From: a virus
Lineage: Duplodnaviria > Caudoviricetes
Direction: 5' to 3' (one strand)
DNA length: 64,000 bases
Virus record (IMG/VR): IMGVR_UViG_3300029305_003510
Span: 1 to 64,000 of that record
Each line of letters starts with the position of its first letter. Within the stretch, counting starts at the first letter, position 1. Of this stretch, positions 1 to 64,000 are shown in pieces. The position numbers were made by a program, and so were the translations under genes. A model generated the notes under the pieces. The model ran no database searches. It was not told where the DNA came from and saw only the letters and a list, made by a program, of their open reading frames with translations.

Positions 1-68
1 TGTGATTGTCCTTTGGGCCAACCACGACTTTGCCACTCGATTCGCCTGTAAGAGTCGTTACACTCCTC

Positions 69-1196
69 TTACGATGCTGCTAAAGCAACATGGGGCCGGA
101 ACCCATGAGAATTGCTGGGAATGTTGTCGCTGAGGCCGCCGCCAGAACCCACGTAGTACACGTAACTAGAGCTGTAGGCGGTAGCAAGCCACCACACTGT
201 GGCGGTGCCGCTATAATTTGCCACTCTATTAGTAGCAGACATCGCATAGTACAAGAATGTGCTGGAAGCCTGAGTATACGTAGGAATCCAAATCTTATTA
301 GATACGCCCTCAATGGTCATACTAATAGCCTGAGACTGATACGTAGAACTCAAACTATTCAAGAATGTTGTACATGCAGCCGCAATCGTAGAACCACTAT
401 ATGTGGTACTGGAACCAAATGCGGTTTTAGAATAGATGCAATAATATGCAAGATACATATAACTTGCATCACGATGTACAACAACCCACCAATGACCGGC
501 CCACTTGACCAAGTCACCAACAGCGTTGGATTTAGTGACAGTATCATCACCAGAAGCACCGACACCGAGCCAAGTCTTCAAATTCGCCAAAGTAACTTTC
601 TTACCAGTGGCAGCACTGACATCACCAATACCGATTACATCAGTATCAGCCAAGCCAGTAGAAGCCAATGCAGTGCTGCCATTGATCAGCGCATACAGCG
701 CCAGAGGTGCTGTGGTCTTGCCGGTACCACCGTTGCCAAGAGGCAACGTGCCAGTAACACCAGGTCTGGGACTAGCCACCAACACGTTAGCAGCAGTGGT
801 GGACGCCAGATTCGTCAACATAGACGGAGAAGCAGTCAAACCAGTACCGCCACGGGCGATGGCCAAAGTCCCAGAAGTGATCGCACTTGCAGCATGATTG
901 TGACTGCTTGCTGCACGACTGGTATCAGTAGGATGCACATGGTCACTACGAGACACAGTCGTCGCAGTGCCAACAGCCGCTGTACCATTCATAGCAGGTG
1001 CAGTCGTAGAGAATGTGACATGGGTGCCATGAGATGCAGCCGCCTTACCGCCAATAGCAGTATTCATAGCTGTAATCGTGGCCTCCAATGTCTTTCCGTC
1101 AGCCATGATAACCACAGCACTCGACGTCTCGAGATAAATGGTATCATAAGTACCTGACGAGTTCTTCCGGTTCAATCGTTCCTTCAGAACGGCCAT
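69..1196 (-). CDS. Tail fibre / receptor-binding protein with C-terminal CLec-like (DUF6273-type) domain; probable DGR target
   Basis: Ala/Thr/Ser-rich shaft with fibre repeats (HNHAASAITSGTLAIARGGTG, GTLPLGNGGTG). C-terminal WWLAT...YVYYV...NSHGFRP is typical of CLec-fold DGR targets. SD AAGGAGG upstream. Confidence 0.8.
   Translation of the reverse strand: MAVLKERLNRKNSSGTYDTIYLETSSAVVIMADGKTLEATITAMNTAIGGKAAASHGTHVTFSTTAPAMNGTAAVGTATTVSRSDHVHPTDTSRAASSHNHAASAITSGTLAIARGGTGLTASPSMLTNLASTTAANVLVASPRPGVTGTLPLGNGGTGKTTAPLALYALINGSTALASTGLADTDVIGIGDVSAATGKKVTLANLKTWLGVGASGDDTVTKSNAVGDLVKWAGHWWVVVHRDASYMYLAYYCIYSKTAFGSSTTYSGSTIAAACTTFLNSLSSTYQSQAISMTIEGVSNKIWIPTYTQASSTFLYYAMSATNRVANYSGTATVWWLATAYSSSYVYYVGSGGGLSDNIPSNSHGFRPHVALAAS
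88..222 (-). repeat. Putative DGR variable region (VR)
   Basis: Located at the 3' end of a CLec-type gene. Codons are dominated by NNC/NNT (TAC AGC TCT AGT TAC..GGC GGC CTC AGC GAC AAC ATT CCC AGC AAT), ending in GC-rich GGGTTCCGGCCCC. No template repeat seen in the window. Confidence 0.6.
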
Positions 1197-1213
1197 GTGA
1201 ATTCCTCCTTATA

Positions 1214-1324
1214 AGGATTTATTATCTTACCACAGACTAAGGTTTTTGGCACACTGCCTTCGAACCCATCACTTCAGCATCCACCGATTTCTCGGTGGAA
1301 GTCTGCAATAATAACCAAAATCCT
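1214..1324 (-). promoter_or_regulatory. Structured 5' leader RNA of the tail fibre gene
   Basis: Nested stems AGGATTT/AAATCCT and ATTGCAGACT/AGTCTGTGGT, plus an 8-bp TCCACCGA-GAAA-TCGGTGGA hairpin, between the late promoter and the SD. Confidence 0.55.
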
Positions 1325-1341
1325 CAATCAGCGTGTTAAGA

Positions 1342-1354
1342 TTATAAGAATGTC
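1342..1354 (-). promoter_or_regulatory. Putative late phage promoter GACA-N4-TATAA
   Basis: GACATTCTTATAA; recurrent intergenic motif. Confidence 0.6.
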
Positions 1355-1372
1355 ACATGCGTTATATTTTGA

Positions 1373-2950
1373 TTAAGAAATCGTCTCGAACCAAAGATCG
1401 CCAGCAAGCTGATTGGTAGGCTGAGTAGAGCCGGTTGCAACATTCACAACACGAGTGCCGTTACTGTACAAACAACCATCGGTACCAATATATGCAGTGT
1501 CATGAGAATATGTTTGAGGGTTGGCTGCCTGAGAAGCAGCACCGATAAGGAACAGTTTCGAAGAACTATTAGTAGAACCTGCAGTATTCTTGGTATTAGT
1601 CGGTACAACCCAAGTTCCATCGCCACGAAGGAACGAAGCTTGCTTGCCTGCAGCAGGAGCAGGTACGGCACCAGCAGTACCGGCAGCATCTGCAGTAGCT
1701 GCAGTCATAACCGGAATACGTGCAACTGCAAAAGTCCCACTCGTAATCTTGCTTGCAGCAAGAGAAGGAATATCTGTAGCCACTAAAGCTCTAAAAGTAG
1801 CTGCGCCATCAGAGCCGTTTGGTGCGGCCAGGACTGTATTAGCGGTTCGGCTCGTGCTGGCACTATACTTATCGCCGAGCTGTGTCTGGACATTGGAAGT
1901 TACACCATCCATATAATTCAGCTCATCGGCAGTCGCAGTAATACCGAGATCGGACAGAGTAGTAGCTGCACCAGGAATTCCTAAACCGGTAATATCCTCC
2001 TTGGTAATAGCAGTAACGGCAGTTACGTGACCCTTATCATCAACTGTAATCTTATACAACCCAGAAGCACGTGCAGTATGTGTCGGATGCGTATAAATGA
2101 TGACTTCATTACCATCGATGATTACATTACCGTTGGTATCAGATGCAGTAACAACCGTAGCATTACTGGGAGCATGTGCAGACTGACTATGTTCATATGC
2201 AATCTTACCGCGATCACCACGATAGGCCGTAGTTGCAGTTTCACCAAGTGCTATACCTCCACCGGCTCCACCAACAGAGGCATAGTGAGTACCACCCCAA
2301 CGATACATTTGATTTGCATTGATGTCGTTATAAAGCTTACCAGCTTCAGGTGTTACAATAATTCCATTGGTGTCGGTGAATTCGGTGAAATCATCATTGG
2401 TAATAGAGCCTTCAATGACATCATCGACATACGAAGGCAGATACTGTGCCAAAATCTTACCATTCTCATCAAGAGGAGCAATACCACTATTCGCTCCCAA
2501 AAGAATTTGTTTCAAATAAATAGCATCATGGTTATGATCGCTTAATGCCTTCGAATTAAGCTGATTCTGAATATTACTAGTTAAACCAGACAGATATCCC
2601 AACTCTGTCTCGGTAATGGCAGAAATATTCAGACTTTCATCTTCTCCGGTAATAACAACTCTTCCTGCAGTACCGACCTTAATTGTAGCACCGGTATGTT
2701 CATGGCTATCATCACCGACTTCCACGTCGATACTGACACTATCCACACCATTATATGTGGCGCTGCCGGTGACACCACCGGACAGAGAAATCGTGCGATT
2801 TTTCACAAGGGATGCTAGCTTTTGGGATAAAGTAACGCCAACTTCACCTTCGATCAACACCATGTCAGAATCTGTTTCAAAGTGGAAGATCTGAATTGCC
2901 CCGGTAGCATCGATCTTCTTACCATACTGCTGTTTTACAATAGTAGACAT
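1373..2950 (-). CDS. Tail fibre protein
   Basis: Fibre motifs (DDSHEH, YLPSYVDDVIEG, LGETATTAYRGDRGK, YTHPTH, GAVPAPAAG..FLRGDGTW) and C-terminal QP..GDLW. Confidence 0.8.
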   Translation of the reverse strand: MSTIVKQQYGKKIDATGAIQIFHFETDSDMVLIEGEVGVTLSQKLASLVKNRTISLSGGVTGSATYNGVDSVSIDVEVGDDSHEHTGATIKVGTAGRVVITGEDESLNISAITETELGYLSGLTSNIQNQLNSKALSDHNHDAIYLKQILLGANSGIAPLDENGKILAQYLPSYVDDVIEGSITNDDFTEFTDTNGIIVTPEAGKLYNDINANQMYRWGGTHYASVGGAGGGIALGETATTAYRGDRGKIAYEHSQSAHAPSNATVVTASDTNGNVIIDGNEVIIYTHPTHTARASGLYKITVDDKGHVTAVTAITKEDITGLGIPGAATTLSDLGITATADELNYMDGVTSNVQTQLGDKYSASTSRTANTVLAAPNGSDGAATFRALVATDIPSLAASKITSGTFAVARIPVMTAATADAAGTAGAVPAPAAGKQASFLRGDGTWVVPTNTKNTAGSTNSSSKLFLIGAASQAANPQTYSHDTAYIGTDGCLYSNGTRVVNVATGSTQPTNQLAGDLWFETIS

Positions 2951-2972
2951 CGCTTAGCCTTCTCCTTCCTCC

Positions 2973-3797
2973 TTAAGTATTTTCACTCTCGGTATCTTCG
3001 GAGACCGGATAAGGCGTCTCAGACCCATCCAAATCAAAATCGTCCATACCGGGAGATGGAGTCACGTCGCCATCCTCGATAGATTCGAATTGATAGCTTG
3101 TGCTTGAAAGATCCGTAATAGGATAAATAACGGAACTATCGGATACGGACTGGAGGAAATACTCATCGCCAGCAACCTCAGGATAAAGAGGTTGCATCCA
3201 GTAATCGCCCACTTCCTGTACGTCATCTGCAGGCTGGTTATCAGACTGGACAAACTGCTTATGAGTCAACTGTTGAATCAATTCCTCGTTCTTTTCGAGG
3301 ATCTCCTGCATGTCTACTACTTTAACCCAATCGCCCCAGGTATCATTGGCTCCGGCCTTTCTAAAATAGGTCGTCATAGCCACGTCACCATAGGCGGTCT
3401 GCCATGCCGGATAATCTACGCCTTCCTCTTCATCCATTGCGATAGTCTTGATCAGAACATGGTTTAAAGTAATACCATCTTTTCCAACCAATCCGACGGC
3501 TGAAGTTTCTTTCAGCTCATAGGTCACGTTGCGAGAATAAGAACTCGGAGGGGTATCCTGACCTTTGTTATCTGTAACGATGGTAACGCCAACGACTTTC
3601 AGTTGATTATTTTCATCAACAATCATGTCGCTGTTCGTATTTCCAGCAGTGTTGTCCGGGTTGAACACTGTGTCGTTCAGTATGTCAATCTTAGGCAAGA
3701 TCGTGTCCTGGATATACCGCATATTCTCGATGACCTGCTGATAAGTAGACGCTAGATTACGGCCATTTTCGATTGCATTCCACGGCATCTGTTGCAC
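2973..3797 (-). CDS. Tail fibre-associated virion protein (probable start ATG 3788)
   Basis: Contains YFR...WGDW and QP...GDYW fibre motifs; in an operon with the fibre genes; SD GAAAGGAAG. Confidence 0.6.
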   Translation of the reverse strand: MQQMPWNAIENGRNLASTYQQVIENMRYIQDTILPKIDILNDTVFNPDNTAGNTNSDMIVDENNQLKVVGVTIVTDNKGQDTPPSSYSRNVTYELKETSAVGLVGKDGITLNHVLIKTIAMDEEEGVDYPAWQTAYGDVAMTTYFRKAGANDTWGDWVKVVDMQEILEKNEELIQQLTHKQFVQSDNQPADDVQEVGDYWMQPLYPEVAGDEYFLQSVSDSSVIYPITDLSSTSYQFESIEDGDVTPSPGMDDFDLDGSETPYPVSEDTESENT

Positions 3798-3837
3798 TTC
3801 CTTTCTATCAGCAAGGCCGTCTTTACCTCGCCGGATT

Positions 3838-3850
3838 TTATATACCTGTT
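3838..3850 (-). promoter_or_regulatory. Putative late promoter AACA-N4-TATAA
   Basis: AACAGGTATATAA upstream of the fibre operon. Confidence 0.65.
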
Positions 3851-4305
3851 CCGTTAATCAATGCCAACATTTATATGAGTAACGGCAGGGGGATATCTGC
3901 GGTTTTACATTCCGCTTTGCCTTTTTCCGCGGTGTATACTGTATTTTTAGTACAGTTCCCGTTTGCCCATTTATGTGTACTTGCTCGAGCCATCATATGC
4001 CTGACAGCTCCTCCCTGTTAGTGGCTACTTGGTAGCCAAATACACACATCAATCCGTTTTGTAAGGTAGATGTTGTGTATTAGCTGGCTCTTGATGCGTT
4101 GCACCTCCTGTTCTTCTTTTTCTGTTCATTGTATCAGTGGCTTCTTGCTCATAGGCCTATCTGACACCTCCTTTACCATATATGGAATCCCTGGAACCAA
4201 AGATCCTGTCGTTACTCTTTCTATAATGATCTTTTTCCGGTTCCATGATTCATAAATCCCCGAAACCTTCATTATATATTATGACGAAAGGATGTATGTA
4301 CTACT

Positions 4306-5244
4306 ATGACTAATTACCGCAAATTGATTGTAGATAGCGCAATTTCCTATGTTGGAACAAAGGAGCCCTCTGGCGATGACCAGTTCATTACTGCATATAA
4401 TAAATGGGCTGGTGCTAACTTTAGCGTAGACACTACTCCCTGGTGTGCTATCTTCGTAACTTTCAACGCACGTATGGTGGGTGTGCCCACCAATATCATT
4501 CCTAACTTCGCCAGTTGTAAGGTTGCCATTGACTGGTATAAACAGCGTGGACAGTGGCATGATCGAACCAGCGGATATAAGCCCAAGAGTGGTGATCTCT
4601 GTTTCTTCGACTGGCAGGTCGATAAGAAAGCGGATCATGTTGGTATCGTTACCGAGAATGACGGATCTAAAGTCTATGTTGTTGAAGGCAATACTAAGGG
4701 CACCGGCACTGTTTATGGCGTGCTGAAGAAGAGCTATGTGCTCTCCAGCAAGTATATTCTTGGTTATGCTTCTCCTGATTATACCGGTAAGAGTGTATCC
4801 GGAATCGCCAATCCGACTCAGTTGTCCAGCATGGTTAAATCTTCTTACATCAAGAAATATCAGACCTGGCTGAATCAGAACTATGGGTTCTCCCTGGTTG
4901 TTGATGGTAGCTTTGGCCCTAAAACTCGTAAAGCTTCTATCATGGCTTGGCAGATGCAGATGAATGCAAGTTTTATCACCTGCAAGCTTGAAGTAGACGG
5001 TATATATGGTCCTCTGAGTAAGAAGCAGTGCGATGCACATCCGCTGAAGAAGAACTCGAAGTGTACCAATCTGATCTATATCCTGCAGGGTCTCTTGTAT
5101 GCACATGGATATGATCCAAAGGGCTTTGACGGTATCTTCGGCTCTGGTTGCCAGACTGCTGTTCGCGCTTTCCAGAGAGCTCGTTCTATCAACGAAGCTG
5201 ATGTTGTCAAGGCTATGACTATGGAATCCCTGTTCAACAAGTAA
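4306..5244 (+). CDS. Endolysin-like CHAP amidase with two C-terminal PG_binding_1-type domains
   Basis: PWCAIFV (catalytic Cys), DHVGIV (His), VEGN; VDGSFGPKT, DGIYGP and DGIFGSGCQTAVRAFQ repeats. Confidence 0.85.
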   Translation: MTNYRKLIVDSAISYVGTKEPSGDDQFITAYNKWAGANFSVDTTPWCAIFVTFNARMVGVPTNIIPNFASCKVAIDWYKQRGQWHDRTSGYKPKSGDLCFFDWQVDKKADHVGIVTENDGSKVYVVEGNTKGTGTVYGVLKKSYVLSSKYILGYASPDYTGKSVSGIANPTQLSSMVKSSYIKKYQTWLNQNYGFSLVVDGSFGPKTRKASIMAWQMQMNASFITCKLEVDGIYGPLSKKQCDAHPLKKNSKCTNLIYILQGLLYAHGYDPKGFDGIFGSGCQTAVRAFQRARSINEADVVKAMTMESLFNK

Positions 5245-5286
5245 AAATAAAAGCTTTCTTAATTTCCCCCTCCTCTCCTTTATATA

Positions 5287-5330
5287 GATAGATGGGTCCA
5301 CTCTTCATTGGGTGGCCCGTCTATCATTTT
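5287..5330 (+). terminator. Intrinsic terminator
   Basis: GATAGATGGG..CCAC/GTGG..CCCGTCTATC hairpin followed by a T-tract after the lysin. Confidence 0.55.
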
Positions 5331-5433
5331 TGATTAATGATATACCAATCTAATAGAATGAACTATGGATTCACATCACTTCATTCTACAATTATAATGT
5401 GTACTCACAATTTGTCTGAAATCGGAAATAGAA

Positions 5434-5466
5434 AAGAGAGCCCAAGCGGGCTCTCTTCTTTGTTTT
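5434..5466. terminator. Intrinsic terminator
   Basis: AAGAGAGCCC-AAGC-GGGCTCTCTT hairpin followed by a T-tract. Confidence 0.6.
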
Positions 5467-5520
5467 CACATAACTCTTTTATTCCGATATTCCAGTCAAA
5501 AATGATATATAGAATTTGAT

Positions 5521-5530
5521 TATATATTAT
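5521..5530 (+). promoter_or_regulatory. Putative early promoter TATATATTAT
   Basis: Identical 10-mer also at 4273, 17174 and 26848, upstream of operons. Confidence 0.55.
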
Positions 5531-5552
5531 AGTATCGGAGGCCAAGAAAGGA

Positions 5553-6098
5553 GTGATAGTTATGGTCTCATTGAGAAAAACAATCAGGTGGAACCTGCGA
5601 TATATCGAGGCGGTAAACAGTGGTGACCGCCGACCGTTTCTCTCGCTCTTAGAAGAGTTGCTGAATCTTGAAAATGCATTTACAAAGAAATGCTATGTCT
5701 GGAATATTATACGTGGTCGTGAATTCTATAAAAACCTTTCGTTCTATGTAGTATCGAAAGCAAAAGAAGTTCTGAATGGAGACTCTGATAACCCAGAAGA
5801 GACCATGGCTCGTATTGAGCAAATCATCCAGATCGTTATGGAGACAGAGAAACGTAAAACTGTTAAGCAGAGTTTCGTCTGGAACATTACAAAACAAGTT
5901 CCCCTAATCACAGTAGACACGCTTAGGTACATGGATACCAAGCGTGTCACAAATATTCTCCAGAGTGAGAAACGAGTCCTAAACGATTCCGCTATGGATC
6001 CTTTCATTCGAGAGATCATTCGATTGAAGATCCTGGTCCATCAAACGGATTCGACTCTGGATGATACCTTGAATATCATTTTGGATAATAAAACTTAA
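5553..6098 (+). CDS. Hypothetical helical protein (probable start ATG 5562)
   Basis: ORF with SD AAAGGAG; first gene of the ppk operon. Confidence 0.7.
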   Translation: MIVMVSLRKTIRWNLRYIEAVNSGDRRPFLSLLEELLNLENAFTKKCYVWNIIRGREFYKNLSFYVVSKAKEVLNGDSDNPEETMARIEQIIQIVMETEKRKTVKQSFVWNITKQVPLITVDTLRYMDTKRVTNILQSEKRVLNDSAMDPFIREIIRLKILVHQTDSTLDDTLNIILDNKT

Positions 6099-6112
6099 GG
6101 AGGAGATGTACA

Positions 6113-6265
6113 ATGTCTTACAATGATTTCAAAATCTTCTGGAATGATCTGACTCCGGACTGTCAAAAACATCTGGAGCAGTTCCTGGGAGATAATGGGA
6201 ACTACGATGTATTCCCGATCGCAACAATCACCAAGGAGGGTGTAGAAGAAAATGACTGCAACTGA
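6113..6265 (+). CDS. Small hypothetical protein (50 aa, MSYNDFKIFWNDLTPDCQ...)
   Basis: SD AAGGAGG; fills the operon gap; below the ORF-track size cutoff. Confidence 0.65.
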   Translation: MSYNDFKIFWNDLTPDCQKHLEQFLGDNGNYDVFPIATITKEGVEENDCN

Positions 6266-6443
6266 GAAAAAGAATGCCAGGATCGAGGAGATCCTGAACA
6301 ACGTCTGTGGTGTGTGTGATTTCCTGCACTCTATGGGCGAGTCTGAAGAAAACATTGAGATCATTGAGAAATCTTGTGCCGAACTGGCTAAGATTGCACG
6401 TGGCGAAATCAAGTTTGCTGGTGATCTCTGTGGCGACGATTAA
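6252..6443 (+). CDS. Small hypothetical protein
   Basis: SD AAGGAGG; operon context. Confidence 0.65.
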   Translation: MTATEKKNARIEEILNNVCGVCDFLHSMGESEENIEIIEKSCAELAKIARGEIKFAGDLCGDD

Positions 6444-6463
6444 ATATAGAAAGAAGTGATCCT

Positions 6464-8425
6464 ATGGGAAAAGAAAAGGAACTTCTGAATCGTGATGTTA
6501 GTTTCCTGAGTTTCAATCGCCGTGTCTGCGATGAGGCGGCTAAGAAACGACACACATTAGGAGACCGTGTCATGTTTCATGGAATCACATTCAGCAATCT
6601 GAATGAGTTCCTGATGGTTCGATACCCTTCGACTGTTGAACTTGATAGTGAAGAACAGGTCAAAGAAACGGTTGAATATATCGGCAAACACTATAAGATG
6701 CTGGCGGAAAGGTTCCGTGATTTCAATAAGGAACATAAGATCATCCGAAGCATCAAAAGTCTCAGCAAAGACGAGCGGAAATGGGCTGATCAATATTTCA
6801 AGAAGTCTGTATTCCCCGCTCTCCTGCCTATCACAGTAGACAAAGCTCGCAGAGCAAATATCCATGCGGGTATGTATATTCTGGTAATCACGGAACGAGA
6901 TGATGAAGAGTCGGTCGGCTACATTGAAATCTCGAATAAGCTGGATCGATTCATTCCTATCCCCGGCAAACAGGGTGTGATCGCAATCGAGGATCTTGTA
7001 CAGGAAAATCTGAAACAGGTTATCCATGGTTGTAAAATTATCCGGTCTTGTCCATTCAGCATTTTGAGGTCTGCTGAAGTATATAGTCAACCGGATCGGC
7101 ATATGGACCCCTATGACCTGATTAAAGAAGTCCTCCTGCAACGAGAAGAATCTTGGATCACACAACTGGAAATCGGGTCTGACAAGAAGGAGTGTATTAA
7201 GACTATTCGCAAACTCCTTCCAGTTAATCCTAATACAATCATTTTCGCAACAGAACGGATTCGTCTCGCTGATCTGAAGAAGATCCCGAGCAGTATCTAT
7301 AAAAATGGAAACACTCCTCGGAAGCTGAAGATCTACAATACGTTCCCAAATGAGTCTGTCTTTGATTATATCAAGAGAAAAGATAGACTCTGTTTCCACC
7401 CCTATGAAAGCTATGAGGATTCGATGGTCCGATTTCTTGAGGAAGCTTCTACAGATCCTGATGTAGTCAGTATCCGTATCTGTCTTTATCGGGTCTCGGA
7501 ACGAAGTCGTATCATCGATGCACTGCTCAAAGCGGCTGACACCGGCAAGCTTGTTATCGTCTTAGTTGAGCTCAAAGCTCGATTTGATGAGAAGCATAAT
7601 ATGCAGGTGTCAAACATTCTCAGAGAAGGTGGTATCCGTATCGTCTATACGAAACCGGATATCAAAACTCATGCAAAGGTCTGCCTGGTTACACGTAAGG
7701 AGAAGAAAGGTCTTCGGATCTATTCCCATATCGGCACTGGAAACTACTCCGAGAGCAACAGTAAGCTCTATACGGATTATAGTTACTTTACTGCCGATCA
7801 GGAGATTGGTTCTGATTTGACACAGTTCTTTAATCTGTTGACATCTGACCAGGGCGACTTTAAATCTGAGAGAATTATCTATGCTCCATACAATCTCAAG
7901 AGTGAAGTAGTAGATAATATCAACAAGCAAATCAAGTTAGCGAAAAATAAGAAACCTTCCAGGATCACGATTAAGTGTAACGCAATCACCGATGAAGGCG
8001 TAGCTAAGAAGCTTATTGAAGCTGCTGAAGCCGGCGTCAAAGTAACACTGATTGTTCGATCCGCATGTATTATTCAACCCCAGAAAAACATCGAGATCTT
8101 CTCGATTGTTGGTAGTCAGCTTGAGCATAGTCGTGTGTATACGTTCGGTACTGGTAAAGATCAAAAGGTGTATATCGGTAGCGCAGATCTTATGACACGC
8201 AACCTGTCAAGAAGAAACGAGCTGATGATCCTGGTTGAACCTAAAGAGCTTAAAGCTCGAATTATCGACCACATTAAGATGTATCTTCGCGATACTTGTA
8301 ATCGGAGAAAAATCTTACCCGGATATAAGTATGAAGATATAAAACCTGGCAAAGATAAGAAACCCTACAACTGTCAGGAAGAATTCAGACGTGAAGCAAA
8401 GCGTCTATCAATCGAAGGGAGTTAA
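6464..8425 (+). CDS. ppk1: Polyphosphate kinase 1
   Basis: Motifs NRDVSFLSFNRRV, SNLNEF, HPYESY, LYRVS, ELKARFDE, KTHAK (phospho-His), HIGTGNY, YTDYS, LEHSRVY and GSADLMTRNLSRRNE; full length at 653 aa. Confidence 0.93.
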   Translation: MGKEKELLNRDVSFLSFNRRVCDEAAKKRHTLGDRVMFHGITFSNLNEFLMVRYPSTVELDSEEQVKETVEYIGKHYKMLAERFRDFNKEHKIIRSIKSLSKDERKWADQYFKKSVFPALLPITVDKARRANIHAGMYILVITERDDEESVGYIEISNKLDRFIPIPGKQGVIAIEDLVQENLKQVIHGCKIIRSCPFSILRSAEVYSQPDRHMDPYDLIKEVLLQREESWITQLEIGSDKKECIKTIRKLLPVNPNTIIFATERIRLADLKKIPSSIYKNGNTPRKLKIYNTFPNESVFDYIKRKDRLCFHPYESYEDSMVRFLEEASTDPDVVSIRICLYRVSERSRIIDALLKAADTGKLVIVLVELKARFDEKHNMQVSNILREGGIRIVYTKPDIKTHAKVCLVTRKEKKGLRIYSHIGTGNYSESNSKLYTDYSYFTADQEIGSDLTQFFNLLTSDQGDFKSERIIYAPYNLKSEVVDNINKQIKLAKNKKPSRITIKCNAITDEGVAKKLIEAAEAGVKVTLIVRSACIIQPQKNIEIFSIVGSQLEHSRVYTFGTGKDQKVYIGSADLMTRNLSRRNELMILVEPKELKARIIDHIKMYLRDTCNRRKILPGYKYEDIKPGKDKKPYNCQEEFRREAKRLSIEGS

Positions 8426-8433
8426 AAGAAACT

Positions 8434-8664
8434 ATGAGCTATGATCGTGAGAAAAGAACGGAAATTGGACCGCGTATGACCGTTGGGGAGTTTAAAGCTC
8501 TCCTGGAAAATGTCCCTGACCAGTATGAGGTCTGCTGTAGCGGTTCTGAAACATTCTTCATGCATGTCGATGATGAAAACGAAGTAATCAGCTTCGATGA
8601 TTCCGAACTTGAAGAGGATTATGATCTGGATGATCTCGACGATGATGAATATGAAGGTGATTAA
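8434..8664 (+). CDS. Small acidic hypothetical protein
   Basis: MTVGEFKALLENVP motif common in phage small proteins; D/E-rich tail. Confidence 0.7.
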   Translation: MSYDREKRTEIGPRMTVGEFKALLENVPDQYEVCCSGSETFFMHVDDENEVISFDDSELEEDYDLDDLDDDEYEGD

Positions 8665-8680
8665 AAGATAGCCCGTTTCT

Positions 8681-8720
8681 GCGGGTGGGAGTTCTTTAGA
8701 ATTCCTGCCCGCTTTCTTTT
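8681..8720 (+). terminator. Intrinsic terminator
   Basis: GCGGGTGGGA..TCCTGCCCGC hairpin followed by TTTCTTTT. Confidence 0.6.
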
Positions 8721-8744
8721 AAGCTAATATAAGGAGGAAATGAA

Positions 8745-9134
8745 ATGTTTACATTGGAGTCAGTTACCAATCTAACTACAATCGATCCTACTGAGATCAC
8801 TGTTAGCACTTCCAGTAAGATTATTGCAACAATCAAACGTGATGATCTTCTTGTGTGTGATTTGCAGAAGATTCTTAAGGAGATTCCTGGTCAGTATAAG
8901 ATCGGTAGTCTTAGATTTTATTCTGATAAAGATGTGCATGATGATGCTATTAATGTAACTTGTGTGGAGATTGATGTTATTCACAATAAAGTTACAAAAG
9001 AAGATAACACAATCTCCACGCCTAGAAATCCAGTATTTGATAATATCGTACCTTGTTCTAATGATACGTCTAGCGTTCCTGAAGGTTATCGCCGTGAAGA
9101 GGGAATGACTGTTTCAGTGAGGACTAGAATATGA
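8745..9134 (+). CDS. Hypothetical protein
   Basis: SD AAGGAGG; ATGA overlap with the next gene. Confidence 0.7.
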   Translation: MFTLESVTNLTTIDPTEITVSTSSKIIATIKRDDLLVCDLQKILKEIPGQYKIGSLRFYSDKDVHDDAINVTCVEIDVIHNKVTKEDNTISTPRNPVFDNIVPCSNDTSSVPEGYRREEGMTVSVRTRI

Positions 9135-9667
9135 GAGTTGTAATTATTGATGATTACTATACCGATATCTCTGCAGAGATGGTAATGGATCCTATGCAAG
9201 ATTACTTCTCCACAGTTATGTATCAGAGAGCACTTGATGCTGAACTTGGTATTGCGAATGATCTTCCTAATAAACTCCGAGAAGTTGCTATAATGGACGA
9301 AGAGCTTGTTGAGATCATTCGTCTTCAGTGTTCCGATGATGAGGTATATGAGCCTGGTTGGATCTTTATTGAGGATTCCATTAAGAATCTCCGTTCCCGT
9401 AGGAACTCCCATAAGCTCAGTATTATGCTAAAGACCCCTGATAATAAGACTCTGCTGATGCTGGTGAATCTCAAGCAGTTAGGATATGGTATCGATAATC
9501 CTATAGAGGATGATACTGTGGTTTGTGAATGGTTGATCTCTACACCGATTCCGCCTGATGGTGGACAAATCGATATCCCAGACTATATCTCCAATAAGTT
9601 CTTGGAGCATATCGCTTTTGTTAGTAATATGAAAAACAAGGAGGAAGTTTTCAATGAACAGCGATAA
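9131..9667 (+). CDS. Hypothetical protein
   Basis: Translationally coupled ORF. Confidence 0.7.
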   Translation: MRVVIIDDYYTDISAEMVMDPMQDYFSTVMYQRALDAELGIANDLPNKLREVAIMDEELVEIIRLQCSDDEVYEPGWIFIEDSIKNLRSRRNSHKLSIMLKTPDNKTLLMLVNLKQLGYGIDNPIEDDTVVCEWLISTPIPPDGGQIDIPDYISNKFLEHIAFVSNMKNKEEVFNEQR

Positions 9668-9818
9668 AACTCTTCGATGTGATACTTATGATGTCACGCG
9701 TCGTGTTAATGAATCTACTGAACCGGCATGTTGTGCTTGGTTGATGGAAAATGTTGTCTGTGGAAACAAATCTGTCGATGATTGTCCTGTTTATGAGCCT
9801 ATGAAAAAAGAGGAGTAA
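9654..9818 (+). CDS. Small Cys-rich hypothetical protein (54 aa)
   Basis: SD AAGGAGG; MNSDKTLRCD...CCAWLMENVVCG...DCPVY. Confidence 0.6.
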   Translation: MNSDKTLRCDTYDVTRRVNESTEPACCAWLMENVVCGNKSVDDCPVYEPMKKEE

Positions 9819-9824
9819 CCTTAT

Positions 9825-10511
9825 ATGAGCAAGGTAGATAAAGGTTTAGGTGGCATCCGAACCTTCAATCCCGTTGTAGGATGTAATATCGGATGTTCTT
9901 ATTGCTATGCAAAACGATTTAATAACAGGTATAAGATCATACCGAAATTCTCTATTCCTACATTCATGGATTATCGACTGCATCAACTTTATGGCCGTAA
10001 AGGTCAAGTCTACCTTGCTACATCCATGAGTGACCTCTCTGGTTGGAAACAGGAATGGAGAGAGCAAATTTTCAAAGCATTCAAAGAAAATCCTCAGCAT
10101 ACTTATCTGCTTCTTACATCTCGTCCTGGCAGGATCATGTTTGATGATATCAAGGATATGAATCATGTCTGGATGGGATGCACCATTAATACAGCTGCTG
10201 ACGCTGAACGCATCGCTTGTATGACTTGGAATGTTCCAGCTAAACACTATTGGATTTGTATAGAACCAATCTTCGAAGATATCGGAGAACTTGACCTCTC
10301 CAAGATCGACTGGATCGTTATTGGTGGTGAAACTGGGCCAAAGAAAGTGGATAAGATTGTGCCTGAAAAAGAATGGATCATGAAGATCGTAAAGCAAGCA
10401 AAGGAGTGGGGAATTCCTGTTGCAATGAAAGAAATGTTAAAAGATATCGTCGGCAAAGATGATTATCTGCAGGAACTACCCAAATCTTTCATGGAAATTC
10501 TGGACCCCTAA
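9825..10511 (+). CDS. DUF5131 / Gp37Gp68-family radical-SAM-like protein
   Basis: NPVVGCNIGCSYCYA (CxxxCxxC), SMSDL, LLLTSRP, IEP and DWIVIGGETG. Confidence 0.85.
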   Translation: MSKVDKGLGGIRTFNPVVGCNIGCSYCYAKRFNNRYKIIPKFSIPTFMDYRLHQLYGRKGQVYLATSMSDLSGWKQEWREQIFKAFKENPQHTYLLLTSRPGRIMFDDIKDMNHVWMGCTINTAADAERIACMTWNVPAKHYWICIEPIFEDIGELDLSKIDWIVIGGETGPKKVDKIVPEKEWIMKIVKQAKEWGIPVAMKEMLKDIVGKDDYLQELPKSFMEILDP

Positions 10512-10519
10512 AATCCCTT

Positions 10520-10532
10520 AACAGCTATATAA
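10520..10532 (+). promoter_or_regulatory. Putative late promoter AACA-N4-TATAA
   Basis: AACAGCTATATAA upstream of the holin-like gene. Confidence 0.65.
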
Positions 10533-10585
10533 TCACCTGATGTGATCTGATTATTTTGTAGCACTGTGAAGGGAGTTGTTTCGTT

Positions 10586-11047
10586 ATGAACTTGCTTGAT
10601 TGGGTGACAGCTATCCTTGGTTTCTTGGGTCCAATTTTAGTTGTGATTGTCTCCGCTAGAATGGAGCGCAACCGGAAAGCGGATGCAAGAGTCAAAGAGC
10701 TGGAGAATGAAAAACGGGCAAAAGAGGATAAAGAACTCAAAGATGCGATACAGGAGATCAAAGATGAAGTTAAAAAGATCAACTCCCGAGTAAATGATCT
10801 TGATAAAGTCATGACTGAGCTCCAGACATTTGACCAAGATACCAAGGATGATCTCCATAACCTTGCACGAACACATCAGTTGTCAAGTACGTATATACAC
10901 CAATTAGCACAACTTGTAACTGTACTCGCTGAAGGTATGCGAGATCAGCACCTTGATGGAAATGTCACGCAAGCTATCAATGAATACCGAAATTTCGAGC
11001 ATACAACGCTTACGAAACTGATGTCCACTTCACCCGTCGAGAAATAA
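10586..11047 (+). CDS. Putative holin-like membrane protein
   Basis: One N-terminal TM helix plus coiled coil; C-terminal GNVT-like motif; late promoter upstream. Confidence 0.5.
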   Translation: MNLLDWVTAILGFLGPILVVIVSARMERNRKADARVKELENEKRAKEDKELKDAIQEIKDEVKKINSRVNDLDKVMTELQTFDQDTKDDLHNLARTHQLSSTYIHQLAQLVTVLAEGMRDQHLDGNVTQAINEYRNFEHTTLTKLMSTSPVEK

Positions 11048-11119
11048 GTCGCCCTGATTGGCGCTACAGTCAGAACAGTTTAGGTGATTACGCACAAAAA
11101 TTTTACAAAGAGTCCAATT

Positions 11120-11156
11120 GAGAAAGACCCGGGGGTAGAGTCCCCGGGTCTTTCTC
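11120..11156. terminator. Intrinsic terminator
   Basis: GAGAAAGACCCGGGG...CCCCGGGTCTTTCTC hairpin. Confidence 0.7.
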
Positions 11157-11184
11157 ATTTCTATTTTACAGAAAGGTTTTGATA

Positions 11185-12257
11185 ATGAATGGAGCCATAT
11201 GGTACTACCGGTTTAAGAAAAAGATTCTAATGGAAAACTTATCAGCCCCTGGGGTGAAATCTGGGGATACTGTCGAGTTTCTACTAAAGATCAAAATACA
11301 GATAGACAAGAAGACGCAATGCTTGAATATGGCGTAGACCCTAAACGAATTTTCATTGAACATGAAAGTGGAAAGAACTTCAATCGGCCCATGTACAAAC
11401 GATTAATACGTGTTGTACGAAAAGGTGATATCATTGTAATCAAATCCATTGATAGACTTGGTCGTAACTATCAAGACATCATAGACCAGTGGAGACTGAT
11501 CACACAAGATATTGGATGTGGTATTCATGTACTGGACATGCCTACTTTGAATACGAGTGGAGATCCGGGCGATTTGCTTAGTAAATTTATCACAGATATG
11601 ATGCTGCAGGTGTTATCGTTTGTTGCAGAAAATGAACGAGAAAATACACTGAAAAGGCAAAAAGAAGGATTAGAAGCTGCTAAGAAACGCGGTAATGTAA
11701 AACTTGGTAGACCGAAAATTAAAATACCATTCGAATTCTGGGAGATCTATATTACCTGGAAAACTGGCGAGGTTAAAACCAAGGATATGATTGCCTTTTG
11801 TCATAATAAATATGGAATGTGTTCCCGCACATTCTATCGACGAATAAGAGAACTTGATCAGAGATATGGTGATATTCGTCCAGATAAATTGCGAGATCTT
11901 ATCGTAGAGGAAGATTTCTGTAATGGAATTGAATTCTCTATGGAAAGATGCGAAAGTGCTCTTGGTATTTATAATCCCTATACAAACGATCCAAGAGTTG
12001 AACATGAAAGAAGAGTGAACAAAAAACAACGTGAAGAAGAGTTAGAAGAAATGTCCATTAAAGAGGAGGAAGAAGAACTTAAGAGAATTATATTAGAGAA
12101 AAGACAAGCCGATTTCAAAGACAAATTTGGTATTACAGATGACCATTTTAAATTGGTTAAACGTGGCAGAATCCCTACTACGCAGAAACAAAAACAAGCA
12201 GTAGAAGATGCAAGAAGAGCATCTACTTCCTCTATTAAAACAATTATCATTGATTAG
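11185..12257 (+). CDS. Serine recombinase (resolvase family) with C-terminal extension; needs a -1 frame change near 11218-11222
   Basis: GYCRVST (catalytic Ser at 11280-11282) is in frame with, but upstream of, ATG 11319. Also ESGKNFNRP, IDRLGRN, AENERE and LGRP. The SD-bearing ATG 11185 is in another frame. Confidence 0.8.
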
Positions 12258-12304
12258 ACATTTCTCCCCTACAAATCACAGTATGTAGGGGTTTACATAG
12301 TTTG

Positions 12305-12317
12305 AACAAGTGTATAA
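12305..12317 (+). promoter_or_regulatory. Putative late promoter AACA-N4-TATAA
   Basis: AACAAGTGTATAA. Confidence 0.65.
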
Positions 12318-12387
12318 TGACACTTTCGAAAGAGTGTACATTGTCAATCGAACCCATTTATTTTTCTAGAAAGGATGACGATCAATC

Positions 12388-12894
12388 ATGAAAGCTTTCA
12401 CTGTTGGCGCTCCCATCGTATCTGCGTCTCTCGTGACCACTAAGGACACTGGTGAAGTTGTCACCAATACCGTGGCTAAGGGTGATACCCTGAGCGGTGT
12501 TGTTCTGGCTGCTCCTCCTGTCCGCTGCCATCCCGGCTGTCCCATTCCTGCCGAGGACATTACCATCGACTCCTGCACTGTCGTTGGCTTTACCATTCGT
12601 TCTCTGCGTGTTCCTCGCGGTGCTACCACCGTTTATGATGGTGTGCCCTCTTATCTCCGTGATCCCGACGGCGCGTGCTTCCATGGCACTCTGGAGGAGA
12701 CTGCTGAGATTAAGGATATCATTGTCGAGATTCCTGCTGAGGAAGAGGGTGCTGCTCCTGTGCATCGCACTATCGACATTGCTCTGATCAAGGATATCGG
12801 CGGTGTTGCTGCTGGTACTACCGAGGATGAGGGCGGTGCCGAAGGCGGCGAGGACGCCGGTGAGGAGACTCCTGAGGACCCTACGGAAGCCTGA
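12388..12894 (+). CDS. Probable highly expressed virion protein with acidic linker-like tail
   Basis: Strong codon bias; late promoter; tail EDEGGAEGGEDAGEETPEDPTEA. Confidence 0.65.
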   Translation: MKAFTVGAPIVSASLVTTKDTGEVVTNTVAKGDTLSGVVLAAPPVRCHPGCPIPAEDITIDSCTVVGFTIRSLRVPRGATTVYDGVPSYLRDPDGACFHGTLEETAEIKDIIVEIPAEEEGAAPVHRTIDIALIKDIGGVAAGTTEDEGGAEGGEDAGEETPEDPTEA

Positions 12895-13829
12895 CCATTG
12901 ATACACCCGAAAAGGCCCAGGCAGCATTAGATGCCGCTACTGACGGCGCAACGATTAAACTGACAGCTGGCGACTATGGTACTCTGTATATTCGCCAGAA
13001 CGATGCAAGCGAAATCGTTTGGACTGGACATGGAGGCGGTAAACTGGGTGGTTACACCAATGGGCGCAAGCGCGTTCTGAAGGATGTTACCATTACCGGT
13101 GAAAAGGGTGTAAATGTGGATAGAATCATTGTTGAAGGTGGTAAATTCTCCTCCAGCAACACGCATTCTAATTCCGCAACTGTTCCCGTTCTCGACAGCT
13201 ACATCGAGCTTGTCAACCTCACCGTTGAAAATATCAATTTCAAGGTGAATAACTTTGCCGCTATCCATGTGCTGAGTAACGGACAGACTAATATCAAGGG
13301 TCTGGCTATCAGAAAATGCACTGTTGCTGGTAGCGGTAATGAAGCTAATACTTCTGAGCGCGTGCTCTATGGTGGCGTGAACCCTAGCACTTACAAGGAT
13401 CTGAATGGTGCTGAGATTCTTACTACCGAATGGACTGATATCGAGATTGCCGACTGCGATGTCTCCGGTGTCCATCAGGTCATCGAGCTCCGCAATGTAA
13501 CGAATCTTGATATCGTTGACAACAACTTCAAGAATATCCGTCAGCGCGATATCCTCCTGGCAGGTACTAGCGTTGATTCTGGTGCAATTAAGGGTGAAAT
13601 CAATATCACTGGCAATACCTCTGATGGTTCCACCGAGCGCTTTCTGCGTGCCAGTGTTGTTCCCGGAAACATCACTGTCAGCAACAACGCTATCACTAAC
13701 TGGGCTGGTGCCGATGAAGACTTCATCAAGATTAGCGGTGCCACAGGTACTATCAATGGCAGCGGTAATACCTATGATGGGCAAATCGTTGAGCTCATTG
13801 ATGGCGTGTGCTTGAAGCCTGCTGTCTAA
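12891..13829 (+). CDS. Parallel beta-helix (pectin-lyase-like) protein; reading frame open from 12876
   Basis: Frame extends upstream of the annotated GTG 13116 as TIDTPEKAQAALDAATDGATIKLTAGDY (beta-helix cap). Repeats include NLTVENINF, LDIVDNNF, INITGNT and ITVSNNAI. Confidence 0.7.
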   Translation: MTIDTPEKAQAALDAATDGATIKLTAGDYGTLYIRQNDASEIVWTGHGGGKLGGYTNGRKRVLKDVTITGEKGVNVDRIIVEGGKFSSSNTHSNSATVPVLDSYIELVNLTVENINFKVNNFAAIHVLSNGQTNIKGLAIRKCTVAGSGNEANTSERVLYGGVNPSTYKDLNGAEILTTEWTDIEIADCDVSGVHQVIELRNVTNLDIVDNNFKNIRQRDILLAGTSVDSGAIKGEINITGNTSDGSTERFLRASVVPGNITVSNNAITNWAGADEDFIKISGATGTINGSGNTYDGQIVELIDGVCLKPAV

Positions 13830-13848
13830 AAACTGAATAAAATAAAAG

Positions 13849-13884
13849 ATCAGGGTGGCGCAATGCCACCCTGATTTCTTTTTA
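13849..13884. terminator. Bidirectional intrinsic terminator
   Basis: ATCAGGGTGGC-GCAAT-GCCACCCTGAT between convergent genes. Confidence 0.7.
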
Positions 13885-14628
13885 TGGAATCGGAATACAC
13901 TTAGCATGTGCGGCAATCATTGTATTGAGATACTTTGTAATCTCATCTACATCTTTACGAGGTATCGGAGTTCTATATGAAATTCTTCCATAATCTCCAG
14001 GGTTTGTATAGATATCACCGGACTCTGTTTTGAAATCAGGCATGTAGAACATATCATAATCCATTATATGCTGTGTCATAATATTAAGCGTCCTTAAATA
14101 TTGCTCATCATCCAGCCCCATATGATTCGGTGATAGTTTCGCTAAAAGTAAAGTTACACTTACAGGAATTACAACGGTTGAAAATGATTTGATCTTTGAA
14201 TATTCAAACGGAAAGATTGCACCAGATGTATTATGTACAATCACTCCTGTATCGTGATGACTATCCATCTCTGCAATCACTTCATCATGAATACAATGTT
14301 CAATAAAAGGATTCACTCGCTGTATAATACTTTCCGTCCAGAACTGATAATCCTCATCACGAAGCATAATAGGATCACCGGGTTTCAATGTTTCACCAGT
14401 CTGCGCTTTTCTCTGCGAAAGAATATCAACCCAGAGTGGATTCTTAAACGGATATGGTACTGTATAGCAACTCCCAGTAAATACATCTCGTCCTTGCGGA
14501 GAAATACCAAGACTGAATGGTCCAGTGCATTCTATATTGTACATATCATCGAACCATTTTGACATTGGCACAAGATGCTCGCGAAGAGATTTATGTATTA
14601 CATTATGTCGACGAATCTCATCATTCAT
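13882..14628 (-). CDS. Hypothetical protein
   Basis: 248-aa ORF with SD AAGGAG. Confidence 0.7.
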   Translation of the reverse strand: MNDEIRRHNVIHKSLREHLVPMSKWFDDMYNIECTGPFSLGISPQGRDVFTGSCYTVPYPFKNPLWVDILSQRKAQTGETLKPGDPIMLRDEDYQFWTESIIQRVNPFIEHCIHDEVIAEMDSHHDTGVIVHNTSGAIFPFEYSKIKSFSTVVIPVSVTLLLAKLSPNHMGLDDEQYLRTLNIMTQHIMDYDMFYMPDFKTESGDIYTNPGDYGRISYRTPIPRKDVDEITKYLNTMIAAHAKCIPIP

Positions 14629-14659
14629 AAGATGTCTCCTTTCTTTTTCTTTGAAATCG

Positions 14660-14688
14660 ATACCACCCGAGATAGTCCCGGGTGGTAT
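14660..14688 (-). terminator. Hairpin/terminator after the portal gene
   Basis: ATACCACCCG..CGGGTGGTAT. Confidence 0.5.
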
Positions 14689-14727
14689 GATTCTAATTTT
14701 CTATATATAAGTTCATGGAAGAATCAA

Positions 14728-17097
14728 TTAAAACTCATCACCGAGATCTTCATCTTCCTCATCTGCAGACATACCTGCAATCTCTTCCTCTTCAGGAGTT
14801 AAAGCATCCGTACTATCAGGATGATCACTCAACCCGTCATTGTTTTCATCACCATATTGGACTTCTCTAATATTTTCCATATATTCACGGATGAGATCAT
14901 TGATCTTAGTCTTCAAAGAATCATCGAGGGCCGTGATATTCACTTCGTTCATAATCTCTTCAAACTCAGCGAAATCAAGATTCGTACGAGACTTCACTAC
15001 ATTATAGATGAATGCAGTACGCTTCTGTTCACTACCTTCAGCATTGAGATCAGGAATAATATCAGCAATATTCTCAGCCAGAGTCTTCACATTATTCAGA
15101 TCATCAATAATATTCTGGATAATAAGGCTCTTTGGCTCAAAGAACTTAACTTCGACCTGCTCATTGCTAATGGCAGTGCGAGTAGCTTCCGATCCCATAA
15201 TACGGAGAACCTCCAGACACATTGCTTCCCATGAGTCATGGAGATCCTGCTGCTCATTACGTATACTGTTACAGATCTGGAGAGATTCCATCGTCAATGT
15301 ACGAGCAAACTGAAGATTACCATTAGTAGCATCCAGAACAGCAGCGTCAAGACCAAAAGATGTAATGATAGAATTTAACAAAGTCTTGAGGAACTCATCA
15401 TTCATATCCACATCCTGGCCTGGAATATAGTCAGTTCTGATATACTGTTGATCATCTTCACCGGTAGGGATAACGATATCAGAAGCGCCATTGAACGGAT
15501 TCATAATCTGCTCAAACGAACCATGCAGTGTACCAAGATTATGATCCGGCATGGCAAGAGATGCCATGGCATTATCCAAATATCTCTGCACATTCGGGGA
15601 TACACCCATACGAACAGTGTGGATCTGTCTACCACGACCACGAAGAACCTTGGTTACAATATTATTCAGAAGCAATGTGGAATAAAGCTTCGTAAAGAAT
15701 ACTGCATTTGTAAGGATCGATTCATTTGCACGGGACATATCGAAGATCTCATCAGCATAATAGAATGTGATTCTCTTATTACCTTTAAAGATCTCATTAT
15801 TCCGAATGAAATCATGCATCAGGTCAATATCTTCAACCCGACTAATACCAAGATTGGGGTCAAACGTATTGATAATACGAGTAGCGAGCTCTTTAGAGAT
15901 AACCTCTTCAGCAGTCTGAGTCGCAGCATTGAGATTCGTAGCACGACTTTTCATCAGCTGATCCTTCAATGCCTGTGCAAAATTAACAACACCAGAAGCG
16001 CTCTCGTTGATATCAGATACATAGAAGTAACCGATAACCTTACCGCCAACTTTCAATTTGAAAAGCTTAGCAGGATCAAAGCGTTTAATCATACAACGCT
16101 GAAGTTTCTTAGCCTTCATATTCTGCACAAGCTGTTCCATCTTTGATGTGTCAACAATTGCAGCTTCATTTAGTGCACTCTCATCACTTGACATAAGATC
16201 ATTGATTCGATATTTACTGTAAGATTCTGCCAGAAGCTCCGCATGGGCATCTTCAACCATGCTGACAACAGGAGAACGCTCGATTACAATATTCATATCG
16301 TTGAGCTTGAAATCGATCGTAGCCTCTGAAATAATAGGAGCTTTTAATCCCAGGCCAGGTTTGGGATTACTATCCTCTTCCACCGCCAAAAAAGTAATAG
16401 GTGCAGAAACTTCATTAATCGTGCCTGTGAGTTTCTCATAGATAAAATCAAGATAATCAATATCTGTCATCTTGGCAGTCGATTCATTCAGACGCTTTTT
16501 CTCTAGCTGAGAAAGCATATGCTCAAACGTCTTATTATAATCTTCAACAAGATAGTATTCCCTGCCGAGCTTATATCGATTGGTATAAACTTCTCGGAGA
16601 AGATTATCAAGAAGCATTTCCTTCTTAATTTGATCAATATCCTTCTGAACCCCATCAGGATCGGCTTCCCCGGTAAACTTGATCACAAAAGTTGTGCTAT
16701 TCTGTACATCGGGGGATAGACATTCATTAACCAAGAAATCAAGCACTCTATTGATCTGGGGGATCAAAATCGGCATAATTTCATAGTCTTTAATGATTGT
16801 GAAATATTTCTTATTCTTTGCATAAAGACTATCCAACAGGGTTCCAAATCCTGCAAAGTCTTTCGTATTACCATTGACAAGTTCAGAGATTGTGGTAAAC
16901 ATCTCCGCATCTCCGGTGGTATTAACAGGAGACGTTCTTTTTTGACCATTAATCGTCTGAGAAGACGACCGATTCATACGAGTCTGTTCAAGTTCTGCAC
17001 TGAGCTGACGGACACGATCTTCCAGCGTTCTTTTTGCCGCTTCAGGAAGATCGGTACTAAGACCGCTGATCAATGCAGTGATAGCAGCATCATTCAC
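14728..17097 (-). CDS. Portal protein (T4 gp20 / phiKZ-like)
   Basis: YEIMPILIPQINRVLDFLVNECLSPD, VIGYFYV, RGRQIHTV and FARTLTMESLQICNSIRNEQ resemble large-myophage portal motifs; late promoter upstream. Confidence 0.7.
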   Translation of the reverse strand: MNDAAITALISGLSTDLPEAAKRTLEDRVRQLSAELEQTRMNRSSSQTINGQKRTSPVNTTGDAEMFTTISELVNGNTKDFAGFGTLLDSLYAKNKKYFTIIKDYEIMPILIPQINRVLDFLVNECLSPDVQNSTTFVIKFTGEADPDGVQKDIDQIKKEMLLDNLLREVYTNRYKLGREYYLVEDYNKTFEHMLSQLEKKRLNESTAKMTDIDYLDFIYEKLTGTINEVSAPITFLAVEEDSNPKPGLGLKAPIISEATIDFKLNDMNIVIERSPVVSMVEDAHAELLAESYSKYRINDLMSSDESALNEAAIVDTSKMEQLVQNMKAKKLQRCMIKRFDPAKLFKLKVGGKVIGYFYVSDINESASGVVNFAQALKDQLMKSRATNLNAATQTAEEVISKELATRIINTFDPNLGISRVEDIDLMHDFIRNNEIFKGNKRITFYYADEIFDMSRANESILTNAVFFTKLYSTLLLNNIVTKVLRGRGRQIHTVRMGVSPNVQRYLDNAMASLAMPDHNLGTLHGSFEQIMNPFNGASDIVIPTGEDDQQYIRTDYIPGQDVDMNDEFLKTLLNSIITSFGLDAAVLDATNGNLQFARTLTMESLQICNSIRNEQQDLHDSWEAMCLEVLRIMGSEATRTAISNEQVEVKFFEPKSLIIQNIIDDLNNVKTLAENIADIIPDLNAEGSEQKRTAFIYNVVKSRTNLDFAEFEEIMNEVNITALDDSLKTKINDLIREYMENIREVQYGDENNDGLSDHPDSTDALTPEEEEIAGMSADEEDEDLGDEF

Positions 17098-17134
17098 GGA
17101 AATCCCTCCTTATTAGGTTTGATGTTGCACCCAA

Positions 17135-17147
17135 TTATAGCGTTGTT
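17135..17147 (-). promoter_or_regulatory. Putative late promoter AACA-N4-TATAA
   Basis: AACAACGCTATAA upstream of the portal gene. Confidence 0.65.
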
Positions 17148-17173
17148 CGCATTATTAATAAAAGAATAGAATC

Positions 17174-17183
17174 TATATATTAT
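17174..17183 (+). promoter_or_regulatory. Putative early promoter TATATATTAT
   Basis: Upstream of the peptidase-primase operon. Confidence 0.55.
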
Positions 17184-17235
17184 ATTTTTAGACCAAACAA
17201 AACACTATTTTACAGAGAAAAGGACGTGACAATTT

Positions 17236-18137
17236 ATGTTATTAAATAATGAGCTTTTAGAAGTGCTGGAAGAAATAAAACACACATCTTTGAGTGATAA
17301 ACAAACCACCATGCTTTATACAGATATACCAGACATTATTAACCGGATTAAAGAGAAAAATCCTGATACCGAATGCGTTTCCTGGACAACATTGGCTATC
17401 AATATTTGGCATCATCTTTTAACTACATGCAAAGTTGATCCTTGCTTTATGCCAAATTTTGTAGTAGATGACTCTCGTCATATTATAAACAATACTGCGA
17501 ACCACTCTTCTTATAGTACACTGGCATCTAACTGTGTTCATTGGAGATGGTATTCTGATGATGACAATGTTTCTAAGTCAATTCAACTCATGATGCCAAC
17601 TGCATATGAAATACGTGTGTATACTCGAGCTTTTGATTCTTATATTAAGGACCATATGTATGTATGCATGATTCTCATGGCAAATACACTATTCCATGAA
17701 TTTGTTCATTTCTTTGACAATTTTGTAGCATGGAAGAAAATATTTACACTGAATCAGATGAAAAATATCTGGAAAATGTTCGACGTATGTATCATCATTA
17801 TAGTGAGTATGACGGCACGTATGAAAATGAGGAATATACAGAATACCGCGCAAATCGGTTTACCTATTTGTGGGCACATGAATTCTTTGATTTTCCGTAC
17901 AATCATAACTTAATGCCAGCTCCACTTGGTAAATATGTGAGCATCATGAGAAATAAGAATCCTGATTATGATCTCATTATATCTACTGTGGAGATGCTCA
18001 TATTAGATCACGATTTAACATTTCATAATCATAATAATGATGAGAAAATGCAACTTGCTATGAGAATCAAAGAAATCACCAAGCAACACAAGAAGTTCGC
18101 TAAGCATAATCCTCAAAAGTTTGTGACTATTATGTAA
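17236..18137 (+). CDS. HEXXH zinc metallopeptidase-like protein split by a -1 frame change (~17737-17740)
   Basis: LFHEFVH lies in ORF 17236..17913; the third-ligand-like EYRANRF lies in overlapping ORF 17730..18137. Confidence 0.55.
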
Positions 18138-18149
18138 AGGAGTGGTAGT

Positions 18150-19199
18150 TTGAAATTACCATTGCTATCTCGCGCTCTGCAAGCAATGGATGGCTATAAA
18201 GAATCTGGTGATGGTACAAATTGCACGATTCGTTGTCCATTCTGTGGTGGTAGTAGTAGTGATACCAGTTCTCTTAGTATTAAGATCGATATACAGCCTG
18301 GTGAACCACTTTGGTACCAGTGTTTTCGCGCATCTTGTGGCAAAAAAGGTGCAATCACATCAACATCCTTACAAGAAATGGGTATTACCAACATGGATGT
18401 ACTCATGGAAGTTGCACGACATAATAGCAACATTGGTGATAATTTTGATAAACCATTTTATGTTCGAGATGCAAAGAACTTTGTCACCGTGAATCTACCA
18501 ATAAATCGAAACAAAGCAAAACTGAAATATATTAATGAACGCCTTGGAACAAAACTCACATTTCAAGATCTATCATTATATAAAATTCAATTGAGTTTAT
18601 TCGATCTACTGAGACAAAACAATATTAGACGGCTATCTGTGAAACAAAGTGCGGCAGAGGCAATCGATGAATATTGTATTGGATTCATCTCCATGTATAA
18701 CGACTATATGATCTGCCGTGATATTACTCCCGATAAGAAAACCGGTATGCGGTATTACACATATCGTATATCCGGAAAGCCTGATCCTGAAGATCTTAAG
18801 ATCTATGCAATCCCGAGAGAAATTGATATTATGGATCCTAAATCTGCTGTAATTAATGTAGCGGAAGGTATTATCAGTATCCTTGGTGCATATCTAAATA
18901 CGGATCTAGGATGTGAGAAACCTAATTCCCTTTGGGCTGCCAATTGCGGATCACAATATGAGAATACAATTATCAGATTGTGTAAACAGTATGGTCTGGT
19001 AAAATGTCGGATCAATATTTGGTCTGATAGTGAAATAAAAATTGGTTTCTATCGGAAACTATATACTAAGTTAAAAGATCGTCTGGATATCCGTAGGTTT
19101 ACCGTGTATTACAATGATGGTGCAGACGATTTTGGTCATAAACGAGAAAACATCAAGATACGTGAAGTGACGTTATATCACAAAGGAGGAAATGAATGA
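18150..19199 (+). CDS. DNA primase (T4 gp61/DnaG-like)
   Basis: Zn ribbon CPFCG...CFRASCG; TOPRIM VAEG, WSD and DDFG. Confidence 0.8.
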   Translation: MKLPLLSRALQAMDGYKESGDGTNCTIRCPFCGGSSSDTSSLSIKIDIQPGEPLWYQCFRASCGKKGAITSTSLQEMGITNMDVLMEVARHNSNIGDNFDKPFYVRDAKNFVTVNLPINRNKAKLKYINERLGTKLTFQDLSLYKIQLSLFDLLRQNNIRRLSVKQSAAEAIDEYCIGFISMYNDYMICRDITPDKKTGMRYYTYRISGKPDPEDLKIYAIPREIDIMDPKSAVINVAEGIISILGAYLNTDLGCEKPNSLWAANCGSQYENTIIRLCKQYGLVKCRINIWSDSEIKIGFYRKLYTKLKDRLDIRRFTVYYNDGADDFGHKRENIKIREVTLYHKGGNE

Positions 19200-19648
19200 T
19201 GTTTGTTTTCATTAAAAGTCGAGTAATGACTCCTAAAATTACAGGCAGATGTGGAGTTGATAAATATCCCGATCTCCAGGAATTCTTATCTAAACATTGG
19301 GATCCACATTATAGTGATAAACTCGATGAAAATGGAATGCTTCATATCGAATTATTTGACACTAATGAAGTACCACCAGCTTTTACTATGGATAATGAGC
19401 ATATCAGTATTACTGCTAACTGGATCATTGCGAATCTACGTGCTGAAATCAGTAAGATCTTGAACGAGACTGGATACAGGACTATCATCGAGAGAGTCTT
19501 TATGCAGTATGTCGGAACTGTGGCTGATCATGTTAGTATGCATAACCTTAGCAGAGATACAACACTCTTCTTGAAAGAAGGATTATTGGTGAAAGGTGTG
19601 ACAGCGAAAAACATCGTTGAACGTCTTATTGGGTCTAATATGAAATAA
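19196..19648 (+). CDS. Hypothetical protein
   Basis: ATGA-coupled to the primase; SD AAGGAGG. Confidence 0.7.
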   Translation: MMFVFIKSRVMTPKITGRCGVDKYPDLQEFLSKHWDPHYSDKLDENGMLHIELFDTNEVPPAFTMDNEHISITANWIIANLRAEISKILNETGYRTIIERVFMQYVGTVADHVSMHNLSRDTTLFLKEGLLVKGVTAKNIVERLIGSNMK

Positions 19649-19650
19649 AT

Positions 19651-19687
19651 AAGGAACACCCGGGAGAAATCCCGGGTGTTCCTTTTT
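19651..19687. terminator. Bidirectional intrinsic terminator
   Basis: AAGGAACACCCGGGA-GAAA-TCCCGGGTGTTCCTT. Confidence 0.75.
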
Positions 19688-20993
19688 ACTTTGCATAGGT
19701 ATTTTCTTTATCCATAGTAGGAATAAACATATAGTTCTTTCCAGCATACCAGTTATCAATCATAGTTCTGAAAGAACTGGTAATATCCGAGCGAATGCCG
19801 ACATCAGCATTTAAGAAATTGTTATAGGTCTTCATCAGCTTTGCACGTTCTTCACGGATAGCGGCTTTATCAGATGCAGACAGACCCGACTGCTCCAGAT
19901 CCATATCAAGCTTTTCAACCATTCTCATAATTCGCTGCTGAGTAGAACCGTGACCGCCTGTCATAGTGGTAATAAGATCAGCTTGTAACAGTGCTAAATC
20001 ATAGAATGGTGCCAAGAACGAATCTTCATTAGTAGATTGCGTCTGATAGAGATTGAGTTTCTCTAATGCAGTAGCAAGCTCGGATGAATATCCGTAACTG
20101 GATGCAAAGCTATCAGCATACGCCTCGCCTTTACGGAGAAATGTATTATTAATATATCGGAATGGCGTCATCACGATATACTGAGGGAGAATTATCACCA
20201 TTGTCACTGGAGACAAAATTGCATTCAATGCTTTTACGACATTGAAACCAAACTTCTTCACAGCTCGAACAATCGAACCAAGAGGGGGGATCACATTTAA
20301 GAGCATATCATCAATATTGATCAACGCTTGATATACCCCACCTAATTCACTAAGAAGCACATTAAGTCCAGTGCCAGTTAAACGACCATAAACTCGTGGA
20401 TTATTCGGATTCAGGATCACATTAAGAATCGCATTAAAAATCATATACCACTGATTGGTTAAAGCCCAAATAGAATAATCAAAATTATGACCAACCTCAT
20501 GAAGTAAAATAGCGGTCATTTCAGCACTGGTCATGTCGCCCTCTGTAAACAAAATTTGATCAGTATTGATAAATACTCTCAACTCATGCTTGTTATCATA
20601 AAACCCTTTCTGATTGGTCCCATATTTATAGGTGATATTTCCGGAATGTAAAAACTTTGCTCGTGGAATTGTACAAGGTCCTCTATCAAGGTTGGGGCGA
20701 TTCGCCCAATAAATAGAACACGATTTGAATCCGAATACATCACAAAATGCTTTCTCAAGTTCTCTGCGAGAAGGATCATTCTGAATAATGATGCTAGGTT
20801 TTGCCATTACTTTTTCATAAATAACATCCATAGCATCCTGAATCTTCTGGACAGGCTTTTTGCCAAAGAAAGCTTCATCCAAAATAAATTGGTTAAAAGC
20901 TTCTTGTAAAGACATTTGTTCAGCGAAACCGTCAGTAATATTAGCACCTTCTGCAATAGCTCTGAGTTCTGTCAGAGTATACATAATTTGCAT
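19686..20993 (-). CDS. M48-like zinc metallopeptidase, probable head-associated protein
   Basis: AILLHEVGH and GEAYADSFASSYGYSSELATALEKL; N-terminal IAE/LQE/LDE motifs; late promoter. Confidence 0.7.
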   Translation of the reverse strand: MQIMYTLTELRAIAEGANITDGFAEQMSLQEAFNQFILDEAFFGKKPVQKIQDAMDVIYEKVMAKPSIIIQNDPSRRELEKAFCDVFGFKSCSIYWANRPNLDRGPCTIPRAKFLHSGNITYKYGTNQKGFYDNKHELRVFINTDQILFTEGDMTSAEMTAILLHEVGHNFDYSIWALTNQWYMIFNAILNVILNPNNPRVYGRLTGTGLNVLLSELGGVYQALINIDDMLLNVIPPLGSIVRAVKKFGFNVVKALNAILSPVTMVIILPQYIVMTPFRYINNTFLRKGEAYADSFASSYGYSSELATALEKLNLYQTQSTNEDSFLAPFYDLALLQADLITTMTGGHGSTQQRIMRMVEKLDMDLEQSGLSASDKAAIREERAKLMKTYNNFLNADVGIRSDITSSFRTMIDNWYAGKNYMFIPTMDKENTYAK

Positions 20994-21036
20994 CCCTCTA
21001 CTTTCTTTTATTATAATAGCAAGGATTTTACCACAC

Positions 21037-21049
21037 TTATAGAATAGTT
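21037..21049 (-). promoter_or_regulatory. Putative late promoter AACT-N4-TATAA
   Basis: AACTATTCTATAA; divergent from the promoter at 21072. Confidence 0.55.
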
Positions 21050-21071
21050 CATGTTATAAATGGATTCCGGG

Positions 21072-21084
21072 AACATTTTTATAA
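21072..21084 (+). promoter_or_regulatory. Putative late promoter AACA-N4-TATAA
   Basis: AACATTTTTATAA. Confidence 0.65.
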
Positions 21085-21110
21085 CTGGTAAGGAGGTGTA
21101 AAAGTGCCTT

Positions 21111-22427
21111 ATGAGGGTCATTAAGAATCAAACAATGATCAATCGGCTCAGCGAAACCGTCGTAGCCAATGAAATGTCTAATATCGCAATGGTACTGCAG
21201 ACACCGACAATCTTGACTACATGGTATCGTATTGAACCAAATATGTCAGAACTGGTTCCGGGCTGGGATAACGTAGATAGCTTTATTGCATCCGATTCTC
21301 CGATTGTTTTTGATAAGATTGAAAATCTGCCCATGTATGGTGTAGATAATCTTATCCCAACAACAGAATTCGACGATGAAGTAGGGTATGATGAAGATTT
21401 CTCATCTTCTGGCGTTGTATATCCGAATACAATCTTCCCGAAACCAAATGATTGCTTCACAATTAATACTGCAAAAGTCCCTGGTTTGTACTATGTAACA
21501 GATGTAAAACCCGTTACTGTGCGATCAAATCCATTTATTGAGATCCAGTTCCGCCTGAAAACCAGAGATCCCAATGTAATCGCACAACTGGAGCGACAAG
21601 TCCACGAAGTGTATACCACTGCAATGAGTCCGCTTGGTAGCAATCGATCTCTGATTATTACCAAAGATGCAGTTGATGACATTGACTCACATGTAAAATC
21701 CTATCTGGATATCTGCCACCTCTATACGCTGCTATTCTATGACGAAAACAAAGCGGCGTTTGTATTTGACGGGCTACCTGATAAAGAAGGTCGAAAAGCA
21801 TGTTTCATTGACATGACATTATGGAAATTTATGTTCGATGAAGGGATCATCATCTATGACGAACTCGTTACATATGCGAACAATAACTTTGCAAAAAGTG
21901 TTGATCGAATCTACACTGGATGCCCTGATGTCTATCTGGATGAGCATAGCTTCCATAGATCTATCATCTGGCGTGTATACAGTAAAGAGTATGGTCCTAC
22001 AATTAAACTGAATAAGTTTGATGAATACCGATACCCTTATATGTATCACCCCACTGAACGGATCACGAAATATCAAGGTCCGAATATCTGGTATCTTGAA
22101 ACATATCTAAATCATCCGATGAAGGATATTTCTCATGGTCAGTTCTATATTTGGGATGATGAATTCCTGTGCAGGATCCGTAATAACGATCCATATCCGG
22201 AACTCCCTCTCAAAGGTGGTCCTTGTGACGCTTGTGAACTTCACTGTTCTGGTGCACCTGTTCTGTGCTATAACCCATATCTTCGGAATGCTATCATCAA
22301 ATGGTTTAATGATGGTGAAATCGACTGGGATAATCTCCAGGTCACTGATGATCGAACCATTGAGAACTACTATCTGATTCCCATCGTGCTTGGAATCTAC
22401 AAGAAATTCATACAGGGACTCGGCTAA
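21111..22427 (+). CDS. Virion structural protein (possible neck/head-closure type)
   Basis: TTWY..., DSPIVFDKIENLPMYG, PKPNDCF and LYYVTDV resemble jumbo-phage neck-like proteins; late promoter. Confidence 0.5.
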   Translation: MRVIKNQTMINRLSETVVANEMSNIAMVLQTPTILTTWYRIEPNMSELVPGWDNVDSFIASDSPIVFDKIENLPMYGVDNLIPTTEFDDEVGYDEDFSSSGVVYPNTIFPKPNDCFTINTAKVPGLYYVTDVKPVTVRSNPFIEIQFRLKTRDPNVIAQLERQVHEVYTTAMSPLGSNRSLIITKDAVDDIDSHVKSYLDICHLYTLLFYDENKAAFVFDGLPDKEGRKACFIDMTLWKFMFDEGIIIYDELVTYANNNFAKSVDRIYTGCPDVYLDEHSFHRSIIWRVYSKEYGPTIKLNKFDEYRYPYMYHPTERITKYQGPNIWYLETYLNHPMKDISHGQFYIWDDEFLCRIRNNDPYPELPLKGGPCDACELHCSGAPVLCYNPYLRNAIIKWFNDGEIDWDNLQVTDDRTIENYYLIPIVLGIYKKFIQGLG

Positions 22428-22477
22428 AAGAATCTCTATGAATAATAAAACTTTACAAGAAAGGCGGTATCACTGCT

Positions 22478-22798
22478 ATGTTCGGTAATATCAATAAGGA
22501 ATACAACGCGAAAAAGCGTGCTAAGAAAGAGAACCAGTTCATCACCGAGTCTGTCCTTGGTGTTGAGGAAATTCTGCCCGGTTCTGAAGAGGAGATGGAC
22601 GATATCACTGATGTCGATTCCGTCCCTGAGGAAGTCTATAAGAAGATCGATGCTGAGTTGGATAAGATCGTGAACGACCCCAACTATGACGACTCCGAGG
22701 CGGATGAGCTTGCCGACGATGATCTCGGCGAGGATGATGAAGATGACGAAGCGATCGACGCTATCGTCAATGAAGCCGTTGATGGCTGGGATAATTGA
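22478..22798 (+). CDS. Very acidic small protein (possible scaffold/head protein)
   Basis: D/E-rich; ITES and VNEA motifs. Confidence 0.7.
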   Translation: MFGNINKEYNAKKRAKKENQFITESVLGVEEILPGSEEEMDDITDVDSVPEEVYKKIDAELDKIVNDPNYDDSEADELADDDLGEDDEDDEAIDAIVNEAVDGWDN

Positions 22799-22819
22799 GA
22801 AACGGGTTGGAGGTTAATT

Positions 22820-23239
22820 ATGAATCTGAATAATCTCCGCGCTCTTAGCGAGGGTGCTATTTCTGAGTATGAATTTGATCAGCTCAATGAGGCTACTAAA
22901 TTGGACAAATATAAACTCTATAAGGAAGATGCGCAGAAAATTTCTAGTCTTCTGAAGGAGGCTAGAGCTGAGAATGACAATAAGAAAGCAAAAGCAAAGT
23001 ATCAGGAAGCTCTGAAAAACGCTAAGGATCTGAAAGCTAAGGCTAATAAGATTCCCAATAATGATGTGCTTGACTGGATCTTTGATCTGTTCGTTAAACC
23101 TTGGTGGTGGTTCCTTGCCGATGTTATCACCACGGCATCTAAGGGTAATCCTGTAATGGAGATGTCCAGGTCTCAGGCGGTTGCACATTATGATACGCTG
23201 ATTAAACAGATCGAGAAGAAGATCGCTGATCTGGATTGA
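22820..23239 (+). CDS. Probable head protein with propeptide
   Basis: LSEG, ISEY and LNEA motifs in the N-terminal 26 aa. Confidence 0.6.
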   Translation: MNLNNLRALSEGAISEYEFDQLNEATKLDKYKLYKEDAQKISSLLKEARAENDNKKAKAKYQEALKNAKDLKAKANKIPNNDVLDWIFDLFVKPWWWFLADVITTASKGNPVMEMSRSQAVAHYDTLIKQIEKKIADLD

Positions 23240-23273
23240 TCATACAACTATGAGTAAATGAGGTGCAACGAAT

Positions 23274-24050
23274 ATGGCAAGACCTGCGAGGAAATTTATT
23301 TTGATCCCTGAGCATCGTCCCCTTCATGCTATGGGTGAATGTTTTGGGCCCAAACATGGACCTCTTCTGGAACCCTGTCCGACTCCTATTCCGGTTATCG
23401 GAAAGCTTTTGAAACAGAAAGGTGATGAAGCTCTTACCATCATGGAGGTTCTGAAGAAGCCTGATGGTAGCACAACTTCTCCTGTGAGACTGACTCCTGA
23501 GAACTATACCCTGAGCTATGAAGAAATTCTCGGCGGTGCTTCTATGCCTGCTCCGGCCACTCTGGTGAAACCTGATGAGCCTGAAGCTATTGGTCCTGTA
23601 ATCGTCACTGCAGGAGAAAAGCAGAAAGCTACTGAAATCCCTGTCGGGCCTGGTCCTGAAGTAGAACTGAAGATTTCCGAAGTTCCTGGCGAAGTAACTC
23701 CTACCGAAGTTCAGGTAGACAAGGCTGTTATTGTAGGTGATACTGTTGAAGTACATCATGGAGACACCGGAGCTACTTCTTCAGAAGTAGCTATGGAACA
23801 TCTTGAAACTGCTACTTCCGGATATGTTGCAGTAGAAGGGGAAGAAGAATCTGCTGAACCTGAAGCTACTGTGACTGTTGCAAGTGTTCCGGTTAATCCT
23901 ACTGCTGGCATGACTAAGGCTCAGCGCAAAGCTTATAACCGCGAGCAGCGTGCACTGGAAGCTGCTAGACAGGCCCAGATGCAGCAGAATTCTACCGATG
24001 AAGAAGTATTCTCCAATACCGAGGATGCTGATGAAAATCCACAGGGATAA
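23274..24050 (+). CDS. Hypothetical protein with Glu/Pro-rich low-complexity region
   Basis: ORF with SD GAGGTG. Confidence 0.7.
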   Translation: MARPARKFILIPEHRPLHAMGECFGPKHGPLLEPCPTPIPVIGKLLKQKGDEALTIMEVLKKPDGSTTSPVRLTPENYTLSYEEILGGASMPAPATLVKPDEPEAIGPVIVTAGEKQKATEIPVGPGPEVELKISEVPGEVTPTEVQVDKAVIVGDTVEVHHGDTGATSSEVAMEHLETATSGYVAVEGEEESAEPEATVTVASVPVNPTAGMTKAQRKAYNREQRALEAARQAQMQQNSTDEEVFSNTEDADENPQG

Positions 24051-24071
24051 TTTCTCCGTTCTTTTCATAAG

Positions 24072-24112
24072 GTATGGTCTATCCGGTGTTAGGATAGACC
24101 ATACTCTTTCTT
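24072..24112 (+). terminator. Intrinsic terminator
   Basis: GTATGGTCTATCC..GGATAGACCATAC followed by TCTTTCTT. Confidence 0.7.
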
Positions 24113-24117
24113 ACTGA

Positions 24118-24130
24118 AACATCACTATAA
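24118..24130 (+). promoter_or_regulatory. Putative late promoter AACA-N4-TATAA
   Basis: AACATCACTATAA. Confidence 0.65.
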
Positions 24131-24145
24131 TGATTACCGGAAAGG

Positions 24146-24376
24146 GTGGTTTTAATCATGGCGAAACATGGTAACAGTAGAAGTAACATTCAGAGGAACA
24201 CTGGCCCAGAAATTATTAAAAGTGGACCTCCAAAGAAAGTTACAAAACGCCTTGTTGTAACGTCCCAAACCGCGTATCATATTACAGAGTTGGCACTTCG
24301 CGAAAATATTTCAGAAGGAAAAGTCATCGATAAACTGATGAGAACCTATCTGGCTACGCAGAAGTATCGACCCTAA
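24146..24376 (+). CDS. Small basic protein, possibly ribbon-helix-helix DNA-binding
   Basis: KRLVVTSQTAYHITELALRENISEGKVIDKLMRTYL fits a beta-alpha-alpha pattern. Confidence 0.5.
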   Translation: MVLIMAKHGNSRSNIQRNTGPEIIKSGPPKKVTKRLVVTSQTAYHITELALRENISEGKVIDKLMRTYLATQKYRP

Positions 24377-24412
24377 ATATTTTTGCATACCGGTTAATTA
24401 TACTGAAAGGAA

Positions 24413-25327
24413 GTGTTATCTTTGGAATTCAAACTGAATATTGTCGGTAACCGTCCCGCCTCTGGAGATCTGGTACTGGCTGCTGAAGTTCCTCTGAGTG
24501 GTGTAAAATTCATCGAGGTTTTTGGCCAGGCTATGCGTAGATCCATTGATCATGTTGGTCGTCATCGGCATATCACTCTTGGTGCACTGGCGATGTATGA
24601 AGTTACTGTTCCTCAGTATATGGCAATCGAGTCCGGTCTGTTTGAGACTACCGATACTGTTGCTGTATATGTTGAAAATGACCTGCTGAGCAACTTCATC
24701 TTCTACAGTGCTTCTATGTCTTATGGCGCAACTGGTCGTCCGTGCTATCCCTATATGCAGAATGAAGCTACTCTGGTTTCTATGATCGATGAGCTGGCTT
24801 TCTTGGATGCATGGGCTGGCACTAACTATGCTACTTCTCTGAGAATGGTGAATGGTATTATGGTTGATGCTTCTACCAACTATGATAATAATACCGGTGA
24901 CAATAGTGGCTGTAGTAACAATGGTGGTATCGGGTGTGATGGATGCACTTGTGATCCCGAAAGACCTAATCCTCCCCCTCCGCATTGGAATCCTCCTGCT
25001 CACAGGCCTCCTGAACACCACCATTATCACCCGGAGCATCATCCCGCTCCTCCTCCTCAAAAAAACCCGCATCCGCCCGTAGATCGTCCTTCTATGGGTC
25101 CTACCCAAAAGCCTTCTAAACCCGGACCTCATCCCCCGGTAAAACCCAATCGCCCTGGACATCATCATAGACCTGGTGGTTCTGTAACGTCTATTAAGCC
25201 TGCAGTTCCTCCTGGATATGATAACGATTGCTGTGATAACGATGATTGTTACTGTGATGATATCCTGAAGCCTGGTACGATCATTCTGGATCCTATCACT
25301 GGCGACAGCGCTGAATTTAATCAGTAA
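24413..25327 (+). CDS. Hypothetical protein with Pro/His-rich and Cys/Asp-rich C-terminus (probable start TTG 24422)
   Basis: Biased codon usage; PPPHWNPPAHRPPEHHHYHPEHH and CCDNDDCYCDD. Confidence 0.7.
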   Translation: MLSLEFKLNIVGNRPASGDLVLAAEVPLSGVKFIEVFGQAMRRSIDHVGRHRHITLGALAMYEVTVPQYMAIESGLFETTDTVAVYVENDLLSNFIFYSASMSYGATGRPCYPYMQNEATLVSMIDELAFLDAWAGTNYATSLRMVNGIMVDASTNYDNNTGDNSGCSNNGGIGCDGCTCDPERPNPPPPHWNPPAHRPPEHHHYHPEHHPAPPPQKNPHPPVDRPSMGPTQKPSKPGPHPPVKPNRPGHHHRPGGSVTSIKPAVPPGYDNDCCDNDDCYCDDILKPGTIILDPITGDSAEFNQ

Positions 25328-25333
25328 AACAAA

Positions 25334-25363
25334 TCCCCTCTCCCACATAATAGGGAGAGGGGA
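25334..25363. terminator. Terminator between convergent genes
   Basis: TCCCCTCTCCC..GGGAGAGGGGA. Confidence 0.65.
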
Positions 25364-25370
25364 ATTCTTA

Positions 25371-26588
25371 TTAGTCAGTAAACAAGAGGCGATAACGCTT
25401 AGACGTATTCAAATCCGTGCATTGTTTCTTAGCAAGATCAAATCTCATACGAGCTTTCTTTTTACTGGGAAGGAGGTCTTTATATTCTTTCTTAAAACCT
25501 TCAATAATCTTGCCGGATTTAGGATCAATAGCACAGTATGACCACGTATTTTCAGGGTCGGTGACATCACACGTAACGGCGATATTAAACTTACCTTCCA
25601 TAGCAAGGTGTCTCTCATGAGGACTGAAAGAGAACTCACCCTTACGACCCATAATCTCCTCAGCAAATGCACGAGCTAACGCATCATCGCTATCCGCTTT
25701 AGATTTATCGCCTTTGGAAGGTTTTCGAACAGAATCTTCATCATCCTCGTCGTCATCATAACCCATACTTCGAGCAGAATTCTTAAAGTTGCTAGAGCCT
25801 TTATCTTTCTTTTTATCTTTACCCTTCTTACCTTTAGATTCTCCTCGATCTTCATCGATATCGAATACACCACGAAGATACTTAGCACCAAGATTAGAAA
25901 TAGCCTTGGTGTTATCACTACCCTCATTAGCTCTCTTATCTTTATCTTTCTTATATTCAAGATCGGATACTGTCTTAGCAATAGAGCCTAGCTCTTTAAC
26001 GGCAGAAAGCTTGCTATTCTTTGCTGAGATCAGATTACTAATCTGCTGAGAGCGATACATATTTCGAGTCTGTCCACGACTGGAATTAAGTTCATCCTCA
26101 ATCTCAGAAGCAATCTTATCAAAGTCGGTAATAGTGTCATGGAGCATCGAGACAACAGGAGAAAAGCGTTTACCGTAAGTAGTATCAAGCGTTGTGTCTT
26201 TACGCTTATTGCCACCTTTCTTTTTATTGTCACGATATCCCTCTTCATCCTCTTCGTCTTCAGCTTCAGCAACTGCATCAGCATTATTAAAGACCATATT
26301 CAGAAGACTTTCACGGGCTTTCTTATTCTTTTTCTTCTTGCCTTCCTTTTTGGACTCTTTATACTCATCAGTTTTCTGATACTGAGTAACAGCGGCTTTT
26401 TCTGCCCGGAACTGTTTTAACTTTGCTTCCAGATCATCGATACTGGTAGTCAGCTCTGCTTTGCGTTCATCTACACGGGATGCCGTAGGACGAAGAAGGA
26501 CAAAACCGTCTTCATCACGATCCATGTCACTATATCCAACGGCACGACGATACTGATCTCTTCCAAGATCATAAATCGCAACATCCAT
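25371..26588 (-). CDS. Hypothetical Lys/Asp-rich coiled-coil protein
   Basis: 405-aa ORF with SD AAGGAGG and a late-type promoter. Confidence 0.75.
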   Translation of the reverse strand: MDVAIYDLGRDQYRRAVGYSDMDRDEDGFVLLRPTASRVDERKAELTTSIDDLEAKLKQFRAEKAAVTQYQKTDEYKESKKEGKKKKNKKARESLLNMVFNNADAVAEAEDEEDEEGYRDNKKKGGNKRKDTTLDTTYGKRFSPVVSMLHDTITDFDKIASEIEDELNSSRGQTRNMYRSQQISNLISAKNSKLSAVKELGSIAKTVSDLEYKKDKDKRANEGSDNTKAISNLGAKYLRGVFDIDEDRGESKGKKGKDKKKDKGSSNFKNSARSMGYDDDEDDEDSVRKPSKGDKSKADSDDALARAFAEEIMGRKGEFSFSPHERHLAMEGKFNIAVTCDVTDPENTWSYCAIDPKSGKIIEGFKKEYKDLLPSKKKARMRFDLAKKQCTDLNTSKRYRLLFTD

Positions 26589-26618
26589 AAATAAAACACC
26601 CTCCTTACTGTGTTCAGG

Positions 26619-26631
26619 TTATATGATTGTC
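26619..26631 (-). promoter_or_regulatory. Putative late promoter GACA-N4-TATAA
   Basis: GACAATCATATAA. Confidence 0.6.
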
Positions 26632-26700
26632 CTACCATGCATTTAATAATCGATTTGCAGATAAACATTCAGATATAAGTCATATGAAAGGATGTATACA

Positions 26701-26838
26701 ATGTTCTCAGACTTAATGCTTTCTGGTCTATGTAAAGCAATTCTATGTATGTGGTTAATACTTATTGTTCTTGGTCTTATTGCAGTTGCTGGGTGTATGC
26801 TATGGCTTATAAAAGAATTATACATTTTACGGAAATAA
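26701..26838 (+). CDS. Small membrane protein (45 aa)
   Basis: SD GAAAGGA; MFSDLMLSGLCKAILCMWLILIVLGLIAVAGCMLWLIKELYILRK. Confidence 0.5.
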   Translation: MFSDLMLSGLCKAILCMWLILIVLGLIAVAGCMLWLIKELYILRK

Positions 26839-26847
26839 CTTTCTGTC

Positions 26848-26857
26848 TATATATTAT
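26848..26857 (+). promoter_or_regulatory. Putative early promoter TATATATTAT
   Basis: Upstream of the RNA polymerase subunit gene. Confidence 0.55.
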
Positions 26858-26922
26858 AGATAGGAAGAAAGGAGAACTTTTCATGCTCAAATAAATTAAA
26901 CAACGAGGAGGTTGTTACACAT

Positions 26923-29074
26923 ATGCCTAAAGAAAAAGGAAAACTGAACATCAAAAACCGAGATGCGTATAAATGTTTCATACCATCTCCAATCGAACAC
27001 TATGAAACGCCGACCAAAATTAAATCGGTCCGCTTTGTTCGATCCTCTCCCGATGAAAAATATCGGAAACTGAAAAAGAAAGGGTTGAACATCGACATCA
27101 CCAACCCTGAGATTTATGTCAACGGGAAGAAACCTACAGATGGTATTTTCTCTCCACTCTTTGGTGCCGACACAACACAGGATACACCCGTCTATACCTG
27201 TGATTGCCATAAACTAACCGGTGGTGTTAATCGTGGTCGTATCTGCCCTGATTGTGGATCGGAAGTCCGTACGATTGAAGCTGACCTTCGTATCACCGGA
27301 CATATCGACATTGCTCCATATCATATCATGACTTATCACGGATATATCGCAATGTCCAAAGTATTCAAGAATCTCGGGGATATCATTAAGACCAATAAAC
27401 GCATCACACGATCTGGTAAAATCGCAGAAAGCGATATGCCCACGATTATGGATCTTTACGACGACTATGAAGAGCTCTATGAGCATAAGACTGGTCTCCC
27501 TAAAGAGATCGCATTCATGTCAAAGATCCCTGTTTATTCTGCACGCCTACGCCCGTTGATGCAACAGAATATGGTTATGACGATTCTGGATGTGAATAAA
27601 CGCTATCTTTCCATTACAAACCTGAGCGGTATTCTGAAGTCTACGCAGTTTATGCCAGAATTTCATCGGGAAATTGAAATCCAGCGTACGCTGAATCAGA
27701 TCCAACAGGACTTCAATGATATCACAACTATTGTCAATGAACAGATTAACAGTAAATCTGGCGTGTTCCGTCGAGCATTAGCATCTGGTCGTCTTGACAA
27801 CTCTTCTCGTCTGGTTATCACTCTCGGCACAGATCTCATGGCGCATGAAGTTGATGTCCCATATCAGATGATGATGGTCCAATACGAAGAGGAGATCGCA
27901 AACTACCTTTCCCGTATTCAGGATATTCCCGTTTCCAGGGCTATCGATATTGTGGAAGAGAATCAGACAACACCTACACCTCTCTTTGTGAAAATTATTA
28001 ATCAGCTTTTGAAAGCAAAGAAAGGTATTTGGATACTCGATAACCGAAATCCGACCATCTCGGAATCTGGCGTTCAGTATGTTCGTATTCGAAAGATCCA
28101 TGATGATCCCACGGATATGACTATGCATCTACCTCCGGATGTTCTCGGTCTGCTCGCAGCTGACTTCGATAGATGGATGAGAGTCCAATCTGTCCCCTCC
28201 TACAGGAATGTGGGATGTGGAACCAATCTAATTGCTGGGAAGTGCTAAAGCCTCTAAGCTCTTTAATACACTTTTAGAGTTACGAAAGTAGAAACAAGTT
28301 AGAGGATGGGTATATGGTTAAATCCTAAGTACCTGGAGTACAATGTGCAATCAGCAGCGAAACTTTATAAATTAACAGTAGATAGCATATGGTAATGCGA
28401 TGGATTATAAATCCGTATGGATGACAGTTCGATTCTGTCTCTCAGATAATTTATAAAGGACGTTCAACGACTATTATGTAGGACTCAAGCGAGTTCGAAA
28501 TGGTTGGGGTCCCAATGTCTAGACTCTAAATTTAGATAATGGATCATGATATAGTCTCTACATGTAGGTAACACCTACAGCAGTCTGTAAAATTAAGATT
28601 CAACTAACTGGCGGGATTTAAGATAGCGCGCATATCTGTTTCGTTAAGAGTTGACGGTTTTATTAGACGCTCTCGAAGTAGCGACTCGAGAGGAAGATTT
28701 AGGGAGATCAGCTGACTGGAGTTTCGGTTAAGAACCCGAACTACCACCCACTCTTTATGACCATGTGTCCGACATACGCTTTCATCGATCGTGCTGATGG
28801 TAAGTTTAATCGGGCCATGGATTTCAAGAAAGACTATGCAGCATTAATTGCTGCAGCTTGGGATATTGATGCAGCATATGATCAATTTCTCTCCAATCCG
28901 GAAGCAGAACATTATGAGATACTGAAACAAATGGGTCTGGATGATGTAGAGAATGAATCCGCTCGTGATAGACGTGAAATGGTTTTCCGCACACTCATGT
29001 CTGGAAAGGTATCGGGTAAGTTCCGGGATCGTTTTATAGACCCTTTTGGTTTCCGCCAGGAGAGTGTCATGTAA
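26923..29074 (+). CDS. Phage multisubunit RNA polymerase beta'-N subunit (non-virion type); exons 26923-28170 and 28703-29074, 539 aa spliced
   Basis: DGIFSPLFG, Zn finger CDC..CPDCG, KSGVFRR..GR..SSR.VI and NRNPTI. Splicing restores catalytic AADFD|GDQL in frame with ORF 28757..29074. Confidence 0.9.
28171..28702 (+). ncRNA. Group I self-splicing intron (532 nt, no homing endonuclease ORF)
   Basis: 5' exon ends in U and intron ends in G. Core elements: P AATTGCTGGGAA (28230), Q AATCAGCAGC (28349), R GTTCAACGACTA (28462), S ATGATATAGTCT (28546). P7 is GACTA/TAGTC. Confidence 0.92.
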
Positions 29075-29171
29075 GCCCAAAGAAGGGTACGCAGGAGCCA
29101 TAAGTGCTCCTGCGTATTCTTTTTCTTTCTATCAGAAATCGATATATAATCGGACAAAACAATAAGAAGAG

Positions 29172-30350
29172 GTGATAAAATATATGGATAACACCAATAG
29201 CAATAACAGTCTAATTCGATATATAATCGGTGCATCGAGAATCAAATATGAGATTCTTGATCAACTATATGCCGGTATTAATATGAGTCAATATAAGATG
29301 GGCGTCATGTATGTGGATGCCCATAGTATTTTTTATAGACTCTATAAAGAGAAAAACCTGGCAAATCTATATAGCTCTAACCAGGGAGAACTGATCAGAG
29401 ATTTAGTTGTGGGGTTTCTGAATGTTCTCGGGCATTATAGACGTTATATGGCTACACGTATGGGTCTCGATAATGACATTTATGTAATGTTTAATCGAGA
29501 ACCAGCTAAATATAACGTAAAACATTACGAAGATTTTAATAAGAAACTCTATAAACGGTATGATAGTAATGATCCTAACTTTGGTTTTATCACAGAATCT
29601 GTAGAACTTGCTTGGCAATTTATACTTGGACTTTCTCCATATTTTGAAGGAATCTATTGTATCGATAATGCTGGCATCGACGATTTTGCTCTGATGTGTA
29701 AGCTCGGATTCTCTGATGATATTTTCTATACTATCTATAGCAAATCCATGTATGGAACGCAGTTGATTAAACAAAATGTCGTTCAGTTATTCAATCGTCG
29801 AGATAACTCGCGATTGATCACCGAAGGAACTTGTTATAAGAGAGGTATTCTATTTGATTTGAAAGCAAAAGCCAGTGAAAAACTAACGCCTGATATGCTG
29901 CCGTTATTATGGACATTTGCTGGTTGTAGTGATGTATCAATGATTGGAACTAAGTATGTACAGAGAATCTCTACGATTCTGAAAGCTGCTAACAAAATGG
30001 CAGAAGAAAATATACTCATTCCGGGAACTTCTATACAGAGTTTTCTTGACACAGTTGGTGATTATCTTGGTACTGGAACAAACGGTTGCAGCATGAAACT
30101 GACAATCAAGATTGATCGCAACCAGCTCATTAAACGCTATCGAGCGCTATCACCACAGTTAGCAGCTGCTGCTATTACTTCCGACCAGTGGGCCCGTATC
30201 ACTGCACAGCTGTATGATATCTATGATGAAAACGAATTGGAGAATTTGAATGAGCTACTGGCTGCAGGACATGTAGATCCAGAATTATTGGAAATCACAA
30301 ACTTGAATATGAGTGTAGCACCGAAATATGATTTCGACTACTATAATTAA
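29172..30350 (+). CDS. Hypothetical protein, possibly PIN/5'-3' exonuclease-like
   Basis: YVDAHSIFYRLY, VGFLN and IDDF weakly resemble FEN/T4 RNase H motifs. Confidence 0.4.
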   Translation: MIKYMDNTNSNNSLIRYIIGASRIKYEILDQLYAGINMSQYKMGVMYVDAHSIFYRLYKEKNLANLYSSNQGELIRDLVVGFLNVLGHYRRYMATRMGLDNDIYVMFNREPAKYNVKHYEDFNKKLYKRYDSNDPNFGFITESVELAWQFILGLSPYFEGIYCIDNAGIDDFALMCKLGFSDDIFYTIYSKSMYGTQLIKQNVVQLFNRRDNSRLITEGTCYKRGILFDLKAKASEKLTPDMLPLLWTFAGCSDVSMIGTKYVQRISTILKAANKMAEENILIPGTSIQSFLDTVGDYLGTGTNGCSMKLTIKIDRNQLIKRYRALSPQLAAAAITSDQWARITAQLYDIYDENELENLNELLAAGHVDPELLEITNLNMSVAPKYDFDYYN

Positions 30351-30369
30351 TCAAAGGAGGTTAGTATAT

Positions 30370-31608
30370 ATGGCATCCGGACAACCTCTGGTACTTCACC
30401 AGTATAAATACGTCCCAAGAAATATAGTATTAACAATCGGTGATAATACATACACCTATCGGGATGGAGCAATTACATATATCAACATCATCCACGACTA
30501 TACTAAAAGACGACTCCCGGTTATTCAGTGTGGTTTGGAGATGGAGGTTGCTATCATTGAAGAACTATATAAACATACAGATGCTACGAAGCTGAAATTG
30601 GATATCTATGAACTCCAGCTGGATAGCGATCAAAATGTAATCAATACAAGTCTTTATTTACAGTATACATTCCATGTCGTTCCTGCTCGTGATCAGACTG
30701 TTTATATCACCACTACCGATACCGAAACACAACAGCTTATGGATGTAATGAAAACGCTGCAGAACTTCGAAATGTACTTAATTGATATGGATGCGGTTCG
30801 TTGGTTTACTACTGAAAAGGATATGATCTTTGAAGAGTCTACCTATGCAGCAGCACTTCAGGCAATGTTCGTTGTACGTGAAATTCCTGCACAAAAGGTC
30901 ATTGCAACGCCTCCAATGTTGAATGGTTCTATTAAGAATATGAATATCCCATTAGAGGATTTGATTCATAACATTCAGCATCTGAATACGACTTATGGAC
31001 TTTATGATGGAACACCTATCGTATATTACGACTTGTTCTATCTGTATTGTCTTTCTAAACAGGATCCAAATATTATCATCGAAAGCGCGACAGATTTTGG
31101 TACAGTCTCATTTGTTCTAATGAATCCTGGTAAACCTGCACGTGAAATCACTGGATCTTGCGATGACCCTGAAGAAGCTACACACTGGGTAAATCTGAAC
31201 AATACTCCGGGTATTTTCGATACAACCCCGAAAGATACTGCAGCAAAACTGGCAACGGTTACTACAGTTAATAGTAAGGGTAAAATCGAAAAGATGACTC
31301 TCGATGATAATGCCACAACACTGAAGTATATCTATGCCAATAATGAACTTTCCAGTGCGCAGTTAGTGAATGAACTAATGGTCGGTCCTACAGTTTCCGT
31401 TATGGCGCTGAATAGCTCAGTAAAATTCCTGAAGCCTTATAAAGATTATACGTTTGTGCTTGATACATCTTATCAAAATCTTGGTCTCAGTGGAAAGATC
31501 TTCAGACTCCTTGGATTTGTTCTTGGTATCCACCGAGAAGGATCTGATAATTATATCACTGAAGTTACTGCAACACTGTATACACCAAGACGTGAAGAAG
31601 AAACTTGA
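30370..31608 (+). CDS. Probable virion (baseplate hub-like) protein
   Basis: SD AAGGAGG before ATG 30370; beta-rich. Confidence 0.45.
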   Translation: MASGQPLVLHQYKYVPRNIVLTIGDNTYTYRDGAITYINIIHDYTKRRLPVIQCGLEMEVAIIEELYKHTDATKLKLDIYELQLDSDQNVINTSLYLQYTFHVVPARDQTVYITTTDTETQQLMDVMKTLQNFEMYLIDMDAVRWFTTEKDMIFEESTYAAALQAMFVVREIPAQKVIATPPMLNGSIKNMNIPLEDLIHNIQHLNTTYGLYDGTPIVYYDLFYLYCLSKQDPNIIIESATDFGTVSFVLMNPGKPAREITGSCDDPEEATHWVNLNNTPGIFDTTPKDTAAKLATVTTVNSKGKIEKMTLDDNATTLKYIYANNELSSAQLVNELMVGPTVSVMALNSSVKFLKPYKDYTFVLDTSYQNLGLSGKIFRLLGFVLGIHREGSDNYITEVTATLYTPRREEET

Positions 31609-31618
31609 TACAAATAAG

Positions 31619-31646
31619 ATACGGAGAGGGATCGCCCTCTCCGTAT
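31619..31646. terminator. Bidirectional terminator
   Basis: ATACGGAGAGGG-ATCG-CCCTCTCCGTAT. Confidence 0.7.
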
Positions 31647-31654
31647 TATTTTCT

Positions 31655-32683
31655 TCACACTTTATAGACCGGATTATATGGAATCGGTTTATTTTTATCA
31701 ATAGATTTTGTATTCAATGCAGCAAAGAGTCCAGTCTGTATAATGATGGCAACGATTGTATTTTTATTATCGTTGATCTTATTCTGAAGTTCCTGTAATT
31801 TAGTATCAAAAGCCGCCTGATAGATTGTAATATAGCCATTGAATAACCTCATCATCTCCACATGAATAGCAGCATAGCGAGAATATTCATTAGCCATAAA
31901 AGCTTCCTTATCCGGATCGGCAATAGCCTGAATACGATTTGTGATAATACTGGTAGGATTCTTTGTTACACCGGCATACGTTTTCTTCAACAGCTCGTAA
32001 TCATCGATGAGATTCTTACGTGCTCTCATAATATCATCTTTATCTCGCTTGTAAGTAGTAATCTGTTCGATATACTTATCAAGAGTCTGATGATCGATGG
32101 TTACTATCACAGGCTTACCACGAACGCGTTTTTCAACAATCTTTTTCGTAGAACTACGCAGATCAAAGGGATCAGGTGTAGTTCCCAGAACTTCCTTACC
32201 AAAAGATTGCAGAAGCTTATCGATACGAGATCCTACTTTCTCGGAAGTGAGATTTCCAGATCGAATATCATCATGAAGTTTAATGATATCTTTCTCGATA
32301 CCAGAGGTAGTACGAATAGCATGAGGATAATCACGAACTTCAGGATATTCAAATGTCTCATGCTTAATAGGCTCTTTCGTTTTATCTAATCTATCAAGAA
32401 TAACTTCTCGATATTTCTCGAGAAGCTTTACATTGTTCAAATAATAATTATTAAGAACAGAAAGTACCCGCTGGACCAGTTTAAGAAGAGTCTCTTTCAC
32501 ATTCTCTAAAATTTCGTAAAACATTGAATGGGTATAGGTTGTTGCTGTAGAAATAATTCTTGCTTCGCCCAAACCAGAACCGAGCGCATCAATGCAACTC
32601 TCTACGATATCTAATTTTTCATATGTTTCAACCACAGCTAGATGATTTGTAATCCCACACTGTGTCATAAACTTTGTTGTCAT
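31655..32683 (-). CDS. Internal head protein-like (phiKZ_IP-type)
   Basis: VVET/IVES/ILEN motifs followed by amphipathic helix VKETLLKLVQRVLSVL; late promoter. Confidence 0.55.
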   Translation of the reverse strand: MTTKFMTQCGITNHLAVVETYEKLDIVESCIDALGSGLGEARIISTATTYTHSMFYEILENVKETLLKLVQRVLSVLNNYYLNNVKLLEKYREVILDRLDKTKEPIKHETFEYPEVRDYPHAIRTTSGIEKDIIKLHDDIRSGNLTSEKVGSRIDKLLQSFGKEVLGTTPDPFDLRSSTKKIVEKRVRGKPVIVTIDHQTLDKYIEQITTYKRDKDDIMRARKNLIDDYELLKKTYAGVTKNPTSIITNRIQAIADPDKEAFMANEYSRYAAIHVEMMRLFNGYITIYQAAFDTKLQELQNKINDNKNTIVAIIIQTGLFAALNTKSIDKNKPIPYNPVYKV

Positions 32684-32710
32684 CGGAAATATAACCTCCT
32701 CTTATTGTGC

Positions 32711-32723
32711 TTATAAAAATGTC
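32711..32723 (-). promoter_or_regulatory. Putative late promoter GACA-N4-TATAA
   Basis: GACATTTTTATAA. Confidence 0.6.
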
Positions 32724-32755
32724 ATTATTATTCCTGATTTGAGCGGAAATTGAGA

Positions 32756-32765
32756 TATATACTAT
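32756..32765 (+). promoter_or_regulatory. Putative early promoter variant TATATACTAT
   Basis: One mismatch to TATATATTAT; upstream of the 32820/33067 operon. Confidence 0.45.
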
Positions 32766-32819
32766 ATTTGTAGAAAGAGGAATTTGAAATAATTCCAAGA
32801 CCAAATATGTAAAAGAAAG

Positions 32820-33032
32820 TTGAGGTACAAAGAAATGACTCGAACTGAAATTAATACTTGGAAGAATTCTGAGATTGCTCGTATTGAGCGTGAGACTGCT
32901 AGTAAAATGGCAAAAGACAAAACGGTCCATCAGGACCGCATGAGCCTCATCAAAGCAATGGGAGAAGCCGCTCAGCGCGGTGATTTTGATCTGATGGTTG
33001 AAATTAAGGGCAAGTTGGCTATGTGCCACTGA
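32820..33032 (+). CDS. Small hypothetical protein (probable start ATG 32834)
   Basis: SD GAGG upstream; biased codons. Confidence 0.6.
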   Translation: MRYKEMTRTEINTWKNSEIARIERETASKMAKDKTVHQDRMSLIKAMGEAAQRGDFDLMVEIKGKLAMCH

Positions 33033-33066
33033 ACCTATATAAACAAAAAATAAAGGAGAATCATTT

Positions 33067-34119
33067 ATGGAAAACCTTACTACAAAGATCAACGCAAATG
33101 TCCGTGCTCTTCTGCAGAACTATTACCATGAGGGTAACATCAAGGCAGCTACTAGACTCCGCACTGCACTGTATGATGTCTATGATAGCGACGCAGTCGA
33201 CAAACTTGTCGTTTCGATCTATGATCAGTGTGAAAGCAATGTACTCTATCCCGAAGACCACGACTTCGCCATCCTCGGTACCAATATCAATTTCATCAAG
33301 ATCATGTGCTCTATCATTCAGGATATCACGGAGTATTCCGATGACGATGATTGGGCGCTGGATCTGATCAAACGTGCACTGCATTTTGTTCCTACTCGTG
33401 AATATGCTTTGCAGTATCTCGAGAGTGACATTGAAATCGGTATGCGTTTCACCGACATTCTGCGTGAACTCATCGATGAGATTGAGGCCGATAAAGACAC
33501 ACCCAAGGATACTCAATGCTACATTCACGTAAGGCAAACACTGGCGCTTTTCAATGATGTATATGAAGCACGAAATCATATCTTCGAAGTCGATCCCAAG
33601 ATCATAGCTGAAATCAAAGAAGTTCTCTTCAACGAGGAGACTGAGGTACAAGTCTTTGAGATTTGGGATCAGCTCCACTATAAGTACAATGGAGCAACGG
33701 CTAACCATGTAATCGTTGAAATCATGGATGGATATATCGCAACCGCCAATTATGATGGGCTGTATAATATCCTTCTGCAGGGATTTGATGAGATCGAATA
33801 TTTCAATGACGAGATTGTCGATGCACCTATTCGAGCTCTCAAGTATGTGATGACATTACCCGCAACACAAGAGACTGCTGAGTTATTCAATATCTGTTTC
33901 ACTGCTATCAGAGATTTGCTTGGAAGCATGGATGAATATGGCGATGAGACCGATGTTACCTATGTTGCAAAGCTTGAAACAAATCTCTCTGAGATGAAGT
34001 CTGATATTTTCAAGCACATCACCGATGAAAACGATTATCATGATCTCATGGATCTGGTCAACGAAACCAAATGCTATCTTGCCAATGAAGATGACGACGA
34101 GGATGAAGACCTCTACTAA
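33067..34119 (+). CDS. Acidic helical hypothetical protein
   Basis: 350 aa, D/E-rich; SD AAGGAG. Confidence 0.75.
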   Translation: MENLTTKINANVRALLQNYYHEGNIKAATRLRTALYDVYDSDAVDKLVVSIYDQCESNVLYPEDHDFAILGTNINFIKIMCSIIQDITEYSDDDDWALDLIKRALHFVPTREYALQYLESDIEIGMRFTDILRELIDEIEADKDTPKDTQCYIHVRQTLALFNDVYEARNHIFEVDPKIIAEIKEVLFNEETEVQVFEIWDQLHYKYNGATANHVIVEIMDGYIATANYDGLYNILLQGFDEIEYFNDEIVDAPIRALKYVMTLPATQETAELFNICFTAIRDLLGSMDEYGDETDVTYVAKLETNLSEMKSDIFKHITDENDYHDLMDLVNETKCYLANEDDDEDEDLY

Positions 34120-34133
34120 GTCGCAAAGAGAAT

Positions 34134-34166
34134 ACACCCCGGGATTGCTCCCGGGGTGTTTCTTTT
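34134..34166. terminator. Bidirectional terminator
   Basis: ACACCCCGGGA-TTGC-TCCCGGGGTGT followed by a T-tract. Confidence 0.7.
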
Positions 34167-34180
34167 ACTCCAAATGGAGA

Positions 34181-35353
34181 TTACTTATTGCCCTTGAAAC
34201 CAGCAAACTTGGTCAGGACATTCATGTAGTCACTGGTCATACTCTGAACCAGGCTGGTGTGCAGCTGACGAGCAGAGTTCGCAGTGGTCTCATACATAGT
34301 GGTCTGCTTCATGATCAGATCATAGTAAGCCTTATAACCCTCACGCAGAACACGAACAACCTCAGCGGGATACTTATCCTCATCCTTGATGTTCAGATCG
34401 CTGCCGATCTTCTCCAGAGCAGCCTTGTAATCAACCAGATCCTTCAGATGCTTCTCATACACCTTCTTGATAGCTTCAATAGCCTTGCCGCTATCCTTAA
34501 CAGCATTCAGCATCTTACCAGCATCGCCACCGACCTTAGTCTCAACCTTCTCGGCACCACGAGCCTTCTTAGTGACCTCAGCCCAGATAACATCGACGGA
34601 AGAAGCGCTGCCAACACCGAAGATACCAGAAGCAGTCTTAGCGAAGTTCTTCTCGAAATCTTCGCGCTCCTTCTTAAACTCACCGGCCAGCTTATCTTCA
34701 TCAGCGACATAGGACTTCACGCCCTCAGAATCAGCATCAGTGGGATTCTTCTTAGTACCCTTAAACTCAGCAGCACCAGCGATCATATTCTTACCGAAAT
34801 CGCTGATACCCTTAGCCTTCTTATCGCCCTGCTGAACAACCTCACGCCAGTCATCAACCAGCTTACCAACATTGGCAGCCAGCTCACCATTAGCACCGAG
34901 ATAGTCAGGATTCCAGCGATAGCACTCAACGGAGAAATCGCTGTAACCGGGCTGACGCTGAGCAGCCTGAATCTTGGGCTCCATGATCTTGACCCACTTA
35001 TCGGTCTTACCGGTCATCTTATAGAAGTAGGCCTTGATCTTCTCGATGATACCCTTGACCATAGAAATGATCTTATTGAAGAACTTGATTACGCCTTCCT
35101 TAATGGTGGTGAACACATTCTCATGCAGAGTGTCAACACGATCAGGAGCGGTCATAGCAGCTTCGGCCAGGAGCTCATCAGTAGAAACGATGATCTCACG
35201 CATATCAGCAGCCTCGGACATGATACGATAGTTCATGTCGGCGGTGCATTCATTCAGATTGTCGGTGCCAAATTCATACGCCGCAATGGGACTATGAGCA
35301 GCACCAGCGCTTTCCACAAGGGCCTGTGCCAGGCCAAAGGGAGTAATAGCCAT
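34181..35353 (-). CDS. Abundant internal head protein (phiKZ_IP-like)
   Basis: Extreme codon bias; LVES, LNEC, MSEA, LAEA and LHEN motifs, then IKEGVIKFFNKIISMVKGIIEKIK. Confidence 0.65.
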   Translation of the reverse strand: MAITPFGLAQALVESAGAAHSPIAAYEFGTDNLNECTADMNYRIMSEAADMREIIVSTDELLAEAAMTAPDRVDTLHENVFTTIKEGVIKFFNKIISMVKGIIEKIKAYFYKMTGKTDKWVKIMEPKIQAAQRQPGYSDFSVECYRWNPDYLGANGELAANVGKLVDDWREVVQQGDKKAKGISDFGKNMIAGAAEFKGTKKNPTDADSEGVKSYVADEDKLAGEFKKEREDFEKNFAKTASGIFGVGSASSVDVIWAEVTKKARGAEKVETKVGGDAGKMLNAVKDSGKAIEAIKKVYEKHLKDLVDYKAALEKIGSDLNIKDEDKYPAEVVRVLREGYKAYYDLIMKQTTMYETTANSARQLHTSLVQSMTSDYMNVLTKFAGFKGNK

Positions 35354-35394
35354 AGTGTACGTACCTCCTTATAGTTTATCCAAAGTGGCGTTAA

Positions 35395-36579
35395 TTACAG
35401 CGCAAAGTCCATGATTACGTCGAAATCGTCGATATCGGACGCATCATTGTTGTTGGACTTGGTGTCCTTCCAGCTCAGCATCTTGCCGAACATAGCCTTG
35501 GCCTGGTCATTACGAGTCTTGAAGAAGTTATACTTCAGGCTCTTAACCTTATTGATAACAGCATAGGTATCGCTGACACAGGACATATAGACGCTATAGT
35601 AGGAAGAAACCAGAGACAGAGCGTTGGCATTAGCACTCTTATCTTCCTTATCGCTGTTGAACTTATCGATATCGGACTGGATCTGAGAAGTCTCGCCATC
35701 CAGGTCGCTATAGTAGTTCTTAGCAGCCTGCTCGATACGGACATACTCATCCTTGATAGCAGCCAGATCAGTAGGATCCTGCAGAATCTTGCCCAGAGCG
35801 CCCAGATCAAAGCCCTTCTGACCATGCTTGATATCAATCTTCTCACCATACAGCTTAGAGCGACAATCAGCCTCCCAGCCATCCTTGGCCAGATTCATAC
35901 CGGTCAGCTCTTTCGCGACATTGTAAGCACGATCAGCAGAAGACAGGTTGGTTAGACGATCAATATAAGCCTTGGCAGACTTCTCACCAGCAGAACCGGA
36001 CTTAATCTCACCGCTGTGTTCAGTCCAGAATTTCTTGGGAGAATCGAACTTACCGCCGGTGGCCTTAGCCATCAGGCTCTCGATACCCTCGCGGGACTCA
36101 AAGCCAGAGGGCTCAGCAAAAATCTTATCCTTGGTCATGATGTCATAGCCATTATAAACCAGACCATCATACTTCTTACCCTGGAGCAGCTTACTATCCT
36201 TATACTTCTCCCACAGCTGCTTACCAGTAAGTTTGATTTTATCGATCTGCAGCTTCAGCTTATTGATAATAGAGCGCAGGAACTTCAGGATCTTATCGAA
36301 GAAAGCTTTGATCTTCTTCTTGATATCCTCAAAGGACATCTCAACGATGGGCCCAAACTCGGGCTCATAGCCGCCAGAAATAGCATTGATAGTGGCCTCG
36401 ACGAGAGCTTCATTCTGCGCATTGCGCTGCTCGAGGAAGCTCATCTGGCTCTCAACGATGACCACAGGCAGGGTGTTAATAGCCTCATCCAGAGACATCT
36501 CCGGCATTTCATCGGTATAAGAACCACCGTTGAAGCCAGCGGCAGACTCTGTGAGCGCCATCAGCTCGTTAATTCTCAT
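35395..36579 (-). CDS. Abundant internal head protein (paralog of 34181..35353)
   Basis: LTES, LDEA, IVES, LVEA and IVEM motifs, then IKKKIKAFFDKILKFLRSIINKLK. Confidence 0.65.
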   Translation of the reverse strand: MRINELMALTESAAGFNGGSYTDEMPEMSLDEAINTLPVVIVESQMSFLEQRNAQNEALVEATINAISGGYEPEFGPIVEMSFEDIKKKIKAFFDKILKFLRSIINKLKLQIDKIKLTGKQLWEKYKDSKLLQGKKYDGLVYNGYDIMTKDKIFAEPSGFESREGIESLMAKATGGKFDSPKKFWTEHSGEIKSGSAGEKSAKAYIDRLTNLSSADRAYNVAKELTGMNLAKDGWEADCRSKLYGEKIDIKHGQKGFDLGALGKILQDPTDLAAIKDEYVRIEQAAKNYYSDLDGETSQIQSDIDKFNSDKEDKSANANALSLVSSYYSVYMSCVSDTYAVINKVKSLKYNFFKTRNDQAKAMFGKMLSWKDTKSNNNDASDIDDFDVIMDFAL

Positions 36580-36657
36580 AACAGTTTTTGCCTCCTTGTG
36601 TTTCAGAGTGGATTGTATTGTTATTGGGTTCGGGTTTCTTTCGACGTGAAAGCACGT

Positions 36658-36670
36658 TTATAACAATGTT
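36658..36670 (-). promoter_or_regulatory. Putative late promoter AACA-N4-TATAA
   Basis: AACATTGTTATAA. Confidence 0.65.
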
Positions 36671-36738
36671 TGGGGTAATTGTTAAGAAAAGTACAGAATC
36701 GGAGTTATTTTTGTATATGAACATAGCCTAAGGGGTAG

Positions 36739-37782
36739 TTAGGCCATCTTCAGCGTATTGAGAAGAAGTTCAGTATAACTCTTGATAGCATTCTCATGAG
36801 CTACACACTTCCTCAACTGTGTGGCCATAGTCATAACCACAACAGTGCCGATAGCAAAGATATTCACAGTCTGCATCAGAGCTACTTTCATAGTCTCTGC
36901 AGCTTTCTGCATATCGTAACCTTCACCATCAGTGATAGAACAGATCGAGTCATAGCAACTCATAGATATGTTCCGAAGAGTATGAGAGACCAGTCGCAAG
37001 AGAACGCGAACAATGTCTTCTTCATCACCACGATAAGGCCTCTCATCAGGATTACCATAACGCTGACCGGACATCAGGTCATTGAAATCAATACCCTGAC
37101 TTTCAACTGCCTCCAGACGGGACATGCGGTCCATATCTTTATAGACACAGTTGATGAGATCAACCATACCTTCAAAGGATCTTACTACACCGCTCTGGCG
37201 ACCATAGTCTTCACCATAGAAGGGCTTCAGCGTACTGGCCATAATAGGATCACGCAGCATCTCAGGACGATTAGAAAACAGGTTTACAAAATTGCGAGTT
37301 TCCCACATATTATTGAATGCAGGCATCGCATTGTAATTGTAACGACTGTGTTCAATACCCTGCTGCCGAATGAATTCTACATTCTTCATGAACAACCCAA
37401 CATGATGATTGAACGAATCCATAGTCGGGCTGTTAGGCCCATTATAGAGATCCAGCATTGCCTTCTGTTTAACGGCAGTACAGCGAATGATATTTGCAAC
37501 ATTACTTGCAACTTCAGCAACTCTCTCGAATTTACCAACCTGCATGTTAATGTCTTCATCGCCATATGTCATATTCAACAGAGGTGCAATCTGCTCTTCA
37601 TAAACAGGACCAAGTTTTCCGATTACCCACATAACAGGATCCCTGCTATGAGCTTCCCGGATCATTTCGGTAGACTGCTGTGCAGACACTGGAGCAGGAG
37701 GTCGAACAGCATCGTCAAACTCGCTCACGGACTCACACATCATAAATGCGCCACCCGGATACAAAGAATAATTCGGATACAT
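36739..37782 (-). CDS. Probable virion protein
   Basis: SD AAAGGAGG; located in the head-protein operon. Confidence 0.65.
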   Translation of the reverse strand: MYPNYSLYPGGAFMMCESVSEFDDAVRPPAPVSAQQSTEMIREAHSRDPVMWVIGKLGPVYEEQIAPLLNMTYGDEDINMQVGKFERVAEVASNVANIIRCTAVKQKAMLDLYNGPNSPTMDSFNHHVGLFMKNVEFIRQQGIEHSRYNYNAMPAFNNMWETRNFVNLFSNRPEMLRDPIMASTLKPFYGEDYGRQSGVVRSFEGMVDLINCVYKDMDRMSRLEAVESQGIDFNDLMSGQRYGNPDERPYRGDEEDIVRVLLRLVSHTLRNISMSCYDSICSITDGEGYDMQKAAETMKVALMQTVNIFAIGTVVVMTMATQLRKCVAHENAIKSYTELLLNTLKMA

Positions 37783-37797
37783 CTTCTTCCTCCTTTC

Positions 37798-38817
37798 TTA
37801 CAGCATCAGATCACCAGCAGTGAATGCGCCGGGATCACGGACAATGGGGCTATTCTGATCAACTCGCAGAGTTGCATTCTCCCTACGCTTCTGAACAGCG
37901 ACCATACTATTGGTAGTATCCATCTTAACAGCAACGCGATTCTTCCACTTCTCGAGTTTCTGCACGATCTTCTTCTGTCGAGCAATAACCTTCTTACTAC
38001 CACGACCACCTTCCAGTGATTCAATATTGGTATTAATCAGGTCAACCTGCAGAGAGAGCATATCAGAAATTTTTACTCGATTATAGTAGATAGAATAAAT
38101 AATTTCGCGAATCATAATAATGATACGAGGAATCATTGCAATCACAAAACCTACACCGATCACGGCTGCTGCAACTCCAGCCAGCGTGACACTTTCAGAC
38201 ATAGCCTTCTTCGTGCCAGTCTGTTCATATGACTGCAGGAGCTTGGTATAAGTATCAAGATCGCTGGATGCTGCCAGGATATTCTTGATATGAACATGTT
38301 TGATCGTGCCAGGAATTTCATCATAGAGGACCTGGCAATCGGTCTCAGTTTCTGTGGTAACAAACCGAATCGTATTACTCACCAGAATACCAACAGAATA
38401 CAGACATGCTGCAACCAGAGAGGTATACAACAGCTGAATCAAACCATTACCAGCCTGATACTGAGAACGATATTCATTTCGATTATTGGAGAGATGAGAC
38501 ATAACTCGTTTGACCGCTTCGCATACTTTCAGGTATTTCTCAGCGCCAGGATCAGTGCTGCTCTGATAAATGTTGGACAGAGTCGTAACATTTTCCAAAA
38601 TCATAGCCTTGTATTTGAAACGATCGATATCGCCGGCAGATTTCTCAATCTCACCAAAGTCCAGGGAATTATACTTATCTGTAATGAATTTCATCATCGC
38701 AGTAAGTACATCATCTGTAACCTGTACTTTTGCCTCCTCAGACAAGGCGAAGAAGTCTACACGATTGACTTCAATCGCAGCCTCAGTCAGCAACTTTGCA
38801 TAATCTAACTGAACCAT
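37798..38817 (-). CDS. Probable virion protein with hydrophobic segments
   Basis: SD AAGGAGG; LTEA, LSEE and MSES motifs; two hydrophobic stretches. Confidence 0.65.
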   Translation of the reverse strand: MVQLDYAKLLTEAAIEVNRVDFFALSEEAKVQVTDDVLTAMMKFITDKYNSLDFGEIEKSAGDIDRFKYKAMILENVTTLSNIYQSSTDPGAEKYLKVCEAVKRVMSHLSNNRNEYRSQYQAGNGLIQLLYTSLVAACLYSVGILVSNTIRFVTTETETDCQVLYDEIPGTIKHVHIKNILAASSDLDTYTKLLQSYEQTGTKKAMSESVTLAGVAAAVIGVGFVIAMIPRIIIMIREIIYSIYYNRVKISDMLSLQVDLINTNIESLEGGRGSKKVIARQKKIVQKLEKWKNRVAVKMDTTNSMVAVQKRRENATLRVDQNSPIVRDPGAFTAGDLML

Positions 38818-38834
38818 AATGACTTCTCCCTCCT

Positions 38835-41159
38835 TTATCTGGAAATAGACCGATACAGTTCCCGCAACATGCGATCCGACGACTGCTGCTCGCGCTCCAA
38901 CATCGCATAGGTATACTGCTGGAAGTCTCCGCCATGTCCATCATAGGTGATATAACACATCTCATTCGCCTGATCAAGAATCACGAAACCGAGCAAGAAG
39001 CTGGCATCCATGATCATATTGACATGATCCTGGGTCATAATATCAATGCCATATTCATCCTTGATATACTGTACCTCATTCATAGTCAAAACGACAGACC
39101 CATTCGGAGTATATTCCTTCATGAGATAAGGTACAGACATTTTGGACCAACGCTTGCGTCTGCGGAATGCAGCACCCCACTGACGTGCACCACCAGTACG
39201 ACTGTTGAGCGCATCAACTTTCAGTTCCTTAAAACCGAAAAGCAGATCAGCGAGAGATTTCTCTTCGCCACTGATATACTTTACGAAGCGAAGGAACTTA
39301 CGTTTATTGATAATGCAATTATACAGATCATTGATCAGATCAATGGCGGGAACCTTGCGGATATGGACCTTGATACCAACAAGAACATCACGGGTCACTA
39401 CTTGTTCAGTCTCATCGACAATGAAACCGATTGATGCCTTTGTATAGGTAGGAATCGCTTCATTGGATTTCTTCATATCCATATCGGTGAAGATCTCTTT
39501 ATCGAAAGTCTTATGACCGGTATAGCCATTTCGCATTGCAGCACGACCAATATTGACACCGGATGCAGGTCTGCGAGAATCAAACGTAAGACCATCAGTA
39601 TCAATATCGCCACGAGGATCTTGAGGACCTTTATTTTGACGCTCATCACGAAGTTTATCTTCAAGATCTTTTATTTTCTTATCTCTGCGATCAATTTCTC
39701 TCTCATGACCCTTTTTCTCTTTCTCGTATCTCTTTTCTGTCATATAGAGTTGCGAATGATGCTGCTGCGTTTGTTTCTCCATACCTTTCTTGAGGTTTCT
39801 ATTTTCACGACTCTGCTTATTGTACTCTTCTGAATCTACGATTATGTAAGCAGGTTCATGTTTAGCCTCAGTAAGAATAAAAACATCACTATCAGGAGCA
39901 GACAGAGATTCATCAATAGCCGTGATGCAATGTTCGATTGTGTTCAGATCCATTTCGGACAGAACGGGAATGCCGCTTTCCTCGAGTTTCTTGTCAGCCG
40001 CAGGATCGGGCAATCCTTTGCGTTTTCTGAGTTCAGAACGTCGCTTATCAACCAGCTTCAAACGCTTATTGATAATCTTGATGTAAGCGCCATACTGTTT
40101 CATGAACGCTTTAGGGTTAGAGATTGTGGCCCCATTGAACCTGATAGACAGTTTCTTATTGGTGCCATTCTTCTCATTCTCTTTATACTTCTTTTTATAT
40201 CTGGTTAGATACTTTGCATATTTATGCTTCAACTTATTTAGCTTTGATTCAAGACTGTTAAGCTTAGTGAGACTGGAACAAGACAGGATCTTATTCTCGG
40301 AAACGGATTCCAGCGAGAACATGATCGAGTCAATGGCAGATTTGACATTACCTTCAGAGAGAAGACCATCAATTTCAGGATATTCATCTTCAAGATCGCC
40401 TTCTTCATCGCCAATATCAATACCAGTGACTCTCTTGATAATCTCTTCATCACTCATCAGTTCAAGATCATCATCGCCAGTATCGAGCATATCAGCAGTA
40501 GCCTCACCGAGGAAGCCCCATGTATCAAGTTCTCGCATGTTTTCGAGGTACTGCTCCTGCAGTGTCCGAGTTAATGGATCGATCGGATCAGCAGAGTACA
40601 TATCATTTAAAGAAATCGTTTCAGAGATGACGTTAATGTAATTCGAACAGTTCTTCTTGGACTTTTCCCAGCATTCCAACAGGAAATCCTGAAGCGCTGC
40701 CAGATCAGCATTCGTCGGCTCAGATGCAGATTCTTCAAGTGTACTTACGAGACCAAGCGCCTTATTCAACACAGGACCAGATCCAGCATTGATGCCCATA
40801 TTTTGGTGGAACTGGGACAGATAGGCTTCAATGGACGCCTGATCATCAGATCGGATGCGGTGGAACGGCATCAGACTAATACAGGTGACCACAAAGGTCG
40901 CATAAGACTTTTCCAGCACTCTACTGATCATACCCATTTCTTCGGGTGTTACCTGATCAGATGTTACTGTCGGAAAATAAAAAATTGAATTCGAGCTATA
41001 CGCCGAGATAGATCGGATATGATTCCGATTCAGATTGACGCTAAACTTTTGTTTGGTTCCTTTGCCCGAAACGTCTATGGATGACAACATCGAGAAAAGT
41101 TCAGTGATCATCAGCACATTTCTCCCTTCTTTGCAGATTTGTACATGTTGCCAAACCAC
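38835..41159 (-). CDS. Probable virion/head protein (start likely ~41111-41117)
   Basis: Long ORF with many L-x-E-[SAG] motifs; SD GAAGGGAG near 41125. Confidence 0.65.
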   Translation of the reverse strand: MVWQHVQICKEGRNVLMITELFSMLSSIDVSGKGTKQKFSVNLNRNHIRSISAYSSNSIFYFPTVTSDQVTPEEMGMISRVLEKSYATFVVTCISLMPFHRIRSDDQASIEAYLSQFHQNMGINAGSGPVLNKALGLVSTLEESASEPTNADLAALQDFLLECWEKSKKNCSNYINVISETISLNDMYSADPIDPLTRTLQEQYLENMRELDTWGFLGEATADMLDTGDDDLELMSDEEIIKRVTGIDIGDEEGDLEDEYPEIDGLLSEGNVKSAIDSIMFSLESVSENKILSCSSLTKLNSLESKLNKLKHKYAKYLTRYKKKYKENEKNGTNKKLSIRFNGATISNPKAFMKQYGAYIKIINKRLKLVDKRRSELRKRKGLPDPAADKKLEESGIPVLSEMDLNTIEHCITAIDESLSAPDSDVFILTEAKHEPAYIIVDSEEYNKQSRENRNLKKGMEKQTQQHHSQLYMTEKRYEKEKKGHEREIDRRDKKIKDLEDKLRDERQNKGPQDPRGDIDTDGLTFDSRRPASGVNIGRAAMRNGYTGHKTFDKEIFTDMDMKKSNEAIPTYTKASIGFIVDETEQVVTRDVLVGIKVHIRKVPAIDLINDLYNCIINKRKFLRFVKYISGEEKSLADLLFGFKELKVDALNSRTGGARQWGAAFRRRKRWSKMSVPYLMKEYTPNGSVVLTMNEVQYIKDEYGIDIMTQDHVNMIMDASFLLGFVILDQANEMCYITYDGHGGDFQQYTYAMLEREQQSSDRMLRELYRSISR

Positions 41160-41170
41160 AACTCGTACAT

Positions 41171-41184
41171 TTATAGTATTTGTT
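41171..41184 (-). promoter_or_regulatory. Putative late promoter AACA-N5-TATAA
   Basis: AACAAATACTATAA (spacer one base longer). Confidence 0.5.
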
Positions 41185-41208
41185 GAAGTAAATCAAAAAA
41201 GAACATAT

Positions 41209-41279
41209 AAACCCTCCCAAATGGGAGGGTTTTCTTATCAGTAAAAGAAAACGGGGCATTGAATCCCGTTTTCTTTTTT
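41209..41279 (-). terminator. Tandem terminator hairpins
   Basis: AAACCCTCCCA-AA-TGGGAGGGTTT and AAAAGAAAACGGG..CCCGTTTTCTTTT. Confidence 0.65.
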
Positions 41280-41286
41280 ATCTTAA

Positions 41287-41811
41287 TCAGTCTTCATCCC
41301 AGCGAGGCGCAATTCTGAATCCTCTACCAGGCTGAACTTCAAGATCTATACCTCCGAACTTTTTCTTCTTCGGCTTTGTATAATCGCGTTTCCCTCCCTG
41401 AATCCGATAGAACCTTGGATCCTTACCGATGGATAAACCAATACCATGATCAAATGGAGAATCATCATCATCTTCGTATATATAATCGTCTTCATCAAGA
41501 TCATCTTCAGAATCAAAATAGTCGTCATCTTCACTAAAATCTGATGCAGCTAATAATTCACCATGTAATGATGTGATCAAACGATCTGCAACACGAGCAG
41601 ATGCTTCCAAAGTATTGATCATTTCGGCAGCAACTTTTAGTTCATCTTCCAGCATCTTAATTTTCTTACTGGATTTCTTCTTCAAGGTTTCATATTGGGT
41701 TTTCCAATATTCAACTTCATTGGGCTCGCTCTTCGAAACAGTATAAACTGTTTTTGTATCTTCACGTGGAATAAGTTGCATGAAATTATCATGCTTCTTT
41801 GATTTGCTCAT
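41287..41811 (-). CDS. Hypothetical coiled-coil/acidic protein
   Basis: SD AGGAGG; early-type TACATATTAT at 41926-41935 upstream. Confidence 0.7.
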   Translation of the reverse strand: MSKSKKHDNFMQLIPREDTKTVYTVSKSEPNEVEYWKTQYETLKKKSSKKIKMLEDELKVAAEMINTLEASARVADRLITSLHGELLAASDFSEDDDYFDSEDDLDEDDYIYEDDDDSPFDHGIGLSIGKDPRFYRIQGGKRDYTKPKKKKFGGIDLEVQPGRGFRIAPRWDED

Positions 41812-41941
41812 TGCGTACTCCTCCTAATTAGTTGCACCGATATTTTGATCTCGTTCTCTTTCGCATACATAGGTGCAAACGGGCAACTATTAGTAAAAGT
41901 TTTACAACTCCTTTCCACTACAAGTATAATATGTACGTGCT

Positions 41942-42505
41942 TTAAGAGTTGCCCAATTTGCTTGATACTGCTTTTTGCGCGCCCTGATATTTGCCAGTAT
42001 ACAAAGTATCGATCTTACCATGCGGAGTTAAGAAATACACTTGCGCAATAGAAAGATTCGGATAAATCTTAGTGGGGTATGTGACCTTAATCTGTAGAGT
42101 CCATACACCACCAAAACCAATATCTCCAAAACCTGCTTCCTGATGAACCGCGATTCCGAGACGACCGATAGAAGACCGACCGGTAATAATCGGTTCAAAA
42201 TAATCAGTCTTCACGACTTCTTTAGTAGGAACAAGATATAGCATCCCAGGTCGGAGAATAAAACCTTCTTCAGGATCAATCTGAAAAGTCTCCGTATCTT
42301 GGAAGGTTGACTTATCTTTTAAGTCAATCAATGTAAGATTCCGATATACAGTAACAGTATCACCACACCGAAGATTATAACTGTTGGGATTCAAATAAAC
42401 GGGGTCGTAATCAGAAATAAAAATTCGACCAGCTCGAATTTGCTTAGCAATCTCACTCCCGGTTAAAACGCCGCCGGAGAAGTTTACTCTATCTAATAAA
42501 CCCAT
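41942..42505 (-). CDS. dcd: dCTP deaminase
   Basis: LTGSEI, NPNSYNLR, GRSSIGRLGI, AGFGDIGFGGVWTLQI, IAQVYF and KYQG. Confidence 0.88.
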   Translation of the reverse strand: MGLLDRVNFSGGVLTGSEIAKQIRAGRIFISDYDPVYLNPNSYNLRCGDTVTVYRNLTLIDLKDKSTFQDTETFQIDPEEGFILRPGMLYLVPTKEVVKTDYFEPIITGRSSIGRLGIAVHQEAGFGDIGFGGVWTLQIKVTYPTKIYPNLSIAQVYFLTPHGKIDTLYTGKYQGAQKAVSSKLGNS

Positions 42506-42590
42506 AGAGATATCACCATACCTTTCTTATATAACTGTAAGCAATCGAATCAGTAAAGAATTGCTATAAATGTCTTATTTGATAGGCTCG

Positions 42591-42603
42591 AACATCGATA
42601 TAA
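42591..42603 (+). promoter_or_regulatory. Putative late promoter AACA-N4-TATAA
   Basis: AACATCGATATAA upstream of the baseplate operon; divergent variant TACAGTTATATAA at 42527-42539 (-). Confidence 0.65.
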
Positions 42604-42658
42604 ATTGGATTAACATATAAATCCATGTTTCCTGTCAGAGAAGAGGTGAAATATCAAA

Positions 42659-43981
42659 TTGGCTATTACAGACAAAAGCGATCTGACAAGATTGATCGGA
42701 ACAGCGGCACGCGCTGTATCATCATCTACAGACATTGTAGAGAATCCCAATTCGAATGAAGAAACTCTTATAGAAGCAAAACGAGAACAAGTTTCTGTAA
42801 ATAGTAAAGCACGTTCCATTTATAATACCAAAGCAAATGAGCGAGCAACTATCAATAGAACAATTCCCAAATTGCTTTCTGGTCTCGGTACGAGTGCTGC
42901 TGAAAAAACTCCAGACTTTGACACTTTGGCAAAACAGTATAAAATTCAATACGGACAATCTTATGCGGATTTCACTGATCTGATTGACCATTTCAATCTT
43001 TCACGTCTTCCAAGTTATGAGTCCGTACCGATGCCCTTTATTGGGCATATTATTATGACCCGCCCAAGTCTCTATGTACAACCTTCTACTTCTACATCGT
43101 CTTATAGTGAGTCCAACAGTATTGCTGAAGCACCGAATATGATAAAAAACTTCAACGCATTGAAGAATCATCCAAAGACTTCAGCATTTGTGAATGATGC
43201 ATATGGCCAAAAATTATTGAAGATGCTGAGTGAAAGCAGCAATAGTTATTACATGCCAGTATTCACAACTCGTGCTGCTAGCTATAGCGTAAATGATGTA
43301 CAGTTAAAGACAGTTGAAAAAGGTCAAACATACTATGGTCATACCATTAAATATGCTCACTATAATGAAGAGCATAAGTTTGGTGGATCTATTTCCATCG
43401 ACTTCCGCAATGATTATTATTACAGTATACTGAAGACTGTGTATATTTGGATGGCATATATCGATATCGTATCTCGTGGTGAAATTGTAAAACCGTCCTA
43501 TATTAGCCAAATGAATGGTATTCTGGATTATTGCGGATCAATATATTATCTTGTAACAGATATGAGCATGAGTAAATTGCAGTATTGGGAAAAGCTGACA
43601 GGAGTATTCCCTAGGTCTGCACCCTTCTCTATCTTCAGTTACAATGATATGCCTGGTGTAGAAGATAAGATTTCTATCGAATTTGATTATGGTATGAAAT
43701 CAGATCCTTGTGACCCGAATGTCCTATTTGATCTCAATATGCTTTCCGCCAACTCGTATACACAGGCAGCAAACTTCATGCGATACGGACCCGCGTATCT
43801 GAATCAGCAAAAGACTATCAATTATGCAGATGTAAATCGAAAGTCTGATTGGTCTAAAGCCGTTCGTGCAGATAACTTCAAGGGACCTTTCGGACTTGGT
43901 GATGCTTTTGCTGCAAAACCAATCATTCAAGCAGTGAAGAATGGTAGCACTTTGAACTACTATCTACACTGGCTGCGTTAA
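42659..43981 (+). CDS. Tail tube-like / baseplate tube initiator protein
   Basis: ISIDF..IWMAYI..LDYCGSIYY..LTGVFP resembles the T4 gp19/gp54 fold; adjacent to the baseplate wedge. Confidence 0.55.
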   Translation: MAITDKSDLTRLIGTAARAVSSSTDIVENPNSNEETLIEAKREQVSVNSKARSIYNTKANERATINRTIPKLLSGLGTSAAEKTPDFDTLAKQYKIQYGQSYADFTDLIDHFNLSRLPSYESVPMPFIGHIIMTRPSLYVQPSTSTSSYSESNSIAEAPNMIKNFNALKNHPKTSAFVNDAYGQKLLKMLSESSNSYYMPVFTTRAASYSVNDVQLKTVEKGQTYYGHTIKYAHYNEEHKFGGSISIDFRNDYYYSILKTVYIWMAYIDIVSRGEIVKPSYISQMNGILDYCGSIYYLVTDMSMSKLQYWEKLTGVFPRSAPFSIFSYNDMPGVEDKISIEFDYGMKSDPCDPNVLFDLNMLSANSYTQAANFMRYGPAYLNQQKTINYADVNRKSDWSKAVRADNFKGPFGLGDAFAAKPIIQAVKNGSTLNYYLHWLR

Positions 43982-44010
43982 TTTTATAAACAGGAGGTGA
44001 AATGTAGTTC

Positions 44011-46659
44011 ATGGCTGACAACACAACTGTCCGTAAATTAATAAATCGTGTTGACATTCTAAAGGATTTAACCGAGAATGTAACTCCGATCTATTATCCT
44101 AAGGAATCTTTGGATAAGAATCGTACAGGCTTGTATGGTATGCTGATGGAAGCAATGGCAAATTCCATTGAAGATACTGTGACGCTTGAGCAACGTCGCG
44201 CATCAGATTATTGTCCAGAGCTTTCTACAAGCGAAATCCATGTCAACCAGACTGCAAAGATTCGAGGTGTTGGCATCAATCGGGCAACGCCTGGTAAATG
44301 TTATGCATTACTTGGTGTTCTGAAAAGTGATATTCTTGCTAAGGGCACAACTTATGGTAATGAGATTCGCTTTATCATCGATAGACGCTCTACGATCTTG
44401 TATGGTGGTATTAATTTTTCTCTTGAAGATGATATCATCATCAGAGCAGTAAAACGTGGATCCAGTTATCTGTATACAGCAAACTATACAGGTGAACATT
44501 CTACATATGAATCTTATATTCAAATGTACGAATATGTTAATACACATGGTGAAGAGCTTGTTGCAATGATCTGTCAGATCTATCAGTGTAAATATAACAT
44601 CAGCGACAAGCACGTTACTGATGACATCGAATTTCTTTATGATGGACTGTATTTCGATTATGATAATCGACTGGCAGATTTTGAGGTATACTTCAAACGC
44701 TCTACGAATGATCCTTATACAAAAGTAGAAATGGATCACTATCTCACAATGGCTACTAACTCCAAGTGTCTTTATTATAATGATGACGAAGCTAATCTTC
44801 TTCGCATTATGAATAATCCTGCGCTGAATATTGGTATTAATGCTACGATTCGCGTAGAGATCAAAGAGACTCTTGGTGAAGATGGTCATGTGACGCTGGA
44901 TAATACCACTTCCGCATCTTTCGCTATGTATCAGGATGCCGCATATAACTACAGTGGTGTGCATGTGTTCATTACTATGCTTACAGACACTGTCGCGGCT
45001 GACAATGGAGATACCCTGACAGATGTCAAAAAGAGATTGATCGATGAGAAAACTCGTCGAGATAATATTACCACTGAGCACGATATCATCACATACATTA
45101 ATGATATTGATGCTAACGTACAGCTTGTTAAGAAGCGTAACGATATTCAGGATCGTAACTATTTCATGTACGTTTTGATGCGTTACGGTGACAGGAAGCT
45201 TGCTCCTGCAACTACAAAGAGATTAAATCTTACAGGTGTGCGCACTGTACAGGATTTTGGAGACTTTGACATCTATAACAGTACAGTAGATCGTAAGATT
45301 ATTCATGCTTACAACAAGTTCAAACTACATGTGGTAGACGGTGAGCCTGATCAGGACTATGTCACAAAATGTCCGATCAATGAGAATGAACCTAATACGT
45401 ACTATTTAACTTGTCCGTATATGATTCTCATCAATGATCTAAATATCGCGTCCTACTACTTCACCAGTGTGGATGAGTCTGTTGTATTAAGCATGAAGAT
45501 CGCAAACAATCTTTTCCCCTTCCAGATGATCAGTAGATCTGTAGATGTATTCCGTGATGCACATAATCCTGATACACATGACATCTATAGATTTACAATT
45601 AAAGGATCACTAAATACCGAAAATGACTCTCTGTTGGTTGATGATGAAGGAAACATTATTGATAGAGAGGCAGTCATATGTCATCTCTTCTTCCCACTGG
45701 AAGGTAGTCCTATCGCATATTTACCTATGACGATCGATAGCTATAATCAACAAACCCGTGAATTCACTTTCACTGGCACAATTCGCACCAATGACTATAT
45801 TACCGAAGTTGATAAGCTTGAGATTATAGAAGGTCTTTATGCAATTGGGTCTGATAAAAGATACAACTCAGTTATCGATTTCAAAGACGCATCTTTCCAA
45901 GTAAGTTTCATGTTTAAACAGGATGATCCTGATGGTATCTATATGAGGGATGATAGTGTCTATACGATGCTTCCAAGCTCTTATACCGACGGGTACGTTC
46001 TGATGAATTCTTACTACAATAATCCGAATAATCTTTACAATCTCATTTTGGAATTCAGCAAGTTCAGTAGATCTCCTACAATCGTCTCTAAAGTGAGCGA
46101 TACGAACTATGATTATTCGGTTGGATCTGTCCCATTCTTTGAGTTTGAATTCGGTAAGACTCACACCGCGGAGCTATTTGATACGTTCAAACATATGACA
46201 ATTGTGTACGGCTCTCTGTTAAAATTGACTACCGATTTCGAGATCGCATTGAAGTTTATCGCAACATATGGACCGTCGAAATATATCACCGTAACTGGTG
46301 GGAGGATGGAAGATGGTGGTGAAGTTACTGCATATCTGAATAATCTCACGCCTACGATTTATTTCAAGGTCTATGGTCTCGGCGCTCCCGTAGATGAGAT
46401 TCGACAATTCATCTATGAATATCTACGTGACACCTACATTGTAGATACACAGGTGTTCATGTCGAATGTATGTACTATGGTAGAGAGTAAGTTCTCCTCT
46501 GTGCGATCAATCAAGTATATGGGAATCGATAATTTCAACGGCTCTTATCAGGAATTCACATATCTAAAACCTGCATTTGTTAGCCGTGATATCGTTACTC
46601 GATATATCCCTGAACAACTTAATGTGACTAACATCCAGATTGAACTGGATGAAACTTAA
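44011..46659 (+). CDS. Baseplate wedge protein (T4 gp6-like)
   Basis: ETLGEDG and RRDNITTEHDIITY (RAVT..DY-like); 882 aa. Confidence 0.65.
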   Translation: MADNTTVRKLINRVDILKDLTENVTPIYYPKESLDKNRTGLYGMLMEAMANSIEDTVTLEQRRASDYCPELSTSEIHVNQTAKIRGVGINRATPGKCYALLGVLKSDILAKGTTYGNEIRFIIDRRSTILYGGINFSLEDDIIIRAVKRGSSYLYTANYTGEHSTYESYIQMYEYVNTHGEELVAMICQIYQCKYNISDKHVTDDIEFLYDGLYFDYDNRLADFEVYFKRSTNDPYTKVEMDHYLTMATNSKCLYYNDDEANLLRIMNNPALNIGINATIRVEIKETLGEDGHVTLDNTTSASFAMYQDAAYNYSGVHVFITMLTDTVAADNGDTLTDVKKRLIDEKTRRDNITTEHDIITYINDIDANVQLVKKRNDIQDRNYFMYVLMRYGDRKLAPATTKRLNLTGVRTVQDFGDFDIYNSTVDRKIIHAYNKFKLHVVDGEPDQDYVTKCPINENEPNTYYLTCPYMILINDLNIASYYFTSVDESVVLSMKIANNLFPFQMISRSVDVFRDAHNPDTHDIYRFTIKGSLNTENDSLLVDDEGNIIDREAVICHLFFPLEGSPIAYLPMTIDSYNQQTREFTFTGTIRTNDYITEVDKLEIIEGLYAIGSDKRYNSVIDFKDASFQVSFMFKQDDPDGIYMRDDSVYTMLPSSYTDGYVLMNSYYNNPNNLYNLILEFSKFSRSPTIVSKVSDTNYDYSVGSVPFFEFEFGKTHTAELFDTFKHMTIVYGSLLKLTTDFEIALKFIATYGPSKYITVTGGRMEDGGEVTAYLNNLTPTIYFKVYGLGAPVDEIRQFIYEYLRDTYIVDTQVFMSNVCTMVESKFSSVRSIKYMGIDNFNGSYQEFTYLKPAFVSRDIVTRYIPEQLNVTNIQIELDET

Positions 46660-46683
46660 AAGTCAAGGAGGCAATGATAAGTC

Positions 46684-47481
46684 ATGAGAAAGATTTCTTA
46701 CCCTGAATACAAGAGACGTGTATTCAATGAAGCTCTTCTGGAATGTTTCTGTCAGATTCATGGACAGGTTCTGAATGGCGACTGCGCTGAAGATCAAATG
46801 TGTGATGAGCGTTTGGCTGGTATGGCTAAACGTCTCTGCCACACTTTCTTCGAGGATGAGTTGAAGCTGAAGACTTCTACCATCAGCCAGACCAAGGCCC
46901 GTATCTCTGAAGCGGCTGAGTTCATCAAGGACTGTGCCGATACTGCTGAAGAGATCGCTGAGAAAAAGGCTGATCTGGCCGAAGAGGAGAAGATCGAGGT
47001 TACCGATGAGGATAATATCGAACTGTCTCCTGAAGAGGAAGGTGTTATTGCTCAGCTGTTCGATAGTAAAGCTCCTACCCCTCAGGTTAACGCTATCCGC
47101 GATGCTACTGTGAAGGCTCTGCTTGCTGAGGATCGTAAGGCCGAAGAGATCCGTCAGTCTATTGATATTGCACAATCCAAGGTTGCGGCTGGTGCTGCAC
47201 CTGAGACTCTGGAAGAGACTGTGAATCGTCTGAATAAGATTGGTCCTACTTCTCTGATGAATGCGATCATGAACAATGTATCCGCTGCAGCTATCAAGGA
47301 TATTAATGAGAGTGGTAGATTCAGTTCTGTCGGTAAAGCTCTCTCTGAGAATGCTGATGAGATCAAAAGTCGTGCAGTTGCTATTTACGCACTGTATGAG
47401 ACCTCCAGTGTTCTGGGTATTCATAAATATACCAGCGCTGAAGTGAAGAAGCTGGCTCTGGATATTTTCTATGAAAAGTAA
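46684..47481 (+). CDS. Probable virion protein
   Basis: SD AAGGAGG; biased codons; late operon. Confidence 0.65.
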   Translation: MRKISYPEYKRRVFNEALLECFCQIHGQVLNGDCAEDQMCDERLAGMAKRLCHTFFEDELKLKTSTISQTKARISEAAEFIKDCADTAEEIAEKKADLAEEEKIEVTDEDNIELSPEEEGVIAQLFDSKAPTPQVNAIRDATVKALLAEDRKAEEIRQSIDIAQSKVAAGAAPETLEETVNRLNKIGPTSLMNAIMNNVSAAAIKDINESGRFSSVGKALSENADEIKSRAVAIYALYETSSVLGIHKYTSAEVKKLALDIFYEK

Positions 47482-47483
47482 AA

Positions 47484-47519
47484 ACAAGGAACCCCGAGGT
47501 TATTCCTCGGGGTTCTTGT
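47484..47519. terminator. Bidirectional terminator
   Basis: ACAAGGAACCCCGAGG-TTATT-CCTCGGGGTTCTTGT. Confidence 0.7.
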
Positions 47520-48027
47520 AATTTACATTCTCAGAAATCAGTTTCTTAGGAGTCGTATCAGCAGGGTCATAATATCTCAACTGGCCTGCCATCTTAGCGA
47601 TACTCCATGCTTCATATCGATCAACAAATCTTCCAGATGTTGTCAGGAATCCTTGTTCCTCTCGATCCATATCACGATCAGTTTTATACAATTCCATGTT
47701 TGCGAAAGATTCGATACATTGACCATGGTTGCCGCCTATTACGTACTTGGCAGTATCTTCGCCTTTGATGTAATATTTGATAGCAGCGCACATAATGTAT
47801 TCAGGTTCAACGATCTTTGTGAATCTCTTCATCTGATAACCATCTCGCTCCACCACTTCATTCCACATATTAGCAGGACGAACATAGATAGGTTTATCGC
47901 CATATAAAGCCTGATAGACAACCATATCTTCCATAGTCTCACTATGCTTTGCAATAGCGATGACCTTATAAAGATTACCTTTAAAATGTCGGTATTTACT
48001 ACCGATACTGATTTCATTAAAAGTCAT
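47500..48027 (-). CDS. DUF1653-domain protein fused to a phage GFLT..GRFVDR domain
   Basis: YRHFKGNLYKV..HSET..VVYQALY..YVRP; QGFLTTSGRFVDRYEAW. Confidence 0.8.
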   Translation of the reverse strand: MTFNEISIGSKYRHFKGNLYKVIAIAKHSETMEDMVVYQALYGDKPIYVRPANMWNEVVERDGYQMKRFTKIVEPEYIMCAAIKYYIKGEDTAKYVIGGNHGQCIESFANMELYKTDRDMDREEQGFLTTSGRFVDRYEAWSIAKMAGQLRYYDPADTTPKKLISENVNYKNPEE

Positions 48028-48060
48028 ATTAAAATCCCTCTTTCGGGTTTATTGTATTTA

Positions 48061-48147
48061 TGGTGGAGGATAAGGAACTCGAATCCTTATGAAATTACTT
48101 TCACTAGACCCTGAATCTAGCGCGTCTGCCAATTCCGCCAATCCTCC
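48061..48147 (-). tRNA. tRNA-Leu(CAG)
   Basis: Acceptor GGAGGAT/ATCCTCC-A-CCA; D arm GGCGGAATTGGCAGACGC; anticodon arm CTAGA-TTCAGGG-TCTAG; long variable arm; TTCGA T-loop. Confidence 0.92.
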
Positions 48148-48275
48148 ACATTTAATATATGTGTACTACTCAAGCCTTCTTCCAACAAGTAGTACGTGCA
48201 TCAGTCCGATCCGTATTTACAGCCCGGTCTAGGCTTTTCAGTCATAAGACTACTTAGCATGCCGATGCGTCCCTG

Positions 48276-48381
48276 TGCATAAAGTGGGATTCGAACCCAC
48301 GGGCCCGGAGGTATAGGATCTATAGGCATCCACCTATCAGGCTCTAGCCAAGTCAACATTAAACCACTCTGTCATTTATAC
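48276..48381 (-). ncRNA. tRNA-like RNA (106 nt) with non-canonical anticodon/variable region
   Basis: Acceptor GTATAAA/TTTATGC; D arm ACAGAGTGGTTTAATGT; perfect T arm GTGGG-TTCGAAT-CCCAC; enlarged middle section. Confidence 0.6.
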
Positions 48382-48402
48382 ATATTTAAAAGAATTCACC
48401 GT

Positions 48403-48663
48403 GTGCCTGTTTACCTATATTTCTGTCACCCAGTGCCGGCGACGTACTTTATAGCCAGGCTTCAGCAATACAGGGCACTACTCCCGTAAAGCCCAGGGGC
48501 ACGGCTACTCTACTCCCTGAAGATCGACTAGCTTTATCTCACGATCAAAGTGATCCCGCCCAGCTACCCATTCACCGTAGGATCTTAAAGCTGCGCCTCC
48601 CATTAGGTGCGACCTAAATATACCGGATTTCACTCCGATACCCTTACAGCAGGAAAGAGGCAT
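48403..48663 (-). ncRNA. Candidate large structured ncRNA (~260 nt)
   Basis: Terminal TGCCT/AGGCA stem, several internal hairpins, GC-rich, no ORF. Confidence 0.45.
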
Positions 48664-48665
48664 AT

Positions 48666-48779
48666 ATGTAAAACCGCTTAGATTATCACATTTGTTGCTC
48701 GCATAGGAGCGATGTCGTTATTAGATGCCAGCAAGTGGCACAATCTCATTTATACAAACAGTTTTCAGCGATGTTACAT
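48666..48779 (-). ncRNA. Candidate structured ncRNA (~115 nt)
   Basis: Stems AAAACTGTTT/AAGCGGTTTT, AGATTGT/ATAATCT, TGCCA/TGGCA and GCTC/GAGC. Confidence 0.4.
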
Positions 48780-48785
48780 TCAAAC

Positions 48786-49032
48786 GGATGTAGGTATGGA
48801 TTTGCACCATACATAAGCACACTTCCTTCTGACGATAAAATCGTTCATGGGCTAACAGGCGTCACCATGATCGGATGGATTACCACTACTTGCGATTAGC
48901 CGGGTCTACCATACCTGCACTCTTACCGACATCACAGTAGTTTGGGTATTGTGCTCTTACCTTTAAGCGTCTACTTGTTGTCACCAATAGCAGTGACTTT
49001 ACCACAATTAGTGTCTATTCCGCCACTACATC
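48786..49032 (-). ncRNA. Giant tRNA-framed RNA (247 nt)
   Basis: Perfect acceptor GATGTAG/CTACATC; Leu-type D arm GGCGGAATAG..GTAGACGC with an insert; T arm GTATGG-TGCAAAT-CCATAC; ~150-nt structured anticodon domain. Confidence 0.65.
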
Positions 49033-49036
49033 ACGA

Positions 49037-49050
49037 TTATAAATATTGTT
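49037..49050 (-). promoter_or_regulatory. Putative late promoter for the ncRNA cluster
   Basis: AACAATATTTATAA, 4 nt upstream of the 247-nt RNA. Confidence 0.5.
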
Positions 49051-49430
49051 TAGGTGTCAATCTCAATATAAATGAGTCGACCAGTGCGACTGATATCAAA
49101 GATCTCTTTGATAAAATCCTCATTGATTGTAGAAGAGTCATATGCAAACTCATAATTCTCGGAGATATAATCAAGAACCTCATCGATCTTGTCATCCATC
49201 AGTTCCTCAATTACATCGGCCATAGTTTTACTGAGTTCTTTATCAGTGATGTTGATATCTTTCTTTCTACGAAGAATAAAACCAGAATTCTTTGTCGTCT
49301 GAAGCTCAACAACATCACCATAATCTTCACAAATCGCTTTTGTTACCGATTTGGCAAGATCCTTCATATCATACAACGTCAGCAAAGTGTGCATCACCGA
49401 CAGATGCACATATTTGTCATTCATTTTCAT
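49050..49430 (-). CDS. Hypothetical protein
   Basis: 126-aa ORF with G-rich SD. Confidence 0.65.
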   Translation of the reverse strand: MKMNDKYVHLSVMHTLLTLYDMKDLAKSVTKAICEDYGDVVELQTTKNSGFILRRKKDINITDKELSKTMADVIEELMDDKIDEVLDYISENYEFAYDSSTINEDFIKEIFDISRTGRLIYIEIDT

Positions 49431-49552
49431 ATTTAGTATACCCCCAAAAGTTTCTTTGAAAAATTGGAATCCCTCAGCGATTCCTAAATATACATTATGT
49501 CTTGAAACTAAAAACTGAAGTGATGAATCTATATCGCTGTTAATAATTCTTT

Positions 49553-50233
49553 TTATACTTCTCCTATTTTCTGGAGAACAATCCTACCAACGGAGATTCC
49601 TTCTTTGATTGTTTTACGGCTCTTCAATTTCTTATAAATGTAATCAGATTCATGCTTCACTAAATATCTAACTGTGATTTCCACACGAGGAAGCAAACTG
49701 TACCATTTACTAATCTCTCCTCGCCAGAAGATATCATCATCTGCAATTAGTACATCAGTGAGCATATCAGTATAGCACTTCTCAATGTTATCATAATCTG
49801 GTTTATCAACTGGATTTAATAATTGCGCCTCAAATAAAATCACCTCATCTGGTGGAACTTTGTTTGGCATTTCAAGGAAAATATTAAAAGATATCTCCGC
49901 AGGAGTGTTGATCATATGCAATGTATCAACAACCTGTTTCATTGCTTTTTCAAAATACTTTTTATTCGCAGATGCATTCGGAGAAAACGTGTGTCCATTG
50001 GCAGTGCGAGGCCTGTCTGTCTTCATAGGATACTCATACAGCACTATTCGAATGGATTCATATTCCCGTTCTTTCATGATAAGAAGTGCCTTCTCACGGG
50101 CTTTCTTGATCCATTTATCTGGATTCTTCTGTGTAGAAAGATATTGACGCACACGCTCTGTTGCATCAGTAATTCGATCATGATACTTTGCATCGTATTC
50201 GGCAAGTTTCTGATCTCGAGATTTAATCTTCAT
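49553..50233 (-). CDS. rusA: RusA-like Holliday junction resolvase
   Basis: KTDRPR; KPDYDNIEKCYTDML; IADDD; K.Y...PRVEI. Confidence 0.8.
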   Translation of the reverse strand: MKIKSRDQKLAEYDAKYHDRITDATERVRQYLSTQKNPDKWIKKAREKALLIMKEREYESIRIVLYEYPMKTDRPRTANGHTFSPNASANKKYFEKAMKQVVDTLHMINTPAEISFNIFLEMPNKVPPDEVILFEAQLLNPVDKPDYDNIEKCYTDMLTDVLIADDDIFWRGEISKWYSLLPRVEITVRYLVKHESDYIYKKLKSRKTIKEGISVGRIVLQKIGEV

Positions 50234-50286
50234 AACGAAGTACCACCTTCATCATTATTATATTTTTATCTCTGTGATCAAAAGAT

Positions 50287-50318
50287 AACGAGACGGACAG
50301 TAAGCCCGTCTCGTTTTT
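50287..50318 (-). terminator. Intrinsic terminator
   Basis: AACGAGACGG..CCGTCTCGTT. Confidence 0.6.
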
Positions 50319-50325
50319 CTTATTC

Positions 50326-51930
50326 TTATACGTTCTTCGTATACTGCAGAGAAATCCAACCGCCGGTATTAAGTCTACCCCAGCCGTTCTTCTCTTCAAC
50401 GATCTGATATACACCGCGATCTCGAATACACTGTGCAACTTTATAAGTAGTACCAGGACCAGTACGAACATTCAGTGCAGTTGCAGTAACACGGACATTA
50501 CGAGGCAGTGCATTTTCATTGGAAACAGATACAGCTTCAGCGATATCCTTAGCATCAACCCAGCCGTACACGTTGGAGCCTCCACCAGAAATAGCCACTA
50601 GATGATACGGATGTTTGCCCTTTGCATAAATTTGCGTAATCTTGGCTTTACCAGGCTTACAAGCAGGACCGGAAGTAGCATTGGCAGAACTGAAATGCTT
50701 GGTACCAATGAAGTTGACGATAGCACCAACCTTCAGATCCGTCGCAGTGTTAGTAGTGGTTCCAGAAGGAATGGTAGTTGTCGTAGTAGACTTCGCGTAC
50801 TTGTTGTAATAGTTCTGACCATACTCCGCACGCTTCTTCTGAACAGACTCGCTCTGGTTTGCCGGACGTTCAAATTTCAAAAGAACGACATCAGAAGCCT
50901 CACGAACAGAGGTAGCATTCTTCAAAACCTTCAGCACAGCTGCATAAGATTCAGACATTTCCTTCATAAGGAAATCACACTGCATCTTCCAGTCACCGAT
51001 ACTCTTCTTGACAGACTTCGCATATTTCAGAAGATTATCCTTACGAGACCAGTAAGTCCACTGAGCAAGACCATATCCCGCAGAGTCTTTCCCAAAGTTT
51101 TTATACTTTCCGTTATCAACGGCTTCCGTATAAGAAGCATCAGTATAACCAAGCTTCTTCTCGAACGTATTCTGAAGATTATTGGAACGCAGACCAGATT
51201 CTGCATACAGGTTGCCCATAAGACCGGCAACACCAAAAGCGTTCCCAATCTTAGAAAGCAGATAGTCATACATAGACTTCTCATCCGCAGCAGAACCAGT
51301 GCTTACTGTACCAGATACAGTAGTAGCGGTATTAGAAGTGCTAGGCGTAGTAGCTGCAACAGTCTGATCACTGTAATCAATGTACGGAAGCTTGCCGTGC
51401 TTAGTCCATACACGAGCATTATAACCAGCCTTGTTACCAATATTACCAACAGCGGTAATCTGGACGTTATTGCTCCAACGAGGAGTGCACTCCACTGCAA
51501 GTCCATTACCAATGTATACACCGATATGACCAGCGCACCAGACCGCCTCGCCAGGAACCATGTTATCCCAACCGGTGGTAGATACACCTGTACATACTTT
51601 GATCATCTGATCTGCGCCAATATCAGGTACACCATTGCTGGTATAGGTAGCTCCGCCATAAATTTTGCTAGCATCACCGAACCATCCCCACAGAATACCT
51701 TTAATGAGACAGACACAGTCAAATCCAAAGGTATCAGAAGATGCTGCGTTGATCATAGCTTTGCGACTCGCCTGCGCATTATAGTTATTATGAGCACCAT
51801 TATTAATGTAACGATTTTTATTCGTTGCATTCATTGGTGCACCAAAACAGCCAATAACATACAGAGTCTTGTGATTCTTAGCGACATCGACCAGTTTGTC
51901 GATGAAAACTTTAGATTTCATAGCACTCAT
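50326..51930 (-). CDS. Multidomain cell-wall hydrolase: NlpC/P60-like + Phage_lysozyme2-like + SH3b
   Basis: FDCVCLIKG/GHIGVYIG; GLMGNLYAESGL, GYGLAQWT and FERPA; LNVRTGPGT..GWGRL..GWISL. Confidence 0.85.
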   Translation of the reverse strand: MSAMKSKVFIDKLVDVAKNHKTLYVIGCFGAPMNATNKNRYINNGAHNNYNAQASRKAMINAASSDTFGFDCVCLIKGILWGWFGDASKIYGGATYTSNGVPDIGADQMIKVCTGVSTTGWDNMVPGEAVWCAGHIGVYIGNGLAVECTPRWSNNVQITAVGNIGNKAGYNARVWTKHGKLPYIDYSDQTVAATTPSTSNTATTVSGTVSTGSAADEKSMYDYLLSKIGNAFGVAGLMGNLYAESGLRSNNLQNTFEKKLGYTDASYTEAVDNGKYKNFGKDSAGYGLAQWTYWSRKDNLLKYAKSVKKSIGDWKMQCDFLMKEMSESYAAVLKVLKNATSVREASDVVLLKFERPANQSESVQKKRAEYGQNYYNKYAKSTTTTTIPSGTTTNTATDLKVGAIVNFIGTKHFSSANATSGPACKPGKAKITQIYAKGKHPYHLVAISGGGSNVYGWVDAKDIAEAVSVSNENALPRNVRVTATALNVRTGPGTTYKVAQCIRDRGVYQIVEEKNGWGRLNTGGWISLQYTKNV

Positions 51931-51954
51931 GATATATAGTCTCCTTTCATAAGC

Positions 51955-51967
51955 TTATATAAGAGTT
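51955..51967 (-). promoter_or_regulatory. Putative late promoter AACT-N4-TATAA
   Basis: AACTCTTATATAA. Confidence 0.55.
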
Positions 51968-51970
51968 CTA

Positions 51971-54244
51971 TCACACCCCGAAAAGACCAGCTCTGGCACT
52001 TACTCTGGCCAATTTATTGGAAATGTTGGCCATGAAGTTACTGCCAAGAGAACCAAACACACTCAGCTGACTGGATGCAAATAGAGATAATCTTTCAGCA
52101 ATAGAAATACGATTCATATTCACACCAGAAAGAGTTCCAATAAGATCCATCAGACCAGTGTTATTCATGAAGCATTTAATATTACCAGTAAGACCATCAC
52201 CATAAAATTCAGTCATAGAAAGTGTATGATAAAGATCTTTGAAGCTAATAGAAACATCCATCTGTGTGGGAATACCATCTTCAGAGATCATATCGCCATC
52301 TCCAAATCTCTTCCAGGTGATAGACTCAATGATGCCCATTTCCACATTAAAATATCCCTTAGAGTATGCACGAATCAAGAAAGGTGCACTATACTGAGAA
52401 GTATTCTTATCAGATTTAGGAGCAGCAAGAGCAAAGAGATGGAAAAATGGCACAAGTACATAGCGCCATTTACAGAATGCAGTAGCATATGGTGCGATGA
52501 AATGCATGTCGATATCATACGATCTAGAATGACTAGAATCACCCCAAATCTCAGGAAAACGCATATTCATACCATGAAGTGTATTTTCACCCCATACAGT
52601 AATACGATCTATTACGTTCTGCAAACCTGCAAGCGCTCCTATATTCAACTGTGATGTAGCTTGCTGCACATAGTTGGCTGAATCAAAGATCTCATTTGCA
52701 CCAGATCCAGTATAACCAGTAATAAACTCTAACTCACGAGCCTTGGATGAGAGATCATTGAAGAATGAAGCAAACTGTGAATCTGCTGTAGAGTTCTGAA
52801 TTGTATCACTGACCGAGGACTGAGGATCGAATGCGAATGACACACCAGCGGATAGACCCATAACCTGTTCGAAAATAGAGAAGTCCTGTTCGGCTGCAGT
52901 GTTATAATCTCCCCAGTCAAAATCAGAACAAGATTTACCATGGTATCGAACCTTTCCGAGCCCCATCAATTGTGCTGATGTTCTACAGAGAGAATTTACA
53001 TACTTATAGTATTTAGCCGTATCTACTTCCATACTATAATAATTATAGTCACCCTCAATATCATTCAGACCCTCAAGAATGCTGCCGTATTCTGTGTCAC
53101 TTTGTGCAGAAAACATCGGCATAAACGTATTCTTTACATTATTCACAGTTTCAGATACATATCCGCCTACACCTTTTTTGACAGATGTAAGGAATTTAGG
53201 TCTGCCGGGAGCGAGTACGACAATCGGCATATTAGCAGCAATATCTTTTGCAAAAGACCTGCCATATGCATCGACATTACCACTAGCCACAGCGCCATAT
53301 GTATCGGCACTACTATCCATATTCGACTTGCCCCGATAGGTTCCATCATACGCAAGAGTATCACGTCTATCTGTAATAAACGTATACTGGAAAGGCATAC
53401 CGTGGACAAAGAGCATACGACCAATAGGAATACTCATCATAGAGCTATCCACATAAGCACTATAGTCATATCCATATGCTTCATACAGTGCCTCCATGTT
53501 CGCATTCATATCCATCTGATTGATGACAACATCATCTTCACCAGCAGCATCACCATCCACACTAAAATCAGGAACATCAACACTATCACCATCTGGTGTT
53601 GTTACGGTATTGGGATCCTGCTCAACTGTATTTTCGCCAGCAGTATAAGTACCAGCAGAAGCGGTCATCATACGAGCGGTTCTCAAATATGGATTATTAT
53701 ATCGAATAGTAACACCATCAGGTGATTGCACTGCGCGATCTAAGGTAATCCACATTCCAACAACGGTCTGGTCGGCACTGGCAGACTGTGCAATATGGTA
53801 TCGGGTTTCAATCATACCATTGATATTAACTTCAATCTTTTTATCACACATTAACCTATCACCAATGATCAAACCATTGGATTCAGCCGAAGATCCGCTA
53901 TATGAAGAAAATACTTTCGCTCCAGATGCTTTAATGATAAGTTCTACCTGCACAGGAATAGCTCCGTTGGCTTCTACTTCCGGAATGATCTCCTCTTCAT
54001 CCAGAATTGGCATTACTTGCAGCATTGTAGCAGGGCACCAATATCCAACAGGAACATTCTCATCATTAGAACTCTCACTAATATAAAAGAGCTCCAAAGT
54101 ACCAGAGATAAACTGCTTTCTAGAATAAAACTCTGTACCTTCAGGGAGTAATACTGTGGATGGTACGGTATCATACACGGAGTGAAACAGTCGTGTAGTT
54201 CGGATACATTTACATACCATTGAATTTGTTACAAAATCGGCCAT
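51971..54244 (-). CDS. Baseplate hub/tube-like protein (T4 gp48-type C-terminal domain)
   Basis: FPEIWGDSSHSRSY, PFLIRAYSKG and GIPTQMDVSISFKDL; follows the tape-measure-like gene. Confidence 0.6.
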   Translation of the reverse strand: MADFVTNSMVCKCIRTTRLFHSVYDTVPSTVLLPEGTEFYSRKQFISGTLELFYISESSNDENVPVGYWCPATMLQVMPILDEEEIIPEVEANGAIPVQVELIIKASGAKVFSSYSGSSAESNGLIIGDRLMCDKKIEVNINGMIETRYHIAQSASADQTVVGMWITLDRAVQSPDGVTIRYNNPYLRTARMMTASAGTYTAGENTVEQDPNTVTTPDGDSVDVPDFSVDGDAAGEDDVVINQMDMNANMEALYEAYGYDYSAYVDSSMMSIPIGRMLFVHGMPFQYTFITDRRDTLAYDGTYRGKSNMDSSADTYGAVASGNVDAYGRSFAKDIAANMPIVVLAPGRPKFLTSVKKGVGGYVSETVNNVKNTFMPMFSAQSDTEYGSILEGLNDIEGDYNYYSMEVDTAKYYKYVNSLCRTSAQLMGLGKVRYHGKSCSDFDWGDYNTAAEQDFSIFEQVMGLSAGVSFAFDPQSSVSDTIQNSTADSQFASFFNDLSSKARELEFITGYTGSGANEIFDSANYVQQATSQLNIGALAGLQNVIDRITVWGENTLHGMNMRFPEIWGDSSHSRSYDIDMHFIAPYATAFCKWRYVLVPFFHLFALAAPKSDKNTSQYSAPFLIRAYSKGYFNVEMGIIESITWKRFGDGDMISEDGIPTQMDVSISFKDLYHTLSMTEFYGDGLTGNIKCFMNNTGLMDLIGTLSGVNMNRISIAERLSLFASSQLSVFGSLGSNFMANISNKLARVSARAGLFGV

Positions 54245-54264
54245 ATTCTATCTCCTTTCCACAA

Positions 54265-54306
54265 AATAAAAAGAAGAGGGACACAGGGTGATACCTGTGT
54301 CCCTCT
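54265..54306 (-). terminator. Intrinsic terminator
   Basis: AGAGGGACACAGG..CCTGTGTCCCTCT with a minus-strand U-tract. Confidence 0.65.
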
Positions 54307-54325
54307 CGACATCTTGAACGCCCGG

Positions 54326-57300
54326 TTATATGCTTGTCAACCGGTTAATGGTTAGTGCTCCAACATCCTCGGGATTCTTATCACCATTGGGATAATGAGG
54401 CTGAACCGTAGGGAGACTAGAGTTTGAGTTGATGGAAGATGTGCTATCATCAGCAGTTTTCTCTGTATTCTTACTGATCTTAGTAAGCAGATCCACCATC
54501 GTTGCCATACTAGCAGCAATAACTTGCAGTGCATCAGTGTACTCACCGGGGGCTCCACCAGAAGAACTAGCACCAACAGCTTCAGTAATTTTCTCAGTAA
54601 GAGTGGCAACTGTGCTGTCAGTCTGAGCTTCATCACGAGCTTTATCGAACTGTGCATTAATTCTGCGTACATCAGCCATGATAGCAGAATGACTATCAGA
54701 CATATCCGCAACACCACGACCCCAACCTGGACCAGCACCGGTAGTGGGATTATCGACATTCGCATAGGTATTATAGATCTGTGCGGCGGATTGTGCACGA
54801 GCAGCAAGCTGTTCCTGACCCTTACTGGTACTAGACCAACCACTGTACATCTCAAAGTTATCCAGACCAATCTGAGCGCCATGTTCGGGAGATGTTGCTT
54901 GATTCAATTTCTCTTTAAGTCCGGAGAAAGATGTAGATGTCTCATGCTCAAAGAACTTCAGCTGTGTAGATAGTTCACGCCAGTCAAGGTTGTTATCAAC
55001 CGCAAACTTGAACAAATTATAACCGCGAGGACCAGTCCACTGTGCAAGGCCGATACCTGGATAATAGTTACCATCAGAGCCCTTATATGCGCCTCTATTG
55101 ATACTAATATCAGAGTTATCATATGCGCGGAAAAGTCTCTCAGTCCAATCGTTCAAAGCCGCATTACTGGACAGAACCTGATCATGTCCGGGGAATCCAG
55201 ACAGATAGTCACCTTCAACTCGAGCTGAAGTATTGCCAGATTCATGTTGCCAGCAACCCATAATACCTGCAGCACCTTCAGGTGTGTAACCTTCTTTCTG
55301 CAGATAGTTCCAAATCTCAGATTTATGCTGAGTAGGATCAGTCTTACCGGCAGATGCGCCGAAACTAAAGTTTGTGCCGCCAACAACACCACCGCTAGAA
55401 CCAACTTTACGTCCAGTCGTGACAGTATTGCCATTTTCGTCTACAGTCTCACTACTGAGAGTTCCACCGAGAAGCACGGTCATAATGTCATCCATCTGAC
55501 TACCGATACTACTGAATACGGTACTGAGAGCAGACATAGTATCCATACCAGTCACATCAGGTATACTGCTCCCTGTAGAAGAATATGCTGTTGTCGATCC
55601 AACTACAGCGGTGCCACCCAAACTTGTACCACCAACCATAGCTCGTTGACTCATATCCAAGGGCAGTAGATTATCAATCGATCCCTTACCGTCCTTGGTG
55701 AATGCCCAGAAGTTTTTACCCTCACTTGCAAAAATACTAGGATCCCAAACTTTCTCAGTTCTTGTTGTAGATGCAGGATCATTTACAAGGATCATTCCAT
55801 TTCTCGTACCAACGAGATCGATAAAATGTCCACCATTTGTAAAATGACCTTTACTCATACTAGCAAGAATTGGAACACCAGATGCGAGTGTATCAACAAG
55901 TTGACTGGCAGGAACAGTCTTGATATCAAGACCATATTCTTCAGCAAGTGCAGGGAATAATGCCCATGCTGTGCCGTTATTAGATGTGCGATGGCCGTGT
56001 GCAACAGACCAATCAGCAACACCAGGGGGATCTGCAGGAATACCAAACGATCTAAGAATCATGGCAGCAGACGTGGGACCACATGCAGAAGACTTCATTG
56101 TCTGACTGGAATCCCCGATACTGGAATACATCTTAGTTGCCCAACGAGAGTCGCCCTGGAGATAAAACGGAAAATTATTCTTATACTCTACACTGGTATC
56201 AACATTTGCATCTGTAGCATTCTCGGGAGTTGCTTCATCATCAGCGCCATATCGTTCGGGGCCGCCCTTACCATAGGAGTAAATCGCATTCTTGGTATTA
56301 TCTAACAGGCCCTTCATTGTTGTAGATTTCCGACTACCGGTCAGAGGATCAACGAGACCAACTCCGCCCTTGCCAGTCATCCTATCCGCAACCATGTAGT
56401 GCATATTCTTACCATATGCGCCACCCTTACCCATTACAACAACAGGCTGACCTTTACGCAGATTTGCTGCCATTGCATTGGAATTTACAGGACCTTCAGA
56501 CATACCATAGCCGTGAGATGCAGCATATTGACCAAAGAACGCAGGATTGGTTCCACCATCAGAAGCTCGCATACCCATGCTGTAACTCATACGATTCGCT
56601 TCACCGGGAGTAGAGCCTCGCGCACCGTAAGCGGAAGACACCATAGCAGCAGCAGTAGGGCCGCAACCAGCCTTAGCCATAGCTTGAGAGTCCTGATTCC
56701 ACTTTCCAGAGCGCTGGCTCATAGGAGTGACAGATCCAGTTCCCCATTCAGAGATATCATAACCATCACCGCCACCAAACCAACCCTTCACTGTGCTCCA
56801 TGCATTAGACGCGCCAGTCTTGATCTTATTCCAAACGCCGGATGCGCCAGATTTAATTCTACTCCACATAGAGGTATCCCCAGACTTCGCAGCACTGGAC
56901 GCAACTGCAGCAGTTGCCATTGCAGAACTGATAGAAGCATTAGAACCTTCAGTCTCTTTCATATCAGCAATCAAAGAAGAACCGAGCCCTTCACCGATAA
57001 TACCGAAAATATTCGGAAGCTTCGATTTATCTTTATAGATATCCTGCATCATATTGATCAGTGATTGACCGATACCAAATCCAGCATTTATGATAGTTTC
57101 ACTAAGCTGTTTGGGGTTCTTGATAAACTCAGTAACCTTACCAATGATACCACCGTTTCCGTCAGCACCAGTAACAGAAGCTACCTTATCTTTCACTGCA
57201 CTGGCAATACGAGAAATAATGCCTTGCTGCGCAACTGCAACGCCAGACGGCACTCCCATTCCCCATTCACCATATCCAGGACCGCTACCAAAGATTCCGC

Positions 57301-60300
57301 CAAACCAATTACCAACCGCAGATGCGCCAGATTTAATACCTTCCCAAGCTTTTGTGGCACCTGTTGCAATAGCATTACCGGCCTTTTTAGCACCAGAAGA
57401 TATCGCATCTCCTGCTTTCTGGAAAATATTCTTACGTTCCGAGCCATCAGCATTGTACTTCTTAGCATACTCGTCGACAGTAAGAGATGCATTATTCTCT
57501 GCATTATAGGTATCCGTGGCAGTCTGAAGTTCGGCCTGCTTCTTAGCGAGTTCAGCCTTACCATCTTCATCCTGGAAGATATTGTAGACAGCCTGAACTA
57601 TCTTGTCCATGAACAAAGAAGCAGCAACGCTCAGGAATCCGCCAACACCAGGAATCAGAGAAAGTAATCCACCAAGGGTATTACAGAGACCTGCTGTTAA
57701 ACGCATACCGAGAGTTACATCCTCACCGAAAACATTAAAGTATTTACGAGCATTACCCATGCCACTTGTAAAATCAACGATAGCAAAACCGATAGCAAGA
57801 ATACCACCAGTACCAAAAGCGGCAATTTGCTTAATCGTAGACTTCAGTGTTGACTTTGCACCATCCTTCAATGCCTTCTCAAGAACTTCGCCACTCAGCA
57901 TTGCAACTAGCTTGGATCCCACCTGACCAATCTTTTTAGAGAGTTTGCCAAATGCAGCTTTAACTGTCTTATTGCTCAACAAAGTATCGATCAACTTCTT
58001 AATAGCACTCTTGACAGGACCGGTATCCGTAGCAGCTTCAGCAGCTTCTTTCGCTACAGCGCCAGCTGCAGCTTTTGTACTCTTTCCTGCAGCTATACCA
58101 CCGAGCTTCTCACTCAAACCAGTCATTAGAGAACCGACCTTCTGTGAAGCTTTCGCGCCAAAGTTCATAAGACCATCTTTAACAGCAGTCACACCTTCGA
58201 CAACTTTGCCTCCAACAGCTTTAGCACCATCGGCAACAGCACTACCTCTAATCATATCAAAGAGGCCAGTAACACCAGTTTTCGCATTATCAACAACACC
58301 ACCTACAACTTGACCAATTTTAGTATTGCCAAGCCATTCGACAGCATTACCAATAGCGTTCTTAGTGCCCTGAATGCCTCTACCGATGAAACCACCAGCT
58401 CTGCTGGATCTAGTAGCACCTTCAGCAACATCATCGGGATGAATAATTCCTCGAACGAAATCTCCAACCCTACCAAGACGAGTAGCCGCTTTAGCAGTTT
58501 TTGTCCAGGTCTTAGTACCCCTACGAGTAAGAGAATGAACAGCTTTTTCAGATGCCTCGCCGGCAATCTCTTTCGCAGCATTAGAATCGGACAGCGCAGA
58601 AACGATCTGATTCGGGCTCAGCTTATTCAGACCCAATCCTCTCAAAAGATTAATTCCGAAATTTTCAAGACCCCAAGCCTTATTACCCTTATCACTGAAC
58701 ATATGGAACATGAACGGCAGACCAACAGAAGCAATACCGGACAGTAATCCACCCTTACCGAGCAGGAAGTCCAGAATTCCGTTAGAAGATTTCTCTTCAC
58801 CATCGCCTCCACCAGCTGCAACCAGTTGCCCATTTGCATTCATTTGCTGAGCTGCCATAACAGCTTCAGCTTCTTCCTGTGTCTGAGCAGACTGAATCAT
58901 TTTATCATACTCTTCTGCAGGAGTAGCAGAGGACTCTGCGGATCTATCAGCAGATAGATACTTGCGCTTCCATCTACGGAACCGATCAGCTGCTGCTCTT
59001 GCGGCATTCTTTACATGATCAAGAGGGTTTGGTTTATTCGGCCCGCCACCAGCAGAAGGTGTTCCACTTCCAGGAGCTTTAGGCGCACCAGGCGCTTGTT
59101 TGTTATCATTCGCTGCAGGAAGACCAGGAAGATTGCCAGAATCACCACTAGAGGTAGGTGCATCCTGATCAGAATCAGTACCGTTATCGGTATTGAACTT
59201 AGCGCTCTTCTCTACACCGAGGATATAGACAGGAATTGCATGATTGGATAATTTTCTGGCCATTCCGTTAATAACCGTTACATACGGGAATGGGATACGG
59301 GCATCGCCTCCGATAGCAACAGGTGTTAGACCCTTAACCTCATCAAGATATCCACCATCAATAATGAAGGAACCGATCTTCTTGATTTTGGTTTTGATCT
59401 TATCTACACCTTCACCATCTTCATCATCACCCTTACCAGTGATTTTATTCCAAACCCATTTAACTCCTTTTCCTACACCCTTAGCCGCAAACTTGATACC
59501 CTTGCCTATTCCCTTTCCGACAAACTTCATGCCATCCCAGGCAAGTTTCGCAACATCGGGAGCGATAGCTGCTGCAGTCTCAACAAGACCTCGCACAACG
59601 GAAGAAATACCAAGTATACCATCTTTTAGTACACCAGTAAGTGTACCAAGGATATCACCAAGCGCTTTACCGATACCTTCACCGGCAGCTTTTATCGTTT
59701 TGCCTACACCGACAAGGATTTCTCCAACACCTTGTGCAGCACCCTTCAAAAGTTCGCCGATTGCAGAACCAATCGTCTTAGTAATGCTCCACATGGTTTT
59801 CGCAGCGCCAACAACGCCATCCTTCAACGCTCCAACAGCTTTTCCAAGCAAACGGAACGGATGCATGACAGTATCGATAACTTTACCGACACGTTCTTTG
59901 ACACCACTGAAAACATCGCTTACGGTTTCGGCTACACGATCATAGATCTTACCGAAAATAGTCCGACGCTTCTTTACCTTCTTACTACCTTCCATCTCCT
60001 CGGGAAGTTCTTCATCAGAAAGCTTTCCAAACTTCTTATCGAGAAGTGTTTTGATATAGGCAATATTCCAACCAGTACCACCAAGCTGGCCCTTAATCTC
60101 ACTATAGATCTTGGGGATATCTTTGGTATGCTTGGAGATTGTCTCAAGATATTCATTATCAGACTTCTTTGCTTTGTGTCGTTTAGTAGGAGCTTCCCTA
60201 TCAGCTTTCGCTTTAGATTCACGATCAGCTTTTATCTTTTCAGATTCAGCCTTATCTCTATCTCTTTGAGCAGCTTTATCAGCGCGCTCTTTATCACGCA

Positions 60301-63300
60301 ACTTCTTTCGTTCAGACTGACTATCTCTCTTTTTCTGCTCCTTAGGATCCTCTACAGACTTCCAGTCAGCATCCACATAACTAGGATCTGTATCCGGCAC
60401 CCACTGTCCACCAGGAATGAATCGACCATTCGCATCTCTGTTCTGGACATACTTCATTCCAGCATAAGGATCAGTAGCAGTATTGTCTGTAGATGCATCA
60501 GGAGCTTGTTCGGCTCCAGGTGCAGGTTTAGACCCACCTTTAATCTTATTCCAAGTATCACGGAAGGTTTGTTTCAGTCTCCCGCCGAGTCCTCGACTCT
60601 GTTGTTTCGCTTCTTCCTCAGACGGAGGCTTTTTTCCGAAAAACTGTCCAAAGAATCCACGAACAGTGCCTGTCATATGACCAATAGTCTCTTTCGCTTC
60701 ATTAATCTTCTGCTCTCGTTCAAGTCGAGCCTGTTCTTTCTTATCAGCGCGAGCTTTCTCTTTGCGCTCTTCCGGGGTTTCACCGCCAACCTTACCAGTA
60801 ACAATAAACTCCAATGCTTTAAACGGCGCAGAGATAATATTACCGATAGCCTTACCAATAGCGCTAAAGATTTTGTTAGTTGCATTCTCAAGAGGAGTAA
60901 TTACTTTCTCTTTAAAGAACTCACCAAGAGGCTTACCAACATGTTTCTCAAAAACATTATCGAAGCTCTCTTTAATCTTATCGCCAATATTATGGAAAGA
61001 CTCTTTGATTCGTTCTCCCGCTTCATGCATTTGCTCCTTCAAAGGCTCAATGGAACGGGAAAACGGGCCGACTACATTCTTATCAAACCATTCTCCAACA
61101 GATTTACCCATCTGGTTAATCTTGTTAGACATGGGTGTAAGAATTTTATCTTTCGTAAAATCGAACGCTTTACCGAACAGACCACCTTGGCGTTTCTTGA
61201 CAGTCTTGGTAATTTTATTACCATTTTCATCAGTGGACTCTTCAGTAACATCAGCTTCCTCGCCGAAGAAGAATGAATTGATCTTCTCAGCATTCAGTGC
61301 TCCTGTAAGACCGCCTAAGAATCCGAAGATAGGACCACCGGGAATCAAAGACAGACCGGGAATAATACCGAGACTGGAAATGAGTCCCCAAGCACCAGCA
61401 CCCAGTGTAGCCCCACCAAGAGCGGCTGGGGCTCTATCTTTTATTTCCTTCTTAACCTTCTCTCTGAACTCTTTGCTGATTAAACCAGATTTAGGATCTT
61501 CGATATTACCGAACAAAAGTTCTCGCATCTGATGAGATGCAGTGGTCATTCCACCAAGTGCGCCAATAACTCCGCCAAGCAGAGGACCACCGGGTAAGAA
61601 CATACTACCAATGACACCGATAGCAGCACCTTTACCCATAGCAGGCGCATACTGTTTGAATGCATCAGTAACAGTACGATCAATAAGGCCAGACTTAGTC
61701 TGTTTCTTTCGCGTGACCTTCTTACCAGTAAGAGGATCCACCACCGGCTTCATCCGACCTGGATTCTTGGGATCTGGCATCATGACATCTTCAACATCAT
61801 CACCAAATTCACCAAACAGGAAAGACTTTAGCTTATCAGAACCAGCAACAAGACTGGCTCCACTACCAAGAACCATTCCCAGAATAGGGCCACCAGGTAA
61901 AAAGAGACTTCCGAGAAGACCCGCACCAGCGCCAATGACCATATCAGGAAAAGCTTTATTAACTTCATCTTTAACAAGCTTAAACTTCTCCCGAGAACCG
62001 TGGTCATCGCCATTAGCATCTGGACCAAAAAGCATATCAGTGAAATCATCGGTAGCTTTCTTTATCTTACCACCAATGCCGTAGTAGCCCATATAGTCCT
62101 CGCCATTCTCACCATGTACATACTTTACACCTTTACGAGGACTATCCGCAGCTTCGCCCCAGAGGAGCCTGTCGATTAAACCAGCACCTTCAGTTTTGGT
62201 TCCATCTTTAATACCGCGAACTTTACCTCGTATTTGGTTATATGCATCACTAAAACGGCCACCACTATATTCACCAGTGAAATTGCCCTCTTCGTCAAGA
62301 ACTTTATTACCGATAAACTTGGACTTAATGCGACCGCCGAATTCTTTAGCTCGATTCTTAACCGGATCCACAACTTTCTCAAAGAGTCGATTTTTAATCC
62401 TTGGGATCAAACCGGTCTCTTTATTGAAAAGAGAATCCTTTAACGGTTCACCAATGTGTTCAGCAAACCAACTTCTTGCATCCATCCAGTGCGCCTTTAC
62501 CGAAGCAGTTACAGTGCGCATAAGACTGGGTACTTCATCAGTGCTATTAAGATACGATTCCGCATCTTCACCGTAGATGATCTTAAATAAGAATGCATCA
62601 ATGGTCTCAAGCCCCTGATTCATAAGAGCGAACGGAGCTTTTGTCATTGCACCCTTTAGATTATCTAAGAAGCCCTTATCTGGACTAATTCCCAAACGCT
62701 CTTTAAACTTATCACTATGAGAAGTGATTAGTCTACGAGTAGCCTCAATCTGAGGATTGTCCGATGTCCCAGGAGCCGTATTCTTTATCTGTAATGCTTC
62801 CTGGTATGCCATAATCGTTTCGAGAGGTGTATCCTTATCAATAATAAGTTCGTCAAGAGAACGAACCTTATCAATTTCAGCCTGCCTCTTTTGTCTATCG
62901 CTACGCTCACGACGCTCACGTTCCTGACGCCGAGCAGTTGCACCATTTTCCGCTTGCACTTTTCTATCAAGACTATCACGAACAGTTTGAGCATCTTTGA
63001 GAGCTTCTGTAAGCATCGGGTTACCAGATGTGCTTACATTGCCAGTTTCATTACCGATAATGTAAGTGTATGTGATAATACCTCGGCGCAATGTTGTAAG
63101 AATATCATTTGCAATGATATTAGTAGCATTTACGCCTCCCATTGTCAAGTTCCGAGCATGTGCTTTCTTGACAATATCATCACGCTCATCTTCCGTTAAA
63201 CCATATCGACGTCTCTTAGACTCATACTCAAGACTATTTGCAGTCTCTTTATCGAGCATTCCAGAGAAGATAATACCAAGACCACTTGTAGCAAGCTCGT

Positions 63301-63991
63301 TGTTTCTTGTGGCACTCGCCCTATTACGAGCAGTTCTAGCGCTTGCAATTTCATTGGCAAGCATCATTTGCTCATGCCTGGGCATCTTTTGCAAGATAGA
63401 ACTTATCACACTAGCATAGATATCCTTATTAGGACTATCCGGCATCTGTTCGAGGAACTGCTCTCGCGTAGCGGCATTTCCTCTTGTAAATTTCCGAGGA
63501 TCAATGAAATTATTATCCTCCGCCTGCTTCTGCATCCAGAGATACATATACTGACGAAAATCTTCATCCATCTTCGGATCTTTAAATCGTACAGATTCGC
63601 CACGTCTCTGGAAATTAGAAGCGGCGCTTCCCATACGTCCAACCAGATCATTAGAGGTATGATGCTCTTTTGCATACACCTCGGTAGCTTTCATCAGCTT
63701 TCCTGTGCTATAATCATACATACTCACAGGGTCACCAGAGACTGCACTATAAATACGAGACAGCCACATAGGGATGACCTGTTCAACTGCATGTACAGTC
63801 TTATTGGTCAAAACAGCTTGACCGGTAGGATTCTTTAATGTAGTATCGATACCGTGGCGAGATCGCACATTAGAACCGAGTAGACCAAAAATAAAATCGG
63901 AGATTTTTCCTCCGCCCTCTTCAACCGGTTTAGAAAAGTTTCGACCTCTATCAGCCCATTTAGCTAAAAGTGCAGGAAAGAATGACTCCAA
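54326..63991 (-). CDS. Giant tape-measure-like virion protein with two C39-like peptidase domains and a Phage_lysozyme2-like domain (5' end outside window)
   Basis: >3200 aa of helical/Gly-rich repeats; GCGPTAAAM..HYMV..DP; ACGPTSAAM..GHF..NDP; AAGIMGCWQHESG and GIGLAQWT. Confidence 0.8.
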   Translation of the reverse strand: MESFFPALLAKWADRGRNFSKPVEEGGGKISDFIFGLLGSNVRSRHGIDTTLKNPTGQAVLTNKTVHAVEQVIPMWLSRIYSAVSGDPVSMYDYSTGKLMKATEVYAKEHHTSNDLVGRMGSAASNFQRRGESVRFKDPKMDEDFRQYMYLWMQKQAEDNNFIDPRKFTRGNAATREQFLEQMPDSPNKDIYASVISSILQKMPRHEQMMLANEIASARTARNRASATRNNELATSGLGIIFSGMLDKETANSLEYESKRRRYGLTEDERDDIVKKAHARNLTMGGVNATNIIANDILTTLRRGIITYTYIIGNETGNVSTSGNPMLTEALKDAQTVRDSLDRKVQAENGATARRQERERRERSDRQKRQAEIDKVRSLDELIIDKDTPLETIMAYQEALQIKNTAPGTSDNPQIEATRRLITSHSDKFKERLGISPDKGFLDNLKGAMTKAPFALMNQGLETIDAFLFKIIYGEDAESYLNSTDEVPSLMRTVTASVKAHWMDARSWFAEHIGEPLKDSLFNKETGLIPRIKNRLFEKVVDPVKNRAKEFGGRIKSKFIGNKVLDEEGNFTGEYSGGRFSDAYNQIRGKVRGIKDGTKTEGAGLIDRLLWGEAADSPRKGVKYVHGENGEDYMGYYGIGGKIKKATDDFTDMLFGPDANGDDHGSREKFKLVKDEVNKAFPDMVIGAGAGLLGSLFLPGGPILGMVLGSGASLVAGSDKLKSFLFGEFGDDVEDVMMPDPKNPGRMKPVVDPLTGKKVTRKKQTKSGLIDRTVTDAFKQYAPAMGKGAAIGVIGSMFLPGGPLLGGVIGALGGMTTASHQMRELLFGNIEDPKSGLISKEFREKVKKEIKDRAPAALGGATLGAGAWGLISSLGIIPGLSLIPGGPIFGFLGGLTGALNAEKINSFFFGEEADVTEESTDENGNKITKTVKKRQGGLFGKAFDFTKDKILTPMSNKINQMGKSVGEWFDKNVVGPFSRSIEPLKEQMHEAGERIKESFHNIGDKIKESFDNVFEKHVGKPLGEFFKEKVITPLENATNKIFSAIGKAIGNIISAPFKALEFIVTGKVGGETPEERKEKARADKKEQARLEREQKINEAKETIGHMTGTVRGFFGQFFGKKPPSEEEAKQQSRGLGGRLKQTFRDTWNKIKGGSKPAPGAEQAPDASTDNTATDPYAGMKYVQNRDANGRFIPGGQWVPDTDPSYVDADWKSVEDPKEQKKRDSQSERKKLRDKERADKAAQRDRDKAESEKIKADRESKAKADREAPTKRHKAKKSDNEYLETISKHTKDIPKIYSEIKGQLGGTGWNIAYIKTLLDKKFGKLSDEELPEEMEGSKKVKKRRTIFGKIYDRVAETVSDVFSGVKERVGKVIDTVMHPFRLLGKAVGALKDGVVGAAKTMWSITKTIGSAIGELLKGAAQGVGEILVGVGKTIKAAGEGIGKALGDILGTLTGVLKDGILGISSVVRGLVETAAAIAPDVAKLAWDGMKFVGKGIGKGIKFAAKGVGKGVKWVWNKITGKGDDEDGEGVDKIKTKIKKIGSFIIDGGYLDEVKGLTPVAIGGDARIPFPYVTVINGMARKLSNHAIPVYILGVEKSAKFNTDNGTDSDQDAPTSSGDSGNLPGLPAANDNKQAPGAPKAPGSGTPSAGGGPNKPNPLDHVKNAARAAADRFRRWKRKYLSADRSAESSATPAEEYDKMIQSAQTQEEAEAVMAAQQMNANGQLVAAGGGDGEEKSSNGILDFLLGKGGLLSGIASVGLPFMFHMFSDKGNKAWGLENFGINLLRGLGLNKLSPNQIVSALSDSNAAKEIAGEASEKAVHSLTRRGTKTWTKTAKAATRLGRVGDFVRGIIHPDDVAEGATRSSRAGGFIGRGIQGTKNAIGNAVEWLGNTKIGQVVGGVVDNAKTGVTGLFDMIRGSAVADGAKAVGGKVVEGVTAVKDGLMNFGAKASQKVGSLMTGLSEKLGGIAAGKSTKAAAGAVAKEAAEAATDTGPVKSAIKKLIDTLLSNKTVKAAFGKLSKKIGQVGSKLVAMLSGEVLEKALKDGAKSTLKSTIKQIAAFGTGGILAIGFAIVDFTSGMGNARKYFNVFGEDVTLGMRLTAGLCNTLGGLLSLIPGVGGFLSVAASLFMDKIVQAVYNIFQDEDGKAELAKKQAELQTATDTYNAENNASLTVDEYAKKYNADGSERKNIFQKAGDAISSGAKKAGNAIATGATKAWEGIKSGASAVGNWFGGIFGSGPGYGEWGMGVPSGVAVAQQGIISRIASAVKDKVASVTGADGNGGIIGKVTEFIKNPKQLSETIINAGFGIGQSLINMMQDIYKDKSKLPNIFGIIGEGLGSSLIADMKETEGSNASISSAMATAAVASSAAKSGDTSMWSRIKSGASGVWNKIKTGASNAWSTVKGWFGGGDGYDISEWGTGSVTPMSQRSGKWNQDSQAMAKAGCGPTAAAMVSSAYGARGSTPGEANRMSYSMGMRASDGGTNPAFFGQYAASHGYGMSEGPVNSNAMAANLRKGQPVVVMGKGGAYGKNMHYMVADRMTGKGGVGLVDPLTGSRKSTTMKGLLDNTKNAIYSYGKGGPERYGADDEATPENATDANVDTSVEYKNNFPFYLQGDSRWATKMYSSIGDSSQTMKSSACGPTSAAMILRSFGIPADPPGVADWSVAHGHRTSNNGTAWALFPALAEEYGLDIKTVPASQLVDTLASGVPILASMSKGHFTNGGHFIDLVGTRNGMILVNDPASTTRTEKVWDPSIFASEGKNFWAFTKDGKGSIDNLLPLDMSQRAMVGGTSLGGTAVVGSTTAYSSTGSSIPDVTGMDTMSALSTVFSSIGSQMDDIMTVLLGGTLSSETVDENGNTVTTGRKVGSSGGVVGGTNFSFGASAGKTDPTQHKSEIWNYLQKEGYTPEGAAGIMGCWQHESGNTSARVEGDYLSGFPGHDQVLSSNAALNDWTERLFRAYDNSDISINRGAYKGSDGNYYPGIGLAQWTGPRGYNLFKFAVDNNLDWRELSTQLKFFEHETSTSFSGLKEKLNQATSPEHGAQIGLDNFEMYSGWSSTSKGQEQLAARAQSAAQIYNTYANVDNPTTGAGPGWGRGVADMSDSHSAIMADVRRINAQFDKARDEAQTDSTVATLTEKITEAVGASSSGGAPGEYTDALQVIAASMATMVDLLTKISKNTEKTADDSTSSINSNSSLPTVQPHYPNGDKNPEDVGALTINRLTSI

Positions 63992-64000
63992 ATACTTACC

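Follow-up and report, generated by a model that had tools for sequence, protein, structure and literature searches.

The window, by which we mean the whole 64,000-nt stretch analysed here, is the first 64 kb of one 230,855-bp virus record. Close to its left end, on the minus strand, lies an open reading frame for a tail-fibre-like protein of 375 amino acids (window 1196..69), whose stop codon occupies window 69-71, corresponding to genome 230622-230624. The protein is built from an attachment-like N-terminal segment, fibre segments with GGTG repeats, and a C-terminal domain of the C-type-lectin kind (ca residues 220-375). Upstream of it, on the same strand, is a gene for a 525-aa fibre-like or virion structural protein (window 2950..1373), so described from its PHROGs matches to virion structural proteins. 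The feature of interest is a 91-nt segment at the very end of the 375-aa gene (window 182..92, minus strand), comprising codons 339-368 and the first base of codon 369. [quoted passage not shown]

A search of the whole 230,855-bp record with window 60-330 returned two further copies of this stretch, one in the final 243 bases of the contig and one at 229168-229267. The second of these contains an A-rich segment of 91 nt (genome 229267..229177, minus strand) that can be aligned to the VR without gaps, as expected for its template repeat (TR). The two segments differ at 13 of the 91 positions, and all 13 mismatches fall on adenines of the TR. Since 29 of the 91 nucleotides of the TR are adenines, the chance of this outcome is ca 3.5e-7. 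The copy at the contig end holds a second VR allele (genome 230735..230645, minus strand), which has 17 mismatches to the TR over the 91 nt, again all on TR adenines (17/17). The assignment of the C-terminus as a DGR variable region is thereby borne out, including the prediction that BLASTN would reveal a second copy differing at template adenines, while the extent has to be narrowed, the actual VR at 92..182 lying inside the interval first given.

Read in the frame of the target gene, the TR has six AAC codons, four AAT codons and nine other adenine-bearing codons. When the whole genome was searched with the TR by sensitive BLAST, no additional copy of the TR or VR and no orphan VR appeared. 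Two other origins of the VR differences were considered, namely a plain paralogous repeat and a recombination cassette, and both were rejected on the grounds that every difference is located on a template adenine. The original suspicion had come in part from codon usage, that is, from the lack of A-ending codons between TGG TGG and CCC CAT (window 194..90). The count is correct (0/35), and with 10.9% of the codons ending in A elsewhere in the target ORF, it corresponds to P of ca 0.018, which is suggestive at most.

It is important to point out that the contig overlaps with itself. Window 1-302 is equivalent to genome 230554-230855, and the 20 mismatches in this 302-bp overlap are all within the VR, at window 106-176, the flanks of 91 and 120 bp being identical. 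Judging from the sequence, the contig would represent one turn of a closed or permuted genome of ca 230,553 bp, in which the VR locus has been passed twice and two alleles have been recorded. In IMG/VR the record is labelled linear, and CheckV estimates it to be 89% complete. The 20 VR mismatches masked the overlap from end-repeat detection, and the label probably understates a complete genome.

We have also considered the case of a linear genome with direct terminal repeats, where the two VR copies would be physically separate and independently diversified instead of being haplotypes of a population. Such an arrangement would agree with the linear class of the record and with the fact that the overlap is non-identical, unlike a plain k-mer overlap. 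However, the contig end cuts the right-hand copy exactly where a continuation of the sequence would lead back into the window, and identical flanks on both sides of the mismatches are what is expected of a bubble in a circular assembly graph. Moreover, sister assemblies of 230,846 and 230,676 bp hold the target gene, and the variant from the 230,676-bp assembly has exactly the peptide of the second contig-end allele. Terminal repeats are therefore considered very unlikely, and the closed or permuted genome is adopted below. The sizes of the sister assemblies suggest that assembly breaks repeatedly at the VR, which in this way hides a closed genome behind a label of a linear and incomplete one.

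As the contig closes on itself, the genes at its other end lie to the left of position 1. Along the minus strand and across the junction one passes, in turn, the target, an avd-like gene, the TR and a reverse transcriptase (RT) gene. The stop codon of the target is followed after 261 nt by an ORF of 326 aa (genome 230360..229380), from which 112 nt lead to the TR, and a further 274 nt separate the TR from an ORF of 501 aa (genome 228902..227397), all on the minus strand. The first-pass annotation had seen none of these elements in the window and had expected them just left of its first position, which is where they are found.

The 501-aa ORF matches RVT_1 with an E-value of 8e-14 and phrog_1423 with 1.5e-96. 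DGR reverse transcriptases are marked by the motif [I/L/V]GxxxSQ in place of QGxxxSP, together with a YxDD box. Here, the corresponding motifs are IGFQTSQ (IGxxxSQ) and YMDD, and both are unchanged throughout an alignment of 26 relatives. In NCBIfam no DGR-RT model was matched over its cut-off, the best match being a group II intron RT with 100 bits compared to a cut-off of 300. From its motifs and profile matches, the ORF is assigned as a DGR-type reverse transcriptase.

For the 326-aa ORF, residues 23-155 match phrog_3206, annotated as 'Avd protein of DGR', with an E-value of 5.3e-9, while the direct comparison with the Avd models of Pfam and NCBIfam is weak (E 0.04). A full HMMER search yielded 66 relatives, 49 of which were aligned together with the query. 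Among these 50 sequences, 12 match the Pfam family bAvd (best E 1.2e-10) and 5 the related family 23S_rRNA_IVP, and the profile of the homologues matches the four-helix-bundle protein 2gsc (E 4.8e-5). The ORF between the target and the TR is thus assigned as an Avd, and the profile searches that had been suggested for the two proteins gave both of them. The arrangement is also kept in a relative from IMG/VR of 287,660 bp, rated 100% complete and called the 288-kb relative in the following. In this phage the order is fibre, target, avd, TR and RT, and 18 of the 21 mismatches between TR and VR are at adenines.

The VR ends with a GC-rich sequence of 13 nt, GGGTTCCGGCCCC (window 92..104, minus strand), which is identical in the VR and the TR. 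Past this end, at window 91..71, the VR and TR sides are alike but differ from each other. By analogy with BPP-1, GGGTTCCGGCCCC is the putative start of an IMH-like element, with diverged flanks resembling the IMH/IMH* pair. Directly after the GC-rich element, DNA folding predicts a hairpin with a 7-bp stem (ATGTTGC/GCAGCAT) and a 4-nt loop (window 91..74, minus strand). This hairpin adjoins the VR and is missing beside the TR, which makes it a candidate target-recognition structure. A second hairpin, with a 7-bp stem of GTAAGAG/CTCTTAC, is predicted across the stop codon (window 48..72, minus strand), and the 126-nt stretch with the predicted hairpins has a fold z-score of -2.85. No clear equivalent of the predicted VR-side hairpins was evident in the sequence of the 288-kb relative. 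On the template side, the 274-nt spacer between the TR and the RT (genome 228903-229176, minus strand) has a predicted fold that is stabler than shuffled controls (z -3.3), in which the GC-rich 3' end of the TR pairs with a downstream complement. The spacer between TR and RT is also stable in the 288-kb relative, and an Rfam search of the TR-spacer RNA returned no family. The predicted hairpins and the stable spacer fit the model established for BPP-1.

The activity of the element was examined by means of natural variants, and the variation discussed here is that between assemblies and between the two contig-end haplotypes of one assembly, not that at the level of reads. The 90%-identity cluster to which the target belongs comprises 15 different sequences, taken from assemblies of JGI and ENA. 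Residues 1-340 are invariant in these sequences except for two singleton changes, and 12 distinct VR peptides are found among the 15 variants. The codons that vary are 16 of the 19 adenine-bearing ones and none of the 11 adenine-free ones, and changes at the adenines of the TR codon are sufficient to account for every residue observed. In the corresponding RT cluster there are only 2 full-length sequences, on 16 contigs. These results are in accord with the hypermutability claimed by the first-pass annotation, seen here across assemblies. Exact-pattern scans for the conserved VR flank in viral and metagenome contig sets gave nothing; near-identical records may be absent from these sets.

A possible objection is that the element is dead, the variants being old alleles that have been sorted among strains. 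Variation known from assemblies and not from reads would be compatible with such a fossil, and several of the VR variants are indeed closely related, some being only one position apart. It would, however, be difficult to reconcile with so many VR peptides on proteins that are otherwise essentially identical and with an RT that is almost invariant. Also, two haplotypes occur inside one assembly, and the RT, Avd and TR are all intact, with the catalytic motifs of the RT conserved. We consequently regard a fossil element as extremely improbable. The sequences indicate instead that diversification is ongoing in natural populations, with the RT and the rest of the target gene staying constant.

Two features of the variants go beyond simple substitutions. 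In 5 of the 15 (P0001, P0122, P0125, P0133 and P0134; four full-length proteins of 376 aa and one fragment of 266 aa), an extra residue is present inside the run of AAC codons. A simple adenine substitution is insufficient for this, and an additional codon would need either a length variant of the TR or slippage during reverse transcription. The VR peptide of P0128 is a mosaic, in which the 3' half is as in the window allele and the 5' half is different. This suggests that mosaic alleles arise from partial conversion or from recombination between alleles.

On the basis of the above, window 92-182 is very probably the VR of a complete and active DGR with the layout of BPP-1 (target-avd-TR-RT). 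In the mechanism that we propose, the TR would be transcribed with its structured 274-nt spacer, and a complex of RT and Avd would make cDNA from the TR RNA, with misincorporation opposite the template adenines. The cDNA would then take the place of the VR, with the GC-rich IMH-like end and the hairpin beside it as guides, and the TR would remain unchanged. The adenines are distributed over 10 AAC/AAT codons and 9 further ones, so that up to 19 residues could be rewritten on the ligand-binding face of a tip with the C-type-lectin fold, and no stop codons would be created at the AAY codons.

The fold of this tip was assessed with an AlphaFold (AF2) model of residues 191-375 of the target, based on 43 homologues. 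The mean pLDDT of the model is 88, with values above 94 across the domain. Foldseek found nothing in the PDB at E <= 0.001, and its matches above this value are mostly C-type lectins. With VIA-align, the best match is the N-terminal domain of the IgA peptidase of Thomasclavelia ramosa (9qa6; 24% identity, Z 16.3), followed by the C-terminal domain of Legionella Lcl (8q4e; Z 9.8), a Bacteroides fimbrial protein (4eps; Z 8.8) and TvpA, a DGR variable protein of Treponema denticola (2y3c; Z 8.2), and after these come dozens of animal C-type lectins. Through these matches to lectin-fold structures, the C-terminal domain is assigned the C-type-lectin (CLec) fold in the model, with the VR on its C-terminal face, as had been anticipated from the residue pattern. 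At the level of profiles, DUF6273, a Pfam domain of unknown function, matches the target weakly (E 1.2e-4), under the Pfam cut-off.

The role of the target as a tail fibre is deduced from domain sharing and gene neighbourhood. Homologues that have the middle part of the target in common carry Phage_fiber_2, PTR and tail-collar Pfam domains, and the gene adjoins that of the 525-aa fibre-like protein, a counterpart of which likewise lies upstream of the target gene of the 288-kb relative. These observations are in line with the tail fibre and receptor-binding function put forward in the first-pass annotation, which is retained here as an inferred role, a PHROGs search with the 375-aa protein having given no match.

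The diversified protein could alternatively be another exposed lectin-fold protein, such as one decorating the head or the sheath, or one that is not part of the virion, in which case the DGR would tune a trait other than adsorption. The lack of a PHROGs annotation leaves room for this, targets outside the structural modules have been reported for gut-phage DGRs (PMC8008677), and the structure matched best is that of a domain from a bacterial IgA peptidase. Against it stand the middle segment and the conserved arrangement just described, and also a third observation, namely that the genome encodes, nearby, an undiversified paralogue of the target (376 aa, genome 223833-224960, plus strand), which is 51% identical and has the same architecture, as alternative fibres would predict. 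A non-fibre target is accordingly judged unlikely. The tip of the paralogue has no similarity to the TR, and no targeting of it was found, so that the phage seems to have two fibres, one constant and the other diversified. With the diversified tip located on a tail-fibre-like protein, we propose that the phage population would continually sample new receptor specificities. Uncultured phages of this kind may shift their receptor specificity quickly, which bears on host assignment and on attempts at isolation. A few kb from the fibre genes, at window 4306-5244 (plus strand), there is also a gene for a protein with a CHAP and a peptidoglycan-binding domain, which is probably an endolysin or a tail lysin.

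As to the type of phage, the genome encodes an RNA polymerase (RNAP) beta homologue at genome 146719-147600 (PF00562, 62.8 bits, over the cut-off). A beta'-type match is found in a 462-aa open frame at window 27790-28170 (plus strand; PF00623, 17.2 bits, under the cut-off), which probably corresponds to one part of a split RNAP of the phage. A search of the genome for the tyrosine integrase domain PF00589 gave no match. By its size of 231 kb and its gene content, the genome is that of a jumbo phage (>200 kb) with its own RNA polymerase, of the phiKZ/AR9 type, in agreement with the first-pass description. The 288-kb relative has two RNAP-beta-type matches.

The distribution of the RT gives some insight into the history of the element. 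A search with the single RT sequence reached only distant small-phage RTs (26-33% identity), while the alignment used as query reached the 288-kb relative. Homologues with 42-63% identity are on contigs of 125-329 kb, and contigs of 20-67 kb carry shorter RTs with ca 42-44% identity at 67% coverage. A FastTree was made from the 120 best RT matches, and in it all 16 RTs from contigs of at least 125 kb fall on one side of a branch with 100% support, and none of the 18 RTs labelled as from contigs of 19-67 kb are on that side; the tree is a quick one, from a query-biased sample with midpoint rooting and many unlabelled short contigs. Taking the RT clade on large contigs together with the cassette shared with the 288-kb relative, the DGR appears to be old and to have been passed down vertically within this jumbo-phage lineage. 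Targeted hypermutation of a receptor-binding tip would thus reach beyond the small temperate gut phages, into a deep clade of phages of 125-329 kb, at least two of which encode an RNAP beta homologue, and the DGR would be inherited together with the fibre gene.

It is instructive to compare the element with known systems. With BPP-1 (mtd-avd-TR-brt) it has in common the gene order target-avd-TR-RT, the location of the VR at the very 3' end of the gene for a fibre protein with the CLec fold, and mutagenesis restricted to adenines on AAY codons. The GC-rich end of VR and TR, followed by diverged IMH-like sequence, is also as in BPP-1, and the predicted hairpin beside the VR only would be a further resemblance. 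However, BPP-1 is a temperate phage of 42 kb, whereas the present phage has a genome of 231 kb, an RNAP of its own and no integrase match. With 501 aa for the RT and 326 aa for Avd, both proteins are here much longer, having C-terminal tails that contain the peptide D-x-D-G-F-x-x-L, and the target domain belongs to the DUF6273/DUF1566 type and is not Mtd-like.

DGRs with DUF1566/CLec targets occur in gut phages such as Hankyphage, Quimbyvirus, lytic Bacteroides uniformis phages and crAss-like phages. The class of target is the same, and the core of the RT is 38-45% identical to RTs on phage contigs of 8-55 kb in IMG/VR. The setting is probably also the same, gut or rumen, according to names from binned contigs. 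The jumbo-phage RTs differ in being across the 100%-supported branch and in having the extra tail, and there is here a single target, in the structural region. TvpA (2y3c) and the C-terminal domain of Lcl (8q4e) share the CLec-type fold at identities of only 12-15%. TvpA differs in being a bacterial lipoprotein of the FGE-like CLec subtype, and Lcl in that it is no DGR target.

A parallel in terms of phage type is the RT gp206 of MarsHill, one of the AR9-like Staphylococcus jumbo phages, which is likewise an RT of ca 500 aa in an RNAP-carrying jumbo phage. No Avd, TR, VR or IMH was identified alongside this RT by its authors, who deem it retron-like (bioRxiv 10.1101/2020.12.14.422802), whereas all parts of a DGR are present here. 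Full-text literature searches found no published DGR on an RNAP-encoding jumbo phage, and in the jumbo-phage overview of Iyer et al. DGRs appear solely in the reference list. Automated tools have, on the other hand, catalogued DGRs in tens of thousands of gut phage genomes (PMC8241571), and such loci are therefore probably already there, unremarked. DGRs have likewise been described for lytic Bacteroides phages and for crAss-like phages. The view of the first-pass annotation, that DGRs are mainly known from temperate phages and that one on a jumbo phage would be notable, has to be modified accordingly: it holds for the published record of RNAP-encoding jumbo phages as far as it was searched, but lytic gut phages and the vast gut catalogues have DGRs as well. 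The element is a canonical DGR with a known mechanism, and what distinguishes it is the host lineage, the assembly-level evidence of activity, and the tails on the RT and Avd.

Finally, these tails are the one feature from which something new might be learnt about how DGRs work. The RT and Avd are ca 130 and ca 190 residues longer, respectively, than typical small-phage versions, and in their C-terminal tails the D-x-D-G-F-x-x-L peptide is present twice in the RT and once in Avd. The motif is conserved in relatives whose contigs are of jumbo size, among them the 288-kb phage. One can speculate that the DGR of the jumbo clade is wired into the phage replication machinery, with the tail peptides of RT and Avd docking on one replisome-associated hub, an idea that we put forward tentatively and consider rather doubtful as yet. 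If true, the docking would mean that the synthesis of cDNA and the replacement of the VR are physically coupled to the replication of the phage DNA, and would give a handle on how the DGR cDNA enters the target, a step that to our knowledge is still unsolved. In the ORFs of the whole genome the motif occurs 13 times, compared to 1.8 expected from shuffled sequences; apart from the RT and Avd ORFs (genome 227397-228902 and 229380-230360, minus strand), it is located for example at window 25371-26588 (minus strand).

Follow-up and report, generated by a model that had tools for sequence, protein, structure and literature searches.

A non-coding gap in a distant jumbo phage genome holds a small RNA-gene island with one representative of a structured RNA family not described before

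A small island of RNA genes occupies the longest non-coding gap in the genome of a distant jumbo phage. It is made up of one real tRNA, two tRNA-shaped RNAs and one member of a previously undescribed structured RNA family. This new family, which has no match in Rfam 15, is the discovery of real value here. The window analysed, 64,000 nt in length, makes up the start of a 230,855-bp IMG/VR virus record (G000) that is 89% complete. The gap covers 1022 nt of the 231-kb genome (48028-49049, minus strand), with a gene for a 126-aa protein at one end and a DUF1653 gene at the other, and its GC content is 45-53% compared with 32-40% in the flanks. Relatives of the 126-aa protein fall into only three clusters, at 98%, 90% and 80% identity, and these lineages provided the close comparisons used below. 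An initial annotation of the stretch had found no credible ORF, and this was borne out for 48028-49050; a 52-aa ORF at 48663 has an ACG start in the 90% relative. The word AGTAG is over-represented in the gap (7 observed vs 0.83 expected), most of which is explained by loop and internal-loop motifs of the family RNA.

The RNA polymerase beta-prime subunit of G000 is 22-29% identical to those of AR9, PBS1, S6 and phiR1-37, indicating that G000 is a distant member of the jumbo phages with their own multisubunit RNA polymerases. More than 100 relatives (41-80% identity) of an 882-aa virion-type protein were found on metagenomic contigs of ~230-250 kb. AGGAGG ribosome-binding sites are strong in G000, yet one of the homologues of this protein carries the label 'uncultured Duncaniella'. 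The beta-prime gene is interrupted by a group I intron at 28192-28580 (plus strand; Rfam 45 bits, E 3e-10, slightly below the gathering threshold of 50). A tRNA-like element at 28380-28442 is inserted in the P6 region of this intron; it scores 40.7 bits with RF00005 over model positions 5-66 and has no acceptor end.

What had been annotated as a structured block of ~260 nt proved to be a real conserved structured RNA of 273 nt (48392..48666, minus strand), supported by comparative folding and by a covariance model, R1. The full-length alifold used six rows, two each from the window lineage and from units A and B of L013/L015, and 29 of its 67 pairs showed compensatory changes. Reading from the 5' end, the RNA consists of a four-way-junction extension (48661-48595), the hairpins H1 (48584-48552) and H2 (48546-48522, loop UGAGA..GCUAGU), and a conserved 3' module of 128 nt that folds as a three-way junction (48519-48392; 150 bits with R1). 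The extension, of ~70 nt, is an addition specific to the window lineage and covaries with the 80% relative. H1 and H2 together form a domain of ~70 nt that precedes the core in most phages. Both hairpins formed in all ten sequences examined, with differing stem sequences and compensatory changes, and the H2 loop in the family reads UGA..GCUAAU. Folds of single sequences were no better than shuffles for both long RNAs of the gap (z -0.9), a score that is uninformative here.

The basal stem of the 3' module is made of P1 and P2, interrupted by a loop-E-like AGUA/GAA internal loop. From the junction extend P3, a long hairpin with the loop GUAGUGC, and a second arm made of P5, another AGUA/GAA loop and P4, which carries CACU in its loop. 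A strand of 26 nt at the 5' side of the module is nearly invariant, as is the 11-nt 3' junction strand, whilst the helices covary freely. The family is defined by P1-P5 together with the invariant strands CAGGGAGU..GUGCCCCUG and CACGGYGAAU, all of which are present in the window RNA. The P3 and P4 arms are of similar length; UAGUG and CACUR, the invariant sequences of their loops, show complementarity in 97% of cells. Because both loops are invariant, a contact between them is hypothetical, and it could equally be intramolecular or intermolecular. The loop-loop contact and P1 are in fact both beyond covariation support, since they rest on invariant bases, and an alternative local hairpin CAGGG/CCCUG is equally possible.

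Model R1 was built from seven sequences, whose alignment had 92.6% of cells paired and 17 of 33 pairs with compensatory changes. On the window it returned 150 bits (E 3e-39) at 48384-48525, and on seven sequences outside the training set 44-73 bits (E 1e-10 to 1e-18). Four virus records were searched with the model and each gave one significant copy. In the alignment of 14 sequences, from about nine phage lineages, 88.2% of cells were paired compared with 35-44% in slid controls. The covariation score of this alignment was 0.58, against 0.24 in shuffles, and none of 500 shuffles reached 0.58. Compensatory changes were seen at 22 of the 33 module pairs in the 14 sequences. The initial annotation had looked to covariation across related jumbo phages for confirmation, and for this RNA covariation was found across these lineages.

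Members beyond the relatives of G000 were found by a pattern built from the invariant strands. The module is present in a 292-kb phage record (G001), between tRNA-Gln and tRNA-Lys, in two 93-kb viral contigs, before tRNA-Trp, and in six metagenome contigs. G001 shares with G000 only the distant RNA polymerase beta-prime and has no 882-aa protein, and still the two modules are 71% identical. As these two phages share little else, the family spans very divergent phages. G001 also encodes an RtcB RNA ligase (G001:C1:137361-138383), and none is encoded in G000. Other searches yielded no further members. When the region, the module and its counterparts in G001, L046 and L110 were compared by BLAST with 50,697 records of cultured phages, the tRNA-Leu alone was matched, whilst in IMG/VR a 16-mer scan gave 11 matches and a two-motif pattern 10 further loci, all of them chance. 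A looser pattern gave 44 matches in genome contigs, none of which nhmmer confirmed beyond one weak partial match, and a text search of the literature for the invariant strand returned no paper.

The genomic company of the family RNA is consistent. At all eight loci with tRNA genes on the contig, the module lies in a tRNA array and has the orientation of the tRNA genes. In seven of about nine lineages (the window, G001, L046, L109, L111, L112 and L114), the terminal GAAU is followed at a distance of 3-12 nt by a tRNA or tRNA-like element, which is tRNA-Trp in four of the seven; a tRNA usually precedes the module too. The exceptions are the 80% lineage and two contigs, L110 and L113, which have no tRNA directly downstream. 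L110 (JAEIGA010003752.1) is a 12.9-kb metagenome contig that carries 20 tRNA genes and an ARAGORN-predicted tmRNA in addition to the family RNA. In L046, a GC-rich non-coding block of ~350 nt without Rfam match lies between tRNA-Trp and the next tRNA (4365-4712).

The nearly invariant strands around the junction, set among helices that covary freely, could be the active site of a self-cleaving ribozyme or the pocket of a riboswitch-like ligand binder. The three-way junction, equal-length arms and complementary loops recall the 'tuning-fork' aptamers known from the general literature, and the RNA adjoins RNA ends that must be cut. In most phages, however, the family RNA lies between tRNAs and not in a 5' UTR. 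No Rfam ribozyme or riboswitch family matched it at E<=10, and no cleavage-site signature was identified. We thus consider either identity decidedly unlikely.

The DNA around the island varies strongly among relatives. The 98% copy has the same 1022-nt gap. In the 90% copies, whose contigs stop inside the gap, RNA1 (the larger of the tRNA-shaped RNAs), the family RNA and the second tRNA-shaped RNA (tRNA-like 2) are kept at ~88% identity with several compensatory changes. The 80% copies have a gap of 708 nt with two tandem copies of the family RNA and are without RNA1, tRNA-like 2, tRNA-Leu or any other tRNA at the gap. As these relatives retain the promoter motif described below and the family RNA, tRNA punctuation is not a fixed requirement. 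Between the window and the 80% relative, identity is 87.5% for the module, compared with 68-78% for the flanking genes. In L013, a tRNA-like core with D, anticodon and T arms (28 bits) lies in the 5' half of the second tandem copy, at 6842-6897; it has no acceptor stem, and its anticodon-loop position reads CUA.

Relatives at 53-77% identity, reached through the 882-aa protein, showed neither RNA homology nor a tRNA at the locus. In L036-L042 the same spot is occupied by a 40-nt terminator hairpin or by assorted small ORFs (e.g. DUF6275). IMG/VR relatives found through the DUF1653 protein had no synteny and no RNA homology, and a search with a 757-aa virion protein returned no loci. The junction between the 126-aa gene and a convergent 265-aa gene (47481-49050) is thus a hypervariable accessory locus. 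As the cassette is missing from most relatives and the content of the locus varies, it is best described as an accessory island.

The tRNA claimed for the end of the cassette is real. ARAGORN called a class II tRNA-Leu(CAG) with encoded CCA at 48061..48147 (minus strand), the only tRNA called in the whole genome, and with RF00005 it reached 48.7 bits (E 8e-9; gathering threshold 29). That score came from a 2-kb scan; Rfam at gathering threshold over the whole window omits this tRNA, apparently an effect of the speed filter. It is 84% identical over 57 nt to the tRNA-Leu of T5-like phages.

Both tRNA-shaped RNAs are also present where they had been placed. RNA1, a tRNA-framed RNA of 247 nt without encoded CCA (48786..49032, minus strand), has a 7-bp acceptor stem, a D stem with an insert of ~45 nt, a helix GAGCACA/UGUGCUU around an insert of ~130 nt, and a T arm. 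Its fold is shared with the 90% relative (73 consensus pairs, 4 of them compensatory, with one in the T stem and the enclosing helix also represented). Towards its 5' end it is similar to the D arm of tRNA-Leu, and RNA1 looks like a chassis derived from tRNA-Leu with the ~130-nt insert where the anticodon or variable arm should sit. RNA1 shares the words GCUAAUCG and AGUAGUG with the family RNA; that it is a diverged copy of that RNA was nevertheless rejected. No RNA1 homologues were found outside the close relatives.

The second element, tRNA-like 2, was read from the sequence at 48276..48381 (minus strand; 106 nt, no CCA). Its acceptor stem reads GUAUAAA/UUUAUGC and its T arm, which is canonical, GUGGG-UUCGAAU-CCCAC; the D arm is class II-like. 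In its centre a UAGA-capped hairpin stands in place of the 7-nt anticodon loop, and this hairpin (GGM-UAGA-KCY) is kept in the 90% relative through a C-G to A-U change. ARAGORN called the element at relaxed settings only, as 'tRNA-Ser(AGA)' with a 32-nt 'intron', and did not call RNA1, at relaxed settings either. RF00005 gave no match at E<=10 on either RNA, neither forms a complete cloverleaf, and Rfam found nothing of note on the minus strand at tRNA-like 2, only a 9-bit beta_tmRNA fragment. Both RNAs, which are known from two lineages, lack a usable anticodon arm, and decoding is improbable for either.

The acceptor stem and T arm form the minimal recognition unit of RNase P and RNase Z. 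Like tRNAs and tRNA-like RNase P substrates, RNA1 and tRNA-like 2 retain this unit, in the form of a 7-bp acceptor stem with a T arm. They differ from tRNAs in having large inserts and no functional anticodon arm or CCA, and they are not scored by the tRNA model.

The two remaining blocks had been annotated as structured, and neither gained support from comparison or from thermodynamics. The block of ~115 nt at 48667..48785 (minus strand) is a poorly conserved spacer in which indels already separate the window from the 90% relative, and its shuffles fold equally well (z -0.7). The spacer between tRNA-like 2 and tRNA-Leu (48148..48275, minus strand; 128 nt, annotated as ~110 nt) contains two hairpin regions and folds at z -2.2, a stability reached by 6 of 200 shuffles; its only other copy is 98% identical and offers no comparative support. 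Just upstream of tRNA-Leu it has a two-mismatch match to the core of the class 1 promoter-like motif described below. Searches of other phage arrays by nhmmer with RNA1, both spacers, the 5' extension and tRNA-like 2 gave no matches.

These results bear on whether the locus is a decaying tRNA island, in which insertions would have turned RNA1 and tRNA-like 2 into pseudo-tRNAs without a processing role, the spacers would be junk, and the tRNA-Leu and family RNA alone would be functional. A genome with one ARAGORN tRNA, the failure of the Rfam tRNA model to score either element, their lack of homologues elsewhere and the weak fold z-scores in the gap would all suit such decay, as would a hypervariable locus in which these elements are missing from the 80% relatives and from all relatives checked at 53-77% identity. 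Yet their acceptor and T stems are intact, with compensatory changes between the window and the 90% lineage, whilst the adjacent spacer decays with indels. Inserted tRNA frames also recur: a tRNA of L046 (3330-3478) with an insert of ~75 nt in the anticodon-loop region still scores 49.5 bits with RF00005 over 149 nt. Decay is thus a rather unlikely explanation, and we favour the reading in which the tRNA-shaped frames would have been retained for processing.

A promoter-like motif, AACA-N5-TATAAT (AACAATATTTATAAT), overlaps the stop codon of the 126-aa gene at 49036..49050 (minus strand) and would drive transcription of the island. It is kept in the 98%, 90% and 80% relatives, and in the 80% lineage the sequence just downstream of it has wholly diverged. 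De novo analysis of upstream regions in G000 gave two promoter-like classes. Class 1, TATATA[TC]TATA, has 35 sites at <=1 mismatch, 33 of them intergenic. Class 2, RACA-N4-TATAA[TA], is late-type; its 22 sites are mostly intergenic, 30-90 nt upstream of genes, and the motif occurs upstream of structural genes. Across the genome the N4 spacing was found at 22 sites and N5 at 4 sites.

The late promoter consensus of the AR9-type non-virion RNA polymerase is AACA(N6)TW. Class 2 of G000 fits this consensus, and G000 encodes a distant AR9/PBS1-like RNA polymerase beta-prime. By contrast, the cassette motif is one base longer in its spacing (N5) and does not match AACA, six bases and TW. The late-type promoter of the initial annotation thus stands as a motif conserved in three lineages, for which the label 'late-type' is only approximate since the spacing is off by one. 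As the motif is conserved in relatives, it may still be active despite N5. Internal TGTATAAATGA repeats at ~48755 and ~48380 were rejected as promoters; they fit neither class, and the copy at ~48380 coincides with the acceptor strand of tRNA-like 2.

On the minus strand, a single terminator-like site follows the promoter motif, an intrinsic terminator at 47489..47515, with an 11-bp stem (8 G-C pairs) followed by a T run. None was found on the minus strand between 49050 and the DUF1653 gene. This gene (47500..48027, minus strand) encodes 175 aa, with an N-terminal DUF1653 domain (Pfam PF07866, E 1e-27) and a C-terminal part matching phrog_839, and has a ribosome-binding site GAGGG 9 nt before its ATG. 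As the sole terminator follows it, the likely unit runs from the promoter through the RNAs, tRNA-Leu and the DUF1653 gene to the terminator, and the gene is probably co-transcribed with the RNAs. The proposed polycistronic operon of non-coding RNAs is thus upheld as an ORF-free cassette of several RNAs, whilst the unit as a whole would not be purely non-coding, as the DUF1653 gene precedes the first terminator.

Such an arrangement might suggest that the RNA region is a structured cis-acting leader controlling the DUF1653 gene. No terminator separates the RNAs from the gene, and in the 80% relatives the second family-RNA copy stops ~25 nt before the ribosome-binding site of this gene. In the window, however, 350 nt with a tRNA-like element and a tRNA intervene before the gene, and in G001, L046, L109, L111, L112 and L114 it is a tRNA, not the gene, that directly follows the family RNA. 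A leader function is therefore highly improbable, and we retain the reading of the region as a set of RNA genes.

We also compared the family RNA with known RNA families. The Rfam 15 scan proposed in the initial annotation, which named GOLLD, ROOL, tmRNA and Y RNA, left it unmatched at E<=10, a result that covers four members (window, L013, G001 and L046). GOLLD (RF01998) and ROOL (RF03087) gave no model match on any of the four, and 5S rRNA was also rejected as its identity. The bacterial RNase P RNA models (RF00010, RF00011) had no match at E<=10 in G000, G001 and G002, with positive controls, and R1 scored E. coli rnpB at 4.8 bits (E 0.84). ARAGORN found no tmRNA, at relaxed settings too, and Rfam only the 9-bit fragment; RNA1 has U3-A70 in its acceptor stem where the tmRNA criterion is G3-U70. 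The group I intron model (RF00028) had no match in 47500-49600 at E<=10, and the same model detects the intron at 28192-28580. For the bacterial Y RNA (YrlA) there was no Rfam match, nor was a Ro60/TROVE domain found in G000-G003.

The family RNA might still be a divergent member of one of these families (GOLLD, ROOL, RNase P RNA, tmRNA, group I intron, 5S rRNA or Y RNA) that the models missed. Its three-way junction and loop-E motif recall 5S rRNA, and short words recall the RNase P S-domain. It shares a tRNA-island setting with GOLLD and ROOL, and with GOLLD also the combination of a conserved 3' portion and a variable 5' portion (PMC12286853). Against this, Rfam 15, RF00010/RF00011, the ARAGORN tmRNA search and the Ro60/TROVE search were all negative, in an analysis in which the group I positive control was detected at 45 bits. 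A missed known family is thus extremely improbable, and we treat the RNA as a new family.

GOLLD and ROOL have been described as phage-encoded and near tRNA islands (PMC12286853), and both traits were found for the family RNA. All are structured non-coding RNAs of phages or prophages, often near tRNA islands. The family RNA also resembles GOLLD in its conserved 3' module and varying 5' part, and both GOLLD and ROOL in the tRNA-like core of L013 unit B and in complementary loops that could in principle act between molecules. It differs from them in having no covariance-model similarity, in its length (~135-275 nt vs ~580 and >800 nt) and in a secondary structure that is a single three-way junction. 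Another likeness is to species 1 and 2 (rnaC/rnaD) of the T4 tRNA cluster. These are stable non-tRNA RNAs, co-transcribed with tRNAs and matured by the tRNA-processing machinery. The family RNA likewise accompanies phage tRNAs, though T4-like phages are unrelated to these jumbo phages and the two were likened by description.

Taken together, our results favour a mechanism that we hold, as a whole, to be probable. The RNA island would have been inserted at a hypervariable spot downstream of the 126-aa gene. Transcription would start from the AACA..TATAAT motif at ~49040, pass the RNAs and then the DUF1653 gene, and stop at the terminator (47515-47489). Host RNase P would cut this primary transcript at the 5' end of each tRNA or tRNA-like element, and RNase Z or exonucleases at the 3' ends. 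These cuts would release the family RNA as a stable, compact RNA, presumably acting in trans. From its genomic company, a role linked to tRNA or to the takeover of translation would be expected, and such a role is likewise suspected for GOLLD and ROOL.

The layout, with GAAU placed 3-12 nt before a tRNA or tRNA-like 5' end, fits that expected if RNase P and RNase Z release the family RNA. Tandem copies without a flanking tRNA in the 80% relatives, and the lack of a downstream tRNA in L110 and L113, indicate that tRNA-guided release is not universal. With these corrections, a tRNA-punctuated RNA cassette appears to be the best reading of the layout. The layout and at least one novel conserved RNA from the original proposal stand, whilst two of its six RNAs have no structural evidence.

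Phage tRNA islands harbour large enigmatic RNAs, GOLLD and ROOL, and the family RNA is a third, far smaller tRNA-island family that is easier to study. Its covariation is strong, a nearly invariant strand of 26 nt is common to phages that otherwise have almost no detectable similarity, and the RNA recurs in a simple setting, immediately upstream of a tRNA. It is conceivable, though at present doubtful, that this tRNA-island RNA (~135-205 nt) is a new functional class of phage RNA with its own biochemical activity, used in host takeover by deeply divergent jumbo phages. Judging from sequence features, the RNA might be catalytic, or it might bind part of the tRNA or translation machinery through its two sarcin-ricin-like AGUA/GAA motifs. 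ROOL and GOLLD self-assemble, and by analogy the family RNA might do so through its UAGUG/CACUR loops.

The window adds tRNA-shaped frames whose sole remaining use is apparently as carriers or as handles for processing, in a hypervariable locus that RNA cassettes move in and out of. The family RNA, at 130-200 nt, is of a size that suits chemical probing, crystallography, cryo-EM and RNase P assays, which makes the function of tRNA-island RNAs more directly testable.
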